A stretch of DNA of 55,219 bases from an uncultured virus (IMG/VR IMGVR_UViG_3300035498_000616). Its lineage: Duplodnaviria > Heunggongvirae > Uroviricota > Caudoviricetes. Positions within the stretch are counted from its first letter, which is position 1. Each line of letters starts with the position of its first letter. The notes below the pieces were generated by a model that saw only the letters and a list, made by a program, of their open reading frames with translations, did not search any database and was not told where the DNA came from. Location of the stretch: IMG/VR virus record IMGVR_UViG_3300035498_000616, one strand, 5' to 3'. This document shows positions 1 to 55,219 of the stretch, piece after piece. Both the position numbers and the translations under genes were made by a program.

Positions 1-273
1 TGAATTTGTATCTCCGCCTTGACCATGTTGATTACTGGTATAATTCCAGTCTTCAGGACCACAATATGTTACAGCTTCTATTCTAAATACATCACATGGC
101 AATTGAATAGAACCGTCTTTGCAATTAACTGGTAAAATTTCATGTACTAGATAGGTATTTTTATTTCCTATCATATTGTATCCAACTAAACCAATTTCTT
201 CAAGATCCTCTAAATCACCTTCAATTTGATACAAGGTCTAGGCAAGACTTATAGCGTAGTGAAAATTTTCCAT
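1..273 (-). CDS. Putative crAss-like ring/tail tubular protein, truncated by the window edge (TAG=Gln)
   Basis: ATG at 273; reads MENFHYAISLA(TAG)TLYQIEGDLEDLEEIGLVGY... and stays open to the window edge. Product inferred from position in the structural operon. Confidence 0.55.
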
Positions 274-965
274 TATGTTATATATTGCTAATCATTCGGC
301 AACTTAGGTGCAGCTGCTTGTCTGTAATAATAAAGCTTTTCTTTTGTCAATTTATCTTTAACTAACTAATCAATGAAAGATAGATTAACATCAGGTCCAT
401 TTAACTCTTCAGTATTACAACAACTATACTAATTAAGTTGTCGCGGGTCTTTAAAAACTGCTACAACAGAAACCTATTCTAAAAAGGGTGCATTAAATAT
501 AAAGCAATCTAACATTCCGTTTGCATTAGGAGCATAATCTATCCAAACATAGGGTTTGTTCTATGCTCGCTTTTTATATTTACGAGTTTGTAATTCAGTT
601 AGCGAACTAACAACCTAAAACTAATTGCGTCTATCAGTTGAGCCTATATATTCAATAGATTGTTTACCAAACTATGAAATAACCTGTGGAATTTGGAAGT
701 GGGCTACCACTGTATCATTGTCATTATGTTTTCCACATTTACATCGCTCTAATGATTCACAATCTACATCTATACAGTTTATGGCAATTAACAAATCTTT
801 TATCGGATAAATGCCTTTTAAAAAGTATTCGTTAATTATCTATAGTCTACAAGCAACAATTTCATCTTGTAACTATTCCATATTCATAGATAAGTTCTGG
901 TGATAACCTCTTAAACCAGAGACTACATCATTTCTAATCTACGATGCTAACTTCTCAATATACAT
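273..965 (-). CDS. Putative ring/tail structural protein, 230 aa (TAG=Gln)
   Basis: MYIEKLAS(TAG)IRNDVVSGLRGYHQNLSM...RQAAAPKLPND(TAG)QYIT-TAA; only TAG interruptions; TAATG overlaps with both neighbours. Confidence 0.65.
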
Positions 966-1384
966 TATAAATCGTTTGGATTGTTTTTGATTCTGTGTTC
1001 ACAAGTAAAATTGTAACACTTTATACCGTTTAAATATGCAACTTTTGATTTTAGTTCTGCAATTTCGTTACACTTTGCAGAAATAGCTTTGGATTTCTCT
1101 AACATTATACTTTCAACTTGTTCTCTTACCTGTGAAATTTGTTTACGGAATTCTGCTTCCAACTCATGATAATCTTTTATATATTTATCACAAGTTTTCT
1201 ACAAATAATCATACTAATCCTATCGTAAATCCGTTATCTTTTGCTAAACCTCGACTTCCGAGTTCTCTGCCTCTGCTGCAATTTTTCTGTTTTTACTTTT
1301 AAATGTAAAAATATAAGTTATTGTTGCTCCGAGTCCTCCACTTCCAATAATGGCTAAAATCCATTCTAAAAGCTACTATTCCAT
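965..1384 (-). CDS. Membrane-anchored coiled-coil protein (holin/spanin-like candidate), 139 aa (TAG=Gln)
   Basis: ME(TAG)(TAG)LLEWILAIIGSGGLGATITYIF: N-terminal hydrophobic helix then heptad-rich region; extends track ORF 965..1162 through TAGs. Confidence 0.6.
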
Positions 1385-1395
1385 AAAAAACTAAA

Positions 1396-1422
1396 AATAG
1401 CAGGGAATTTCACCCTGCTATT
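1396..1422 (-). terminator. Intrinsic terminator
   Basis: 10-bp stem AATAGCAGGG/CCCTGCTATT followed by a T-rich tract on the minus strand, just after gene 1429..2436. Confidence 0.75.
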
Positions 1423-1428
1423 AATTTA

Positions 1429-2436
1429 TTACGCATTTAATTCATCATCTTCAGAAGTTGCTTCGCTAGCTACTTCTTCATCAGACGGTTTTTCAGCTGA
1501 AAGTACAATGTCACCAATGGTACCAAGAGCTTCTTCCCATGCTTTAATTAAATCCTCATCGTGTTTAACCCAGAATACGTGAGTAGTATAGCTAGTCAAT
1601 CTCTGACCAACAGCCTGCAAACCATCGTTAGTGGCAGGAGAACACTGCTCGATAATATACTGATCGTAGATAGCTCCAATAATCGGAGTTTCTGCGGTAA
1701 GAATGTGAGTCCAATTAGTATGCTCAGCGGTCGGCAAGCGAAGATCTTTAACAAGCTGTGAATAAGTACCAAAAGAATTGTAACCTCTGTTTACTAACAC
1801 AACATCTTCAATATCTTCATCAGTCGGATCAAGATATGCAACTAAATCTGCATATTCAGCAGTTTCATCAAATACCTCGATGCCAATTTTAGCAAAACGC
1901 TGATATTCACCAGTACCAGTGAGAATCAATTTAGTACCGTCTGCTTCAACATCCAAAAGTTCTTTGTCGTGAAGGAAAGTACCACTCTTCTTCAATTCTT
2001 TAGCCAAACCACTTGCAATCTTTTCGGGAGTAGAATCTGCTTTAACAGTAAATTCAATCCAGAAAGGCATACCTTTCTGAACCCAAGGAGTTGCGTAAAT
2101 GAAAGGCTCAGCACCTTCAATTTTGATATAAATAGAAAGACGAGCATAAGTCTTTCCTTTTTCGGGAATTAATCCCTCAACTTTTGAGAAGTCGATGTAT
2201 GCCTTGCAAGGCTGTGCATCATATCCTTCTCTTTTCTTAATAGACACTACATTGTCTTTAGTGAATGTAAAATCACGTTTAACGCGAAATACATCTTTCT
2301 CAACTCCATCAACTTTAGCTTTAAGGCTTTTGAACAAGTAGGTGTTATCGCTACCATTCTCGTTCTTTTTGGTAGAGTCAATATCAATATTACTATTGAT
2401 AATAGTCTGAGTCTGAAAATTTAATCCTGTAGACAT
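1429..2436 (-). CDS. Putative auxiliary capsid/structural protein, 335 aa
   Basis: Intact ORF with no TAG in the capsid block, followed by a terminator; product inferred from synteny. Confidence 0.55.
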   Translation of the reverse strand: MSTGLNFQTQTIINSNIDIDSTKKNENGSDNTYLFKSLKAKVDGVEKDVFRVKRDFTFTKDNVVSIKKREGYDAQPCKAYIDFSKVEGLIPEKGKTYARLSIYIKIEGAEPFIYATPWVQKGMPFWIEFTVKADSTPEKIASGLAKELKKSGTFLHDKELLDVEADGTKLILTGTGEYQRFAKIGIEVFDETAEYADLVAYLDPTDEDIEDVVLVNRGYNSFGTYSQLVKDLRLPTAEHTNWTHILTAETPIIGAIYDQYIIEQCSPATNDGLQAVGQRLTSYTTHVFWVKHDEDLIKAWEEALGTIGDIVLSAEKPSDEEVASEATSEDDELNA

Positions 2437-2448
2437 ATATTAATTAAA

Positions 2449-3570
2449 TTATTGTGCTGCTGTTGCAGCGGGTTGTGCTTGCTATTGTGCAGTTGGTCTC
2501 GCAATAGACTAATTAATCTAAATATTAGTGCCAAGTCTAGGATCGCCTGAACGAGCCATAACTAAGCTTACCAACTCATTAATGATCTCTTGATTAACAT
2601 AGTCAGGAAATTCCATAATTTGTGAAGTATCTTCAGTCAAATCAATTTGTTCCTAAGTAAGTCTTATGTTCTGCGGACATTTAACATAGTCAATCTGTAC
2701 TTCTACTAACTAAAATAAGGAATCGTCTTTACCATAGCGGATTTCGCACCTTACATTGCTAGTATTACCAGCTCTTAGAGCAATAGGCTTTTCTACTAAC
2801 GAAACCTACGTATCATCGTTTAATTTAAACGTTCTCTAAAAGTTAGAATTCTATACAGTAGAATCAGATTCATTCGTGTTTACATCAGAAACACCTTCAC
2901 CACCATCAACCTTAGTTACTTTATATGTACCATTCATATCAGTACCAATTTCCTCTAAGCCTGTACCAGTTGTTGTGGATTTTCTAGGATTAGTAGGAAT
3001 TGTCTGTGACTGATTAATATTATGAATATAATAATAAGGCTTCATCGGAGAAGGACGATTATAAATGTCCGTAACAATTTGACTCCAAGAATCGGCAGTC
3101 AAACGTGTTGCTGGAATTTCAATATAGGAACCTGCATCCCAGCAATCTTTTGTTTTTGCAACATAATAGATACATACGCAATTAAGCATATGTAAGTAAT
3201 CAATCGGCATATACACCTCATAAGTAGCACCATGAAGTGATTGAATCGACTTATGTGAGTTACTTAAATAAGATGAAGCCTGTCCATTATAACCTCCGTT
3301 AGGCTGATTAGGATTACCAGTAATAGCAGAAGTGTTCTGAATAGCAGCATTAGAAGTATTGATTTTATTCGGAGTTAAAAAACATGTAGATTTTAAAACT
3401 CTTAAATCGTCAGTAGTCTGCTGATTAATGTCGTAGACATTATATACTTTATTAATATACTGATTGATTGCTTTGTTAAACAAGTAATTAAACTCGTACA
3501 ATTTTAACGTAGGAGCTTGTACTTTATTTAACTCAATTAATGTTGCTTCGAAAATCTATCGAGCCGTCAT
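2449..3570 (-). CDS. Putative ring/head-tail structural protein, 373 aa (TAG=Gln)
   Basis: MTAR(TAG)IFEATLIELNKVQAPTLKLYEFNYLFNKAINQY...; track ORF 2851..3501 ends at TAG and the frame continues to TAA at 2449. Confidence 0.65.
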
Positions 3571-3576
3571 TTAATA

Positions 3577-4452
3577 TTATTTTTCGTTTGTTTCTTCGTT
3601 AGCAAACATGTCAGGATATGTATCTTGGCGAATAAGTGCCAACGTCTTAGAATTTTTAGGACTCTTCATCCATTCAATTACTGCTGTGTCAGTAGCTCCG
3701 AGAATTGTGTTATCACCATAAATGTAGACACCATTCTTTTTAACAATAACACCTCTTTCACGTGCTTCAATAAAGAAGATACGCAATTTTAAATCACCAC
3801 CAGTGTAGCAATCAATAATTTTCTCAGGAGTTTTTTCTGCAATAGAAAGTAAATAATCTTCAATATCTGCATTAGGTTGATTTTTCATATTTCTACCTAA
3901 TACACGTGCTACTGCCAAACGTCCATCATAACCTCTTTCGTCATTCAAGATATAATTAGAAGCGTCGACAATAAGTTTACGTCTAGAAACTCTACGCTGA
4001 GAATCGTATCCAGGTCGATCAACGTATAATTCTGCAACACCATATCTAGGTTTAGTTGATTTAGGATCTACTGTTCCGTCAATCAAATAATTACCTTTTG
4101 AATCTTTTGCATAACGGTCAGGTGCAATAAATTCACAATGTTTAATTGCTTCCCATTCAGCAGCATCTTTAACATCAGTTAAATCAAATGTTTTACCATC
4201 TGTGATTACGAATGTTTGATTTTCTTTAACAAAGTATGCTGTACCTGCTGCTTCTTGCTGTAATTCTTCAGGTGTCAAAACAATATCTCCGTGTGCATCG
4301 ACACGTTTTACACAACTAGGATAACGTCCTAATTCATTTTTCGTAGGTTGAATGTAATATTTCTGATTAGTTCCTTTACCATAAACACATCTCAAAACAA
4401 TGATATTTGATTTTAAATCACCATTTTGAACTTCGTTAGTCTTTTTTGCCAT
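3577..4452 (-). CDS. Conserved crAss-like protein downstream of the major capsid gene, 291 aa
   Basis: Intact ORF, no TAG; adjacent to the major capsid gene. Confidence 0.7.
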   Translation of the reverse strand: MAKKTNEVQNGDLKSNIIVLRCVYGKGTNQKYYIQPTKNELGRYPSCVKRVDAHGDIVLTPEELQQEAAGTAYFVKENQTFVITDGKTFDLTDVKDAAEWEAIKHCEFIAPDRYAKDSKGNYLIDGTVDPKSTKPRYGVAELYVDRPGYDSQRRVSRRKLIVDASNYILNDERGYDGRLAVARVLGRNMKNQPNADIEDYLLSIAEKTPEKIIDCYTGGDLKLRIFFIEARERGVIVKKNGVYIYGDNTILGATDTAVIEWMKSPKNSKTLALIRQDTYPDMFANEETNEK

Positions 4453-4477
4453 AGATTCATATTCATTATTATATAAA

Positions 4478-4510
4478 ATAAGTGGGGAAGCATTTCGTTC
4501 CCCACCTTAT
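4478..4510 (-). terminator. Terminator-like hairpin after the major capsid gene
   Basis: GTGGGGAA/TTCCCCAC stem with ATAAG/CTTAT extension, followed by TTTTA on the minus strand. Confidence 0.65.
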
Positions 4511-4520
4511 CTAGTTATTA

Positions 4521-5951
4521 TCAAATAATCTCGCGTTTACCTCTCAAAATAAATGAGCGATAAGGATTAAATACTGCAATACCGGCATAACCCCATGCAG
4601 TCATCATACCACCTGCAACAGGTGAAGAAACAACACCACCTGATTTACCGTCACGTCCACCAACGCCGAGAACCTCGTTGAAAATAAGATCCTGACCTTT
4701 GAGAGAGAACATCTGCACAGGGGGTTGAGTTGATGTAGATCCAGTAGTCAAATCAATACACAAGAAGAAGGGTTCAGGGTATTCACGACTCAAAGTTCTA
4801 TCAACTTTAAATGAAACTGTATTACCACCCCACTCGTATGCGTCGAATGTTGCACCGACTTTAATATATTTGCCTTCGCCACCTTTAGACCACAAGTAAG
4901 CACCGTCAGTCTTACGGTTAGCGAGATAATCACCAAGAACTCTCTGAACGATTGCCCATGCAAGTTCATTAATAATGAAGCAGAAGTGATTACCTGTAGG
5001 TTTCTCTGCTTTTTCTACCATTGAAGCAATGATAGTCTGGAAGGTACCAATTGTAATATGGTTTGCAGAATATTTATTGCAGAAACGCTCAATCTGCGGA
5101 ATCATACCGTCACCAATTGTAATAGGACGACCAGTAGCTTTATCCGACAAAGTGGATTTACCATCGGGACCTACAGTACCTTTAGCCAACAACATCATGT
5201 TTTCGCGTGCATACAAGAAGTTGTCCATCAAGTTTTTCTTCATCGGATCAAGTTTGTAAATCTTCTCAGTCATACAACCAAGATCTTTACCCTGACCGAT
5301 TTTAATGAACGTATCTTCCATCAATGCATATTTAGCACTATATGTATCATCAACACGAATGGTTGACATATAGTTGCGCATTTTCTCAACGTTAGACTGA
5401 TATTTAACGAAACCGCAGTCGTGCAACTCAGGTTTAGCGTTACCAATGTATCTAGTTAAGTCACCTACCTGACAACCATCTTTATCCAAAATAGTTGAAT
5501 AATCGCTATCAAGCAAGCGTACCATAATAGACCACAAATTATCAGCTTTTCTTACAGGTCGAGAGACTACAAAACATTGCTGACCAGTTTTTTCAATTTT
5601 GAAGATTTCGTGTAACTGATAGTAATTTTCGGGGAAAAGCATTTCAATTTCACTACCATCTGCGCCATCCTCTACGGGAACTGCTGCAAACGGAATACGT
5701 TTAATTTGATTTACTTCTACATTCCATTCGAAATAAGTGGAATCAATTGACTGGAAACCACTAGCTTTTTTACTATCACCATAATATACATTTCGAATAG
5801 CCTCGGTTAAGAATGTAGCGGTCAATTCCGGATACATACGAGAAACTACACCCAAACGATGAGGTCTCTCACCAAGGAACTTACTGAAATCTTCATAAGT
5901 TCTAGTTGTGCCCATTTGCGGGCGATTTGTTACAAAGTTTGCTACTAACAT
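4521..5951 (-). CDS. Major capsid protein (crAss-like), 476 aa from ATG 5951
   Basis: MLVANFVTNRPQMGTTRTYEDF...; size, position and motifs (EWNVEVN, GDGMIPQIE, GIAVFNPYRSFIL) fit crassvirus major capsid proteins; no TAG. Confidence 0.8.
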   Translation of the reverse strand: MLVANFVTNRPQMGTTRTYEDFSKFLGERPHRLGVVSRMYPELTATFLTEAIRNVYYGDSKKASGFQSIDSTYFEWNVEVNQIKRIPFAAVPVEDGADGSEIEMLFPENYYQLHEIFKIEKTGQQCFVVSRPVRKADNLWSIMVRLLDSDYSTILDKDGCQVGDLTRYIGNAKPELHDCGFVKYQSNVEKMRNYMSTIRVDDTYSAKYALMEDTFIKIGQGKDLGCMTEKIYKLDPMKKNLMDNFLYARENMMLLAKGTVGPDGKSTLSDKATGRPITIGDGMIPQIERFCNKYSANHITIGTFQTIIASMVEKAEKPTGNHFCFIINELAWAIVQRVLGDYLANRKTDGAYLWSKGGEGKYIKVGATFDAYEWGGNTVSFKVDRTLSREYPEPFFLCIDLTTGSTSTQPPVQMFSLKGQDLIFNEVLGVGGRDGKSGGVVSSPVAGGMMTAWGYAGIAVFNPYRSFILRGKREII

Positions 5952-5971
5952 AAAAAATCTTTTATTAAAAA

Positions 5972-6928
5972 TTACCAATCATCGTCATCAAAGTTTGATT
6001 CCGATTGAGTTTTATTTTGAGGTCTAAACACAAACTAAGACCGACCTTCATTTTTAGCAGCGTTATAGCCTCTTGTATAACTATCTTGTATCTATTTAGT
6101 GAGTTCTCCAGTAATCTCATTTTCATTCAAAAGCCAAAAACCTACTTTAGTAAGAATTCTCGGATCATTTAACGCGTGACCTAAACCACTCATGCCTTGT
6201 TCATCAAGTCTTAACATGAATGATGCTAATTCTTCCTGATCATCAGGAGAAAGCTGTAATTCTTGACCTGCGAATGTATTAAGACCTCGTATCTCATTAT
6301 TAATAGAAGCAGCGAATTGATTATACTGTGCTTGCTGTTGCGTAGCTTGATCGTTAGCGATTTGCGCTTCACGATCTAATTGTAATTGTTTGTATGATTC
6401 GCGCAATCCGTCAACTGTTTTCTGATAAAGTTCCGCGTTTTGCTTTGCACTATCAATAGCTGCATTAAGTTCATCATCTGTAATATTTTCTTCGCCTACT
6501 TTCTCAAGTAAGTCAAGAGCATATAGTTCATCATCTGAAAGCTTATCGACTTCGTAGTTTCTATTCTCTGTATCAACAGGCATTAATGATTGAATGTAAT
6601 CATTAACAGATAATCCACTACGTCTAATATTATTAATAAGATCCAATTCATCTTGATACATATTATCTGCATCATTAAACTGTTGCTCCTCAGGATTAGT
6701 TAAAATAGCTAATTGCTCAGCACGAGTAAGCTCATCCCAAGCACGAGAAGTCATAGTTCCATCTTCTTCTTCGAATTGAATTTTATTCGGATCAGAAATA
6801 CCTTTGGATCTTAACACATCTGCTGTTAAATCATCGTCTTCTGGTTGTTCAACAGAAGTTTGAGAAGAAGAATCACCTAAAATATCTTCCTCCTCATCAT
6901 CAAATAGATTGTCAAATTCTTCGTTCAT
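5972..6928 (-). CDS. Acidic, helical scaffold-like protein upstream of the major capsid gene, 318 aa (TAG=Gln)
   Basis: Track ORF 6092..6928 ends at TAG; the frame continues (QIQDSYTRGYNAAK...DDDDW) to TAA at 5972. Confidence 0.65.
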
Positions 6929-8984
6929 TGCTCATTTTCATTATAAATATTAAAGAATAGGATCTAGGCTCAATCTTGATCGGTTTATTTTCAAATACTG
7001 TTGTATTATCAATATTCTCACCACTAGTTAAATCTATATCGTGAGTATGATCAGTAATTGTGCCCATTTGTCCATTAGAATTACTCGTTGTTAAAGAAAT
7101 ATCTTCGCCAGCCGAAACATTATACGTTGTAGTTTCAAACGAATCTCTATATATTATTCCGCCTTCTGAAGAAGTTATGCCGTTTATTTTGTGTTTGTGA
7201 ACGTGATCATGGTCAGGCAAATTTTCTTTTGTGAGAACTAATTCATTGTTTTCATTTAAATCCGTTTCGTTGTCACCTATAGTTGTAGATGCTTTAATAA
7301 ATTTTCCTATCAAATCAGGAGTTCCATTAGTTCCATCACATATTGCCCACCCATCAGGAATGTCAGTACCGTTAAACATTACAATTGTTCCGACTGGCAT
7401 TGATAATTCAATTAATTTCTTTATCCACTGAATTGTAGGAACGATACTATTATAATCTTCAGAATCTAAAGATTCTTCTGGAATTAATAATTTCTCTCCG
7501 TATATCGGATAATTCCCATTAAATTCAGTTTTATATAGTTTGTTGTTAAGTCCAATTAAATTATTGGTAAATATTCCTAAAGAGTTTTCCTAATAATTTT
7601 GTTCTTCTAATTCAGAAATATCTCCAATTTTAACATTGTTAATTTTATTAACAGTTTGATTTTCTTCTACTACTATTTCAGAAACTTCATCGGTTTCTTC
7701 CGTTTCTTCTTCAATGATTACTTCATCAGCAACCAAAGTTAATTCACCTTCATTAATCATAATATATGGTTCTGAAGATGAATAGATATCACTGTCTTTA
7801 AAATGATTTAAATATTTAGAATCAGCGTCAATAGTTATTTGCTGGTCTGAAGAACTAGTAATTTTAAAAGATAATAATGTTTTAATATTATAACCTCCAT
7901 AAGGAGCTATTTCTCCAGAAATCACAGTATATCCAATGATTTCTAAATCGGATTCATAAGAAGTTTGACCTGCTGTTAATGTTATTGTTTCAGTGCTATT
8001 AGAATGTTCAAGTTTTAATTTAATATCATAATCTACTGAATATTCTAATGAAATGGTTCTATCAGAGATAGTTACATCGGGAATTAATGAGCCAAATAAA
8101 TATATTTGATCATTAATAACAAAATTATTCTTATATTTTAGTGTTAATTCATCATCATCAACTGATAATACTACATTACTACGTTTACAACTAATAAATC
8201 TATCATTATCAGTTGTAATATCTAATTGTAGTTCAGAAGCAATATTTCTCCAAACTAAAGAATCAACCTCTAATACAGATTGTGATCCTTTCATATATAA
8301 ACGATAGCCATATGAACTAGTTGCGCCTTCAGTTTGGATATAGTTATTTACAGACATAACTAAGTCTTTATTTAAGCTAATTATTTTATCTCCAATAGTT
8401 AAATATGTATCATTTCCTATTGTAAATAAATATCCATAGCTAGCTTCAAACATACTAGTTTTGTCTGAATTATATATTTTTAAATTGTCAATTTCAAAAT
8501 CTGTTGATGTTTCTTGTGTTAACGTAGTAGTATATTCACTTAATACTCCGTTATTAGCAATATATAGTTTATTCTAATCCTAAACATATATTACGCCAGC
8601 TGTAATGTTTCCTTGTGCATCTTCTAATGTATTATAATAAAAACCTATATTAGTTAATGCTTTAGTTTTCTCATCAGCTGATAATGTTTGATCAGTTAAA
8701 TAAGAAATGTAAGATTGTCCAGTAATATTTATCTTAGTTCCATCGAGATAAAACCAAACTTGTTCATCAGAAGTAATATAGATTCCATTTGAACTTATAT
8801 TGTCAGCATTATCAATTGATTGAAGAATACTTTTAGATTCGGTATTAACTTTACCATTTTTAATTAAATCAATAAACTTATTTCCGAACTTTATTTTTAT
8901 ATCACCTTTGGTTTCTATACATAAATTAGAAGAGGAAGAGCCTACTGATTCGTAAACTTTTCCGTTCAACTAAAAGTTACCCAT
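6912..8984 (-). CDS. Structural protein with a C-terminal tail-collar-like domain, 690 aa (TAG=Gln)
   Basis: Track ORFs 8580..8969, 7590..8453 and 6912..7400 share one frame and are separated only by TAG; C-terminal MPVGTIVMFNGTDIPDGWAICDGTNGTPDL is a tail-collar motif. Confidence 0.75.
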
Positions 8985-9385
8985 TATACTTTTAATACCT
9001 ATTTTCTATTTCTATCGGAATAACTAACGTGTACCCAATCGAAATTATGTTCGTTAATTAACTAGTCAAAAGGTAAATCTAATTTCTAGATTAGCTAAAA
9101 TAATTCTTTATTAGCTGCTACAGTATCTTCTTTTGTTCGAATATCAGCTGCTTCACCTGTTTGATGTTGACTAGTTGAAACACCTCCAACAAGTTTATTA
9201 AGTTTAGTACATCTGAATCCACTAGTTACTATGATGGGTTTTCCATACGCTTCACGAAGCGGATCTAAAATATTTTCAACTAACGCAATTAGATTCTACT
9301 TTTGAGTTTCATCAGGAGTATTATCAATTTTGTTTTTTATAGCTGTATTACTTTTAATTAATTCGCTTAAAGTAAAGTATTTCAT
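8984..9385 (-). CDS. Peptidase M15A-family endolysin (Zn D-Ala-D-Ala peptidase fold), 133 aa (TAG=Gln)
   Basis: MKYFTLSEL...ILDPLREAYGKPIIVTSGFRCTKLNKLVGGVSTSQHQTGEAADI...FD(TAG)LINEHNFDWVHVSY; SxHxxGxAxD and WVHVS Zn motifs; 5 in-frame TAG; missing from the ORF track. Confidence 0.9.
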
Positions 9386-9440
9386 ACATTTATTATTTAC
9401 TTTGTAATAGTAGTCATAGAAAGTATTATTCCAAAATAAA

Positions 9441-9477
9441 AATAGGAGAACTCTCTTAAACAGAAAATTCTCCTATT
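9441..9477 (-). terminator. Intrinsic terminator
   Basis: AATAGGAGAA/TTCTCCTATT stem followed by TTTATTTT on the minus strand. Confidence 0.65.
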
Positions 9478-9479
9478 AT

Positions 9480-9878
9480 TTAAATAAATTCCTTCCAATC
9501 TATCATGACACCATTTGCAATCATTGTTGCATACCATCTTCTCATGGTTGTTCCATCTCCAGCGTCTTCATCATCTATTGTATCTTTGATATATAAAGCA
9601 AAATGTTTTTCGTCTGTTATACTACTTCCGTAATAATCTGCTTTACACATATTAGCTACGAATATGTAATCATACCCAACATTGTTATTTAAAACAATAT
9701 CATTATTTAATAATGCTTTATCAACAAAATCCTTACTTAACTGGTCAAGTTTCTTATCATTTTTACGCATTAAAGAAACTGCATAATTACATAAATCTTT
9801 AGTAAAATGCCATCCATAGTTCTAAAGATATTTCTTCATAGCTTTTGGATATTCATCATAAATATCTAATGGTATCAT
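9480..9878 (-). CDS. Hypothetical protein, 132 aa (TAG=Gln)
   Basis: MIPLDIYDEYPKAMKKYL(TAG)NYGWHFTKDLCNYAVSLMRK..., extends track ORF 9480..9770. Confidence 0.7.
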
Positions 9879-9881
9879 ATA

Positions 9882-10034
9882 TTAATAATATCTAGAATGT
9901 CTATGCTCAGATTCCTCGTCTTCTTCAAGTTCTTTAATACAGTGTAAAACTTTTTCTCCGTATTTAATTACTTTCTCTACGTATTCTTTAAGACATTCTA
10001 ATTTACTTTCCTGAACTTCTACTATCGTTGTCAT
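9882..10034 (-). CDS. Small hypothetical protein, 50 aa
   Basis: MTTIVEVQESKLECLKEYVEKVIKYGEKVLHCIKELEE...; fills the gap in the operon. Confidence 0.55.
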   Translation of the reverse strand: MTTIVEVQESKLECLKEYVEKVIKYGEKVLHCIKELEEDEESEHRHSRYY

Positions 10035-10503
10035 AATGCTTAATTATAAATTCTTTGAACATTTCTTTTAAAGAATTAATCTCTTCTCTTAATGCTTTAT
10101 TATCCTATTCCTAACGCTACTTTTCAGCTATTTCTGGATTTAGCTATTCTAGAATTAAATCACAATCTTTAATAATCTATTCATGTTGATTTACACTATT
10201 AATTATATCCTAACTTTTCTATTTCATTGCATTAATCTCGGAATTAATAGCATCTTTATTGCAAGATATAACCATATTATTTCCGAAATCTGCAATATCT
10301 GTATTTGCAGGTAATTTCTAGAAATTGGTAGTTGAACCATTTATATCAACAGAAATATCTATTACTAATTCTGAATACATATTACCAGCATACTTAGGAA
10401 CAGGCACAGATACACTAGTTACCTTGCCTGTTTCTAAAGTAATGTTATTGTCTTTGTGTAATATGTATATCTAATTATTGTTTCTTAAATTCTAAAATGT
10501 CAT
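10003..10503 (-). CDS. Hypothetical protein with coiled-coil C-terminus, 166 aa (TAG=Gln)
   Basis: MTF(TAG)NLRNNN(TAG)IYILHK...LNPEIAEK(TAG)R(TAG)E(TAG)DNKALREEI; TAG-dense, closed by TAA at 10003. Confidence 0.7.
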
Positions 10504-10823
10504 AATAACTGTAATGTGCTAGTATTAGATTCATAAAAAGCAAGATAAATTCCCTCTCCAGTAATATCGCCAACAGTAGCTGCTACTCCTCCTATTTTAG
10601 TTAATTCCTATTGTCTTGACGTAGACTCAAATGTAATTGGTAATGTACTTGTAGTTCCACTAGGAATTGCAGACAATTTAAAAATAATCAATCCGTTAAA
10701 CGGAGTCTAAAACAAAGGATGATTTCTAAAATTATAGATAACATTTGTAGAAGTTACTGTAACACCGACATCTTCTAAGCGAGGAATTCCCATTCGATTA
10801 GCTAAATAAAATGGACTAATCAT
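10500..10823 (-). CDS. Hypothetical beta-rich protein, 107 aa (TAG=Gln)
   Basis: MISPFYLANRMGIPRLEDVGVTVTSTNVIYNFRNHPLF(TAG)...; ATGA overlap with the next gene. Confidence 0.65.
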
Positions 10824-10837
10824 AATTACCTCCTTTC

Positions 10838-11776
10838 TTAACCCCAGCTACTATATAATCCGTTACCATATAAAGCTGCAACACTATTTGGAATTACAGT
10901 AACAGGACTATAAGGAACTACAGTAGTTGAAGGCATCTTACTCTGAATATTCTGAACATTAGTAGTTAATCCACTTAATGAAGCATTAATAGGAATAACA
11001 GCCTAATTAATCATCTGATTAAATAAAGCACTCTGCTGAGCATTATTGATAATCACTGCTTGCTCACTATTCTTTTCTTGTAAAGTAGAAATTTTATCAA
11101 GTAAAGCCTGAGTTTGCATTTGATCTAATTTAGCGATGATAGCGTTAGTATTTGTAGTAGAAACATCTTTAATCGTATTCTGCAAAGAGCAAGTCTGCTA
11201 CTGTGTATTGAAATTAGTATTGCAGAAACCTGTCTAAATCTGATTACCTACACCGTTGATACTATCTGTAATCTAAAAAGTCTAGCGTTCATTTGCCAAT
11301 TGATTTTGATAACCTTGCTCAATAATAGATTTTTGAGTATTGCAGCAACAACTCTATAACTAAGAAATAATTCCAGCGTCACCAGAATTAACTGCATTAA
11401 TAACTCTTTCAGAACTAAATCCAAGTTGACCTCCTAATTGCTGAATACCTGAAGATACAGTCTAAATAGCAGAATTAAGAGTATTAAAGTTACATCCCAT
11501 TCTATCAGCTGCTTGCTGAATTGCAGAAGTATTACCATTAATACCAGCCATGATAAGATCTGAATTCTAATTATCTTGCATCTATTCTTGGAGAGTCTAC
11601 ACTTGTCTAGATAAATCTTGACCGTTATCATTTCCAAAGAATCCGCCTTGACGGAACATTGCTAACCAGATTAAGTACATGAAAGGATTATTCCACATAC
11701 CTCCATTAGCAGCCATCATGCTCATAAGGTTATTATTGCCTGATTCAGGCATAACAAAAGTTTTTGTGTCACTCAT
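10838..11776 (-). CDS. Gln/Asn-rich protein with an N-terminal hydrophobic segment and CCC motif, 312 aa (TAG=Gln)
   Basis: MSDTKTFVMPESG...WNNPFMYLIWLAMFR...S(TAG)L(TAG)SCCCNTQKSIIEQGYQNQLA...; one frame to TAA at 10838. Confidence 0.75.
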
Positions 11777-11862
11777 AATTATAAAAGTTTTTAAGTTAGT
11801 GTTCTAGAACACTTTAATAATACTTACAAATTTTATAGATTATGAATGTTACTAAAAATAAA

Positions 11863-11922
11863 ATCGCCAATCTTAAATACGTATGCTATAATTAAATAAC
11901 ATAAATATTTAAGATTGGCGAT
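11863..11922. repeat. 17-bp perfect inverted repeat (terminator or operator)
   Basis: ATCGCCAATCTTAAATA (11863-11879) / TATTTAAGATTGGCGAT (11906-11922). Confidence 0.8.
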
Positions 11923-11925
11923 CAA

Positions 11926-12213
11926 TCACTTATTACTAATTGCGTCTAATTCAGACTTAAACCAATATAATTCTTTAAAACCATCTTGTTTATGTCCTTT
12001 TGGAATAAATCCATCATGAACATGATTATCAAAAGTTGCTCTACTTATTCCTAAATAATCACAAGCTTGACGTTTACTCATTCGCTAATCTTTATCAACC
12101 ATAGTGTTAATAAACTGAATGATTTTCATTTGTTCAGCTTCGGTTAAATTTGAATTTCCAGAATCAATATCATCAACTAATTGCTTTAGCTAATTTCTTA
12201 TTATATTCAGCAT
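11926..12213 (-). CDS. Excisionase/MerR-like helix-turn-helix DNA-binding protein, 95 aa (TAG=Gln)
   Basis: ...MSKRQACDYLGISRATFDNHVHDGFIPKG... HTH signature; two in-frame TAG. Confidence 0.75.
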
Positions 12214-12607
12214 AGATATAATATATTATGAATAATCCAGCAAGTATTAAATATAATCTTAGCATATTTAGATCTGTCAAAGAAATTTTAAATATTGAAT
12301 CATAAATTCCTATTAAATTAATAGCTGTAATATAATACAAAGGAACTCTATAAATATTACAGAAATTAAATATATATGACATTAGATATAAAAAGAAAAG
12401 AAGCATAAAAGATACTCCAAATACATAACTTAAATATTCACAATGAACATTGTAATAATTCAAGAATGTAAATATTATCTCGTTTATTGCGAGAATTATA
12501 GGAGTATATTTTATGCTTCTTAAAAATATTTTATACAGTCTTTTATTTACCGCCTTTTTTAACCTTTCCTCCACACTTAATGCCGATTTTAGGAGCGGAA
12601 CAACCAC
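12173..12607 (-). CDS. Multi-pass membrane protein (start uncertain)
   Basis: Track ORF with about four hydrophobic segments. Confidence 0.6.
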   Translation of the reverse strand: MVVPLLKSALSVEERLKKAVNKRLYKIFLRSIKYTPIILAINEIIFTFLNYYNVHCEYLSYVFGVSFMLLFFLYLMSYIFNFCNIYRVPLYYITAINLIGIYDSIFKISLTDLNMLRLYLILAGLFIIYYIYAEYNKKLAKAIS

Positions 12608-12625
12608 GTCTTCCCATAGTAATTA

Positions 12626-12895
12626 TTATTTTTCAAATTTAGATTTAACTTCATCTACGATAGAAATAACAGCGTCTGTCATTTTAGCAATATCAGTTAC
12701 ATTGTTGTAATTAACCTGATATTTGTCACCGAGAATCTTAATCCAAGCTGATGTGGAATTATCTAATTCGTTCTCAACATTGAACGAAATAGTAATTTCA
12801 TCAGCTGCATTATACTCTACTGTTCCATTAATAGTCTCACCAGTTGATAATTCACTGGTAAGACTGTAACTCTCATAATTTTTAGTAATTGTCAT
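12626..12895 (-). CDS. Hypothetical protein, 89 aa
   Basis: Track ORF; ATGA overlap with the upstream gene. Confidence 0.65.
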   Translation of the reverse strand: MTITKNYESYSLTSELSTGETINGTVEYNAADEITISFNVENELDNSTSAWIKILGDKYQVNYNNVTDIAKMTDAVISIVDEVKSKFEK

Positions 12896-13341
12896 ACAAA
12901 TAAATTATAAAGATTTTCCATTAAATCAATGGATGTAATCTTATATCCATTAATATCGAAAGTTTCGTCTGTTGAATTTACATCGAGCAAATCAGCATAC
13001 TCTTCTTCTGTGAATTTATCATCAGGAACATCAACTTCTTCTTTACCTTTTTGAGCAAGATACTCTTGATATTCAGAATTTGCTTTATCATTAAGCTCAT
13101 TAAATCTTGTTTCTTCTTCAGGAGTTCTATCAGTTTTCTGACTTAACTCTGATAATTCTGTCGGAACAAGTTCCTTAATCATTTCACTATTATCTGAATC
13201 AAATTGCGCTCTAATTTTATTATACGCAATTCTCATTCTCATTAATTTAACCTTCAATGTTTTAGAAAGTTCTTTACCGTCACGACTAAGTGTTAACTTA
13301 CTTAATACGGTTTGTCTAATTAAAGCATCGTTCAAAATCAT
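12892..13341 (-). CDS. Hypothetical acidic helical protein, 149 aa
   Basis: Track ORF, intact. Confidence 0.7.
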   Translation of the reverse strand: MILNDALIRQTVLSKLTLSRDGKELSKTLKVKLMRMRIAYNKIRAQFDSDNSEMIKELVPTELSELSQKTDRTPEEETRFNELNDKANSEYQEYLAQKGKEEVDVPDDKFTEEEYADLLDVNSTDETFDINGYKITSIDLMENLYNLFV

Positions 13342-13410
13342 ACTCTTCTATTTTTACAAATCAATAATATATAGAAATTACAACAAATACAAGTTAAAAA
13401 TTGTTAAATA

Positions 13411-16400
13411 TTATGTAAACCACATAAATGAGAACGAATAAGGTGTTGATGAATCTTGTGAATAAATATCATAAACACTTAATGTTCTACCACTAAACTA
13501 TAATATTACACCTCGGTTCTTCTCGCTAGATCCAACATGAACTATGTGTGAATATTGTGTTGTGCTGCAATAAGGAGCATTACTAGAAATATATCCTAAA
13601 GAAGTTGAACTACCGCTACCACTTGCTATATAAACCCATCCATACAATATTGTAATTCTACCAAATGTAAAACATTTTACAGATTTATTAGAACTATAAT
13701 ATTTATACGTACTAGAACTAGAAGTTGCATAACTTGTATATGTCCATTCAATGTTAATAATTGCTGTTGGAACTCCAGCGTTTAAATAAATAGGAACGTT
13801 TGCAGCTCCAGTTGTCGAAGAATACTAACTAATAGTAGTTGCAGAACTATAATATGCAAGTCTATCAACATAACCAGAATTAACAGTTGCATTCAGAGAA
13901 TATGTCATTGCGCTTAATTGGTTACCATTGAAGAAAACTCCTTTTGTAAAAGTCCCTACTGAACCATCAGCTGCAATCAAAGTTCCATCAGAGTTAGGTA
14001 AAGTTAAAGTGTGATCAATATCAGAATCATCACCTGTGTAACTTCTAACAATTGAAGTTCTAACTGTTCCAGTTTCGGCATGTTCTCCGACAAAATCAAC
14101 TCCGTTATATAAATATAACACTCCTCCAATACCAGCATAACTACTAACATTTAAATCTTTAGCAATTGAAACTCCTCCTCCAGAACTAATTGTCATTTGT
14201 GTAGTATGTGCTGTTCCTGTGCGTAAATATATATTATATCCGTCAATATATGTAGATAATGATTTTACGGAAGTTCCATATCCAACAACAGTTGAATCTG
14301 AATTAGCTGCAAAACATTCAACTCCATTTGTATTTAATATAGTTCCTGAAGTAGCAGTAAGCTGTAAATTATTAGCAACTAAAGTTCCGCTAAAATAACC
14401 ATTTTTATATTTATAACTAGAAGTACCTAAATCAAAACTATTATTAGTATAAGGTCTTACAATTTGTGTAATTAACCCTCCAACTAATGTTCCACCTGCT
14501 TTAAGTAAATAGGCATCAGGATCAACTTTAGTACTATTACTATATAAATATCCACCGTTAGCGTAACATTTAGCATTACTATATGTTTGCGCATAAGTAG
14601 TTTGTGAAGTTGCTCCTACTAAATAAATAGTAGAATCAGTAGCAGAACTACCAGCAGTGTTAACTGTATTAGTATAAGAAGTTAATACTTTAGAACCACC
14701 TGAATATAAACAGTTATCTGTTCCAACATAACAATAAGCATTACTGTAAGTAGTTACACCAGTTGAAGTATTTGCTCCTTGTGAAGTTGCTCCAATTAAA
14801 AATAACTTAGCTCCAGTAGATGCTGAACTAGAAGTTTTATAATCAGTGTTAGGATTAGAAGGCATTGTCACATTAAATGTTTTACCTCCAATCGTACCAA
14901 TAGAACTTGTTCCTCCAAAACTTAAAGTAGGATTATTCGGAGTAAATGTATATGTGGTATCAGTTGCACTAATTACTAAATCTCCACTGGTATTTTTAGT
15001 AATTCCAACATTTGTTCCAGCACTAATATTTAATGTCTAAGCTGTACTACCGTTAAATGTCCATAACTATGTTCCATTGTATTTAACAGTTAATGAACTA
15101 TTAACACAATTAGCTGAATTAGCAGAACCTCCAGCACTTGATGATCCAGCATAGCTATGAGTATGAGAAGCAGTAGCACAGTAACTAGTATAATTATTAG
15201 TATCTAATATTTTATACCATCCATAATTAGTACCATAGCGTACTTGTCTCCACCATACTCCTCCTACATCGTTTAAAGGAATAGCAATATCAGCAAAATA
15301 TCCTGCGCTATTTCCGTGATTCATTCTAAGTATATGATACCAAGCAGAAGTTGGAGTAACATTAGAATTAGCAGTAGTTCCAGCAGTTCCATTAATATTA
15401 AAATAATTTAATCCGCTTGCTCCATAAGTTAACGAAGTATTAGTGTTTAACCAATTAGAAGAAGAAGATGTACCAGTTAATGTTGCTTTAATAGTAGACG
15501 GAAGTTTTAAAGTAGCATTAGCACTACCATTAACACTAACAGCAGTTCCTGTATTTGTTCCATCACTATCAGCAATATAAATACTTCTAGCAGTTCCCCA
15601 ATTAGCCGTAGTAATATTAGCTGAACCATTAAAATTAGTTCCGTTAATAGTTCTAGTAGTTTCTAAAGTAGTTGCTGTAGAAGCGTTTCCTGCTAAATTT
15701 CCACTAAATACAGTAGCGTATAAATAACCTGTACTAGGATTAATATAGAAATTAGAACTTTTATATAACTAATTTCCTGTAACTGTACTAGTATTTACTT
15801 GATTACTCCATACTAACGGATATTTGGTATTATTAATGTTATGATAATTAACTATTACACTAGTTGCCGAAGCTGCGTTACCAGTACAAGATGCAGAAGA
15901 ACCAGTAATAGAAATTCCCCAAGTACCGCTTGCTCCAGTTCCAGTTTTTGTTGGAACTAATGTGGTATAATTTGCATCAGTTAAAAAATATCTCCAAGCT
16001 CCAGAAGTTCTATTTGAATCAACAGTTTTTCTAAAATAAAGATATGCGGTATCAGCATACGAAGTTTTTAACTATAATGCTGATGTAGAACCAGTTCCAG
16101 CAAAATTAATAAATAATTCTGTGCTACTACTACGACCAATACTGTATGTTCCAGATTGATAATTAGCATAATCAGAACTATTAGCGGTAGTTAAATCATT
16201 ATCAATATATGCTGTTGGGATACTTCCTACATTTGTTCTAAACAAAGATGTAGAATGATAACCATCTAACATATCTGCATTTAGATTAGTATTAACTGTA
16301 CCGTTATTTATCGCTGCGTTTCCTGAAGCATTTCCAAAACTATAACTACAAGCTACTGGTTTTCCTCCACTAAAATAAATTGGTAAAGTAGCACTACCCG

Positions 16401-18507
16401 CATCTGTAGTTAATGCTGTAGCTGTTGACGCATTTCCACTTAAAGCACCACTAAATGTTGGAGCAGTAACAGTTCCTGGAAAACTAGTATTACCATTAGC
16501 ATCTAATATTGTAGCAGTTCTTTTTACTGCTGTAAATACACCAGTGTACTGTCTTATATAGATAGGTTCAGAACCATCATCAGCGGTAGCTAATTCTACA
16601 TATCCTGAATTAGTAGCTGTTCCACCTACTTGTAAACGGAAATAGTCATCGTCTGCTATAAGACCATAAAGTATATTTCTAACATTACTTCCTGTTAGAT
16701 TAGCAAATGTAATAGTACCAGTCATAGTCCCTCCAGACAATGGGAGGTAGGCATCTAAATCGCTGACATAAGAGAGCGTTTCCCATGCGGTTGAAGTATC
16801 TATTTTCGTCCTGTAATAGATACGTCCGCTGCTAGAGAATCCAAGCTGAGATTGCGCAGTCGCGTTATATCCGTATCGGTCCAGAGACAATATACTATTT
16901 GCATTGGTTGTGGTATAGAACAAACCAGTGGTACCTTGTAAAACACACGTATCATAGCGCAAGCAACCAGCAGAGGGAGTTTTCAGCATACCATTATTGA
17001 CGCCGCCTTTAATCTGTCCTTCGAATGCAGCACCATAGACCGTGCCGGAGAAATATCCATCCTTGTAAAGGAGAGATGAAGTTCCGAGGTCGTAGGTGGA
17101 AGTGGTGCTCGGGATAATCGCGTTTGAAGTGAGTGTGCCTGTCATAGTTCCTCCAGCAAGCGGGAGATAATCATGTGTATGACTAGCTGCGGCTGCACCT
17201 ACATTACTATAAGTAAGATTAGCGGTGAGAGCCGAACTACCATCATAAGTAACTAATGTAGTTCCGTTTGCTTGAATCGTTAAAGCATTTGGGTTCTTTA
17301 ATGAAGTTGGTATATCACTAGTAAGAGCTAAAGTACCACTAGCAGTTGGTAAATATACTGCAAGATTAGATGCTACATTTTGGGTAATTAATTTTGTATA
17401 ATAACTTGAATTACTATAATTATAGAACACCAAATTAGTTTGTCCGTTAGCACCCTTTAATCCTAAGCCGCCAGCTATATCACAATCTCCAATATAAACA
17501 TCGTCGCCAACTAAATTCCAAGTAGCATTCTTGAAATTCAAAGCTCCCGTCATCGTGCCTCCTGCTAAAGGAAGATAACTCAAACTGGGAATATCAGCAG
17601 CGGCTAACGTTTTAGTTGTTACACCAGTAACATGACCTAATGTATTAACTACAATTCCTGATATTACTAAACCATTAGCATTAGTAACACTAATGGCGTT
17701 TTGAGTTGGGTGCGTATATACAGTATTTACCCAAGGTACATTAACAAAACCTCGACCATTACTATCCATTTCTAAAGCATAATATCTACCTGCTGTAGTA
17801 GAAATAGCATTAACGGCAACTGCTGTAGCATCACTACCTGCTGTTGGACCAGTTGATGCTGCTGTGTGATTATACCAAGGTTTAATTAAACCTAAATAAG
17901 TATTAGTTGCTACAGAATATGTAGTATTATTATCTGCTGGCAATGTATAAGTAATATAACCTCCAGCAGTTATATGTCCGTAAGCATCGACTTTATAATT
18001 TGGAACAACAAATGTTCCTGAATGTGATAAAGTAGCGTTAGCTGTTGGTCCATAAGTTCCAGCAGTAACACCACTTGTATTGTGATTAAAAGTAGTTCCT
18101 GATAATGTTAAATAATTACCAGCACTATATGTTGTGGGAATCGCCCATGTGGAATCTCCACGCAAAAAATAATTTTGTTTTCCAGCAGCGGGGGCAGGTA
18201 CTAAACCCGTAGTACCTGCTGCTGAACTAGTTGCGCCTGTAAAGACGCTATATGGAACTACCCAACTTCCATCTTCGCGTAAATATCTAATAGAAGTTGT
18301 AGTGTAAGAAGGAATTGGCACTAACCCTGTATAACCTCCACCACTTGTGGATGTATGTTTCTTAAACACACTGTACGTTGTGTCAGTACCCTTAAATTTA
18401 ATTCCTCGTGCGTAAATTGATAGTCCACTTAAATCGAAGGTTATATCATTATTACTAGGAGCAGCTGTTAAGGCTGCGCTAGTAGTAGGGTTATATGCTA
18501 TTTTCAT
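13411..18507 (-). CDS. Long tail fibre protein, 1698 aa (TAG=Gln)
   Basis: Track ORFs 16072..18507, 15067..15324 and 13825..14871 share one frame, joined via TAG, ending at TAA 13411; Gly/Ser/Thr-rich with fibre motifs (YLPLAGGTMTG repeats, HTH metal knots, NADMLDGYH, GLVPAPAAG). Confidence 0.85.
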
Positions 18508-19940
18508 GCAGTTTCGTATTCTTTTGTGCTAATATTATACCAACTCAATCCAAAACTAATGTCTTGAATATCGTCGCCATTGGAATCTGTCTTTAAATAA
18601 ACATCTCCGCTAGGAACGAAATTAACAGCTTTCTCACCAATTGAAGTTCCACCTACTTGTACATCTCTCCAAGAAGAACTAATAGTAAATGTACCGTTAG
18701 GATAACTTGTACTTGTGCTAGTAGAATAACCAACAGTTGTATGATCACCTCCTATTAATGTAACAGATGAAGCAACGGTTCTAGAAGTTTTATTAGTTCC
18801 ATAAATTAAAGCAAACCCAGCATTATTTGTACTATTTGCAAATTCAAATTTAGCACTACTAAGATATTCAGTTATATTAAGAATCTGAGAAGTATCAACA
18901 TACAACTTACCAGAATCATCAATAGCTAAATAATCACCAACTTTAATACCACCCAAAGTAGTGCTTGTTGCAGTTTTTAATGCCATTACTGAACTTGCAG
19001 AACCATCATAAGATGTAGTAGAAAGAGTTAATCCATCACCAGCTGTTAACGCTTGTTTAACTGAACCTGCAACAATACTTCCTGAAAGTACAGCGGATCT
19101 AGTAGTTCCGCCAACTGTGATAGACAATGTACCATCACTAGCAAGAGTAACAGCAGTTAACAATTTCTGTTTAGCAGCATCAGTAATATCTCCAGCTGTA
19201 ATACTAGATTGATTCATCCAACTTAAACCACTACCTGTAGTCGATAATACTTGACCAGCACTACCTAATGATGTAGGAGCATAAATTGAAAAACTTGAAC
19301 CTAAGTTAGGAGAATAAACTGAATAACTAGTTCCATTAATTGTGTGTGATACTGTACCATTAATATTAGTCTGTACAATAGTCCAATAATCAGCACTATT
19401 TAACAAATCACCAGATCCATCTTTAATACAAACTAATAAATCACCGTTTTCACATACACTACCCGCATATGTTCCGCCAGTAATTACACGATAAGTATCA
19501 CCAATTTTACAAGATGTAGGAAATGCACCTGTACCAGATTCAGTAACAGTTACATAAGCACCACTTGCAATTGAAATGGTGCCTTTGTATCGCATTGCGT
19601 CACTAGCTGCAATATTATTGCCTACATAATCAATAATATCTTTAATTGACGCAATTGACGTAGAAGTTGTGCCGCTAGTAATAGCGTTTGCAAACGAAGA
19701 AATAGGAAGATCACTTGTTGTAATTACTGACCAAGTTCCATTTCCGCGTAATATTTCCGTTGAACTTCCTGTAGATCCAGGAACGACACCTCTTTGACCT
19801 GCGCCAAACTAAGCTAAATAGTCGACTCCGTGAGTAATAATATGTCCATCGCCAGTAAAAATCAATTTATATAAATCATCAGATGATGTTAAATATTTTG
19901 ATGCTTCGGCGTAGGTCTTTGAAAAATTAAGTAAACTCAT
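18504..19940 (-). CDS. Tail fibre/structural protein, 478 aa (TAG=Gln)
   Basis: MSLLNFSKTY...IFTGDGHIITHGVDY...; extends track ORF 18504..19595 through TAGs; ATSTTLGGIKVG fibre motif. Confidence 0.75.
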
Positions 19941-20347
19941 ACATTATTCCATTTTAATTGGATCTTATCATTCTAAACTTCAAAATCATCCCCTAGATCC
20001 AAAACGGTTGTGTTATTTCCATCGTAAGCTTTATATTCTTCTCCATCAATAGCAATGTACAGTTTCTCGGTCGGTTTAGATTCTGTAATATGACCATTTG
20101 AATCATAAGCAATTATTTTAGCTGACAACGAATCAGGAGTAATTTCATTTGTATGCTTTAATAATAAAGTTCCGTTGTTAGTTTTAAGTCTAGTTAAATC
20201 AGATGATGTTGCTATATCTTCTATCTTCTATTCAAGTGCTTCACTTAATAGTATTATCGTACCATCCTTTTTGACTAATACAGCGTCTGCTGAAGTCTAA
20301 GGAAAGAAGATTTGACTGTTCTGTTTTAACTATTTAATTTGTGTCAT
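19937..20347 (-). CDS. Tail-associated protein, 136 aa (TAG=Gln)
   Basis: MTQIK(TAG)LKQNSQIFFP(TAG)TSADAV...YDSNGHIT; ATGA overlap with the downstream gene. Confidence 0.65.
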
Positions 20348-20355
20348 TCGATAGA

Positions 20356-20973
20356 TTAGTCATAAAGAGTAGTAGGAATAGTGTAATCTACAGAAACAGA
20401 TTGACCAGAAGAATCAGTTACGTCTACTGCCTAAATGCTTGAAGCAACAAATGAATTAAATGTTTCAGTTGTTACATAACCACTTAAATCAACATCCGAT
20501 GTGATACTTCCAATTTGTTCCCAAATATATGAGCTTCCTGATAGAACACACATATATTCTGCAAATACATTACCTGCTGCTCCGTTAGATGAAGGAATAA
20601 GGTATATAGTATTTTCAGCTGACGCAGACGGATTAGGTAAACTAGTTACAATTTTATAAAGTTCAACTGTACCTACTGTTGCACTAATTACACCATTATC
20701 AGAAATTGTAATTCCTGAACCTGCTGTCAACTTTGTTTGTTTATTATCTAAAACTGAATTAATATTATCAACTGCTTTGTTTAATGTCTCAATATTTGTG
20801 GCATTAACACCAACAATTCCTAATGTAGATCTTAATACTTTATCTAATGTAGTAATTCCTAACGATGTTAATCCTGGAATATTTGACGTATTAACTACAA
20901 CAGCTTCTGATAATGTTATAGGAACAAACTCGGTTCCAGACTAAGTTAATCTTTTAATTAATGTGTTACTCAT
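20356..20973 (-). CDS. Tail-associated protein, 205 aa (TAG=Gln)
   Basis: MSNTLIKRLT(TAG)SGTEFVPITLSEAVV...KQTKLTAGSGITIS...WEQIGS...DLSGY; includes track ORF 20431..20730. Confidence 0.7.
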
Positions 20974-21395
20974 AATGTAAATAAATTGTTAGGAATTTGA
21001 TAATCAACAGATGATTTCATTGTCGAATTAACAAAATCTAAATCACTTATCATCTCCTGTACATCAGATTTTGTAATATTCTCTTTAACGATTTTATCTA
21101 ATGCTTTATTAATTTCTTCCTTACTATAGACACCTAAATTAATTCTAGCCAGATTCTTTTCAGATTCTGTTTTGAACTCTGAAAGATAATTTTCTTTAGA
21201 TAAATGTGTTTTTAATTGTGGTTTCTTACATTCTACATAAGCCTGATTCTTATTATCAAAACCAGTTTCAATTTTATTTAATATGGAATCAGGATTAGCA
21301 GGTTTCTCTTTCTTTGCATTAAATTCAGATAAATCTATAGTAACAGGAGGAACCTCTTTTTTAGGCTCCTCCTATTCTATAACTATTTCAATCAT
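20970..21395 (-). CDS. Hypothetical structural protein, 141 aa (TAG=Gln)
   Basis: MIEIVIE(TAG)EEPK...NYLSEFKTESEKNLARINLGV; ATGA overlaps on both sides. Confidence 0.65.
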
Positions 21396-21883
21396 AATAC
21401 AATTTTATCGGGATAACCAGATGTGAAATCATAATTAATTGCATCATCTACAGTTTTAATATCTTTAACTGCTTGTAAATGTTTATTAGTATTTAAGAAA
21501 CATTGCTAAGAATAAGTTTCGAGATTGATTAAAAATTTTTCAAATTCTTCTTTAGTTAAAGAGATTGTTTCATCTCCAACAACTAAAGAAATTTGATCTA
21601 AATTACATTTTAATAAATTCCACAAACTTGTTCTCTCTTCTTTACTAAACCAATTACTTTTATCATTATGTAAGAACGATTTAGTGGTACTATCATACGA
21701 GTTAATTAAACTCTATAATATTACTAATAAAGTATCTAAAAAGCAAATTCCATCTTTCAATTCTAGAATTTCTTTCCAAGCTGCCAAAGGAAGTTTTAGC
21801 AGCTCGGAATAAGAAAGAAGTTTTTGTAAACTATCAGTTTCATTTATATAAAATGTCTGATTATTATATGTGAACTTAACCAT
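21392..21883 (-). CDS. DUF4376-like putative tail fibre assembly protein, 163 aa (TAG=Gln)
   Basis: C-terminus LETYS(TAG)QCFLNTNKHLQAVKDIKTVDDAINYDFTSGYPDKIVL resembles the DUF4376 pattern. Confidence 0.6.
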
Positions 21884-24800
21884 TCTTAGAATAATTAAAT
21901 TTAGTAAAAGGTAATCCTTTATGTTTAGTTAATCTCCATGCGTTCTAATAAATATTCCAAGATGTATAATAATTAGAACTAGTTCCATTACCAACAATCC
22001 ATTTATCAGTGTAAACAATGTCATTATTATTCCACGTTCCTTCATTCTGATAAGAGTAGTTGTTAGACTATGTGTTATTTACAGTTGTTGGAATATTGTT
22101 AACTCCAGCATTTCCAATAGTATCCTAAACAATAGTTCCAACTACTTCTGTCCAAGCACTAGATGGGAATTTATTACCCATTTGTTTTAATGCTAATGAG
22201 AAAATAGGAATACTTAAATCTGTACTACCTGAAGTTAATGTGGAATCAATATTAGAACGACACATGTAACTTGAATTAAAGTTAGCACCTTTGGCACTAT
22301 AACCACGATAGTAAATAATTCTAGAAAATTCTCCAACAGATGGAGCATACCAGTTACCTTTTAAATACTGATCATTTAATTGTTCATCAGAATTTACAGA
22401 AGGTTGATATAAGTACATTGAATAGAAATACGGATATAATAAACAAGTCATAATATCTGAACTTGAAGCATTAGTATAAATAGTCTAAATAACTTCTAAT
22501 AGTTTAGTTAAGTTATCCTAACTATCAATGCTGTAGGTATATCCATTTGTACTAGATTTTCTAGTAATATAAGCTTTACAACTTGTATAATTGTTATATA
22601 ATACAGGAAGTAAATTTGTATTAACGTGATCAATATATGCAGATGTATCGGTATCTCCGTTAAATGAAGCACTAGTTGAAACATTGTAAGTAGTTACGCT
22701 AATGCTATCAATTAATGTTTGATTAGCAATTCCAGAAATAGTATTGTAATCATTAATAGTATTATTACTTAAGAACTAAGATACCTAATATAACTAAGCA
22801 ATAGTTGAATTAGAACTACCTTGCTGTCCTTCATCGGTATATCCGAGATATACAGAATCATAAGCAAATTCTTTACCAATAATATAAACTGTTCCTGCTG
22901 TATCACTTGTAGTATCTTTAGCGTAAACTAAACCTACAAGTGTTTTACTAGAATCATAAGAACTAGTAAATGTTCCATCTGCATATGCGAAATCTCCAAT
23001 GTTCGGAGCTTTCCAAGCAAAGCTAACTTTTACTGTTTTAGTAATAGGAGTAGAACTGTTTGCTACTTTCATACTAACAGTTACACTACCTGTTGCAGTC
23101 GATTCTTTTTTAAGAGTAATTGCTCCAGTTAATGTATCAATTTCTGCAACATCTTTACTAATTCCACTAATAGAGGAATAAGTAATATTTAAATACCCAG
23201 TAACTTCCGGGTTGAAAGGATTAGTCGCAGAAACAATATCTACATCGTTACCACTAGATACCGTAATTCCAAAGAGATTTTGTCTCGTAATTGTTCCAGA
23301 TTCTCCATTTTGATAATATACTGAAATTTCTGTTGCACAACTAAAATCTATAATTTCTGAAGTTTGATAATAAATTTTGGTTGCAGAATTAGTAATATCA
23401 CCAAATGTATTAACTAATAACTTCTTAGTTTCAAAACTGATATTTTTGAGAGTGGATCCTCCAGCAGTAGTAACAATGTGAATATCTCCAGTTAAAATAC
23501 AATTGTCTGCGTAAATTAATTTCTTTAAAGCATCTTCGGTAATGTAGAGATTTACATTTCTCATTACAACAGATGTTAAATTACAATTAATTAATTGTTC
23601 GCAGAATGAACTTACATCAAAATTTCCAACTTTACTACCTTCAATATAGATATTTCTAAGATTAGAAATTCCTTGAATATCAATACTTTGTAAACTAGGA
23701 TTGTCGTAGATTTTAAGAGATTCAATTGTTTCAGGAAGAATTAAAGTAGTTAATCTACTAGATTGCGGAAGTATAACATTTTTAACTGTAGTATTAGTTA
23801 AATCTACACTTTGCAATTTACTAAATCCTGATAAATCAATCTCGTCAGGTAATGTTAAGTTCTTTAAAGTTAATTCTTTAAGAACTGGTAATGAAGGATT
23901 GAATAAACTTAAACTTAAACTAGGATAATCTGATTCAAAAATATCGTAATTATTTAAATCATCATTATCAATATATAATTTAGTTAATCGTTCAAAGTTA
24001 GCAGTAGAATCAAGTGAACTAGTTTTTAAACCTGTTATGTTTAAGGTTTTGTATAGATTAGTGCTGTAAATTCCCTAGTTAATCGCTGTTGTTTTCTGCT
24101 AAATTGTTCCAACATAAGTATTACCTGCTTTAGTTAATCTCTTAACAGCATCAAATTCAGAATCATTAAATTCTCCTAAATAATAAGTAGTTTCCCATTT
24201 ATAATTAGGATAAAAATCTTGATAAGGCTCAAATTCCATTCTTAAAGTTAATGATTGTCCACTACCAGCAGAACTACCAGTTGGCATCGGAGAACCTAAA
24301 TTAACTTGTGCGTAAGTACACAAGAACGGAAGTCGTTTATTCATAAATTGTTTCTCACCTTCCAAACAAGATCCATGGCTCTATTCAATAGGAGCAATTT
24401 CATTGTTTGTGTAGTATGATAAAACATTAGAGTTCTTAACAAACTGCGCATTTTCATAATAAATCTGTGCAGTGTGATTATATGCAATTGCTGGGAATCC
24501 TTCTTGAACTCCGAAGAAATTCTTATAGAAATAATTGGTAGTATCGTTAACATCAATTGATTGATTGTAAGCTGTACTAATAATATTCTGTAATTGAGTT
24601 TTCACATTTGATTCAAAACATTGATCAAACATATAGAAGAAAATATTATTAGCGTCACCCCAATAATCAGCTGTAGTTTCATCGAATGACGGCTCTAACA
24701 AATTATACGGTTTACTTTGTAATCCATTATTATCTGTTTTAAGCACTGTATCCAAGTCATCTGAAATTAAATAGATCTTACCATTAATAACTAAAAAGTA

Positions 24801-27800
24801 AGTATTCTTTGCTCTATTATCAGTTCCAGACATGAACTTCACAAAAGCTTGATGGAATGCAACATCATCAACTTCAGCAAATTCTTTAATACCTTCTGCG
24901 AATTTTTCTTTAATTGCATCAAGAGCAGCAGCAATTCCAATTGTACTTGTAGTTCCAGCTAAGTCATAGATATTTAATCTATCCCAACCACCGTTGTAAC
25001 TATATCCAGCTTTTACCCAAGTTTGATTTACTTCATCGTAACGATAAATATCACCACTCTTGTGATTAACTGTATTTAAAGTACAAGTGCTACTAGTAAC
25101 AACATATTTATATCTTACATCCCAATTGTTAGGAGTGCTTGAATTATAAATTTTTAAGTTGTAATCGTATTTATAAACAAAGTCATAGAAACTTCTCCAT
25201 ACAGTTAAAGAATCTTTGGCAGAATCTAAAATACCATCACCAGAATCGTTTACTCCAAAATCAATATCCCAAGAACCACGAGCATTATGATAAATAGACT
25301 CATCGTCAATTTTAAGATTTTGCCAAGGAGCAGCTAATGATTCTTCATAAGTAAGAGTAGGAGCTGATTCAAATACTCCATTGTTCATTCTCTGTAATGC
25401 CTACCAAGGTACTCTAAAGTTGGAAGAAGGATCAGAATTTTCTCCACCTTCTAATAACAACATCGAATTATCGTTATATCCAAATGTTTCGGTATCACCT
25501 TTCGCAGAACCCCAAGTTTGGAATCCCATAAACTTAATATTGTTATTTTCAAGAATATCAGCTAATTCTACATTATCTACTGAATCTAAATCAGTATATA
25601 AATAGAAATACAAGAAAGGCTCTTCGTGAACTGCTTTCAAACCACCTGTAGGTAATGCGCCTAACGATCTTTTGTAAGCATCATCGTATAATTTACACGC
25701 TCCAATTTTATGTGATTGCATAGAAGATGCAAAATTAACTTTACCAACTGTTTTAGTAACTTTAATTTCGGAAGTTTCTTGCTAACCATCATAAGGAGGC
25801 ATGACGTAATATCCTTCTGTTACATTAGCATTCTCAACGAATGTATCAGTATCAGGATCTAATTGAGAGTAAGGAGTAAACTCACTTTTACCAACTGTAC
25901 TTTTGAATTTATTTAATTGGAAAGCTACATTCCAAATTAAATATCTCATAGCAGAAGAACCTTGTCCTTTAACTAAACCTCTAGTAATTCTACCTCCGTA
26001 TTGTTTATTAATAGCTTCGTCAGCATAATTAACAAATAATGTTACAGGTAAACTATTATTAGCTTTGTTGTTCTAAGAACCATCTTCACCGCCCCAAGCA
26101 CGATTAGGGAATTTACCACCACTCGGATAAACGTAAACTAAAGTATTTACTTTTCCGAAAGCTTTATCGAAAGAAATTTCTCCATTAGTTCCTACTAAAT
26201 CATTAAACTCATAAACTTCAATTTTCTCATCTTTATCTTTTAAGAATGAAATACGATTTTGAATAACTTGTTCGTGAGTTAATGCTACAGTGTTATAAAC
26301 TCTAAATAAATAGAAATTAATATCAGCACTAGTAGGATTAATTTGTAACGTAGAATTAATTAAACTATTAAGTTCAGAATCAAGTAAACTAATTTCTCTA
26401 TCAATACAACCATTAATATAAATTCTCATTAAATTAATAGTTCCTGTATAGTTTTCAAAGTTAGATTGAGCACCTTCTAAGAAATCAGGGAAATAAGCAT
26501 CACCTTTAGAAATACTATAGTTTTTCTAAACTGTAATAACAATATGAGTTTCTGTATCTTCTTGGAATTGTGAATTACGAGCATTAAATAAAGTTTCATC
26601 GGTAGTATTCCAACATAACTAAGTAGGACGTAATTGTAAATTACCGAAAGTAAATACAGGATCTTCTTCGTTACTAATATTGTAGGTTTTAAATCCAAAT
26701 TCAATAGTGAATTGATTAGTTAAACTGAAATTAACAGGAGTAGTAAATACTGGAGTATCTTGTGCAGATACTTTAAAATAAGTTCTGCCTGAATCTTCAA
26801 ACCAACCATCAGAGCTTTCTAAGCTGGTATTAACATTGGCAGAATTTCCATAATATTCACTAGTCATGAAAATATCATTGAGATAACCTCCAATCTAATC
26901 AAAGTTCTTAGAAGGAGCAATATCCTAATAATAAATTAAATTTCTATCAACAGCTTCAACAGCCATTGTTTTCATTGTGCTAGAATAAATCTTATTACTA
27001 ACTACAGTATAGAAATTATAGAATACTCCGTCAACTTTAATTAATAAGTATCTTTCTGAATCATCGCTGTTAATTTCAATATATTTTTGATATGAAGTTT
27101 CATAACTATTGTTTTCATTATAAGATGAAGCATTAATAACTTCATATTTCATAATTTCAGTTGGATTCGGATCAGTAGTATCAGGCATTTCACTTTCAAG
27201 ATAAGTTGAGATATTTACTGAATCCAAATTAGGACTATAAACAGAAAGTTTATAAAGAGTAGCAATACAGTTATTACTGATACCTGAACTTACTCCATTT
27301 ACCGCAACAACAGTGTCTGTACAGCCTACTGTATAAATAACATCAATATAGATATAATCAGTATAAATTGAAGAATCATTTGAGTTAACAGCTCTAACAA
27401 CTAATCTATTCAAACCAGCAGTTAAAGATGAGATTGTCATAACACCTTTAGTAGTCTGAACATTTTTAGTTCCGTTATTATATCCTTCAAGATAATAATT
27501 ACTAATTGTACCTCCAGTTAAAGAGAATGAAGCAGAATTTGTAGTAAGAATAGTATTACCAGTATAAGCTAACGAAATAACCTCATTAGTAATTGCTAAC
27601 TCTAAAGTGTTTTCAACATCTTCAATAGTAGCTGTAATTTTCTTACTAGTTTGAGATTTACTAAACAACTTGCTAATATCAATCCAAGCTAATTCACTAG
27701 GATCAACTGTAACGCTAGAAATAGCACCAGTAGAACTATCAATTACACAATCTGCATATTTAATATTATTTACTTTCGCAGTAAGTGATTGTGTTCCATA

Positions 27801-28202
27801 ATTAATTTTTACACTGAATGGTCCAACTCTATCAACTGTAACGGAAGTTGTAGATACAGCGTATAATGCAATTCCTAATTTAACTGTTTTATCAGAATTA
27901 TATTGCATTAATAAAGAGGAATTAGCACTAGTATAAATTGTTCCATTTATATCAATTCCGTATAACATGATTCCATAAGAATATGTAGGAGGAATTACTG
28001 ATACCTCTGCTGTTACTGTTTCTCCGTTAGCTTTTTTAAGCGATAGAATACTTGTTTCTAAATCGTATTCCATCTGTTGAATTTCACCACCTTGTGCTTT
28101 CTCTAACTGTCTAGTAATTAAATCTTCTACTTCCATTCCAGAATGTCCGTTCCATTCTGTATCCAAATCTGAAATCTAATTAGGTAAATTATCAAATTTC
28201 AT
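21876..28202 (-). CDS. Giant structural protein, 2108 aa, with CotH-kinase-like, leucine-rich-repeat-like and Ig-like segments (TAG=Gln)
   Basis: Eight track ORFs (26925, 26619, 26073, 25401, 24381, 24099, 22794, 22125) share one frame joined by TAG; ATG 28202, TAA 21876; motifs KGQGSSAMRY, KVNFASSMQSHK, GTDNRAKNTY, DDLDT, LTTLILPETIESLKI. Confidence 0.8.
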
Positions 28203-28210
28203 TTTGCTAA

Positions 28211-28411
28211 TTAATTATTTTTCCAAGTATCATCTGAAATCCAAGATCTATCTTGTAGCCATGTTCCGCTACCAAAGCAGCTTCTAATAGCGTCATATAC
28301 GGTAAGCCAAACTAATTGCGAACCTTTATAAATAGCTCCGATACTCTATTGTCCAACTCCCTATATTAATCGTTGAACAGTTAACATCAACTTACCATTT
28401 CTATATATCAT
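28211..28411 (-). CDS. Small Trp-rich hypothetical protein, 66 aa (TAG=Gln)
   Basis: MIYRNGKLMLTVQRLI(TAG)GVGQ(TAG)SIGAIYKGSQLVW...SCFGSGTWLQDRSWISDDTWKNN. Confidence 0.65.
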
Positions 28412-28776
28412 ACGAAATCCTTTTTAATATTCGTTTTAATCTCTTTAAGTGTATTGAGATAATCCTTGTATTCTTCGACAACACTAGAATCATCATTAAT
28501 TCCTTGTGTGTAACTATTATACGAATTAATCAAATCAAATTCATCGTCCGAACTGATAAATTGTCTAATAATACCTTTTACACAATCTTTATAATTTGGT
28601 TGACCACTTATTAAAGCTTGAACAAATTCATACTATGTTTCTTCAGAAGTATTACCTTCCACATCTTGAACATTTACAAGAACTTCTTCAATTCCATAAT
28701 TATAATAATAGGTTCCATTTCCTAGTTTTTGAATTGAACTAGGTTTTTGATTACTTCTTATTTTTCTTGGTTGCAT
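28408..28776 (-). CDS. Hypothetical protein, possibly a fibre chaperone, 122 aa (TAG=Gln)
   Basis: MQPRKIRSNQKPSSIQKLGNGTYYYNY...IIRQFISSDDEFDLINSYN; one TAG; overlaps the RT 3' end. Confidence 0.65.
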
Positions 28777-29962
28777 ATAATACTGCATTAATTGGTAATC
28801 GTCTTCGTGCTAACGCGATGAATAAGCGGTTACTCGCACTTTCTATATAATACGGTTTGCCGTTCATCACGAAATTGATTCTAAATTTCTTACTATATAT
28901 AGAAACATTATAAATTCTAACAACTTTGTTTGCTACCGCTTTGAAAGTTGTTTTAGTTCCATTCCAGTTAGAAAACAAGAATCCAGTAAGTTTTTCAATT
29001 TTCGTTAAAAGATTTTTAGAATCACAATATTTCATCCATCCTGCGTAAGAACTCATAGTTTTGTAAAATTTCATTTTACTGATTTTATTTTCAGTGTAGT
29101 CTTTTACGCATTTCATCATTTTTAATTTTATTGATTTTCTCAATAACGTATGACTATGATAAAACACATATCCGACAAAATCAACTCCTCTAGAGTCTAC
29201 AGGATAAATTTGATAATTGTCTTTTAATTGCAATTGTAAAACGTGTTTAAGATATAATTTAATTAGGATTAACACTTTGTGTAAAAACTCTTTACTGTCT
29301 GATAATATCACCATATCATCAGCATATCGAAAATAATATTTACATTTAACTTCTTCTTTGAGCCAATGATCAAAATATGCTAATGTTAAATTTGCAAAAT
29401 ATTGAGAAAGATAATTACCAATAGGTACTCCGTCAGTTGAATCAATTATTTCATCAAGAATTGATAATAATTTTGGATCCTTTATTTTCTTACGAATAAT
29501 TTCCTTAATCACATCGTGTTTAATAGACGGATAAAATTTTCTTATATCCATTTTCAAACAATATTTAGTTTCAGCTGGATGTTCTTTCAAGCATTTTTTG
29601 AAATCTGACGCTAACTTATGAATACCTCTATTCTTCAAAGCGGCATAAGTATTATGAATAAAAATTTTAGTCCAGATTGGTTCCATTATATTCATGATAG
29701 CATGATGTGCTATTCTATCAGGAAAATACGGCAATTTAAAAATCAATCTTTCTTTTGGTTCAAAAATTTTAAATGTATGATATTCTGATGTTTCATAGAA
29801 CATTAATTCTAATAATGCTGAAAGCTATTGATTTTCTTTTTCTTGATTTTTATCGTGTTTTTCTATTTCGTAACTATGCTTATTTTTTCTCGCATTAAAA
29901 TCTGCTTGATAGATATTACCAATTTCGTATGTCTGTTCGTGTAAAAATCCTATTCTTTTCAT
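28751..29962 (-). CDS. DGR reverse transcriptase, 403 aa (one in-frame TAG at 29825-29827)
   Basis: Starts MKRIGFLHEQ at 29962; motifs YFPDRIAHHA, LKMDIRKFYPSI, GVPIGNYLSQYFANL (DGR-type), YFRYADD, GVDFVGY; adjacent to a TR/VR pair. Confidence 0.95.
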
Positions 29963-30101
29963 AATTAATTTTTTATATATTGCTGAGGAAGTCTTCAATC
30001 TCTTACCAACACCCTATTTGAATATATCTTCTTTATTTTTTGCCAAGGGGCAAGGAAAACATTTACGTAATCTTTTAAAATATTATATCTAGCAATATAA
30101 A

Positions 30102-30205
30102 ACGTGCGCTCACATTAGGATTCGAATTACTGAGACCATTATACAAATTAAGATAAGTGCTGCTGCAATAGGAACCATTATTCAAGTTACCCTCGGTGAG
30201 TCTGT
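30102..30205 (-). ncRNA. DGR template repeat (TR), 104 nt
   Basis: Ungapped alignment to 30244-30347 with 26 mismatches, all at adenines of this copy (minus strand); rich in AAT/AAC codons; lies between the target gene and the RT. Confidence 0.95.
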
Positions 30206-30225
30206 AATAAATGTTTCCGTTGATA

Positions 30226-32850
30226 TTATAATCGAGTTAGTGTACGCGCGCCCACAGAAGGAGCCGAATAACTGAGACCATAAGACAAACGAAGAGAAGC
30301 GCCGCCGCAAAAGGAACCAGCAGACAAGCGACCCCCGGCGAGCCCGTGTCGCATTGTTGTACTGCTATTATCCCATTTGTAATCACACATATAAGTGCTC
30401 GAACCACCGTTTAACTTCGATGGAATAATTTCTCCAGTCTCTCCCAGATCGAAATCTGACACCCATTCTGAATTTACAGGTGTATATCCAGCGATAGTTT
30501 TTGTACCAACAGCATTTGTAAAATCTGTTCTCGACGTGTACACAATATTTCTATTATTTTCTGTATCATATACTATAACCATTCCTGCTAAGAATATCCA
30601 AATATGTCCGAAATTATTTTCAAAACCTCTCCATCTGATAGCAGAAACTGTATAAGCTCCTAATACAATATCTTTGATACCTGTTCCGTTTCCAAATTCG
30701 TTAGTATAACCATTTGGAATAGCTGGATTGTATCCATTGTAGTTGCTCCAATCACCGTGAGTAGTTGGTCCAGCTCCTAATCCACCTTGATGATAACCAT
30801 CAGAGGTTAATTCTGCATTATAATCTGCCTAGAAGTTAAAGTTAGCATATTCTATTACATAACACCAGTAGAATATCCATTTATAATATTCATAACATAA
30901 AACTTCTGAACCAGCATTAGCAGCATAAGTAATGTATTGCTGTAAGTTTAATGATGTTCTACATTTTCCTAAATCGCTTCTATACGGATCATAATTTTCG
31001 TTAGTTTCATCCATATAAACGTCATAAGAAGATCGATTCTAACCACCACGATAATTAGCGGTAAAATTAACAACTGAAGCAGTTTTACTGTTAGCCTAAT
31101 CAATAGTACATAAATATGCGTCAATAACCATTTCAGGAATTTCAACCCAACTGTCATCAATTTTATACGTTGAAATTCTTACCCAACGTTTGCCGTTTTC
31201 ATATGTACCTGATTTACCGTAGAATTTCATTACATGAACTCTCACATCACCATCAGTTCCATCAAGTACTGCTTCTGTACCATCAGCCTTATAAGTCCAA
31301 TCATCAGGATGCAAATAATATTGAATTAATCCATCTTTAAATATACATCCTCGATATGAAGATTGAATTGGTAATTGTTTATGAAGTAAAGGATTACCAA
31401 TGCGAGTTAATATTGGTGACGAAACATTCGGATCCCATTCTACACCGTAAGAGTGTAAATCAATTGTAGTCTAATTAAATTCTGTAACTTGTTTATTTAA
31501 TTCTTCTTGCTTTTCTTGAAGTTGTTCCCACATTTTATTTAATGTGGCAAATTGTTCATCAAGTTTAGAACTAGAATCAGACCATTTAGCTGTACCGTCA
31601 GAATCGTAGGTTAATAACTATCCTTCTGAACCACCTTCTGGGATATGTTTATTTCCTGAAGTTGTTGGATGTACATAATTATTAGCATTTTCTTCAATTT
31701 TTGCTAATTTATTTTTTTCATCCCACGTATAATCATTAGTAGATAAACCTTTGTTAAATTCTTTATCTACCTTAGTATCAAGTTTTGTGTCAATTGAAGA
31801 AGATAGTTGACTTACCTACGAATTTAACTAACCGATACTTGAAGCATTCGAACTAATACCTTTTGCTAGGCTTGACATTCCTGAATAACAACTAGCAAGT
31901 TGAGTAACTTGTTCATCAGTAAAATCATTACTAGATAAACCTTTTCCTTCTTCAACATCTACTTTATTAATTAAAGCATCGCTTATATTATTAATATCTT
32001 CTTGAATACTAGTTATGTTTTCAGTATTAGATGTTATATTCGGAATAAGACGTTTATCTAAATCTTCAGCTATTAAATTAACTTTTTTCAATGTCTCTAA
32101 CATATCATTGTCAAAGTCAATTGTAGATAACCCTTTTCCATCAACTTTATCAACTTTATTATCTAATGCTGTTTGAGTTGCTGTTGAAATTGGTTTATCA
32201 ACATCAGAAGTATTATCGACATTTGATAATCCAACTTCTGATTTAGTATAACTAGGTTTAGTTTCAGCTTTCGCCCAATCAGGAACTGTAGGATCGGTTT
32301 CTTCGGAATTTATTTTAGCTTGTAATTCATCATCAAGTAATGAAATAGTTACCTAATCTTTAGAAGCTAATACTCCAAGATCAGGTTTATTTAGAATAAC
32401 TCCATTTCCTTCTGTTGCGTTCCAGTCAGATTGAGCAACTTCAGATAAGCTCGCAAGTTTATTTTTTTCTTCAGTAGTAAAGTCTTCTGTTGATAATTGT
32501 TTACCAGATACTTTATCTACTTTATTATTTAATAGACTTACTAAGTCTTGTGTTTCATTAATATTATCTAAGAATGTAACAACTTCGTTCCATCTATTAA
32601 TAATATCATCGGAATCATTTTCAATAGAAACGAAATTATTAAAAGCAGTTGTAATTGAATCGACGCTAGCTTTTAAAGTTCCTTCTTGCTAGATTGCACG
32701 TTCAATTTCTTGTGCTAATTGTATATCCAGATTTGCTACATCTACTTTCAACTAAGCAATTTCTGCATATTTAAAAGACGTATAAGTTTTAGTATTTTTA
32801 TTATAATATACTAATTCGTCTTTATCTCTTGTCAGATCAACAAATTTCAT
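30226..32850 (-). CDS. DGR target: tail fibre/receptor-binding protein with C-terminal C-type-lectin-fold VR, 874 aa (TAG=Gln)
   Basis: Track ORFs 31828, 31096, 30829 and 30226 share one frame via TAG; four KVD(K/V)xxxK(G/Q)LSxxD(F/Y) stalk repeats; RWRGFENNFGHIW and GG...GAR motifs typical of CLec-fold DGR targets. Confidence 0.85.
30244..30347 (-). repeat. DGR variable repeat (VR) at the 3' end of the target gene
   Basis: Encodes HGLAGGRLSAGSFCGGASLRLSYGLSYSAPSVGAR; differs from TR only at TR adenines. Confidence 0.95.
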
Positions 32851-33866
32851 TATGTACTTTGTAATTTAGCAATAGCCTAATTAATTAACTCGTCGACTTC
32901 TGCTTTAGTATAATATTTTTCAGCAAGATCCTCACTTCGAACATATCCTGTATCTTTATCTGTTTTATCTCCATAAGTTAGATATAACACATTTGAATCT
33001 TTCTCTTCAAGATTATCATATTCGTCTTGTGTGAGATATTTAATTTCAGGAATATCTTCTGTGTAAGGAATTATATTGTCTCCGACATGTATTCTATCTT
33101 CAATAGTAATTTCATTATCAGAAAGATTGATTTGATTAGTGCTAATTGTTTTTGATGCAAAATATTCTGCATCTTTTTCCCTATCTGAAATATACTATTT
33201 CTAAGTTAGAAATACAAAATCATCTTCATCTGTATCTCCTTTTAAACTTTCCTTTGTAACAAAAGTATCTAAACTTTCTGCTTTATTGTAATAATTTTCT
33301 AACGCAGAATTTATTGTTGAGACACTTGTTGTATTTAATTCTTCTTTAGTAACATAATTATCATTTAAATTAGTATTTATGCTACTATTTAAGTCTTCAA
33401 TATTTTGCTTGAGTGTTTGAACTGTTGAATTTAGTGCTTTCTAAGATAACTATTCTTCAATTGATTTACCCCATTCGGCAGATAAATAAAATTGATTTTC
33501 ATCAAGGCTATCTTCGTATATATAATAATAAGTGTCTTGATGGATGAAAGATAAACTTTCGTCAATAGCTTTATTGTTTTCATCAGTATTATTTTTCCAT
33601 TCGTCATATTCTGCTTGAGTACAAGTAATAATTTGAATAGATTCATAGGAAGCTTTCCAACCTTTACTATTAGCAATATTAGTTTTATCAATTAAAACGT
33701 ATTGATTACCATTAGCTACACAAGCTACAACCATTCCTTCATAAGCATACTTACTAGGAATGTCGTAAAGATCATTTACATTCGAAACAACAGCTCTACA
33801 ATCTAACGGCTTAGGAGTCTCAACTGTTAATGAAACTCCTAAAACAGAATCACCAGTATATTTCAT
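32850..33866 (-). CDS. Tail-associated structural protein, 338 aa (TAG=Gln)
   Basis: Track ORF 33450..33866 (PLDCR...AYEGMVV) continues through TAG to TAA at 32850. Confidence 0.7.
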
Positions 33867-35269
33867 TTATTCAATATAAATTTAATTCTATGAGGTAAGA
33901 CTGATGAATATTCATCTTGTTTAGTCCATACCTTATAAGGAAATCCATTAATATATTCAGTTGATTCATCCCAACCTGTTAAATCTACATTTAAATAACC
34001 AAGCCCGCCATTCACTGTAAATGTTTGCAACTATGAATTTTTTCCAGGAAGTTTGATTATTGCTTGACCACTCAAGTAAACATCTATTTCTTCGGTAGTG
34101 GTATCGAAGGGAACTAAATCTTGTTTAATAACTCCATTAATGTTTCCTGCGTACCAAGGATAAGTTGTTTCCACGATGGATGTTGCTGTTACTTCACCAG
34201 CTTCTATCTTTTTATCAGTTTGTTCTCCTTTATTATTAATTAAATAATTACCCTCGGCATAGGTAACTTTCGCAATATATTTATATTTAGCTATATCACT
34301 ATAACTATCAAACGAATTTTCATCGCGAGTTAATTCTTCACCTGCATCACCTTGTTCAAAAGTTAATTCAGGTTTAATAACTTCAGAGTTTACTTCTACT
34401 AATTGATATTCTGGATTGTAACTTAATGTAGGTTTAATTAAATCTCTAACATATGTTGGGAATAAAATAATATCAATAATGTTAGTTAGAGATTTGCCTT
34501 TTAACTATTCAAGTGTCGTACCTTCTTCAATACCACCTACTGTAGTAGGAGCAACAGTATCTTCAGGCAATTCAGAATTATACACTAACGACTCTTGAAT
34601 AGTTGTAATATTGTCTGTATTATTTTTAACATTATTAGATAATTCTGTGACTGTATCAGTTAGGTCGGCAACATACAATCCATCTTCATCTACAATAGCA
34701 TTGTTTTCTTTCTGAGAAATATTTACTTCGAGTGTATCATTTAACTAAATTGAACTAGATAAATGATTTTCAATCCAAGTTTGAATATTTCTATCAACAT
34801 CAATATTTACAATTTTTTCATTAATAGTTGTAATCTAGCTATTTAACTATTCGATTGTTGAATTAGAATCTTCCAGATTTTGTTTTAATTCATTAACTAA
34901 ATTCTATAATTCTTCAATTGATTCATTGTTAGCTTGATAACTACTAATAAAAACCAGTGCATAATCCAGAGCTTCTTTTACTGTCGAAATATTTTCATAT
35001 AACGGAGTAGAATAACTCTTAATAGTGTCTACATATTTAATTAAATCTTGTTGTTTTTCAAGTTGTCCTGTGAGATTTCCCCATTGTAAATTAGAATCAT
35101 CAGCAATACCAAGATTTTTTCTAACCTTAGCTTTTTCTAATTCAGTACGATACTCTCCTAAGTATTTATCTCTTAAAAGAGGAATAGGTTCACTTTTAAC
35201 TAACTAACCTTTCTTCCCACAAGGAACATTTTCTGCATTAGTTACAGCTGTGTAAATAGATTTTATCAT
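33863..35269 (-). CDS. Structural protein with coiled-coil and Ig-like parts, 468 aa (TAG=Gln)
   Basis: MIKSIYTAVTNAENVPCGKKG(TAG)LVKSEPIPLLRDKYLGEYRTELEKAKVRKNLGI...TVGGIEEGT...YPWYAG; closes at TGA 33863. Confidence 0.7.
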
Positions 35270-35432
35270 TTAAAAACTTCTATTTAATAAATTCATGATT
35301 ATCTAATTTAACAGGTAAATCAATAAAACAAATTAAGTTTAATAATTCTTCATAGTCAGGTTTATATCCTTTTTTTAACTATAATAAGAATTCTTCATAC
35401 TACTTAATTGCCTCTCTCTTTAGAGCATCCAC
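35238..35432 (-). CDS. Small hypothetical protein, 64 aa (GTG start, TAG=Gln)
   Basis: MDALKREAIK(TAG)YEEFLL(TAG)LKKGYKPDYEELLNLICFI... Confidence 0.5.
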
Positions 35433-36147
35433 AGCCAAATGATTTATGAGGTTCATGTGAATCGCATAATCCTCCACATTTTTTGAACATAGATAAGATA
35501 CGTTCTGCTTCCATGAACTATTTAAAACCTATTAAATAATCTATAACATTTAAAGTCATCCAAATAAAATCTCTAGCAAAAATATCATCCGAGTTTTTAG
35601 TTGAACTACATTGATTGAGTAAATTATCAAATAAACGCTTACAATAATTAATATAACATTGTTGTAAATGTCCAGTGTAGAACACATCAACCTTACATTT
35701 CTTTATTGTTGTTCCTTCAATATTTCTTTCAAGAACTTCTTTGATAGAAACTTCTTCAATTTCTCCATCAACTACTTTAAATATTTTTTCATCGTCTACA
35801 AAGTATATTGATTCATAATATTCTTTATATTCATCAGAAGCATTTTCATACCACTCTTTAGTTGGTAAAACAAAATGATTAACTACATAGTAACCATCTT
35901 CTTTAATCTTAAAAGTTGCTGAATCAAGATCTTCTGTGTGTTTATTTAAGAGCACATCTATTAATACCGCCTTATCCATGCTGAGTTTTAAGACAGAATT
36001 AATAGTTGCACTCTGAGAATATTTATATGAATCGTAGGAAGTTACAACTTCAAGATCTTCATCAAAATATTGATTGTATTCTTTTGAATAGTCTTCAATT
36101 GTAATTTCTCCATTTAGGTTGGTATGTACATCAATGTTAAATTCCAT
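35404..36147 (-). CDS. Hypothetical protein with Cys-rich C-terminus, 247 aa (TAG=Gln)
   Basis: Track ORF 35518..36147 continues (QFMEAERILSMFKKCGGLC...GCGCS) to TAA 35404. Confidence 0.7.
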
Positions 36148-38315
36148 TACATTAACCGTTTAACAGTATCATTATATGGATTTCCATCGTGAATCTAAGC
36201 GATTTCAATTTGAGTACGCTTCTATTCGATATCGACCATTTGTTCTTTGTAAGTTTTATCAGTATTAGCTTTAAGCATTTCAACTTTATATTCAAGCTGC
36301 ATTTTCTGTTGCTCTAACTGCATCTTCTGTTGATCCATTTGTTCGAGTTTTTTCTGAGCTTGCTCAAGCTGTTTTTGTAATTGCTAAGCCTACTGCATTG
36401 TTTCTTCCAACTTTTGATTAAGTTGTTTGATCTAGTCATTTTCTTCCTTCTGGAATTTCATTGCTTTCTTAACTTTGTATTTGAGGTCGGTCAAACTTTT
36501 ACTAGTTAACACTTCAATCAAAATATCTGCTGGAAGTAATTGACTCTTAATTAATTCCGGAACTATCTATTTAATTGTTTGAATATCCTACATTACTTCG
36601 GTACTAGATGTAATCTAAATATCGTAGTCAGTAACAGTAAAATGTTCAGGTAATGCTGTAAATATTTTTTGATATTTACCCATTACAATAGTTCCAGTTA
36701 ATCCATTTTTGTAAACTATTTTAGCCTAATTAATACAGTCAAGTAATAATTCACAAACTACTAAATCCATATGTTGATATAGATGTTTAGTAATAATAAA
36801 TGAATTATTAACTCCTTGCTAAATATTAGTAACTGCATCTCTCTGCTGAATACCATTTAATCGTTCACGGAATACACCACTGATAGATGATACTGTATTC
36901 TCCAAACTTTGGATTGCAACTTCAATAGCTTGAATAGCCTATGCTTTTAAAGTATCATCAAAACCGTTAAAGATAGTATTCATTGGAGCATTACCGTTAT
37001 CATTTCTACCTTCTTGAGTTGTATCAATTAATTGTAAACCAGCCTTCTTATAAGCAATCCATTTCTGAATTCTCTCTGGCCATTTAACTCCAAGATTAGC
37101 TGGAATTAATGAAACATCAATAATAGAACCTGATGTACCACTATTTCCAATTAAATTATTTTTATAATAGATTAATAAATCATATTCATCTTGTAAATGC
37201 ATACATTTAAGCATTAACGAATACGGTCTTGAAGTACGATTTAAAAAGTAAACACCGTTTACTGAAATAGTACAATCGTTAGGATTATCATGTGTACGAA
37301 TTACATTCTAATCAATTCCTCGTAAGATATAAAACTCTTCTCCAATTCTTACAGTAGTGTAACGTTGTAATACAAAATCATCATCAGCTTGAATCCATTC
37401 TACTTCATAAACTGGAACAAGCTATCTTCTGAAATTTAAATCAGAAGGGTGTCCAGGAAGCGGATCGTCTTCATCATAAGATTCATCAACTGCTACACAG
37501 CTATCTCCATAGACTCTTCTGTATCGAGAACTAGCTATATCTTCATCCCATCTATCTTTAAACTATTTAATATCCTCACGTTTCATTTCTTTACCATATC
37601 TAGCTAAAATATCATCTTTATCTAACCAGCGTCTGATAACACATTTTCTAGAATTTTTAACGTAAGGAGAATTAGGATTAGTTTCAATAAATGTATTTCT
37701 CGGATCAAGAACTTCCAAGCATACATTTGTATTTGAAGAAGATGGATGTGCCTAGAAGAAACTATATCCTGTAATTAAAATATCACGTAATAATGTAGTA
37801 ACTTTAGTTACAACATCCATGTCTCTTGACTACAAGAAATATTCAATAATATTCTAAGCGGCAATTTCATATTGAGATGTAAATGATTCATCTACATCCT
37901 AAATAATCTAGTCAAGTTGTCTTTTAATAGATTTATCAGTAATATCTTTTCCATCAATAAATGACAATAAAGAATTACTTAAATGGTCTTTTAAAAATTT
38001 AACAATTTCACCAGTTATTTTTAATTGTTTTTCTCTATTGATATTAGAGATTGTATCATGATCTTTGCAATATACTTTCGGAATAATAGGAACATTTAAG
38101 TATTCTCCAACTAAAGCGTCAAAGTGTTTCTTTAACAAAGGAGTAAATGTTACTGATGTTGGACTACCAATTCCGTAATTTTCTTCTAGATATTTGAACT
38201 ATTCTGGATCTCGCTTTCCGTCATAATAGTTATATGCCTTCTGCAAGTCATATTTCTCTACTACAAGATCCGAAATAATTTCATCAGTTTTGTCTATCAT
38301 TTCCTAATTAGTCAT
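36147..38315 (-). CDS. Portal protein, 722 aa (TAG=Gln)
   Basis: MTN(TAG)EMIDKTDEII...KAYNYYDGKRDPE(TAG)FKYLEENYGIGSP...HFDALVGE...ISGVFRERLNGIQQRDAVTN; one frame; typical position next to the terminase. Confidence 0.85.
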
Positions 38316-38589
38316 AACAATAATTCTACTACGGTGGAAGTTTAGTAGCTCTCGTAAAAGCAACTCTGTTTAATCCTCTCGTTCTTATTTCCTTTTTAAT
38401 AAATTCAACAAATTCATCGTCTGGCAAATCAGCCATGATACTTATCGGACTTTCAGAGTGATCTAAGTTAATGTCAACTTTATAACCAACTGGATCTAGA
38501 TTAGTAATTCGAATACCTCCGATGAATTCAACGTGGTAAACCTGTTTCATATAATCTAGGATCACTTGTTTCAATTCTGAATGGGTCAT
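38308..38589 (-). CDS. Hypothetical protein, ~93 aa
   Basis: Track ORF 38329..38589 ends in TAG-TAG; read-through reaches TAA at 38308. Confidence 0.6.
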
Positions 38590-40819
38590 CGTAATTAGTA
38601 TAATTAAATAACTGTTGTGGATTTTTCCTTGGAATTACACCAAACCGTTTATATCCATTTTCGTCTATATAATAACCAAAGTCTTCGAATTCTGCAACTT
38701 CTTTTTCAACTATTATTGGTTGTCTTCCTGATAATTCCTAATCAGCTAATTCCATCATACCAAAAGCTGCAACAATATCAAATTTGCCTTTGTTCTCGTC
38801 ATTATATCCAATTAATTGTTCAATGACTTCTTCAAACCATATTGTGTGACAATAGTCTTCGACAAAATCCGCGGTTAAATCGGTATGCTATTCAATAATT
38901 GTTTTAGTTGCAGGAGTTCCATATTGTTTACTTGTACCATGTTTAATATCAGTTAAAGTAGCCCTAGGTCTTTTCATAAAGAAACTAAGACCGTTATTCT
39001 CTCTTGCCCATGTTACAAATCCTACACGTGTAGCTTCTATATTAATTTTACAATTATAATATCTAGCTAAACACATTGCAATTTTATAAGCATCTCGAAT
39101 ATTATTTGGTCTATCTTTATATACGCAGACTATCTATGGTTCATTTAATCCAAATGCACGTCTTTTAATAATCATACAGAAATCAGAAGGATCTCGTGTT
39201 TCTTTTGAAGTTTGACTAGCTCCAATATCAATTCCGTCAATACCTGCAACGTAAAGATTATTCATTTCTTTATAAACAGGCATTTCGAATTTTTCGCCAT
39301 TCTCTTCAGCACGCTATTTTTCTTTCTGTAATTTTTCTTTGTATAAATCAGACCAAACGGGATGTTCAAGTATCTGGACTTTACCGTTCGAGTTGGGAAT
39401 CCACTTAAATCCATCAATATTTTCAATACTATGTTTGTTATTTTTATAAAAATAATCTATATAGCCTTTTTCAGGTCTAGGTCCTTGTTTCTAGACTTTA
39501 ATTAAAGAAAGCTGTTCAGCTAATTTAATTTTGTTAAATTTATTTACACCTTCCAATGTAAAAGCTTCTTCTGCGTTCCAACAACGCTCAGCACATTTCT
39601 TTAAATATTCTTCTGGAATAGCTAATAGATTATTACGTTCTTCTTGTAATACTTTTTTATACTCTTCTGTATTACATACTCCTCTATGATCCATAAATTC
39701 TGGATTCAAAGATTGTAAATAATACGGAATGAAGAAACCACTTTCGATAGTTCCTCCATCATTAGTATAATTGTGTCTAAAGGGTAATATTTTAAATGCT
39801 CTAGGATTATAATATATCTTTTTTAATCCTTCCAAAGGTGATCCGAAGTCTCCTCCTGTACCACCAAATAACATTGTACCTCTTGGCATACCCTAGACTT
39901 CACACAACTCTTGTCCTTGTACAACAGCTGTAGTTAGTTGAGGCCAGGAACCAGCCTCATCAAAGATTAACAAATCAACACGGTCACCACGAATGTTAGA
40001 TGCCTTAGATCCGTTAATTCCAATAGTTTCAGATTGAAATCCTGTATCTTCAAACGCACCATTGATTTTAACTTGTCTTCCTGATTTTTTTCTTAAATCC
40101 TAGTCAATAAGTTTAAGTTTAAAAAATCCTCCATCAGTGTGAGTATTTAAAAAGGTTAGTGCATGATTAAATTTGTTAAATGTAGTATTTAAGAATTTAT
40201 CATTATAACAAGTTATCATTGTTCTACTCTTACGTATAACAGAATAAAGTCTAGCTGCTAAAGATGCATTTATTTCTGAAAATCCGATTGAACGAGCTTT
40301 CATTAAAGCTGCATGTTTATGTAATACTCTTGCTAATTGTAAGTAGTGAAAGAACGTATAATGAGATGCGAAGAAAATTGGGAAATCATCTTTAGTACCT
40401 TCACCTGATGCTTTATTACTATCAACTAAAGGTAACTAATAATAATTTAAGAAAAAATAGTTATCGCCCGTAATAGTATAACCGTGCGACGTCATACCAT
40501 ATTTACATTTTTCATATTCCTATTTCCAGAAATCGCGATAACGTTTACTATCTCTAGGATAAGGACAATAGTGACCAGTCTTTTTGAAAGCTTCTCTAGC
40601 TTCCGTAAACCAATTTGGATCGAAGTCTAATCCTTTAGTCTCGTTAATAGGCTTATAACCTGTAATTTCATATGAAAGGTTTGCATCAAAAAAGTCAACT
40701 TTCTCATCTTTTTTAATATCCCATTCATTAGTTCTCATAGACTAAACAATCTTTCTAGCTTCTTCAATATCCTATTGTTCTTCTTTGTTCTCGATTTCTT
40801 TAATAATGTCATTAATCAT
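38528..40819 (-). CDS. terL: Terminase large subunit, 763 aa (TAG=Gln)
   Basis: Track ORFs 40520, 40100, 39491 and 38888 share one frame; ATPase motifs MKARSIGFS, RGDRVDLLIFDEAG, LFGGTGG; nuclease motifs YVAGIDGID, NIEATR, FDIVAAF. Confidence 0.92.
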
Positions 40820-41376
40820 AAGTCTCCAGGATCAAAACCATCAACAGCTCCACCTCTAACGGTAGACTGTTCAGTTAATTCTTTTTTAACCTGATCTTCA
40901 AGAGTTACTAACTCTTCGTGTACTTTGTGTAAGGTAGACATTTCTTTCATAACTTTCTCAGCTTGAAAGATAGGTTTACCATTTGCATCCCTTTCATTTA
41001 AATCTACAATAGTATCGAAATAATCAATAAACTAATCAGCCGCTTTCTTTGCAGCTTCTAATAATTTAATTGATTTATTCGAATCTTGTAACGCTCTGTA
41101 TTTTCTACAAGCTTCTCTAAATATGGGATCGTTATATTCAGATTCAGAGAGACCTGAATCTATTAAAGATTCCGAATGTCTCTCTCCTTCTGAATATTGT
41201 GAATAAGGACTCTTCCAATCAATAGCTAAATACATATAAGTTAACTCTTTCATAGCTCTATCCTTACTCTTAGTTTTATCACGTTTAATTAGATCGTGAA
41301 ATTCTTTTATTAATAACAATTCTGGTTCATTGATTTCGAGTTCTTTAGTTATATTATTAAAACTAAATACGTTCAT
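40816..41376 (-). CDS. Putative terminase small subunit, 186 aa (TAG=Gln)
   Basis: Directly upstream of terL with ATGA overlap; track ORF 41032..41376 continues through TAG to TGA 40816. Confidence 0.55.
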
Positions 41377-42620
41377 TATCCTCTATAATAATTAGCTCTC
41401 CATTTCTAAACTTCATCTTGATATTCTTCTAAATATTCTTGTTCACGCTGTGCAGCAAGGCACGCTTTACAAAGTTTTCCTCCTCGTTTAAACCAAGCTA
41501 ATTCAGTACCACTCGGACATTGATTTTTCATTCTTTTGATATACTGTAATTTAGCACCGAGTTTAGCCATTTGACCTTGTTTTAAAGTCTACTGAATTAC
41601 TTCAGCAATCTAAAGAATTTGAGCTTCCTGTTGATTTTCAGGTTGCCCTTTTTCCTAAATTTGCTAAGCTTGTTCCATAATAGTTTGTATCTGTTGAGCA
41701 GCTTCCTAATTTCCCTGCTAAGCTGCTGCAACTAACTAAACAACCTAATCTTGTAAATTACCACCTTGCTGATATTTTTTCAATGTACCTCCTTGTTTTT
41801 CATAATAAACTGATGGTGATCCTTGTTTTAATACGTAATTATTCTTGTCATTTTTTTCATAATTTTGAAATATAGTTTTAAAATCATTCATGTAACTGTC
41901 ATATTTGTTTCCTAAACTACTTCTATTAATGGGATCACCGCTACCAGCGAGATCATCACGATACTATACACCATAATAGTCATTTAACTATTTAATAATA
42001 TCTCTTCTCAAATCTTTTTGTGATAAATATGCATAAAAATTATTTATCGGATGTTTTCTACCGTAACCCGAACCACTAAATTTAATTTTTCCTTTTGGAG
42101 CATTTGAATCATACCAAGGATTCTATTCCCAAGACTATTTAGCTGGTTCTAATTGTGAATTTGGGTTTAACGATTGTACTATCGGAGGGTTATTACTAGG
42201 TGTCTGGGTAGCTTGTTGTTTTCGTCTAGCTTCTTCAGCCATCTATCGCTATTTTCTCGCAAGTTCTTCAGCAGCTTGTTTATCTTTAAAAGCCTATTCA
42301 TTCTACATTCTAGTTTCTTCATATCTGCGCGTATTATCGAATAAATTGCTGTCATCAGCAAGAAACATGTCATTTGTGTTATTTTCTAAATACGGCTGAG
42401 AATCTTGTTGAGGATTTAATGTTTTTAAAGCGTTTGCTGCGTTTTCATTACTGAAGCTATTACGCTATCCTTGTATAAACTAATTAAATCCATTTCTCAT
42501 CTAACGTTTGCTTAATTTATCAAAATTTTCTACACCAACGGAATCAAAATATGCTTTTCGCGCATTTTGATCATACCAAGCATTATCAATTCCTTTTAAT
42601 CCGTTACCAAATAATCCCAT
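41376..42620 (-). CDS. Gln-rich putative virion cargo protein, 414 aa (TAG=Gln)
   Basis: ATG 42620 to TAA 41376 with many TAG; repeated KQGG/YQQGG/KRGG motifs and a C-terminal CKAC. Confidence 0.6.
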
Positions 42621-42622
42621 TT

Positions 42623-42829
42623 TTATACCTTAATTAAATCTTTAGTACAGAACACTGCTTCTTGTAATAAACCAGATTCTGTAAACCATCTACATCTTAT
42701 TCCTTTTAAACTCGGATTATCTTTGAATAATGTAGTTTCTTTTCTAAGAACATACATAATAGGAGATTGTGGAAGCTATTTAACCTTCACACAATCTCCT
42801 GGTTTAAAATAAATTTTCTCTTCTTCCAT
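42623..42829 (-). CDS. YodC/DUF2158-like small protein, 68 aa (TAG=Gln)
   Basis: FKPGDCVKVK(TAG)LPQSPIMYV...IRCRWFTESGLLQEAVFCTKDL. Confidence 0.6.
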
Positions 42830-43392
42830 TACAAATTCTTTTTACGCTCTGTGAGTCCAGTGTTAACTACAGCAAGAATTCTATTTTCATTAACTACAGT
42901 TAAACCTAATTTGAAGAAAGGCACCATCGTTTCATTATAAATAGTATAGAAAACAACATCTCCAGGTTTAATAAATTCACATTTAAAACCAGTTTCAACT
43001 ACTTCTCCAACTTTAAAAACCATCTGATCATCTTCAATATCACCAGTTTCTTGATTTTTATGTTGTAATTGAAATCCTCCGAGATCTGTAATAATACCGC
43101 TATCAGTCTTAGTAATTTTCTGGAAAGGATTATTATCATACGGTTTAATTAATACGTATGTTCCCATAGGTAAAATTTCTAAACCATTCATATCCTTACT
43201 CATTTCATTAAGTTTATCATAATGTTGATTAAACTTATCAGTATATTCTTCAACAGTAGTATTAAATTTTTCTTGTTTTTCTCTATGAAGTGTTTTCTCT
43301 GCTTCTTCACCATTCATTACAAAGTGTTTACCACTTCCTTCCATTCCATTAACTAAATACGCAATTTTTTCTTGACTGTTTAATCGTCCCAT
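42829..43392 (-). CDS. GroES/Cpn10-like co-chaperonin with N-terminal extension, 187 aa
   Basis: ILPMGTYVLIKP...KTDSGII...GEVVETG...IKPGDVVFY...VVNENRILAVV match Cpn10 motifs. Confidence 0.75.
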   Translation of the reverse strand: MGRLNSQEKIAYLVNGMEGSGKHFVMNGEEAEKTLHREKQEKFNTTVEEYTDKFNQHYDKLNEMSKDMNGLEILPMGTYVLIKPYDNNPFQKITKTDSGIITDLGGFQLQHKNQETGDIEDDQMVFKVGEVVETGFKCEFIKPGDVVFYTIYNETMVPFFKLGLTVVNENRILAVVNTGLTERKKNL

Positions 43393-43619
43393 AATTCATT
43401 AACACATTTTTCATTTTCAATTCTAACTTTATTATCTAATATACATCCACATTGTCCACAAATATCTCCAAACTTACTATGACGTTTATCGACACATTTG
43501 TTACAAATAGCTAATCTATATTTTGCTAATCGGTTATTACGATTAGTTATACGATAATATATACTTTTTAATATAACTAAAGGTTTAGTTAATATTGCTT
43601 TAATTATTTTCTTTACCAT
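43380..43619 (-). CDS. Small Cys-rich (Zn-binding) protein
   Basis: RLAICNKC...ICGQCGCILDNK...KC motif; start at MVKKII (43619) likely. Confidence 0.6.
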   Translation of the reverse strand: MVKKIIKAILTKPLVILKSIYYRITNRNNRLAKYRLAICNKCVDKRHSKFGDICGQCGCILDNKVRIENEKCVNELWDD

Positions 43620-43828
43620 TTCTTTGCAGGACAATGATTAGTTTTATTTTTAATCTTATTTTCCAATATACATCCGCATCCTTTAATATATCCTTCTTTT
43701 GGAGTTGTACTAACATCGTTATTCTCTGGATTTAAATATAAATGAGAATTGCAAACTCCATCTTCTTGATCACAAATCGGACATACTAAACAAATATTAT
43801 ATCTTCTTTCAATTTCTTCCATAATCAA
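43613..43828 (-). CDS. Small Cys-rich (Zn-binding) protein, paralogue of the preceding gene
   Basis: RYNICLVCP...GCGCILENK...HCPAKKW. Confidence 0.6.
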   Translation of the reverse strand: MIMEEIERRYNICLVCPICDQEDGVCNSHLYLNPENNDVSTTPKEGYIKGCGCILENKIKNKTNHCPAKKW

Positions 43829-44739
43829 TATTCTATTCTTTGACGTTTCTTTTTATTCTCTTCTAATTTCTTTTCTTTCTTATAAAATGCTAACATTCTA
43901 GTAACTTCATCTTTTAAATAAGGAAGATGATATACTGTCATATTATCATTGTGGTCGAAGTGAATCATGACTAAATCTTCAATAGTATATTCAGGATTTA
44001 ATTTTTGAATCATCCAAGCATAGGTTGATAACTGCAAACAGTAATGCCAATAATTAACATCATCTAAATTGTTTAAAGGATATTTCATTTTAACTGATGA
44101 TCTAGATTTTGAATCATAAAAACTTTTCATTTCAATTTTCTTGTTTGTTTTATAATCGGCAATAACAAATGTATTTCCTTTTTTAACAAGTAAATCAATT
44201 TGTCCAGCAATACAAAGTTCACCATCATCTGATACTCTTGAAATCAAATATTCTGGATAAACTCCGTTATCTAAATCTAATTCAGTTTTATTTTCAACAC
44301 ATTCAAAAGTTCCTCCGATTCCGTATTTCTTTAATTCTATACCTTTGCGTTTTTTATAAAGAGAGTGTTCTAACTCTGCATGAATTTTAGTACCTCTTTC
44401 ACAAGATCTTTTATTCTCTGCATCCCAATCGTCTAAAATTTGTTGTTGTTCTTTATTAAACGCATCTTCCGAAATATCATATAATGATAATATTTCTTTA
44501 TCAAATTTTTTAGAACTAAGTAACGACTTCTTTTCAATAGTCCACGAATCTCTAGGAATTAATTTCTCTAATGCTTTATATGCACTCCAAAAGTTTTTGT
44601 CAAAAGGTTGACCAAACTTTTCAATTAACGTAGTAACAGAAATAAATTTTCTCTCCGGCTTTGATACGTCAAAATATACGTGTGCATCCTCTTCAAAAGC
44701 AATGTTTCCATTTTGCTTTGTAATTTTAACTTTATCCAT
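43825..44739 (-). CDS. PD-(D/E)xK (RecB/Cas4-like) exonuclease, 304 aa
   Basis: ISVTTLI, RGTKIHAELE, IAGQIDLL, IADYKTNK, YCLQLSTYA motifs. Confidence 0.85.
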   Translation of the reverse strand: MDKVKITKQNGNIAFEEDAHVYFDVSKPERKFISVTTLIEKFGQPFDKNFWSAYKALEKLIPRDSWTIEKKSLLSSKKFDKEILSLYDISEDAFNKEQQQILDDWDAENKRSCERGTKIHAELEHSLYKKRKGIELKKYGIGGTFECVENKTELDLDNGVYPEYLISRVSDDGELCIAGQIDLLVKKGNTFVIADYKTNKKIEMKSFYDSKSRSSVKMKYPLNNLDDVNYWHYCLQLSTYAWMIQKLNPEYTIEDLVMIHFDHNDNMTVYHLPYLKDEVTRMLAFYKKEKKLEENKKKRQRIEY

Positions 44740-44858
44740 AAATCATTAATACATTTAACATATACATTTATCTAATTTTATTTCTTCTTTTTCAATTGTA
44801 TCAATAATATAGTAGAAGAACAAGTTTAATAATAATCATTATATACTTAAAATGAAAA

Positions 44859-45083
44859 ATGAATAATTTACAATTTATCGAATGTTAGATTTTTAAAGAA
44901 GGATCAAATATTCACATTAAAAAGAAGAATGAGGGTAAATTTACAGAGTCGGCTAAGAGAGCTGGAGAATCTGTTCAAGAACATGCTAAGAATGTTTTAA
45001 ATAATCCTCATTCTACAACATTATAGAAGAAAAGAGCGCAATTTGCAGTAAATGCTAAGAAATGGAAAGCTTAGGAGCATTAA
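44859..45083 (+). CDS. Small basic protein, 74 aa (TAG=Gln, plus strand)
   Basis: MNNLQFIEC(TAG)IFKEGSNIHIKKKNEGKFTESAKRAG...L(TAG)KKRAQFAVNAKKWKA(TAG)EH-TAA. Confidence 0.7.
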
Positions 45084-45143
45084 ATGGTACACAATGGAGC
45101 ATTCTTCCTTTTATTGGAGGAACAGCTTTAACTCAACAAAGAA

Positions 45144-45401
45144 ATGAATAAAGTAAAAGAATTTTTAATTAAGATTGTAACTTCACATTCTGGAATATCT
45201 TCTAAAAGAGTATGTGGAGTATTAGGTTGGTTAGTTTGTATGGGAATATTTATATATTGCTCTATTACTTGTAAACAAGCTCCAACAATGATAGATTCCT
45301 TTTTATTAGCTTGTGTAGCGTTACTTGGAGTAGATTCAGTAACCGATATTTGGAAAAAGAATGGAATATCAAAAAGCAATACAACTAGCACAGAAGGGTA
45401 A
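45144..45401 (+). CDS. Two-TM holin-like membrane protein, 85 aa
   Basis: SSKR motif followed by two hydrophobic helices and a charged tail. Confidence 0.55.
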   Translation: MNKVKEFLIKIVTSHSGISSKRVCGVLGWLVCMGIFIYCSITCKQAPTMIDSFLLACVALLGVDSVTDIWKKNGISKSNTTSTEG

Positions 45402-45546
45402 GTTATTATTATTGCCCCAATGGACTGGGAATTTTTATTGGAACTATCATACAAATAAATTAGAATTCCGAAATGGAAACTATCATTTAGATAATCTAGA
45501 ACAATATAATTTAGATAAAAGAACCGATTGGTATTATATAATTTAA
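45361..45546 (+). CDS. Small protein, DUF2829 (Tad2)-like, 61 aa
   Basis: MEYQKAIQLAQKGKLLLLPQWTG...RTDWYYII resembles the family's A-x3-GK-x4-W...DW layout (by eye). Confidence 0.4.
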   Translation: MEYQKAIQLAQKGKLLLLPQWTGNFYWNYHTNKLEFRNGNYHLDNLEQYNLDKRTDWYYII

Positions 45547-45575
45547 GGCGATACTCTTTGAGTACCGCCTTTTTT
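45545..45575 (+). terminator. Intrinsic terminator between convergent genes
   Basis: AAGGCGATACTC-TTT-GAGTACCGCCTT followed by a T-run. Confidence 0.8.
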
Positions 45576-45667
45576 ATTAATAGCTAACGCTAATTTCATT
45601 TAACTCATCTAGGAAATCTAAGAACCATTGTTCATTTTTATGTTCGGAATTTTTATCAATAAATTCT

Positions 45668-45991
45668 TTAATTTCTAGTATCAGACTAAGAGCTTGTTCT
45701 TTCATAATCATCAATATTACTTATTAATCCTCGTAAATAATCTAGATTATCATAAATACTGGTGATTGTCTCATTCGTCTTTTTATTCTTAAAATAATAT
45801 TTAACTTCAGATTCTTCTCTTTCTTCTTTGGTTTTAAAGAGTTGTTTCCAGTGTTCTAATTTCTCATCTACTTCATCTTGATTACATTCTTCAAGAATTT
45901 TCATATTCGGATTATTAATAATTTTATTATATTTTCTCCGAAGATTTGTGACGACAATAACGTCACTTCCATTTAATACAATTGCTGCCAT
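45668..45991 (-). CDS. Hypothetical protein, ~107 aa
   Basis: Likely start MAAIVLNG at 45991, just after the tRNA 3' end; TAG at 45686 read through to TAA 45668. Confidence 0.6.
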
Positions 45992-45995
45992 AATG

Positions 45996-46033
45996 TTGGG
46001 ACACTGGGACTCGAACCCAGAACTAAAGGTTTT
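45996..46033 (-). tRNA. 3' exon of an intron-split amber suppressor tRNA (CUA, Gln-type)
   Basis: AAA-ACCTT-TAGTT-CTGGG-TTCGAGT-CCCAG-TGTCCCA-A: rest of the anticodon arm, variable loop, perfect T arm and acceptor 3' strand. Confidence 0.9.
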
Positions 46034-47002
46034 CATTTTAACACCATTTTATGGATTAGACTATCGCATCCAGTCCTAAGACCAGTCTCTCTGTTTAGTC
46101 GTTCACGCTGCAATCACGCTTGCGCCTTGTCACTCATTCGCTTCCAAGTCAATTAAGAGAGATTCTACTTAAAGATTATTTATTATCCTTTAAGCATCCA
46201 ATAATTTAAAATAATAGTTATTCCAAAATTTATCAATATTTCTTAATAATGTATTTCTACAGGTTTTAAGTATTTTAGTTTTTACTAAGCCACTATTTAT
46301 TAAATAATTGCAGCATTCCGATATTGTTCCAAATCTTTGTATTTCATTCATATCCTTATCATATTGAATTACATATTTTTGATTAGATTTTGCTGGAACA
46401 ATTTGTTTAACTACAGATAATTTAATATTTAATAATTCTGCAACTTTCTTTTGGTTTTTTAATTCAGCGTATTTTGACATAACTAGTTCAGATAATTCTG
46501 TACTTATTTCGTATTTTGATTCTGTTATCTTTTGATTACGAGAACCATAAGTATCAGTTTGACTATGACAGTTTGGACATAAGAATCTTAGATTTTCAAT
46601 TCTATTATCATTATTTTCTCCGTTTATATGGTCAAGTTCTAATGATAATGTTTTTCCATTCCATTCTGTTATTCCACATATTGAACATTTATAAGGAAGT
46701 AATTGCTGTCTTATAATAGTCTTTCTTAATACTGTTCTAGCATGTTTTGATCCTTTGCAAAATAATTTGTCAGGATCTACAACTTTCTTTTCTGAAATTG
46801 CTGACTTACCTCTAAAATCTTTTCCTGATAAATTTAAATCTGTCATTCGTTGTTTAACTTGTGAATACCCCCAAGAGTTTCCTTTAGTGGTATATCCAAG
46901 TTTAAATAAAACTTCTGATATATTCAAACTTGACTTAACTAAGTTTGAAAATTCATTATCACTAAGTTTATAAATTCTATTTTCCATTATTTTAAATTTT
47001 TA
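46034..47002 (-). mobile_element. Group I self-splicing intron (969 nt) inside the suppressor tRNA anticodon, carrying an HNH ORF
   Basis: 5' exon ends in U and the intron ends in G; core after the ORF shows P3 TCTCTCT/AGAGAGA, P7 GACTA/TAGTC (CAGCGTGAACGACTA ... ATGCGATAGTC), P8 CTGGTC-TTAG-GACTGG, P9 CCAT-AAA-ATGG. Confidence 0.88.
46190..46987 (-). CDS. HNH homing endonuclease (intron-encoded), 265 aa
   Basis: CSICG...LELDHINGENNDNRIENLRFLCPNCHSQT HNH/Zn motif; NUMOD1-like C-terminus (VIQYDKDMNEIQRFGTISEC); no TAG codons. Confidence 0.9.
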   Translation of the reverse strand: MENRIYKLSDNEFSNLVKSSLNISEVLFKLGYTTKGNSWGYSQVKQRMTDLNLSGKDFRGKSAISEKKVVDPDKLFCKGSKHARTVLRKTIIRQQLLPYKCSICGITEWNGKTLSLELDHINGENNDNRIENLRFLCPNCHSQTDTYGSRNQKITESKYEISTELSELVMSKYAELKNQKKVAELLNIKLSVVKQIVPAKSNQKYVIQYDKDMNEIQRFGTISECCNYLINSGLVKTKILKTCRNTLLRNIDKFWNNYYFKLLDA

Positions 47003-47037
47003 AGAGACCTCTGTGCTAACCATTACACCATATCCCA
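47003..47037 (-). tRNA. 5' exon of an intron-split amber suppressor tRNA (CUA, Gln-type)
   Basis: TGGGATA-TG-GTG-TAATGGTTAG-CAC-A-GAGGT-CTCT; joining to the 3' exon gives a 73-nt cloverleaf with loop CT-CTA-AA. Confidence 0.9.
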
Positions 47038-47094
47038 TTATTTTAATCTTTTGTAGACTTCAATTTCCTGTCTTAACTGATAACAATCTTTCTC

Positions 47095-47331
47095 TTAAAT
47101 TTGCAAGTAAGACAGATATTTGTGCAAGTTGTTCAAACATTCAATTGACTTTTCAAAAACAAATCTCTTAAACGAATCTTTAATTAAAAGCATACCTAAA
47201 TATGCGTTATCTTCCAATAATTGTGATAATTTGTGAATATCAACTGTTTCGCAAAATTCAACAAACGTATCATCGTCTATTCCTTCTAACCATGCGGTTA
47301 ATTCCTATTTTGTAATATAATTCTGTTTCAT
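47095..47331 (-). CDS. Hypothetical protein, 78 aa (TAG=Gln)
   Basis: MKQNYITK(TAG)ELTAWLEGIDDDTFVEFCETVDIHKLSQLLEDNAYLGMLL...TAA. Confidence 0.5.
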
Positions 47332-47412
47332 ATACTCAACTATACTTAGTAGTACGGAAATTCCAAAATTAAAAAATGTTAACGAATATTAAAAAGGTAG
47401 TTAATATAGAAA

Positions 47413-47490
47413 ATCCCCCCACTATAGTATTATTTGGGTTACTAATGAAGGTACAGTTAATAATAAAAATTTATGTATTAGTGGGGGGAT
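47413..47490. repeat. 12-bp perfect inverted repeat at the strand-switch point
   Basis: ATCCCCCCACTA (47413-47424) / TAGTGGGGGGAT (47479-47490). Confidence 0.75.
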
Positions 47491-47566
47491 GGTAGACAAC
47501 CCTTATAGTCCCTCCCCCATACTTGAATAAAAAATAAACAATTTACTAATTTAAATTTTCAAAATT

Positions 47567-48136
47567 ATGAGTAAAGAAAGGGATGATTTAATTGCTAAAA
47601 TCAACGAAAGTAGAGCAAAGGCAGGTTTGGAACTTATTGACGCTAACAAACAATATGTTAGTGGTAATAATGGTTTTTATGTAGGTCAATCTTTTACCTT
47701 AACGGGTAAAATTGAACCTGCTCGCGAAATGATAGATAGAAATACAGGTGCAACTACCGGTACTTTTATCGCAGCGGAAACCACCAATGGTGAATGGATA
47801 TCTGTTAAAAATCTTATGGGAATTACTTCTTTTAAAGGTTATACTTTAAAAGGTGAAGCAACTGACGCCAAAGGTAATAACTATGTTGCAAATTTGTTAA
47901 TCGGTGAAAACGACAACCCAGATACGTCTATTAATTTCATTAAATGCGCGGCTAGCCGAGATATTTACGAAGTAACACTTGACTGGATGAACAATAATAC
48001 ACTTAAAAACAAAGTTGTGACCTACAAAGGTGACGTTTTTAAAGTTGTTAAATCTAAAAAAGTGTCTACGGATTTTAATGGTGTGTGGAACATCGGCGAC
48101 CTCCGAGTAATTTCACAAAAGATTTTCGCACTTTAA
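47567..48136 (+). CDS. Hypothetical protein, 189 aa (first gene of the plus-strand arm)
   Basis: Intact ORF, A-rich leader, followed by a strong hairpin. Confidence 0.8.
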   Translation: MSKERDDLIAKINESRAKAGLELIDANKQYVSGNNGFYVGQSFTLTGKIEPAREMIDRNTGATTGTFIAAETTNGEWISVKNLMGITSFKGYTLKGEATDAKGNNYVANLLIGENDNPDTSINFIKCAASRDIYEVTLDWMNNNTLKNKVVTYKGDVFKVVKSKKVSTDFNGVWNIGDLRVISQKIFAL

Positions 48137-48146
48137 TTTATTTTTA

Positions 48147-48176
48147 AATTCGGGAGAGAGATTTCTCTCCCGAATT
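48147..48176 (+). terminator. Terminator-like hairpin
   Basis: 13-bp stem AATTCGGGAGAGA/TCTCTCCCGAATT. Confidence 0.7.
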
Positions 48177-48205
48177 ATTATTATTATTATGGATTTGTAG
48201 AGCGG

Positions 48206-48412
48206 ATGCAAGAAGTAACCACTGTACACGGGCACATTTCGTCATACGACAAATCAATCATTATTTCTGAAACAGGGAAAATTTACAAAACATTTACGTT
48301 TTTTCCTGATAAGAATGATGAAGTTTTTGCCCTTTTAAAACACAATAAAGAATCGGAATATTATCAGGTTATACGAGCAATTCGTGTAATTGATGGAAAA
48401 TTCTATTTTTGA
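48206..48412 (+). CDS. Hypothetical protein, 68 aa
   Basis: Track ORF on the expected strand. Confidence 0.5.
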   Translation: MQEVTTVHGHISSYDKSIIISETGKIYKTFTFFPDKNDEVFALLKHNKESEYYQVIRAIRVIDGKFYF

Positions 48413-48473
48413 TTTGTATAAAAGTGCAAGTCGCCAAATCTTTTATTTTGTATGTTTAACAATTTAATTTGTT

Positions 48474-49022
48474 TTGGTCGAGAGATGTCGGAGAGAGTGA
48501 AATAATGGCGGAATCCCGCCACCAAACTTTTTCCCTCAATCTCAATTTCAACAATTTCGACCGAAATCGCAGACACTATAACTGACACTTCCATTAATCT
48601 TAAAGTATATCGGAAGTTCAGTAAAAGTGTATTAAGTCCTCATGGCTACGCAGAAGAGCCAACCGAAAATAACTGCTACGAATGAAAGGAGAGAATCGCA
48701 AACTCGCTCTCTGAGTAAGGAGGTATTCCTATCTAGTCTGATCAACTTATAGGAATGAGGCGTAAAAATTCCCTGGTGCGCGGAAAGATCAAGCACACTA
48801 CTTATAAAAAAATTTAAATTTATTTCAAGTTAGAGTTGCCATGCACTGCGGGTGATTTACCGCACAGTGTTTACAGATAGTTCTCATAAGGAACGTTTTC
48901 CATATCTGTATTCATCGAGAATTTCGGAATTAGCTACTCCGAGAATCTTGAACGTTAGTAACGTTCGATTGCTGGAAACAATCGAGAATAACTCCGCTGT
49001 TATACTAGTTATGTAACAGCGG
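48474..49022 (+). ncRNA. Putative large structured non-coding RNA region
   Basis: No plausible plus-strand ORF; many adjacent hairpins (e.g. TACAGATA/TATCTGTA, GAACGTT/AACGTTC, CGATTG/CAATCG, CCGCTGTTATA/TGTAACAGCGG); strand inferred from the adjacent hammerhead. Confidence 0.5.
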
Positions 49023-49079
49023 TTCTGTCCTGCCCACCAAAGCAGCTGATGAGTCGTTGAAAATTACGACGAAACAGAA
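49023..49079 (+). ncRNA. Type III hammerhead ribozyme
   Basis: Stem III TTCTGT/ACAGAA, GUC cleavage triplet (after 49029), stem I CTGC/GCAG, core CTGATGA, stem II GTCGT/ACGAC, GAAA. Confidence 0.92.
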
Positions 49080-49113
49080 AACAAGTAATCAACAACAAAA
49101 AACAAAAAATATT

Positions 49114-49542
49114 ATGGATAATTTCTATGATATGGACGACGTGACAAAAATTGCGTTGTCATTGGAGGAGATTAATTACTTTTCCACCAAAGAAGACGGC
49201 GAACATAGCCGTCAGGAATATTTAGACGGGATTAAATATCTCGTTTATCAAAGAATGATTCACTGTTCTTCAGAATTATCAAAGCATCTCAAAGATGCTA
49301 AGATGATTCATTTTGGACAAACAATCGTTTGGGATGGAGGACATTTTAGCCTTCCAGTATATCAATATATGTGTGATTTTGTACAGAATTATACCTGTAC
49401 AGATGAATCATATAGAAAGTATATTAATCCCATGGTGCTCCAACAAGCGTTGAGAGCGCTGGAATATGAAGAGATGGAAAACAAGCACTACCTCTTCATG
49501 TGTCTCACTGAAGAGTTGCTTGTTGTCGGAAGGGGTTGTTAA
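49114..49542 (+). CDS. Hypothetical protein, 142 aa
   Basis: ATG 49114 after an A-rich leader (the track's TTG start lies inside the ribozyme). Confidence 0.7.
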   Translation: MDNFYDMDDVTKIALSLEEINYFSTKEDGEHSRQEYLDGIKYLVYQRMIHCSSELSKHLKDAKMIHFGQTIVWDGGHFSLPVYQYMCDFVQNYTCTDESYRKYINPMVLQQALRALEYEEMENKHYLFMCLTEELLVVGRGC

Positions 49543-49774
49543 AATCCCTTCCTTTAAAACAAAAAAGAGTATGTGGACAAAGAAAGAAAATTTGATTTCG
49601 AAAATAAATAATCGTTACGAGAATTTATCTAAGTTGAGAGTAACTCTTTCGAAATCTCCTAAGTATATCTTGGGAAAAGAAGATTTTGAAAGATTGCATA
49701 AATCCTAATAAAAAGGTTGGCAGCTCGGAATAGACGAGCATTTTTAGTATTAACCAATTAAAAACAAATAAACA

Positions 49775-50062
49775 ATGAAGACATTATTAATTATTGTTGG
49801 TCAGGAATTTTCTGATCAACAACTGCAAGACTGCCGAAATTATTTCGGTGTACGAAATATTTCTAACGAAAGTTACAGTGGCTGTTCAATTGAATTACCA
49901 CTGTTCAGAGAAGATATTGATTTTCTTAACGCAAAAATCGGAGAAGGAAATTATCTTCTTCTCAAATTTTCTGCTTCGGCAGAAGAAACATTTAACCACA
50001 TGAAGGATAATTTCCTCTATTTAGAGGATATTAAGCCCATTGAGGTTAACGATCGTGATTGA
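49775..50062 (+). CDS. Hypothetical protein, 95 aa (weak Csx20/Csx15-like resemblance)
   Basis: A-rich leader AAACAAATAAACA-ATG; intact ORF. Confidence 0.65.
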   Translation: MKTLLIIVGQEFSDQQLQDCRNYFGVRNISNESYSGCSIELPLFREDIDFLNAKIGEGNYLLLKFSASAEETFNHMKDNFLYLEDIKPIEVNDRD

Positions 50063-50144
50063 AATTAGTGAAATAAAAAATCTTAAAAATTCCTATTGTA
50101 CTGTACGGTTCGTGAGAATAGTACAGTTTTTAATCATTAAAACA

Positions 50145-50474
50145 ATGAAAACATATATATTAAAAAAGACAGATAAGGTCACTTGTGGAGAAAAATTGGC
50201 GGAATTTAAAATTCCGTCAGATATAATCATAAATGATCAAATTGCAGTATGTTTAATTGGTGCTGTGGAATCCGATTGTTCTTCGAAAAAAGTTCACAAA
50301 GACCAAATTTTCAATTTGGATTTTGGTACATTTTATATGATTGTAAAAAATCTTGGAGAACATAAACGAAAACTGTTAGGCTACGTTACTTGTAATTATA
50401 AAACAGATAATTACGTTTATTCTCTATACGGAATAAACAATTATTATAAATTTTATGAAGAGAAGGAGGATTAA
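50145..50474 (+). CDS. Hypothetical protein, 109 aa
   Basis: Likely start MKTYILKK after TTAAAACA within track ORF 50040..50474. Confidence 0.6.
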   Translation: MKTYILKKTDKVTCGEKLAEFKIPSDIIINDQIAVCLIGAVESDCSSKKVHKDQIFNLDFGTFYMIVKNLGEHKRKLLGYVTCNYKTDNYVYSLYGINNYYKFYEEKED

Positions 50475-50727
50475 TCTAGCAGCAATTGCTTCTTCTGATA
50501 ATTACGTCAGAAGTAAGCAACTTCATGTGGAATATTTGCGAGCATTCCATGAAGAACATAAGGACGACGAGGTTCTTGTGCGTGCGAAATCAATTCGAAA
50601 ACCTTTCATTAAAGTTTTCGGAGTCTACAAAGAAATTACCATCGCAGAAGCTGCAGAGCATTCTTCGATTGTGATTTATAAAACATCCGTTGAATTGAGC
50701 GGATGTACAGTTAAATATCTTAAATAA
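50455..50727 (+). CDS. Hypothetical protein, 90 aa
   Basis: Track ORF, in operon. Confidence 0.6.
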   Translation: MKRRRINLAAIASSDNYVRSKQLHVEYLRAFHEEHKDDEVLVRAKSIRKPFIKVFGVYKEITIAEAAEHSSIVIYKTSVELSGCTVKYLK

Positions 50728-50738
50728 ACCAACAAACA

Positions 50739-51065
50739 ATGAAGAAAGAAATTGTAAATTTCACTCCCCATATGATTACATTAGTGAGTGAAAACGGAGA
50801 GACGCTCCGTAAAATTGCGTCTAATGGAGCAGCAAGAGTATCATCTGTTGAAACAATTGTTTCTACAGAGCAAGGTTTTCCTGAAACTATCACCGAGTTC
50901 GGTGAAGTAGAAGGATTGCCTGAATATCGGGATGATACCATTGTAATTGTTTCTAGACTCGTAATGAGTCGCTGTCCCGATCGAGACGATTTACGCTGTC
51001 CTGGAATTCAGGTGCGTAATAGCGAAGGACAGGTAATTGGTTGCAAGTCATTAGCTCGCAATTAA
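50739..51065 (+). CDS. Conserved phage protein with an N-x-T-P-H motif (candidate ring nuclease), 108 aa
   Basis: VNFTPHMITL...GAARV...VEGLPE...IVIVSRLV...RDDLRCP...VRNSEGQVIGCKSL. Confidence 0.6.
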   Translation: MKKEIVNFTPHMITLVSENGETLRKIASNGAARVSSVETIVSTEQGFPETITEFGEVEGLPEYRDDTIVIVSRLVMSRCPDRDDLRCPGIQVRNSEGQVIGCKSLARN

Positions 51066-51131
51066 TTACTAAACAGAGGAAGCCGAAAATCTGTATAAAA
51101 GAGTAGGTAAAATTTTTAAAACCAACAAACA

Positions 51132-51521
51132 ATGTTTAAATTCACATACAATAATGGTGAACTCATCAAATTAGATGAGTTAGACCAACAAGCATGTCTC
51201 TTTTGGGATGTGCCTTACGATAAGAAAAAATACGCTGCACCTACTATATATGGCGAAAACTGGTTTGATGTGTTCGGTACAACTATAGAGCATTTTGGTT
51301 TAAATGCTCGAAAAGGTGTATTTAACTATCGTTCCAAATCAAATAATGATTGGTATGAATTAGAATTTCCTATGTCGTTCATCGGTGCTAATATTGCATT
51401 CTTTGTAAATGAATCAAAAAATGCAGAGAGTTACTGGAACGAAATGGAGATGTGGAAGCCTTATATTGACTTCGCATTCCATTTAAATAAATTTGGAATC
51501 AAGGCTTATTATATTAAATAG
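51132..51521 (+). CDS. Hypothetical protein, 129 aa (ends in TAG)
   Basis: Leader AAACCAACAAACA-ATG identical to that of 50739; stop is TAG with an in-frame TAA five codons later. Confidence 0.7.
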   Translation: MFKFTYNNGELIKLDELDQQACLFWDVPYDKKKYAAPTIYGENWFDVFGTTIEHFGLNARKGVFNYRSKSNNDWYELEFPMSFIGANIAFFVNESKNAESYWNEMEMWKPYIDFAFHLNKFGIKAYYIK

Positions 51522-51528
51522 AATTATT

Positions 51529-51681
51529 ATGGATAAATATTATATTATAAAAACATATTATATGGGATTTACTCCCACTATTGAAATGAGTTTTCCTGAT
51601 TACGAGAGAGCCAATGAATTTTGTGCTCTTTTAAATAGTAAAGAAGAGACACCAAGATTTTTTGTTGTAGCTCTTGTATGA
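51529..51681 (+). CDS. Small hypothetical protein, 50 aa
   Basis: MDKYYIIKTYYMGFTP...; ATGA overlap with the next gene. Confidence 0.5.
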   Translation: MDKYYIIKTYYMGFTPTIEMSFPDYERANEFCALLNSKEETPRFFVVALV

Positions 51682-52016
51682 AATTAAGTAAAACTATAGA
51701 AGTCCAACTCTCAGATGGGTTGGACTTCAAAGTGAGTAAATATTCCGAATTGAGAAAGATGTTAAAAGATGCGCTAAAGACTAACGATATTTCGTTAGAT
51801 ACTTTACTGTATTTAAAGTTCGGAACTAATTTGCAAGCTTTGCATTCAGTCAGTGAGTTAATTAAAGCAAAGTTTATTTTGGTAACTGTTGACAATGGAG
51901 TCTTTTTATTTCGAGATTCCTATATTGATAACGGTTTTGTTGTTTTCAGAAATGAAACGACAAGTCATTTAGACTTTGATAATTTGAGTGATATTATTTT
52001 AATACAAACATTATGA
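51678..52016 (+). CDS. Hypothetical protein, 112 aa
   Basis: Track ORF with ATGA overlaps. Confidence 0.6.
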   Translation: MKLSKTIEVQLSDGLDFKVSKYSELRKMLKDALKTNDISLDTLLYLKFGTNLQALHSVSELIKAKFILVTVDNGVFLFRDSYIDNGFVVFRNETTSHLDFDNLSDIILIQTL

Positions 52017-52186
52017 AAGCATTTTTTATTATACTTATAATCTGCCAATTGTTGTGGCAGTTTAATCTTGACACGATTTATGCGTATACCGGAGCCGCAG
52101 GATTAATGATTTCTGCGCTGTTGTTATTTCTTGGTTACTGTCGTTTTTTCTACTATATATCATATGAGATTAATAACGACTACTAA
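52013..52186 (+). CDS. Small two-TM membrane protein, 57 aa
   Basis: MKAFFIILIICQLLWQFNLDTIYAYTGAAGLMISALLLFLGYCRFF...; ATGA overlap with the upstream gene. Confidence 0.5.
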   Translation: MKAFFIILIICQLLWQFNLDTIYAYTGAAGLMISALLLFLGYCRFFYYISYEINNDY

Positions 52187-52400
52187 AGGATTTAAAGTTG
52201 TGGTTCTTTCTGGAAAGGAAGTTCCACAACGTAATGAAAAAGAACTTATTTTCGTTCCTTATTTGGGGAATATGTGTATGTGTCGAGAACGCTTTGACGA
52301 GTGGTACTCAAAAGCACGATACAATCCTAAAAGGAAAAAGTTCGAAATGAAACATCTGAATCAATTTAGAGAATTTTTAATTCGGAAAATTCTCGATTGA
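52164..52400 (+). CDS. Hypothetical protein, 78 aa
   Basis: Likely start MRLITTTKG within track ORF 52131..52400. Confidence 0.55.
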   Translation: MRLITTTKGFKVVVLSGKEVPQRNEKELIFVPYLGNMCMCRERFDEWYSKARYNPKRKKFEMKHLNQFREFLIRKILD

Positions 52401-52523
52401 TTATACTCTGCGCTCCATATTAGATTATTTAATTATTAACTAATTAATTTATTTAATTATGGTAACGACAACAATTGCGTTTGCAACCGTTGCTTTGGCA
52501 TGGTTGTCAAGCAAGTGATTCCG

Positions 52524-52550
52524 TCCCTCAACTTCGGTTGAGGGATTTTT
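52524..52550 (+). terminator. Intrinsic terminator
   Basis: TCCCTCAAC-TTCG-GTTGAGGGA followed by TTTTT. Confidence 0.85.
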
Positions 52551-52574
52551 ACTAACAAATTAATCAATAAATGT

Positions 52575-52802
52575 ATGAAATTGAAGAAAAAAATCAACGG
52601 TCAGTATTATAATTTGTATACTGACAAAAACGGTAGTATTTGTGACATTACCGTTTCTGAAGTTCTTTCCTGGAAAGAGGTAAAAGGAAAGAAAATTCCT
52701 GAAGAAATCAAAGAAGAGAGAGATAACGAAAAATATTATAGAGTAGTCGGCAGACCTTTGAAGATTGCTCTTAACTATTTATACGCAGCAAATGAAGACT
52801 AA
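52575..52802 (+). CDS. Hypothetical protein, 75 aa
   Basis: Track ORF with A-rich leader. Confidence 0.6.
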   Translation: MKLKKKINGQYYNLYTDKNGSICDITVSEVLSWKEVKGKKIPEEIKEERDNEKYYRVVGRPLKIALNYLYAANED

Positions 52803-53184
52803 TGTTTTTATATATGATGTGAAGTATGAAATCCATGATAATCAAACGATTATCACTGGTTGTTATGATTTACGACATCCAAAGTTAATTGAAGACGCAA
52901 CAGTATACGCGTTAAACAAATTAGAGAAAATTGGTTTAATTGACAAAAACGATCAAATTGGTTCAATTGCTTTCCGATGTGTGGTAAAATGTAAACCAGT
53001 TGATACATTCACGCAACGTATCGGTAAGCGTTTAGCCTACAACAAAGCTGTTTATCACGGTCATAGAATCGCGAAAGAATTCTACGCTTATTATATGGAT
53101 TTTATCTGTCAAAATGCAATGTTAATGGATGAATTCTATAACAATTGTAAAGATTCTATTCGAAGATATTTAAGAAATAAATAA
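52792..53184 (+). CDS. Hypothetical protein, 130 aa
   Basis: Likely start MKTNVFIY; contains VKCKPVDTFTQRIGKRLAYNKA. Confidence 0.6.
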   Translation: MKTNVFIYDVKYEIHDNQTIITGCYDLRHPKLIEDATVYALNKLEKIGLIDKNDQIGSIAFRCVVKCKPVDTFTQRIGKRLAYNKAVYHGHRIAKEFYAYYMDFICQNAMLMDEFYNNCKDSIRRYLRNK

Positions 53185-53342
53185 CTATAAACAATGGTTA
53201 TTTCCCCATAATGGTAGACATACCGTCTTGTGTACGTATGAGCCAGATGAATCGCGAATATAATTCTGGAACGCGTTTGAGACGAGAATATAATGTAACG
53301 CGCGCAATATGAAATCTCGTCCGTGACATAGTATTGGGGGTA

Positions 53343-53414
53343 GACTCTGTAGTTTCAATGGAAGAACGTAGGACTGATAAGCCTAAAATTAGGGTTCGAA
53401 TCCCTACAGAGTCA
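53343..53414 (+). tRNA. tRNA-Ile (GAT)
   Basis: GACTCTG/CAGAGTC acceptor stem, D arm, TAGG/CCTA anticodon stem with loop CT-GAT-AA (one A.G mismatch at the stem end), TAGGG-TTCGAAT-CCCTA T arm. Confidence 0.8.
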
Positions 53415-53443
53415 CTTGTTTTGTTTGTTGGTTAATTTGGTTA

Positions 53444-53503
53444 AGGATTGTGGTGTAAATGGAAGCACGCTCGTAAATCTAGGTTCGAATCCTAGCAATC
53501 CTA
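53444..53503 (+). ncRNA. tRNA-like RNA lacking the anticodon arm
   Basis: AGGATTG/CAATCCT acceptor stem, GTGT-AAATGGAA-GCAC D arm, CTAGG-TTCGAAT-CCTAG T arm; only 10 nt (GCTCGTAAAT) between the D and T arms. Confidence 0.75.
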
Positions 53504-53540
53504 CAAAAGTATGTATATCATACTTGTATTGTTGAGTTAT

Positions 53541-53575
53541 AGGCGGTTACATAGAAATGTGTAATCGCCTTTTTT
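53541..53575 (+). terminator. Intrinsic terminator after the tRNA pair
   Basis: AGGCGGTTACAT...GTGTAATCGCCT stem followed by TTTTT. Confidence 0.8.
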
Positions 53576-53601
53576 ATTTTGTTAACTAATTAATCAAAAA
53601 C

Positions 53602-53901
53602 ATGTTTTATTTTATTATTTTATTTATTGCTGTCACATTAGTTTTAACGTTCGTATTAACTTTAAAGTGTATTCAAATTGATAGTTTTAAAGAAAAACTC
53701 GATTGTTATACAAAGTATTATGAAGCAACTAAGTCTATTCCAATTAATTATTTAATTATTAGGAATGGCGTAGAAGTTATATTATTTGCTTTGTATGAAG
53801 GAGGATATACTGTTAAAATTAAAGTGTTCAATGGCGACGATGATGTTGAATACTTGTGGCGAGAAGCAAATGAATTAAGAAATTACTTATTAAAAAATTA
53901 A
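53602..53901 (+). CDS. Membrane-anchored hypothetical protein, 99 aa
   Basis: N-terminal hydrophobic helix. Confidence 0.6.
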   Translation: MFYFIILFIAVTLVLTFVLTLKCIQIDSFKEKLDCYTKYYEATKSIPINYLIIRNGVEVILFALYEGGYTVKIKVFNGDDDVEYLWREANELRNYLLKN

Positions 53902-53906
53902 CTAAC

Positions 53907-54473
53907 ATGGAAAAAGAAATTAAAAAATTAGAAATTACTCTTGAAGAAGCCAAAGAATGGTATTTTAAGGGAGGTGAGTGGAGTAAACTTGCTTTGCGAG
54001 CTTATTCTAAAGAAGATCTTGAAGGATTATCTTCTTTAAAAACATGGGAAGATATTTCTCGGTTCCTCAAAGTTGCTTTAAGCGAAGATTATAATCCAAT
54101 GAATGTTTTGTTACGTCTTTATTATACAGTAAAGGCGTTAAATAAAACGAATCCTGAAAAGTTTCAATTTGATCAAGGAATTATTTATTATCCAGCATAT
54201 TACACCTTCGAAACTGAAGCACGATATGATGAATGTGTTTACGGAGAAGTTGGATATATTCCAGTTGGATATATTCAAAGTGGTGACAAGAAGTTGTTTG
54301 TTGCTGCCAAAGCAAATGCTTCTAAAGGCGGCATTGCTGGATTGTATTTAAACGGAGAACTTACACAGTTTAAATCAAAAGAAATTGCAGAGCATTTTAT
54401 CCGCAATTTCAGTAAGTTCTATTTAGACGTGGCGACATTAAATATGAATTCAATTTGTTCAATAATTAAATAA
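53907..54473 (+). CDS. Hypothetical protein, 188 aa
   Basis: Intact ORF (ITLEEAKEWY...LALRAY...FKSKEIAEHF). Confidence 0.7.
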   Translation: MEKEIKKLEITLEEAKEWYFKGGEWSKLALRAYSKEDLEGLSSLKTWEDISRFLKVALSEDYNPMNVLLRLYYTVKALNKTNPEKFQFDQGIIYYPAYYTFETEARYDECVYGEVGYIPVGYIQSGDKKLFVAAKANASKGGIAGLYLNGELTQFKSKEIAEHFIRNFSKFYLDVATLNMNSICSIIK

Positions 54474-54702
54474 TCATGGATTGGGAAATTTTAGAGCTAG
54501 CAGCCATGTTTATTATAATTGTGACTGCTTCATATTATGCACAATAATAACAGATTCATAGTAGGCTTGCAAGGTTGTATCTTCGGAGAATTTGATTCTC
54601 TTGAAGATGCAATTCTTGCTATTAACAGCTGGAAGAAAACAAGTGCGATAGCTGTTTATGAGATAGATCATATGGTAAACAATCAAGTAGTTAAAGAATA
54701 TT

Positions 54703-55032
54703 ATGATAGTCGTAGTAATACTTTCTATAGTAGTTGTGATATTAGTGGGAATAATTGCGATTAAAAATGAGCAAAACAATATCCTACAGAATAAAGTTGA
54801 TACTTATAAAATAATCGCAAATTCAGCTTATAAGTTTCCAACTGCACCTGATGTTCCGAAATATACTCTCTTTACAAGAGCTTTATTTCCGATTAAAACA
54901 GTGAGTACAAACTTACAAGATTGTATATCTTATTGTCATGGAGATTTTTATGTATTCAAGATTGTAAATAATACCGTTTCTAAAATATATAAAATAAAAG
55001 ACGGTAAAATTCATAGCGAAAATGAATTTTAA
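54703..55032 (+). CDS. Membrane-anchored hypothetical protein, 109 aa
   Basis: N-terminal hydrophobic helix. Confidence 0.55.
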   Translation: MIVVVILSIVVVILVGIIAIKNEQNNILQNKVDTYKIIANSAYKFPTAPDVPKYTLFTRALFPIKTVSTNLQDCISYCHGDFYVFKIVNNTVSKIYKIKDGKIHSENEF

Positions 55033-55219
55033 GTTTTATTACGAATTAAACAATCTGATAAAGTATTTACATGTAGCTTATAAGATTAACTACGGCGGAT
55101 GTTTAATGGTTGCTGCAACCATTAAAAAAGCACTAGATGAGAAACAATGTGAATGTAAAATCATGAAAATGACTACCTTAAAGAATGGTGTACATTATTT
55201 TGTACTTCTTGAAAATTCT
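55022..55219 (+). CDS. Hypothetical protein, truncated by the window edge
   Basis: MNFKFYYELNNLIKYLHVAYKINYGGCLMVAATIKKAL...GVHYFVLLENS, open to the end. Confidence 0.5.
   Translation, partial: MNFKFYYELNNLIKYLHVAYKINYGGCLMVAATIKKALDEKQCECKIMKMTTLKNGVHYFVLLENS

What the first reader, a model, noticed from the sequence alone, without database searches (positions are those of the whole stretch)
45996..47037. Amber-suppressor tRNA split inside its anticodon by a group I intron: splicing may gate the phage's genetic-code switch
Seen: two tRNA halves on the minus strand, 969 nt apart. The 5' exon (47037-47003) ends GAGGT-CTCT and the 3' exon (46033-45996) begins AAA-ACCTT. Joining them gives a 73-nt cloverleaf with anticodon loop CU-CUA-AA, so the anticodon is CUA (reads UAG), and the intron sits between U35 and A36. 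The insert follows a U, ends in G and has group I P3/P7/P8/P9 elements. Established: U1-A72 with G2-C71/G3-C70 is typical of tRNA-Gln; recoded crAss-like phages often carry CUA suppressor tRNAs; group I introns occur in bacterial tRNA anticodon loops (e.g. cyanobacterial tRNA-Leu UAA). Inference: the anticodon needed to translate the TAG-laden late genes exists only after self-splicing, so splicing could act as a timer or checkpoint for the code switch. It would also lock a selfish intron into an essential gene and hide the tRNA from ordinary scans. I do not know of a described example in a suppressor tRNA.
Basis: partly seen in the sequence, partly recalled or inferred. Interest (0 to 1): 0.95.

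Follow-up and report, generated by a model that had tools for sequence, protein, structure and literature searches.

The report
Intron-split amber suppressor tRNA in phage
A large crAss-like gut phage that reads the stop codon TAG as glutamine in its virion genes has its TAG-reading tRNA gene cut inside the anticodon by a mobile self-splicing-type intron carrying its own endonuclease gene, which hides the gene from tRNA finders but looks like a selfish passenger, not a timer.

Summary
On the minus strand, 47037-47003 and 46033-45996 are the halves of one tRNA. They are separated by a 969-nt insert that follows U35 and ends in G. Joining them gives a cloverleaf with anticodon CUA.

The insert has a group I core: P2 to P9 with the P3/P7 pseudoknot. 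In 37 distinct relatives 98.9% of cells pair and 18 of 41 pairs show compensatory changes. A TAG-free HNH endonuclease ORF sits in the loop of an extended P1. Rfam scores the core only 10.7 bits.

The window is TAG-recoded: terminase, portal and tail genes open only with TAG as sense, and Gln is the commonest residue at TAG sites in relatives. No intact CUA tRNA was found in 67.5 kb of this phage, nor in three complete recoded relatives that carry the split gene.

Relatives also have intron-less CUA tRNAs; one is identical to a sister allele's ligated exons. So the intron is optional and mobile. The proposed timer or checkpoint role has no support.

Eight paper searches found no group I intron described in a suppressor tRNA. 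This scan has noted the same thing in at least 8 other genomes. Splicing itself is untested.

The parts
47003..47037 (-). tRNA 5' exon: acceptor 5' strand, D arm, anticodon-stem 5' strand GAGGT, loop nt C32 U33 C34 U35
   Evidence: homologous 5' exons in 40 loci
46034..47002 (-). group I-type intron, 969 nt; first nt U, last nt G (omega G, 46034)
47003..47005 (-). P1 5' strand: exon U33 C34 U35, with U35 as the splice-site U
   Evidence: the MFE duplex pairs TCT with GGA in the window and in 23 of 29 distinct alleles. Both are invariant, so there is no covariation; inferred
46197..46199 (-). candidate internal guide sequence GGA (G46199 opposite U35 as the wobble). The two U just 5' of it (46201-46200) could pair A36 A37 as P10. 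The GGA overlaps the Leu and Asp codons (TTG GAT) near the end of the HNH ORF
   Evidence: (GGA invariant in 37 of 37); inferred
46984..46998 (-). P1 extension, 5' strand (15 nt; includes the ORF start codon 46987-46985)
   Evidence: duplex -13.6 kcal/mol against -5.0 +/- 2.1 for shuffles; 0 of 100 shuffles and 0 of 48 interior ORF windows reach it
46203..46217 (-). P1 extension, 3' strand (inside the 3' end of the HNH ORF)
46190..46987 (-). HNH homing-endonuclease ORF, 265 aa, no TAG codon, stop TAA; lies in the loop of the extended P1
   Evidence: Pfam HNH 24.8 bits, cut-off 21.4; phrog_10822, E 1.7e-44
46167..46195 (-). P2 hairpin (46195-46185 / 46176-46167) with one bulge and a conserved 8-nt loop
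   Evidence: helix 1: 10 pairs, 5 with changes on both sides, 100% of cells paired
46156..46162 (-). P3 5' strand
   Evidence: helix 2: 7 pairs, 5 compensatory, 99.2% paired
46126..46148 (-). P4 (46148-45 / 46129-26) enclosing a small variable P5 (46141-39 / 46134-32; weak in the window)
   Evidence: helices 3 and 4
46105..46125 (-). P6 (46125-22 / 46108-05 and 46119-18 / 46111-10)
   Evidence: helix 5: 5 of 6 pairs invariant, 1 compensatory
46096..46100 (-). P7 5' strand within an R-like element; invariant G-C pair 46100/46059
   Evidence: helix 6; one search aligns this stretch to GACUAAA of RF00028
46086..46092 (-). P3 3' strand (pseudoknot with P7)
   Evidence: helix 2
46070..46085 (-). 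P8 hairpin
   Evidence: helix 7: 2 compensatory pairs, 98.2% paired
46059..46063 (-). P7 3' strand, preceded by J8/7 (46069-46064)
   Evidence: helix 6
46044..46054 (-). P9 hairpin. Present only in the window's subtype; the stem differs and stays paired in 6 alleles read by eye
   Evidence: 3' tails listed
45996..46033 (-). tRNA 3' exon: A36 A37 A38, anticodon-stem 3' strand ACCTT, variable loop, T arm, acceptor 3' strand, discriminator A

Best explanation
A mobile group I intron carrying an HNH homing-endonuclease gene has inserted into the anticodon loop of the phage's amber-suppressor tRNA gene, between U35 and A36.

The gene heads the minus-strand block that runs into the TAG-rich packaging and virion genes. 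The next gene may start 4 nt after the tRNA.

Inferred mechanism: the primary transcript folds into the ribozyme. The loop nucleotides U33-C34-U35 pair with a GGA guide just 5' of P2, with U35 opposite G as the wobble. A guanosine cofactor cleaves after U35. The terminal G (46034) then docks, and the exons are ligated. The product is a 73-nt tRNA with loop CUCUAAA and anticodon CUA, most likely charged with Gln. Only then can TAG codons in terminase, portal and tail genes be read.

The endonuclease ORF lies in the loop of an extended P1 and has no TAG, so it can be made without suppression. Its last codons overlap the guide. Translation and splicing of one transcript should therefore exclude each other.

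The intron is a selfish passenger. It spreads by homing into intron-less CUA tRNA genes of co-infecting relatives. The host phage tolerates it because it splices. Any delay of the code switch would be a by-product.

Shown here: the anatomy, covariation of the ribozyme core and of the exons, the recoding, intron-less alleles, and the lack of another CUA tRNA. Inferred: splicing activity, P1/P10 pairing, Gln charging and homing.
For: Anatomy and cloverleaf.

Ribozyme core, on 37 distinct sequences (alignment A1). With my P2, P3 (pseudoknot), P4, P5, P6, P7 and P8, 98.9% of 1517 cells pair. 18 of 41 pairs change on both sides. 0 of 500 shuffles reach this. Slid controls pair 32.9-48.0%. An independent MFE fold of the core reproduces P2, P3, P4, P6, P8 and P9.

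Rfam on the 196-nt core alone lists a single family, RF00028 Intron_gpI. P3, J3/4 and the GACUAAA element are in register.

Splice sites: U at -1 in 40 of 40 loci; G at omega in 33 of 40 (one hand correction).

Junction confirmed by intron-less alleles. 31 of 32 loci carry an uninterrupted CUCUAAA loop. L149 is 73/73 identical to the ligated exons of sister allele L001, and four more are 72/73. 5 of 5 intron-less alleles tested score 57.5-66.5 bits as tRNA.

Exons are under tRNA selection: about 20 complementary anticodon-stem types.

P1: TCT pairs with GGA at the base of the MFE duplex in 23 of 29 alleles. The window's extension helix beats all controls.

HNH ORF. It is intact at 265-304 aa in 40 of 40 loci.

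Recoding: ORF coverage rises from 62% to 89% with TAG as sense, and the longest ORF from 818 to 2112 aa. TerL, portal and tail genes carry TAG.

Gln: at the 11 TAG sites of TerL in 18 relatives, of 198 cells Q 57, TAG 41, E 34; background Q is 2.7%.

No other CUA tRNA: none in the window plus G001, 67.5 kb. None in the complete recoded relatives PV686213, G002 and G003.
Against: No experiment shows splicing. Contigs from RNA libraries cover the unspliced 5' junction and show no spliced joint. That is uninformative, because DNA may be present in those libraries and contigs do not capture a 73-nt tRNA.

Rfam's group I model scores only 10.7 bits (E 1.8; gathering 50) and gives nothing at gathering score.

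The folding energy of the core is not unusual (z -1.1).

P1 is only 3 bp. Both strands are invariant, and the GGA is also constrained by the codons it overlaps (TTG GAT), so the guide is not proven. The P1 extension is only modestly better than controls across the family: mean z -1.7, and it beats all interior ORF windows in 14 of 29 alleles.

7 of 40 loci have A, not G, at the omega position.

The rest of this phage's genome (perhaps 150-190 kb) was not available. An intact CUA tRNA elsewhere is therefore not excluded.
Confidence: 0.85

Rival explanations
1. Evolved timer or checkpoint. Splicing of the only suppressor tRNA is slow or regulated. It sets the time at which TAG-laden late genes become translatable, and selection maintains the intron for that role.
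For: The split gene is the only CUA tRNA found in three complete recoded relatives and in the 67.5 kb of this phage that could be seen. It lies upstream of the late block and in the same direction: 6 kb before TerL in the window, about 15 kb in G002 and about 10 kb in G003. The endonuclease ORF overlaps the guide and, in the other subtype, the core. Translation could therefore hold back splicing.
Against: Close relatives carry the same tRNA without the intron, one identical in its exons. So the intron is dispensable. All 40 copies keep an intact homing-endonuclease ORF, as expected of an element kept by mobility. The same intron sits in tRNAs with very different bodies in at least two phage lineages, about 98-kb and 150-190-kb genomes. 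That fits horizontal spread, not a co-evolved regulator. No kinetic or expression data exist.
Confidence: 0.1
2. Dead gene. The insertion inactivated the tRNA, because the intron no longer splices or never did. TAG is read by another suppressor, encoded outside the window or supplied by the host.
For: Splicing is untested. Only part of the genome was available; CheckV puts G001 at 33% complete. 7 of 40 alleles lack omega G. Rfam does not recognise the intron at its threshold.
Against: Compensatory changes keep both the ribozyme helices and the anticodon stem split across the intron paired in dozens of diverged alleles. A dead locus would not show this. Complete recoded relatives have no other CUA tRNA. 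U at -1 is present in 40 of 40 loci and omega G in 33 of 40.
Confidence: 0.04
3. Another anticodon. The mature loop is CUCUUAA (anticodon CUU, Lys), with the insert placed after position 38, as ARAGORN's intron mode suggests; or the terminal G is retained (CUG).
For: The 5' junction reads CTCT-TAA in the window. One RNA-library contig joins a near-identical 5' half to a different 3' half with a CTT loop (record 13), so Lys-like relatives of this tRNA body exist.
Against: ARAGORN's Lys model is 88 nt long with a mismatched anticodon stem. Under that junction the intron would end in A, and loop positions 36-38 would differ among alleles (UAA, UAG, UUU, AGA). The U/G junction gives CUCUAAA or CUCUAAC in 38 of 40 loci (one hand correction) and matches the intron-less alleles exactly. 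K is a minority residue at TAG sites: 13 of 198 cells against Q 57.
Confidence: 0.01

Closest known systems
Group I introns in anticodon loops of bacterial and plastid tRNA genes: tRNA-Leu(UAA), fMet, Arg and Ile2, subgroup IC3, extended to 21 settings in bacteria by Williams 2020 (bioRxiv 10.1101/2020.01.27.920355; whole text read; its table and figures are images that I could not see)
   Same: A self-splicing-type intron sits inside the 7-nt anticodon loop, bounded by U at -1 and G at omega. The anticodon is completed only by exon ligation. The exons keep the anticodon stem. Rfam's model is weak on such introns: Williams notes that none of its 12 seeds is bacterial.
   Different: The host gene is a phage stop-codon suppressor (CUA), not a sense tRNA of a bacterium or plastid. 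The site is after the 4th loop nucleotide (35/36); the classical Leu intron is after the 3rd. It is about 1 kb long with an HNH endonuclease ORF in L1, whereas most bacterial tRNA introns are about 250 nt and lack an ORF. The subgroup was not determined here. Williams's table may list a setting at this position; I could not see it.
[quoted passage not shown]
   Same: A tRNA anticodon-loop group I intron that carries a homing endonuclease whose natural target is the intron-less tRNA gene.
   Different: A different tRNA and a cyanobacterial host. The endonuclease belongs to another family than HNH (recalled, not tested).
Phage group I introns with homing endonucleases in protein-coding genes, including the many introns of Delta and Zeta crAss-like phages (Yutin 2021, PMC7886860, passages; Hausner 2014, PMC3984707, passages)
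   Same: A phage-borne, mobile group I intron with an endonuclease ORF placed in a peripheral loop. The window's TerL relatives lie on 150-193-kb contigs, the size range of the intron-rich Zeta group.
   Different: Hausner 2014 states that all phage introns observed to that date were in protein-coding genes despite the many phage tRNA genes. This one is in a tRNA.
Introns in tRNA genes of Lak megaphages (Devoto 2019, PMC6784885, passages)
   Same: Phage tRNA genes interrupted by introns, in a TAG-recoded phage; found by comparing genes with and without the insert.
   Different: Those introns are described as enigmatic. The passages read name no intron class. They are reported in tRNA-Tyr(GTA) and tRNA-Thr(TGT), not in the suppressor, as far as the passages read show; supplementary table 6 was not read.
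Uninterrupted suppressor tRNA(CUA) genes of recoded crAss-like and other gut phages (Yutin 2021; Borges 2021 preprint 10.1101/2021.08.26.457843, passages)
   Same: The same product and role: a phage-encoded tRNA reading TAG, most likely as Gln, for late genes. 31 such intron-less alleles were found among relatives.
   Different: Here the gene is split, so it is invisible to ARAGORN and to the Rfam tRNA model.

Membership tests
Group I intron | Core of paired segments in the order P3-P4-P5-P6-P7-P3'-P8-P7', with P3 and P7 forming a pseudoknot | tested here: met
   on 37 distinct sequences: 98.9% of cells paired; 18 of 41 pairs compensatory; 0 of 500 shuffles reach this; slid controls 33-48%. 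The MFE fold recovers the nested helices.
Group I intron | U as the last exon nucleotide, in a G-U wobble with an internal guide sequence (P1) | tested here: inconclusive
   U at -1 in 40 of 40 loci. The candidate guide GGA is invariant in 37 of 37 and pairs with TCT in the MFE duplex of 23 of 29 alleles. There are only 3 bp, no covariation is possible, and the GGA is also constrained by coding.
Group I intron | G as the last intron nucleotide (omega G) | tested here: met
   G at 46034 in the window. G in 33 of 40 family loci and A in 7 of 40 (one hand correction).
Group I intron | Guanosine-binding G-C pair in P7, flanked by conserved R-like and S-like sequence (which pair, and the consensus, are recalled) | tested here: met
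   The pair at columns 125/167 is G-C in 37 of 37. Rfam aligns the window's GACUAAA to the same element of RF00028.
Group I intron | Match to the curated covariance model RF00028 at its gathering score. This is a detection aid, not a defining property. | tested here: not met
   No hit at gathering score or at E<=10 on 1351 nt. On the core alone: 10.7 bits, E 1.8, against a gathering score of 50; it is the only family listed. 16 distant relatives also gave no hit.
Group I intron | Guanosine- and Mg-dependent self-splicing with exon ligation | not testable with these tools
   Needs in vitro transcription. RNA-library contigs were uninformative.
tRNA, amber suppressor (anticodon CUA) | Cloverleaf with a 7-nt anticodon loop, U33, and anticodon CUA after ligation | tested here: met
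   ARAGORN on the exons joined in a script. The Rfam tRNA model could not be run on the join. Intron-less relatives score 57.5-66.5 bits (5 of 5).
tRNA, amber suppressor (anticodon CUA) | The genome uses TAG as a sense codon | tested here: met
   ORF coverage 62% to 89%. TerL has 11 TAG and portal 21. Q is the top residue at TAG sites.
tRNA-Gln identity | U1-A72, G2-C71, G3-C70, G73 and other GlnRS determinants (E. coli rules, recalled) | tested here: inconclusive
   The window has U1-A72, G2-C71, G3-C70 and G10, but discriminator A. L001 has C2-G71 and U3-A70. No extra similarity to phage tRNA-Gln(UUG).
HNH homing endonuclease | HNH nuclease motif; ORF inside an intron; intact across copies | tested here: met
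   Pfam PF01844, 24.8 bits against a cut-off of 21.4. phrog_10822, E 1.7e-44. ORFs of 265-304 aa in 40 of 40 loci. Cleavage of the intron-less allele was not tested. No solved relative by sequence.
Splicing-gated regulatory switch | The intron is retained by selection for timing; splicing is regulated or rate-limiting | tested here: not met
   The intron is optional among close relatives. Kinetics cannot be tested here.

The most novel reading that the evidence does not exclude
In phages whose only amber suppressor is split, splicing is the rate-limiting step that sets when TAG becomes readable. Ribosomes translating the intron's own TAG-free endonuclease ORF cover the guide sequence and hold splicing back. 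On this reading the selfish element has become the clock of the early-to-late genetic-code switch. A side branch is not excluded either: the clade with A at the omega position may be a natural group I intron that ligates exons without a terminal G.
Probability: 0.1. Interest if true: 0.9.

Novelty: new variant of a known kind. Interest (0 to 1): 0.6.

Why it matters
Two studies of crAss-like phages say the same thing: some clearly recoded genomes have no detectable suppressor tRNA. They suggest a very divergent tRNA or a host one (Yutin 2021, PMC7886860; Zeta crAss-like phages 2025, PMC12386605; passages read).

An intron-split gene is a concrete and checkable answer. In three complete TAG-recoded genomes the only CUA tRNA I could find is split by this intron, and neither ARAGORN nor the Rfam tRNA model sees it.

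It also extends the known range of group I introns to a phage tRNA gene. A 2014 review said no such case was known (PMC3984707). And it makes a ribozyme reaction a required step in a viral genetic-code change.

In practice, annotation pipelines for recoded phages should search for split tRNAs. The roughly 40 alleles found here give an alignment from which a detector could be built.

The idea that splicing times the switch is now testable, because natural intron-containing and intron-less alleles of the same tRNA exist.

Tried and rejected
- Rfam at gathering score on the window, at E<=10 on 1351 nt, and on 16 distant loci: no group I hit.
- Own assembly: not held. I used the near-identical record G001 instead.
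- ARAGORN on 110,262 trial joins of 5' and 3' flanks: too permissive to pick splice sites. Abandoned in favour of a stem-partner rule.
- The first two versions of that rule picked false G-U-rich partners in several loci. The Watson-Crick-weighted version still needed one hand correction (L166).
- Three loci (L172, L181, L192) lacked my P7' pattern and were dropped without further study. L168 is cut before its 5' exon and was also dropped.
- RNA-library contigs of 4 runs: they cover parts of the intron and the unspliced 5' junction and show no spliced joint. They cannot tell RNA from DNA, so they count neither for nor against splicing.
- Promoter and terminator scan: 19 promoter-like sites against 15.2 expected. 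Not informative.
- HNH ORF against solved structures: 0 hits.
- Similarity of the suppressor body to the phage's own tRNA-Gln(UUG): no signal. One of my three joins in that script (L179) was made at the wrong G and should be ignored.
- Folding energy of the core: z -1.1, not significant on its own.
- TerL against annotated phages: relatives are only 21-29% identical apart from MT835539. I therefore used 18 of the 50 closer IMG/VR loci, one or two per identity class, leaving out near-duplicates and three partial ones.
- The CUU (Lys) reading was considered and rejected (see rivals).
- A local 5' hairpin in the other subtype and J2/3 UAGAA were each considered as the guide, and rejected in favour of GGA.
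Full report
**What is there**

Read on the minus strand, 47037-47003 is the 5' half of a tRNA: acceptor strand, D arm, the stem strand GAGGT, then CTCT. The 3' half is 46033-45996: AAA, the complementary strand ACCTT, a 5-nt variable loop, the T arm, the acceptor strand and discriminator A. Between them lie 969 nt (47002-46034). This insert follows a U and ends in G.

ARAGORN run normally finds only tRNA-Ile(GAT) at 53343-53415. Rfam at gathering score finds no tRNA here. When the halves are joined inside a script, ARAGORN draws a complete cloverleaf with a 7-nt loop and anticodon CTA. With introns allowed, ARAGORN forces a canonical 37/38 intron and returns an 88-nt 'tRNA-Lys(ctt)' with a mismatched stem. 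I treat that as an artefact, for the reasons given under the rivals below.

**The insert**

It holds a 265-aa ORF (46987-46190) with an HNH motif. Pfam gives 24.8 bits against a cut-off of 21.4, and phrog_10822 gives E 1.7e-44. The ORF contains no TAG.

The last about 170 nt (46204-46034) carry the RNA core. I found relatives in two ways:
- A named faecal phage record (MT835539.1, 76% identical over the whole tRNA and intron) and a complete Crassvirales genome (PV686213.1, Bohxovirus).
- Pattern scans of IMG/VR.

The second scan gave 41 loci. Three lacked my P7' pattern and one is cut short, and these were dropped. With the window and the two named records, 40 loci could be analysed.

On an alignment of the 37 distinct cores (A1) I wrote down P2, P3, P4, P5, P6, P7 and P8, with P3 crossing P7 as a pseudoknot. 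The count was:
- 98.9% of 1517 cells form standard pairs.
- 18 of 41 pairs change on both sides.
- None of 500 shuffles reaches the observed values.
- Sliding the 3' partners by 1-3 columns drops pairing to 33-48%.

Every helix contributes. P2 has 5 compensatory pairs, P3 has 5, P4 has 2, P5 has 2, and P6, P7 and P8 have 1, 1 and 2. An independent MFE fold of the window's core returns P2, P3, P4, P6, P8 and P9, although the energy itself is unremarkable (z -1.1).

P9 exists only in the window's subtype. There the stem sequence differs among six alleles and stays paired (tails printed, read by eye).

This order of helices and this pseudoknot are the group I core. The G-C pair in P7 that I take to be the guanosine site (recalled) is invariant in 37 of 37.

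Rfam's RF00028 does not reach its threshold. Given only the 196-nt core, it is nevertheless the single family returned, at 10.7 bits and E 1.8. It aligns P3, J3/4 and the GACUAAA element in register. Williams 2020 (whole text read) notes that none of that model's 12 seeds is bacterial, and uses thresholds of 18-20 bits.

**Splice sites**

Across the 40 loci the 5' junction is CTCT in 39 and TTCT in 1. I then looked for the best partner of the 5-nt stem strand downstream of P7', weighting Watson-Crick pairs, and assumed three loop nucleotides before that partner. The nucleotide just before the inferred 3' exon is then G in 32 loci and A in 8. One of the 8 (L166) is a mis-pick that I corrected by homology with the window's tail. 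The final count is G in 33 of 40 and A in 7 of 40. The loop after ligation is CUCUAAA or CUCUAAC.

Intron-less alleles give independent proof of the junction. A scan for the window's D-arm block followed by an uninterrupted loop gave 32 loci, of which 31 are intron-less CUA tRNAs. L149 is 73/73 identical to the ligated exons of the sister allele L001, and four more are 72/73. Five of five such alleles tested score 57.5-66.5 bits on Rfam's tRNA model. No intron-less copy of the window's own allele was found.

**P1 and the place of the ORF**

Just 5' of P2 every allele has GGA (37 of 37). It can pair with U33-C34-U35, putting U35 opposite G. The two U before it could pair with A36 and A37 as P10.

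RNAduplex between the exon end plus intron leader and the 39 nt before P2 puts TCT:GGA at the base of the best duplex in 23 of 29 distinct alleles. Above it sits a 10-20-bp helix between the leader and the 3' end of the ORF. The ORF therefore sits in the loop of an extended P1.

In the window this helix (46998-46984 with 46217-46203) is far better than the controls: -13.6 kcal/mol against -5.0 +/- 2.1, with 0 of 100 shuffles and 0 of 48 interior ORF windows reaching it. Across the family the support is modest: mean z -1.7, and all interior windows are beaten in 14 of 29 alleles.

The GGA also overlaps the Leu and Asp codons (TTG GAT) near the end of the ORF, and both strands are invariant. The guide assignment is therefore an inference.

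**Context**

- With TAG read as sense, stop-to-stop ORF coverage rises from 62% to 89%. The longest ORF rises from 818 to 2112 aa. TGA as sense gives 69%.
- The opened genes are terminase large subunit (38531-40831, 11 TAG), portal (36150-38369, 21 TAG) and tail proteins.
- The tRNA lies 6 kb upstream of TerL on the same strand.
- A possible start codon of the next gene (ATG 45991) lies 4 nt after the discriminator.
- The first two larger genes downstream have no TAG.
- At the 11 TAG sites of TerL, 18 relatives (198 cells) show Q 57, TAG 41, E 34, K 13, H 12, gaps 12 and others 29. The background Q frequency is 2.7%.

That agrees with Yutin 2021, which calls TAG 'most likely glutamine' (passages). 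TerL relatives sit on 150-193-kb contigs, the size of the intron-rich Zeta group of that paper. Assigning this phage to that group is my inference.

**Is it the only suppressor?**

The window's own assembly is not held. G001 (62,416 nt) matches window 1-50089 at 99.994% and adds 12.3 kb. ARAGORN finds no tRNA in it. In 67.5 kb, then, there is no intact CUA tRNA, but most of the genome is unseen.

Three complete relatives that carry the split gene were scanned whole:
- PV686213 (98 kb, circular; ORF coverage 62% to 87% with TAG as sense).
- G002 (166 kb, terminal repeats; 67% to 92%).
- G003 (151 kb; 48% to 87%).

None has an intact CUA tRNA. Their TerL genes carry only TAG as in-frame stops (G002 and G003). 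The deposited annotation of PV686213 lists Met, Glu, two Ser and Cys tRNAs and no suppressor.

**How it most likely works, and the rivals**

The best reading is a mobile group I intron with its homing endonuclease, living in the suppressor tRNA gene. The phage tolerates it because it splices. The CUA anticodon, and with it late-gene translation, then depends on the ribozyme.

The timer idea is not supported:
- The intron is optional among close relatives.
- All 40 copies keep an intact endonuclease ORF of 265-304 aa.
- The same intron sits in tRNAs with about 20 different anticodon stems and quite different acceptor stems, in at least two phage lineages.

This is the pattern of an element spreading horizontally through a conserved target, the CUCUAA(A/C) loop.

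A dead-gene reading is contradicted by the compensatory changes in both ribozyme and exons.

The CUU (Lys) reading fails for three reasons. It needs an intron ending in A. It gives inconsistent loops among alleles. And it disagrees with the intron-less alleles.

**Literature**

Eight searches found no paper describing a group I intron in a suppressor tRNA.
- Hausner 2014 (passages) states that all phage introns known then were in protein-coding genes.
- Devoto 2019 (passages) reports 'enigmatic' introns in Lak phage tRNA-Tyr and tRNA-Thr.
- Williams 2020 lists 21 settings in bacterial tRNAs. Its table is an image and its supplements are closed, so I cannot say whether this loop position occurs there.
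- Yutin 2021 and the 2025 Zeta paper both note recoded genomes with no detectable suppressor tRNA.

The library lacks most subscription journals.

**Earlier notes of this scan**

A word search returned 8 earlier findings on other genomes, all headed 'Intron-split amber suppressor tRNA in phage'. Seven reject or see no evidence for a timer; one (e1-7844483) states no verdict on it. I reached the selfish-passenger reading from my own calls before looking. One note led me to the Williams preprint.

**What remains open**

- Splicing itself is untested.
- The 7 of 40 alleles with A at the omega position are unexplained. They include the only CUA tRNA candidate of the complete genome PV686213.
- The intron's subgroup was not determined.
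- The rest of this phage's genome was not seen.

Noticed in passing
L002 (PV686213.1), L183, L156, L171, L173, L190, L177; 3' end of the intron: In 7 of 40 loci the nucleotide before the 3' exon is A, not G (tails GGTTTAACA, GGTTTAATA, GGCTAGCTA). P7 and its G-C pair are unchanged. These alleles have several different, still complementary anticodon stems. In the complete recoded genome PV686213 this is the only CUA tRNA candidate. Either they are splicing-defective, or they are natural group I introns without omega G.
   Followed up: partly
window 53444-53503 (+): Rfam tRNA hit (43.4 bits), 28 nt after tRNA-Ile(GAT). Its acceptor, D and T arms are intact, but only about 10 nt stand where the anticodon arm and variable loop should be. 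Its D arm resembles that of the suppressor.
   Followed up: no
window 51073-51109 (+): Rfam DUF805b RNA motif, 49.6 bits (gathering score 35.6).
   Followed up: no
L158, L164, L169, L174, L175, L180, L184, L196 (3' exons): A subfamily of the split CUA tRNAs has an odd T loop (GGCAGCA or GGAGGCA in place of TTCGAAT). ARAGORN does not recognise these even after joining. Two features hide them from tRNA finders: the intron and the unusual body.
   Followed up: partly
G004 (contig of L162 and L169, 162,493 nt): One contig holds two different intron-split CUA tRNAs and two separate TerL-like regions. It may be a chimeric or concatenated assembly, or a genome with two suppressors.
   Followed up: no
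window 46999-47032, run X3 record 13: A 506-nt contig from an RNA library ends in a near-identical copy of the 5' tRNA half, joined directly to a different 3' half with a CTT (Lys) loop. This is an uninterrupted relative of this tRNA body with a sense anticodon, from some other organism or phage.
   Followed up: no
window 45989-45991 (-): A possible start codon (ATG) of the next gene lies 4 nt after the tRNA's discriminator, and the arrangement is conserved in L001. The tRNA is probably cut out of a polycistronic transcript.
   Followed up: no
L035, L031, L012, L038, L078, L060 and others: More distant relatives of the same core (the P4-P6-P7 stretch) occur on many viral contigs outside tRNA genes, two copies on some contigs. 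Rfam recognises none of the 16 tried.
   Followed up: partly
MT835539.1 30009-34319 (H35): The TerL match in the sister phage comes in 3 pieces spread over 4.3 kb, which suggests an intron or intein in its terminase gene.
   Followed up: no
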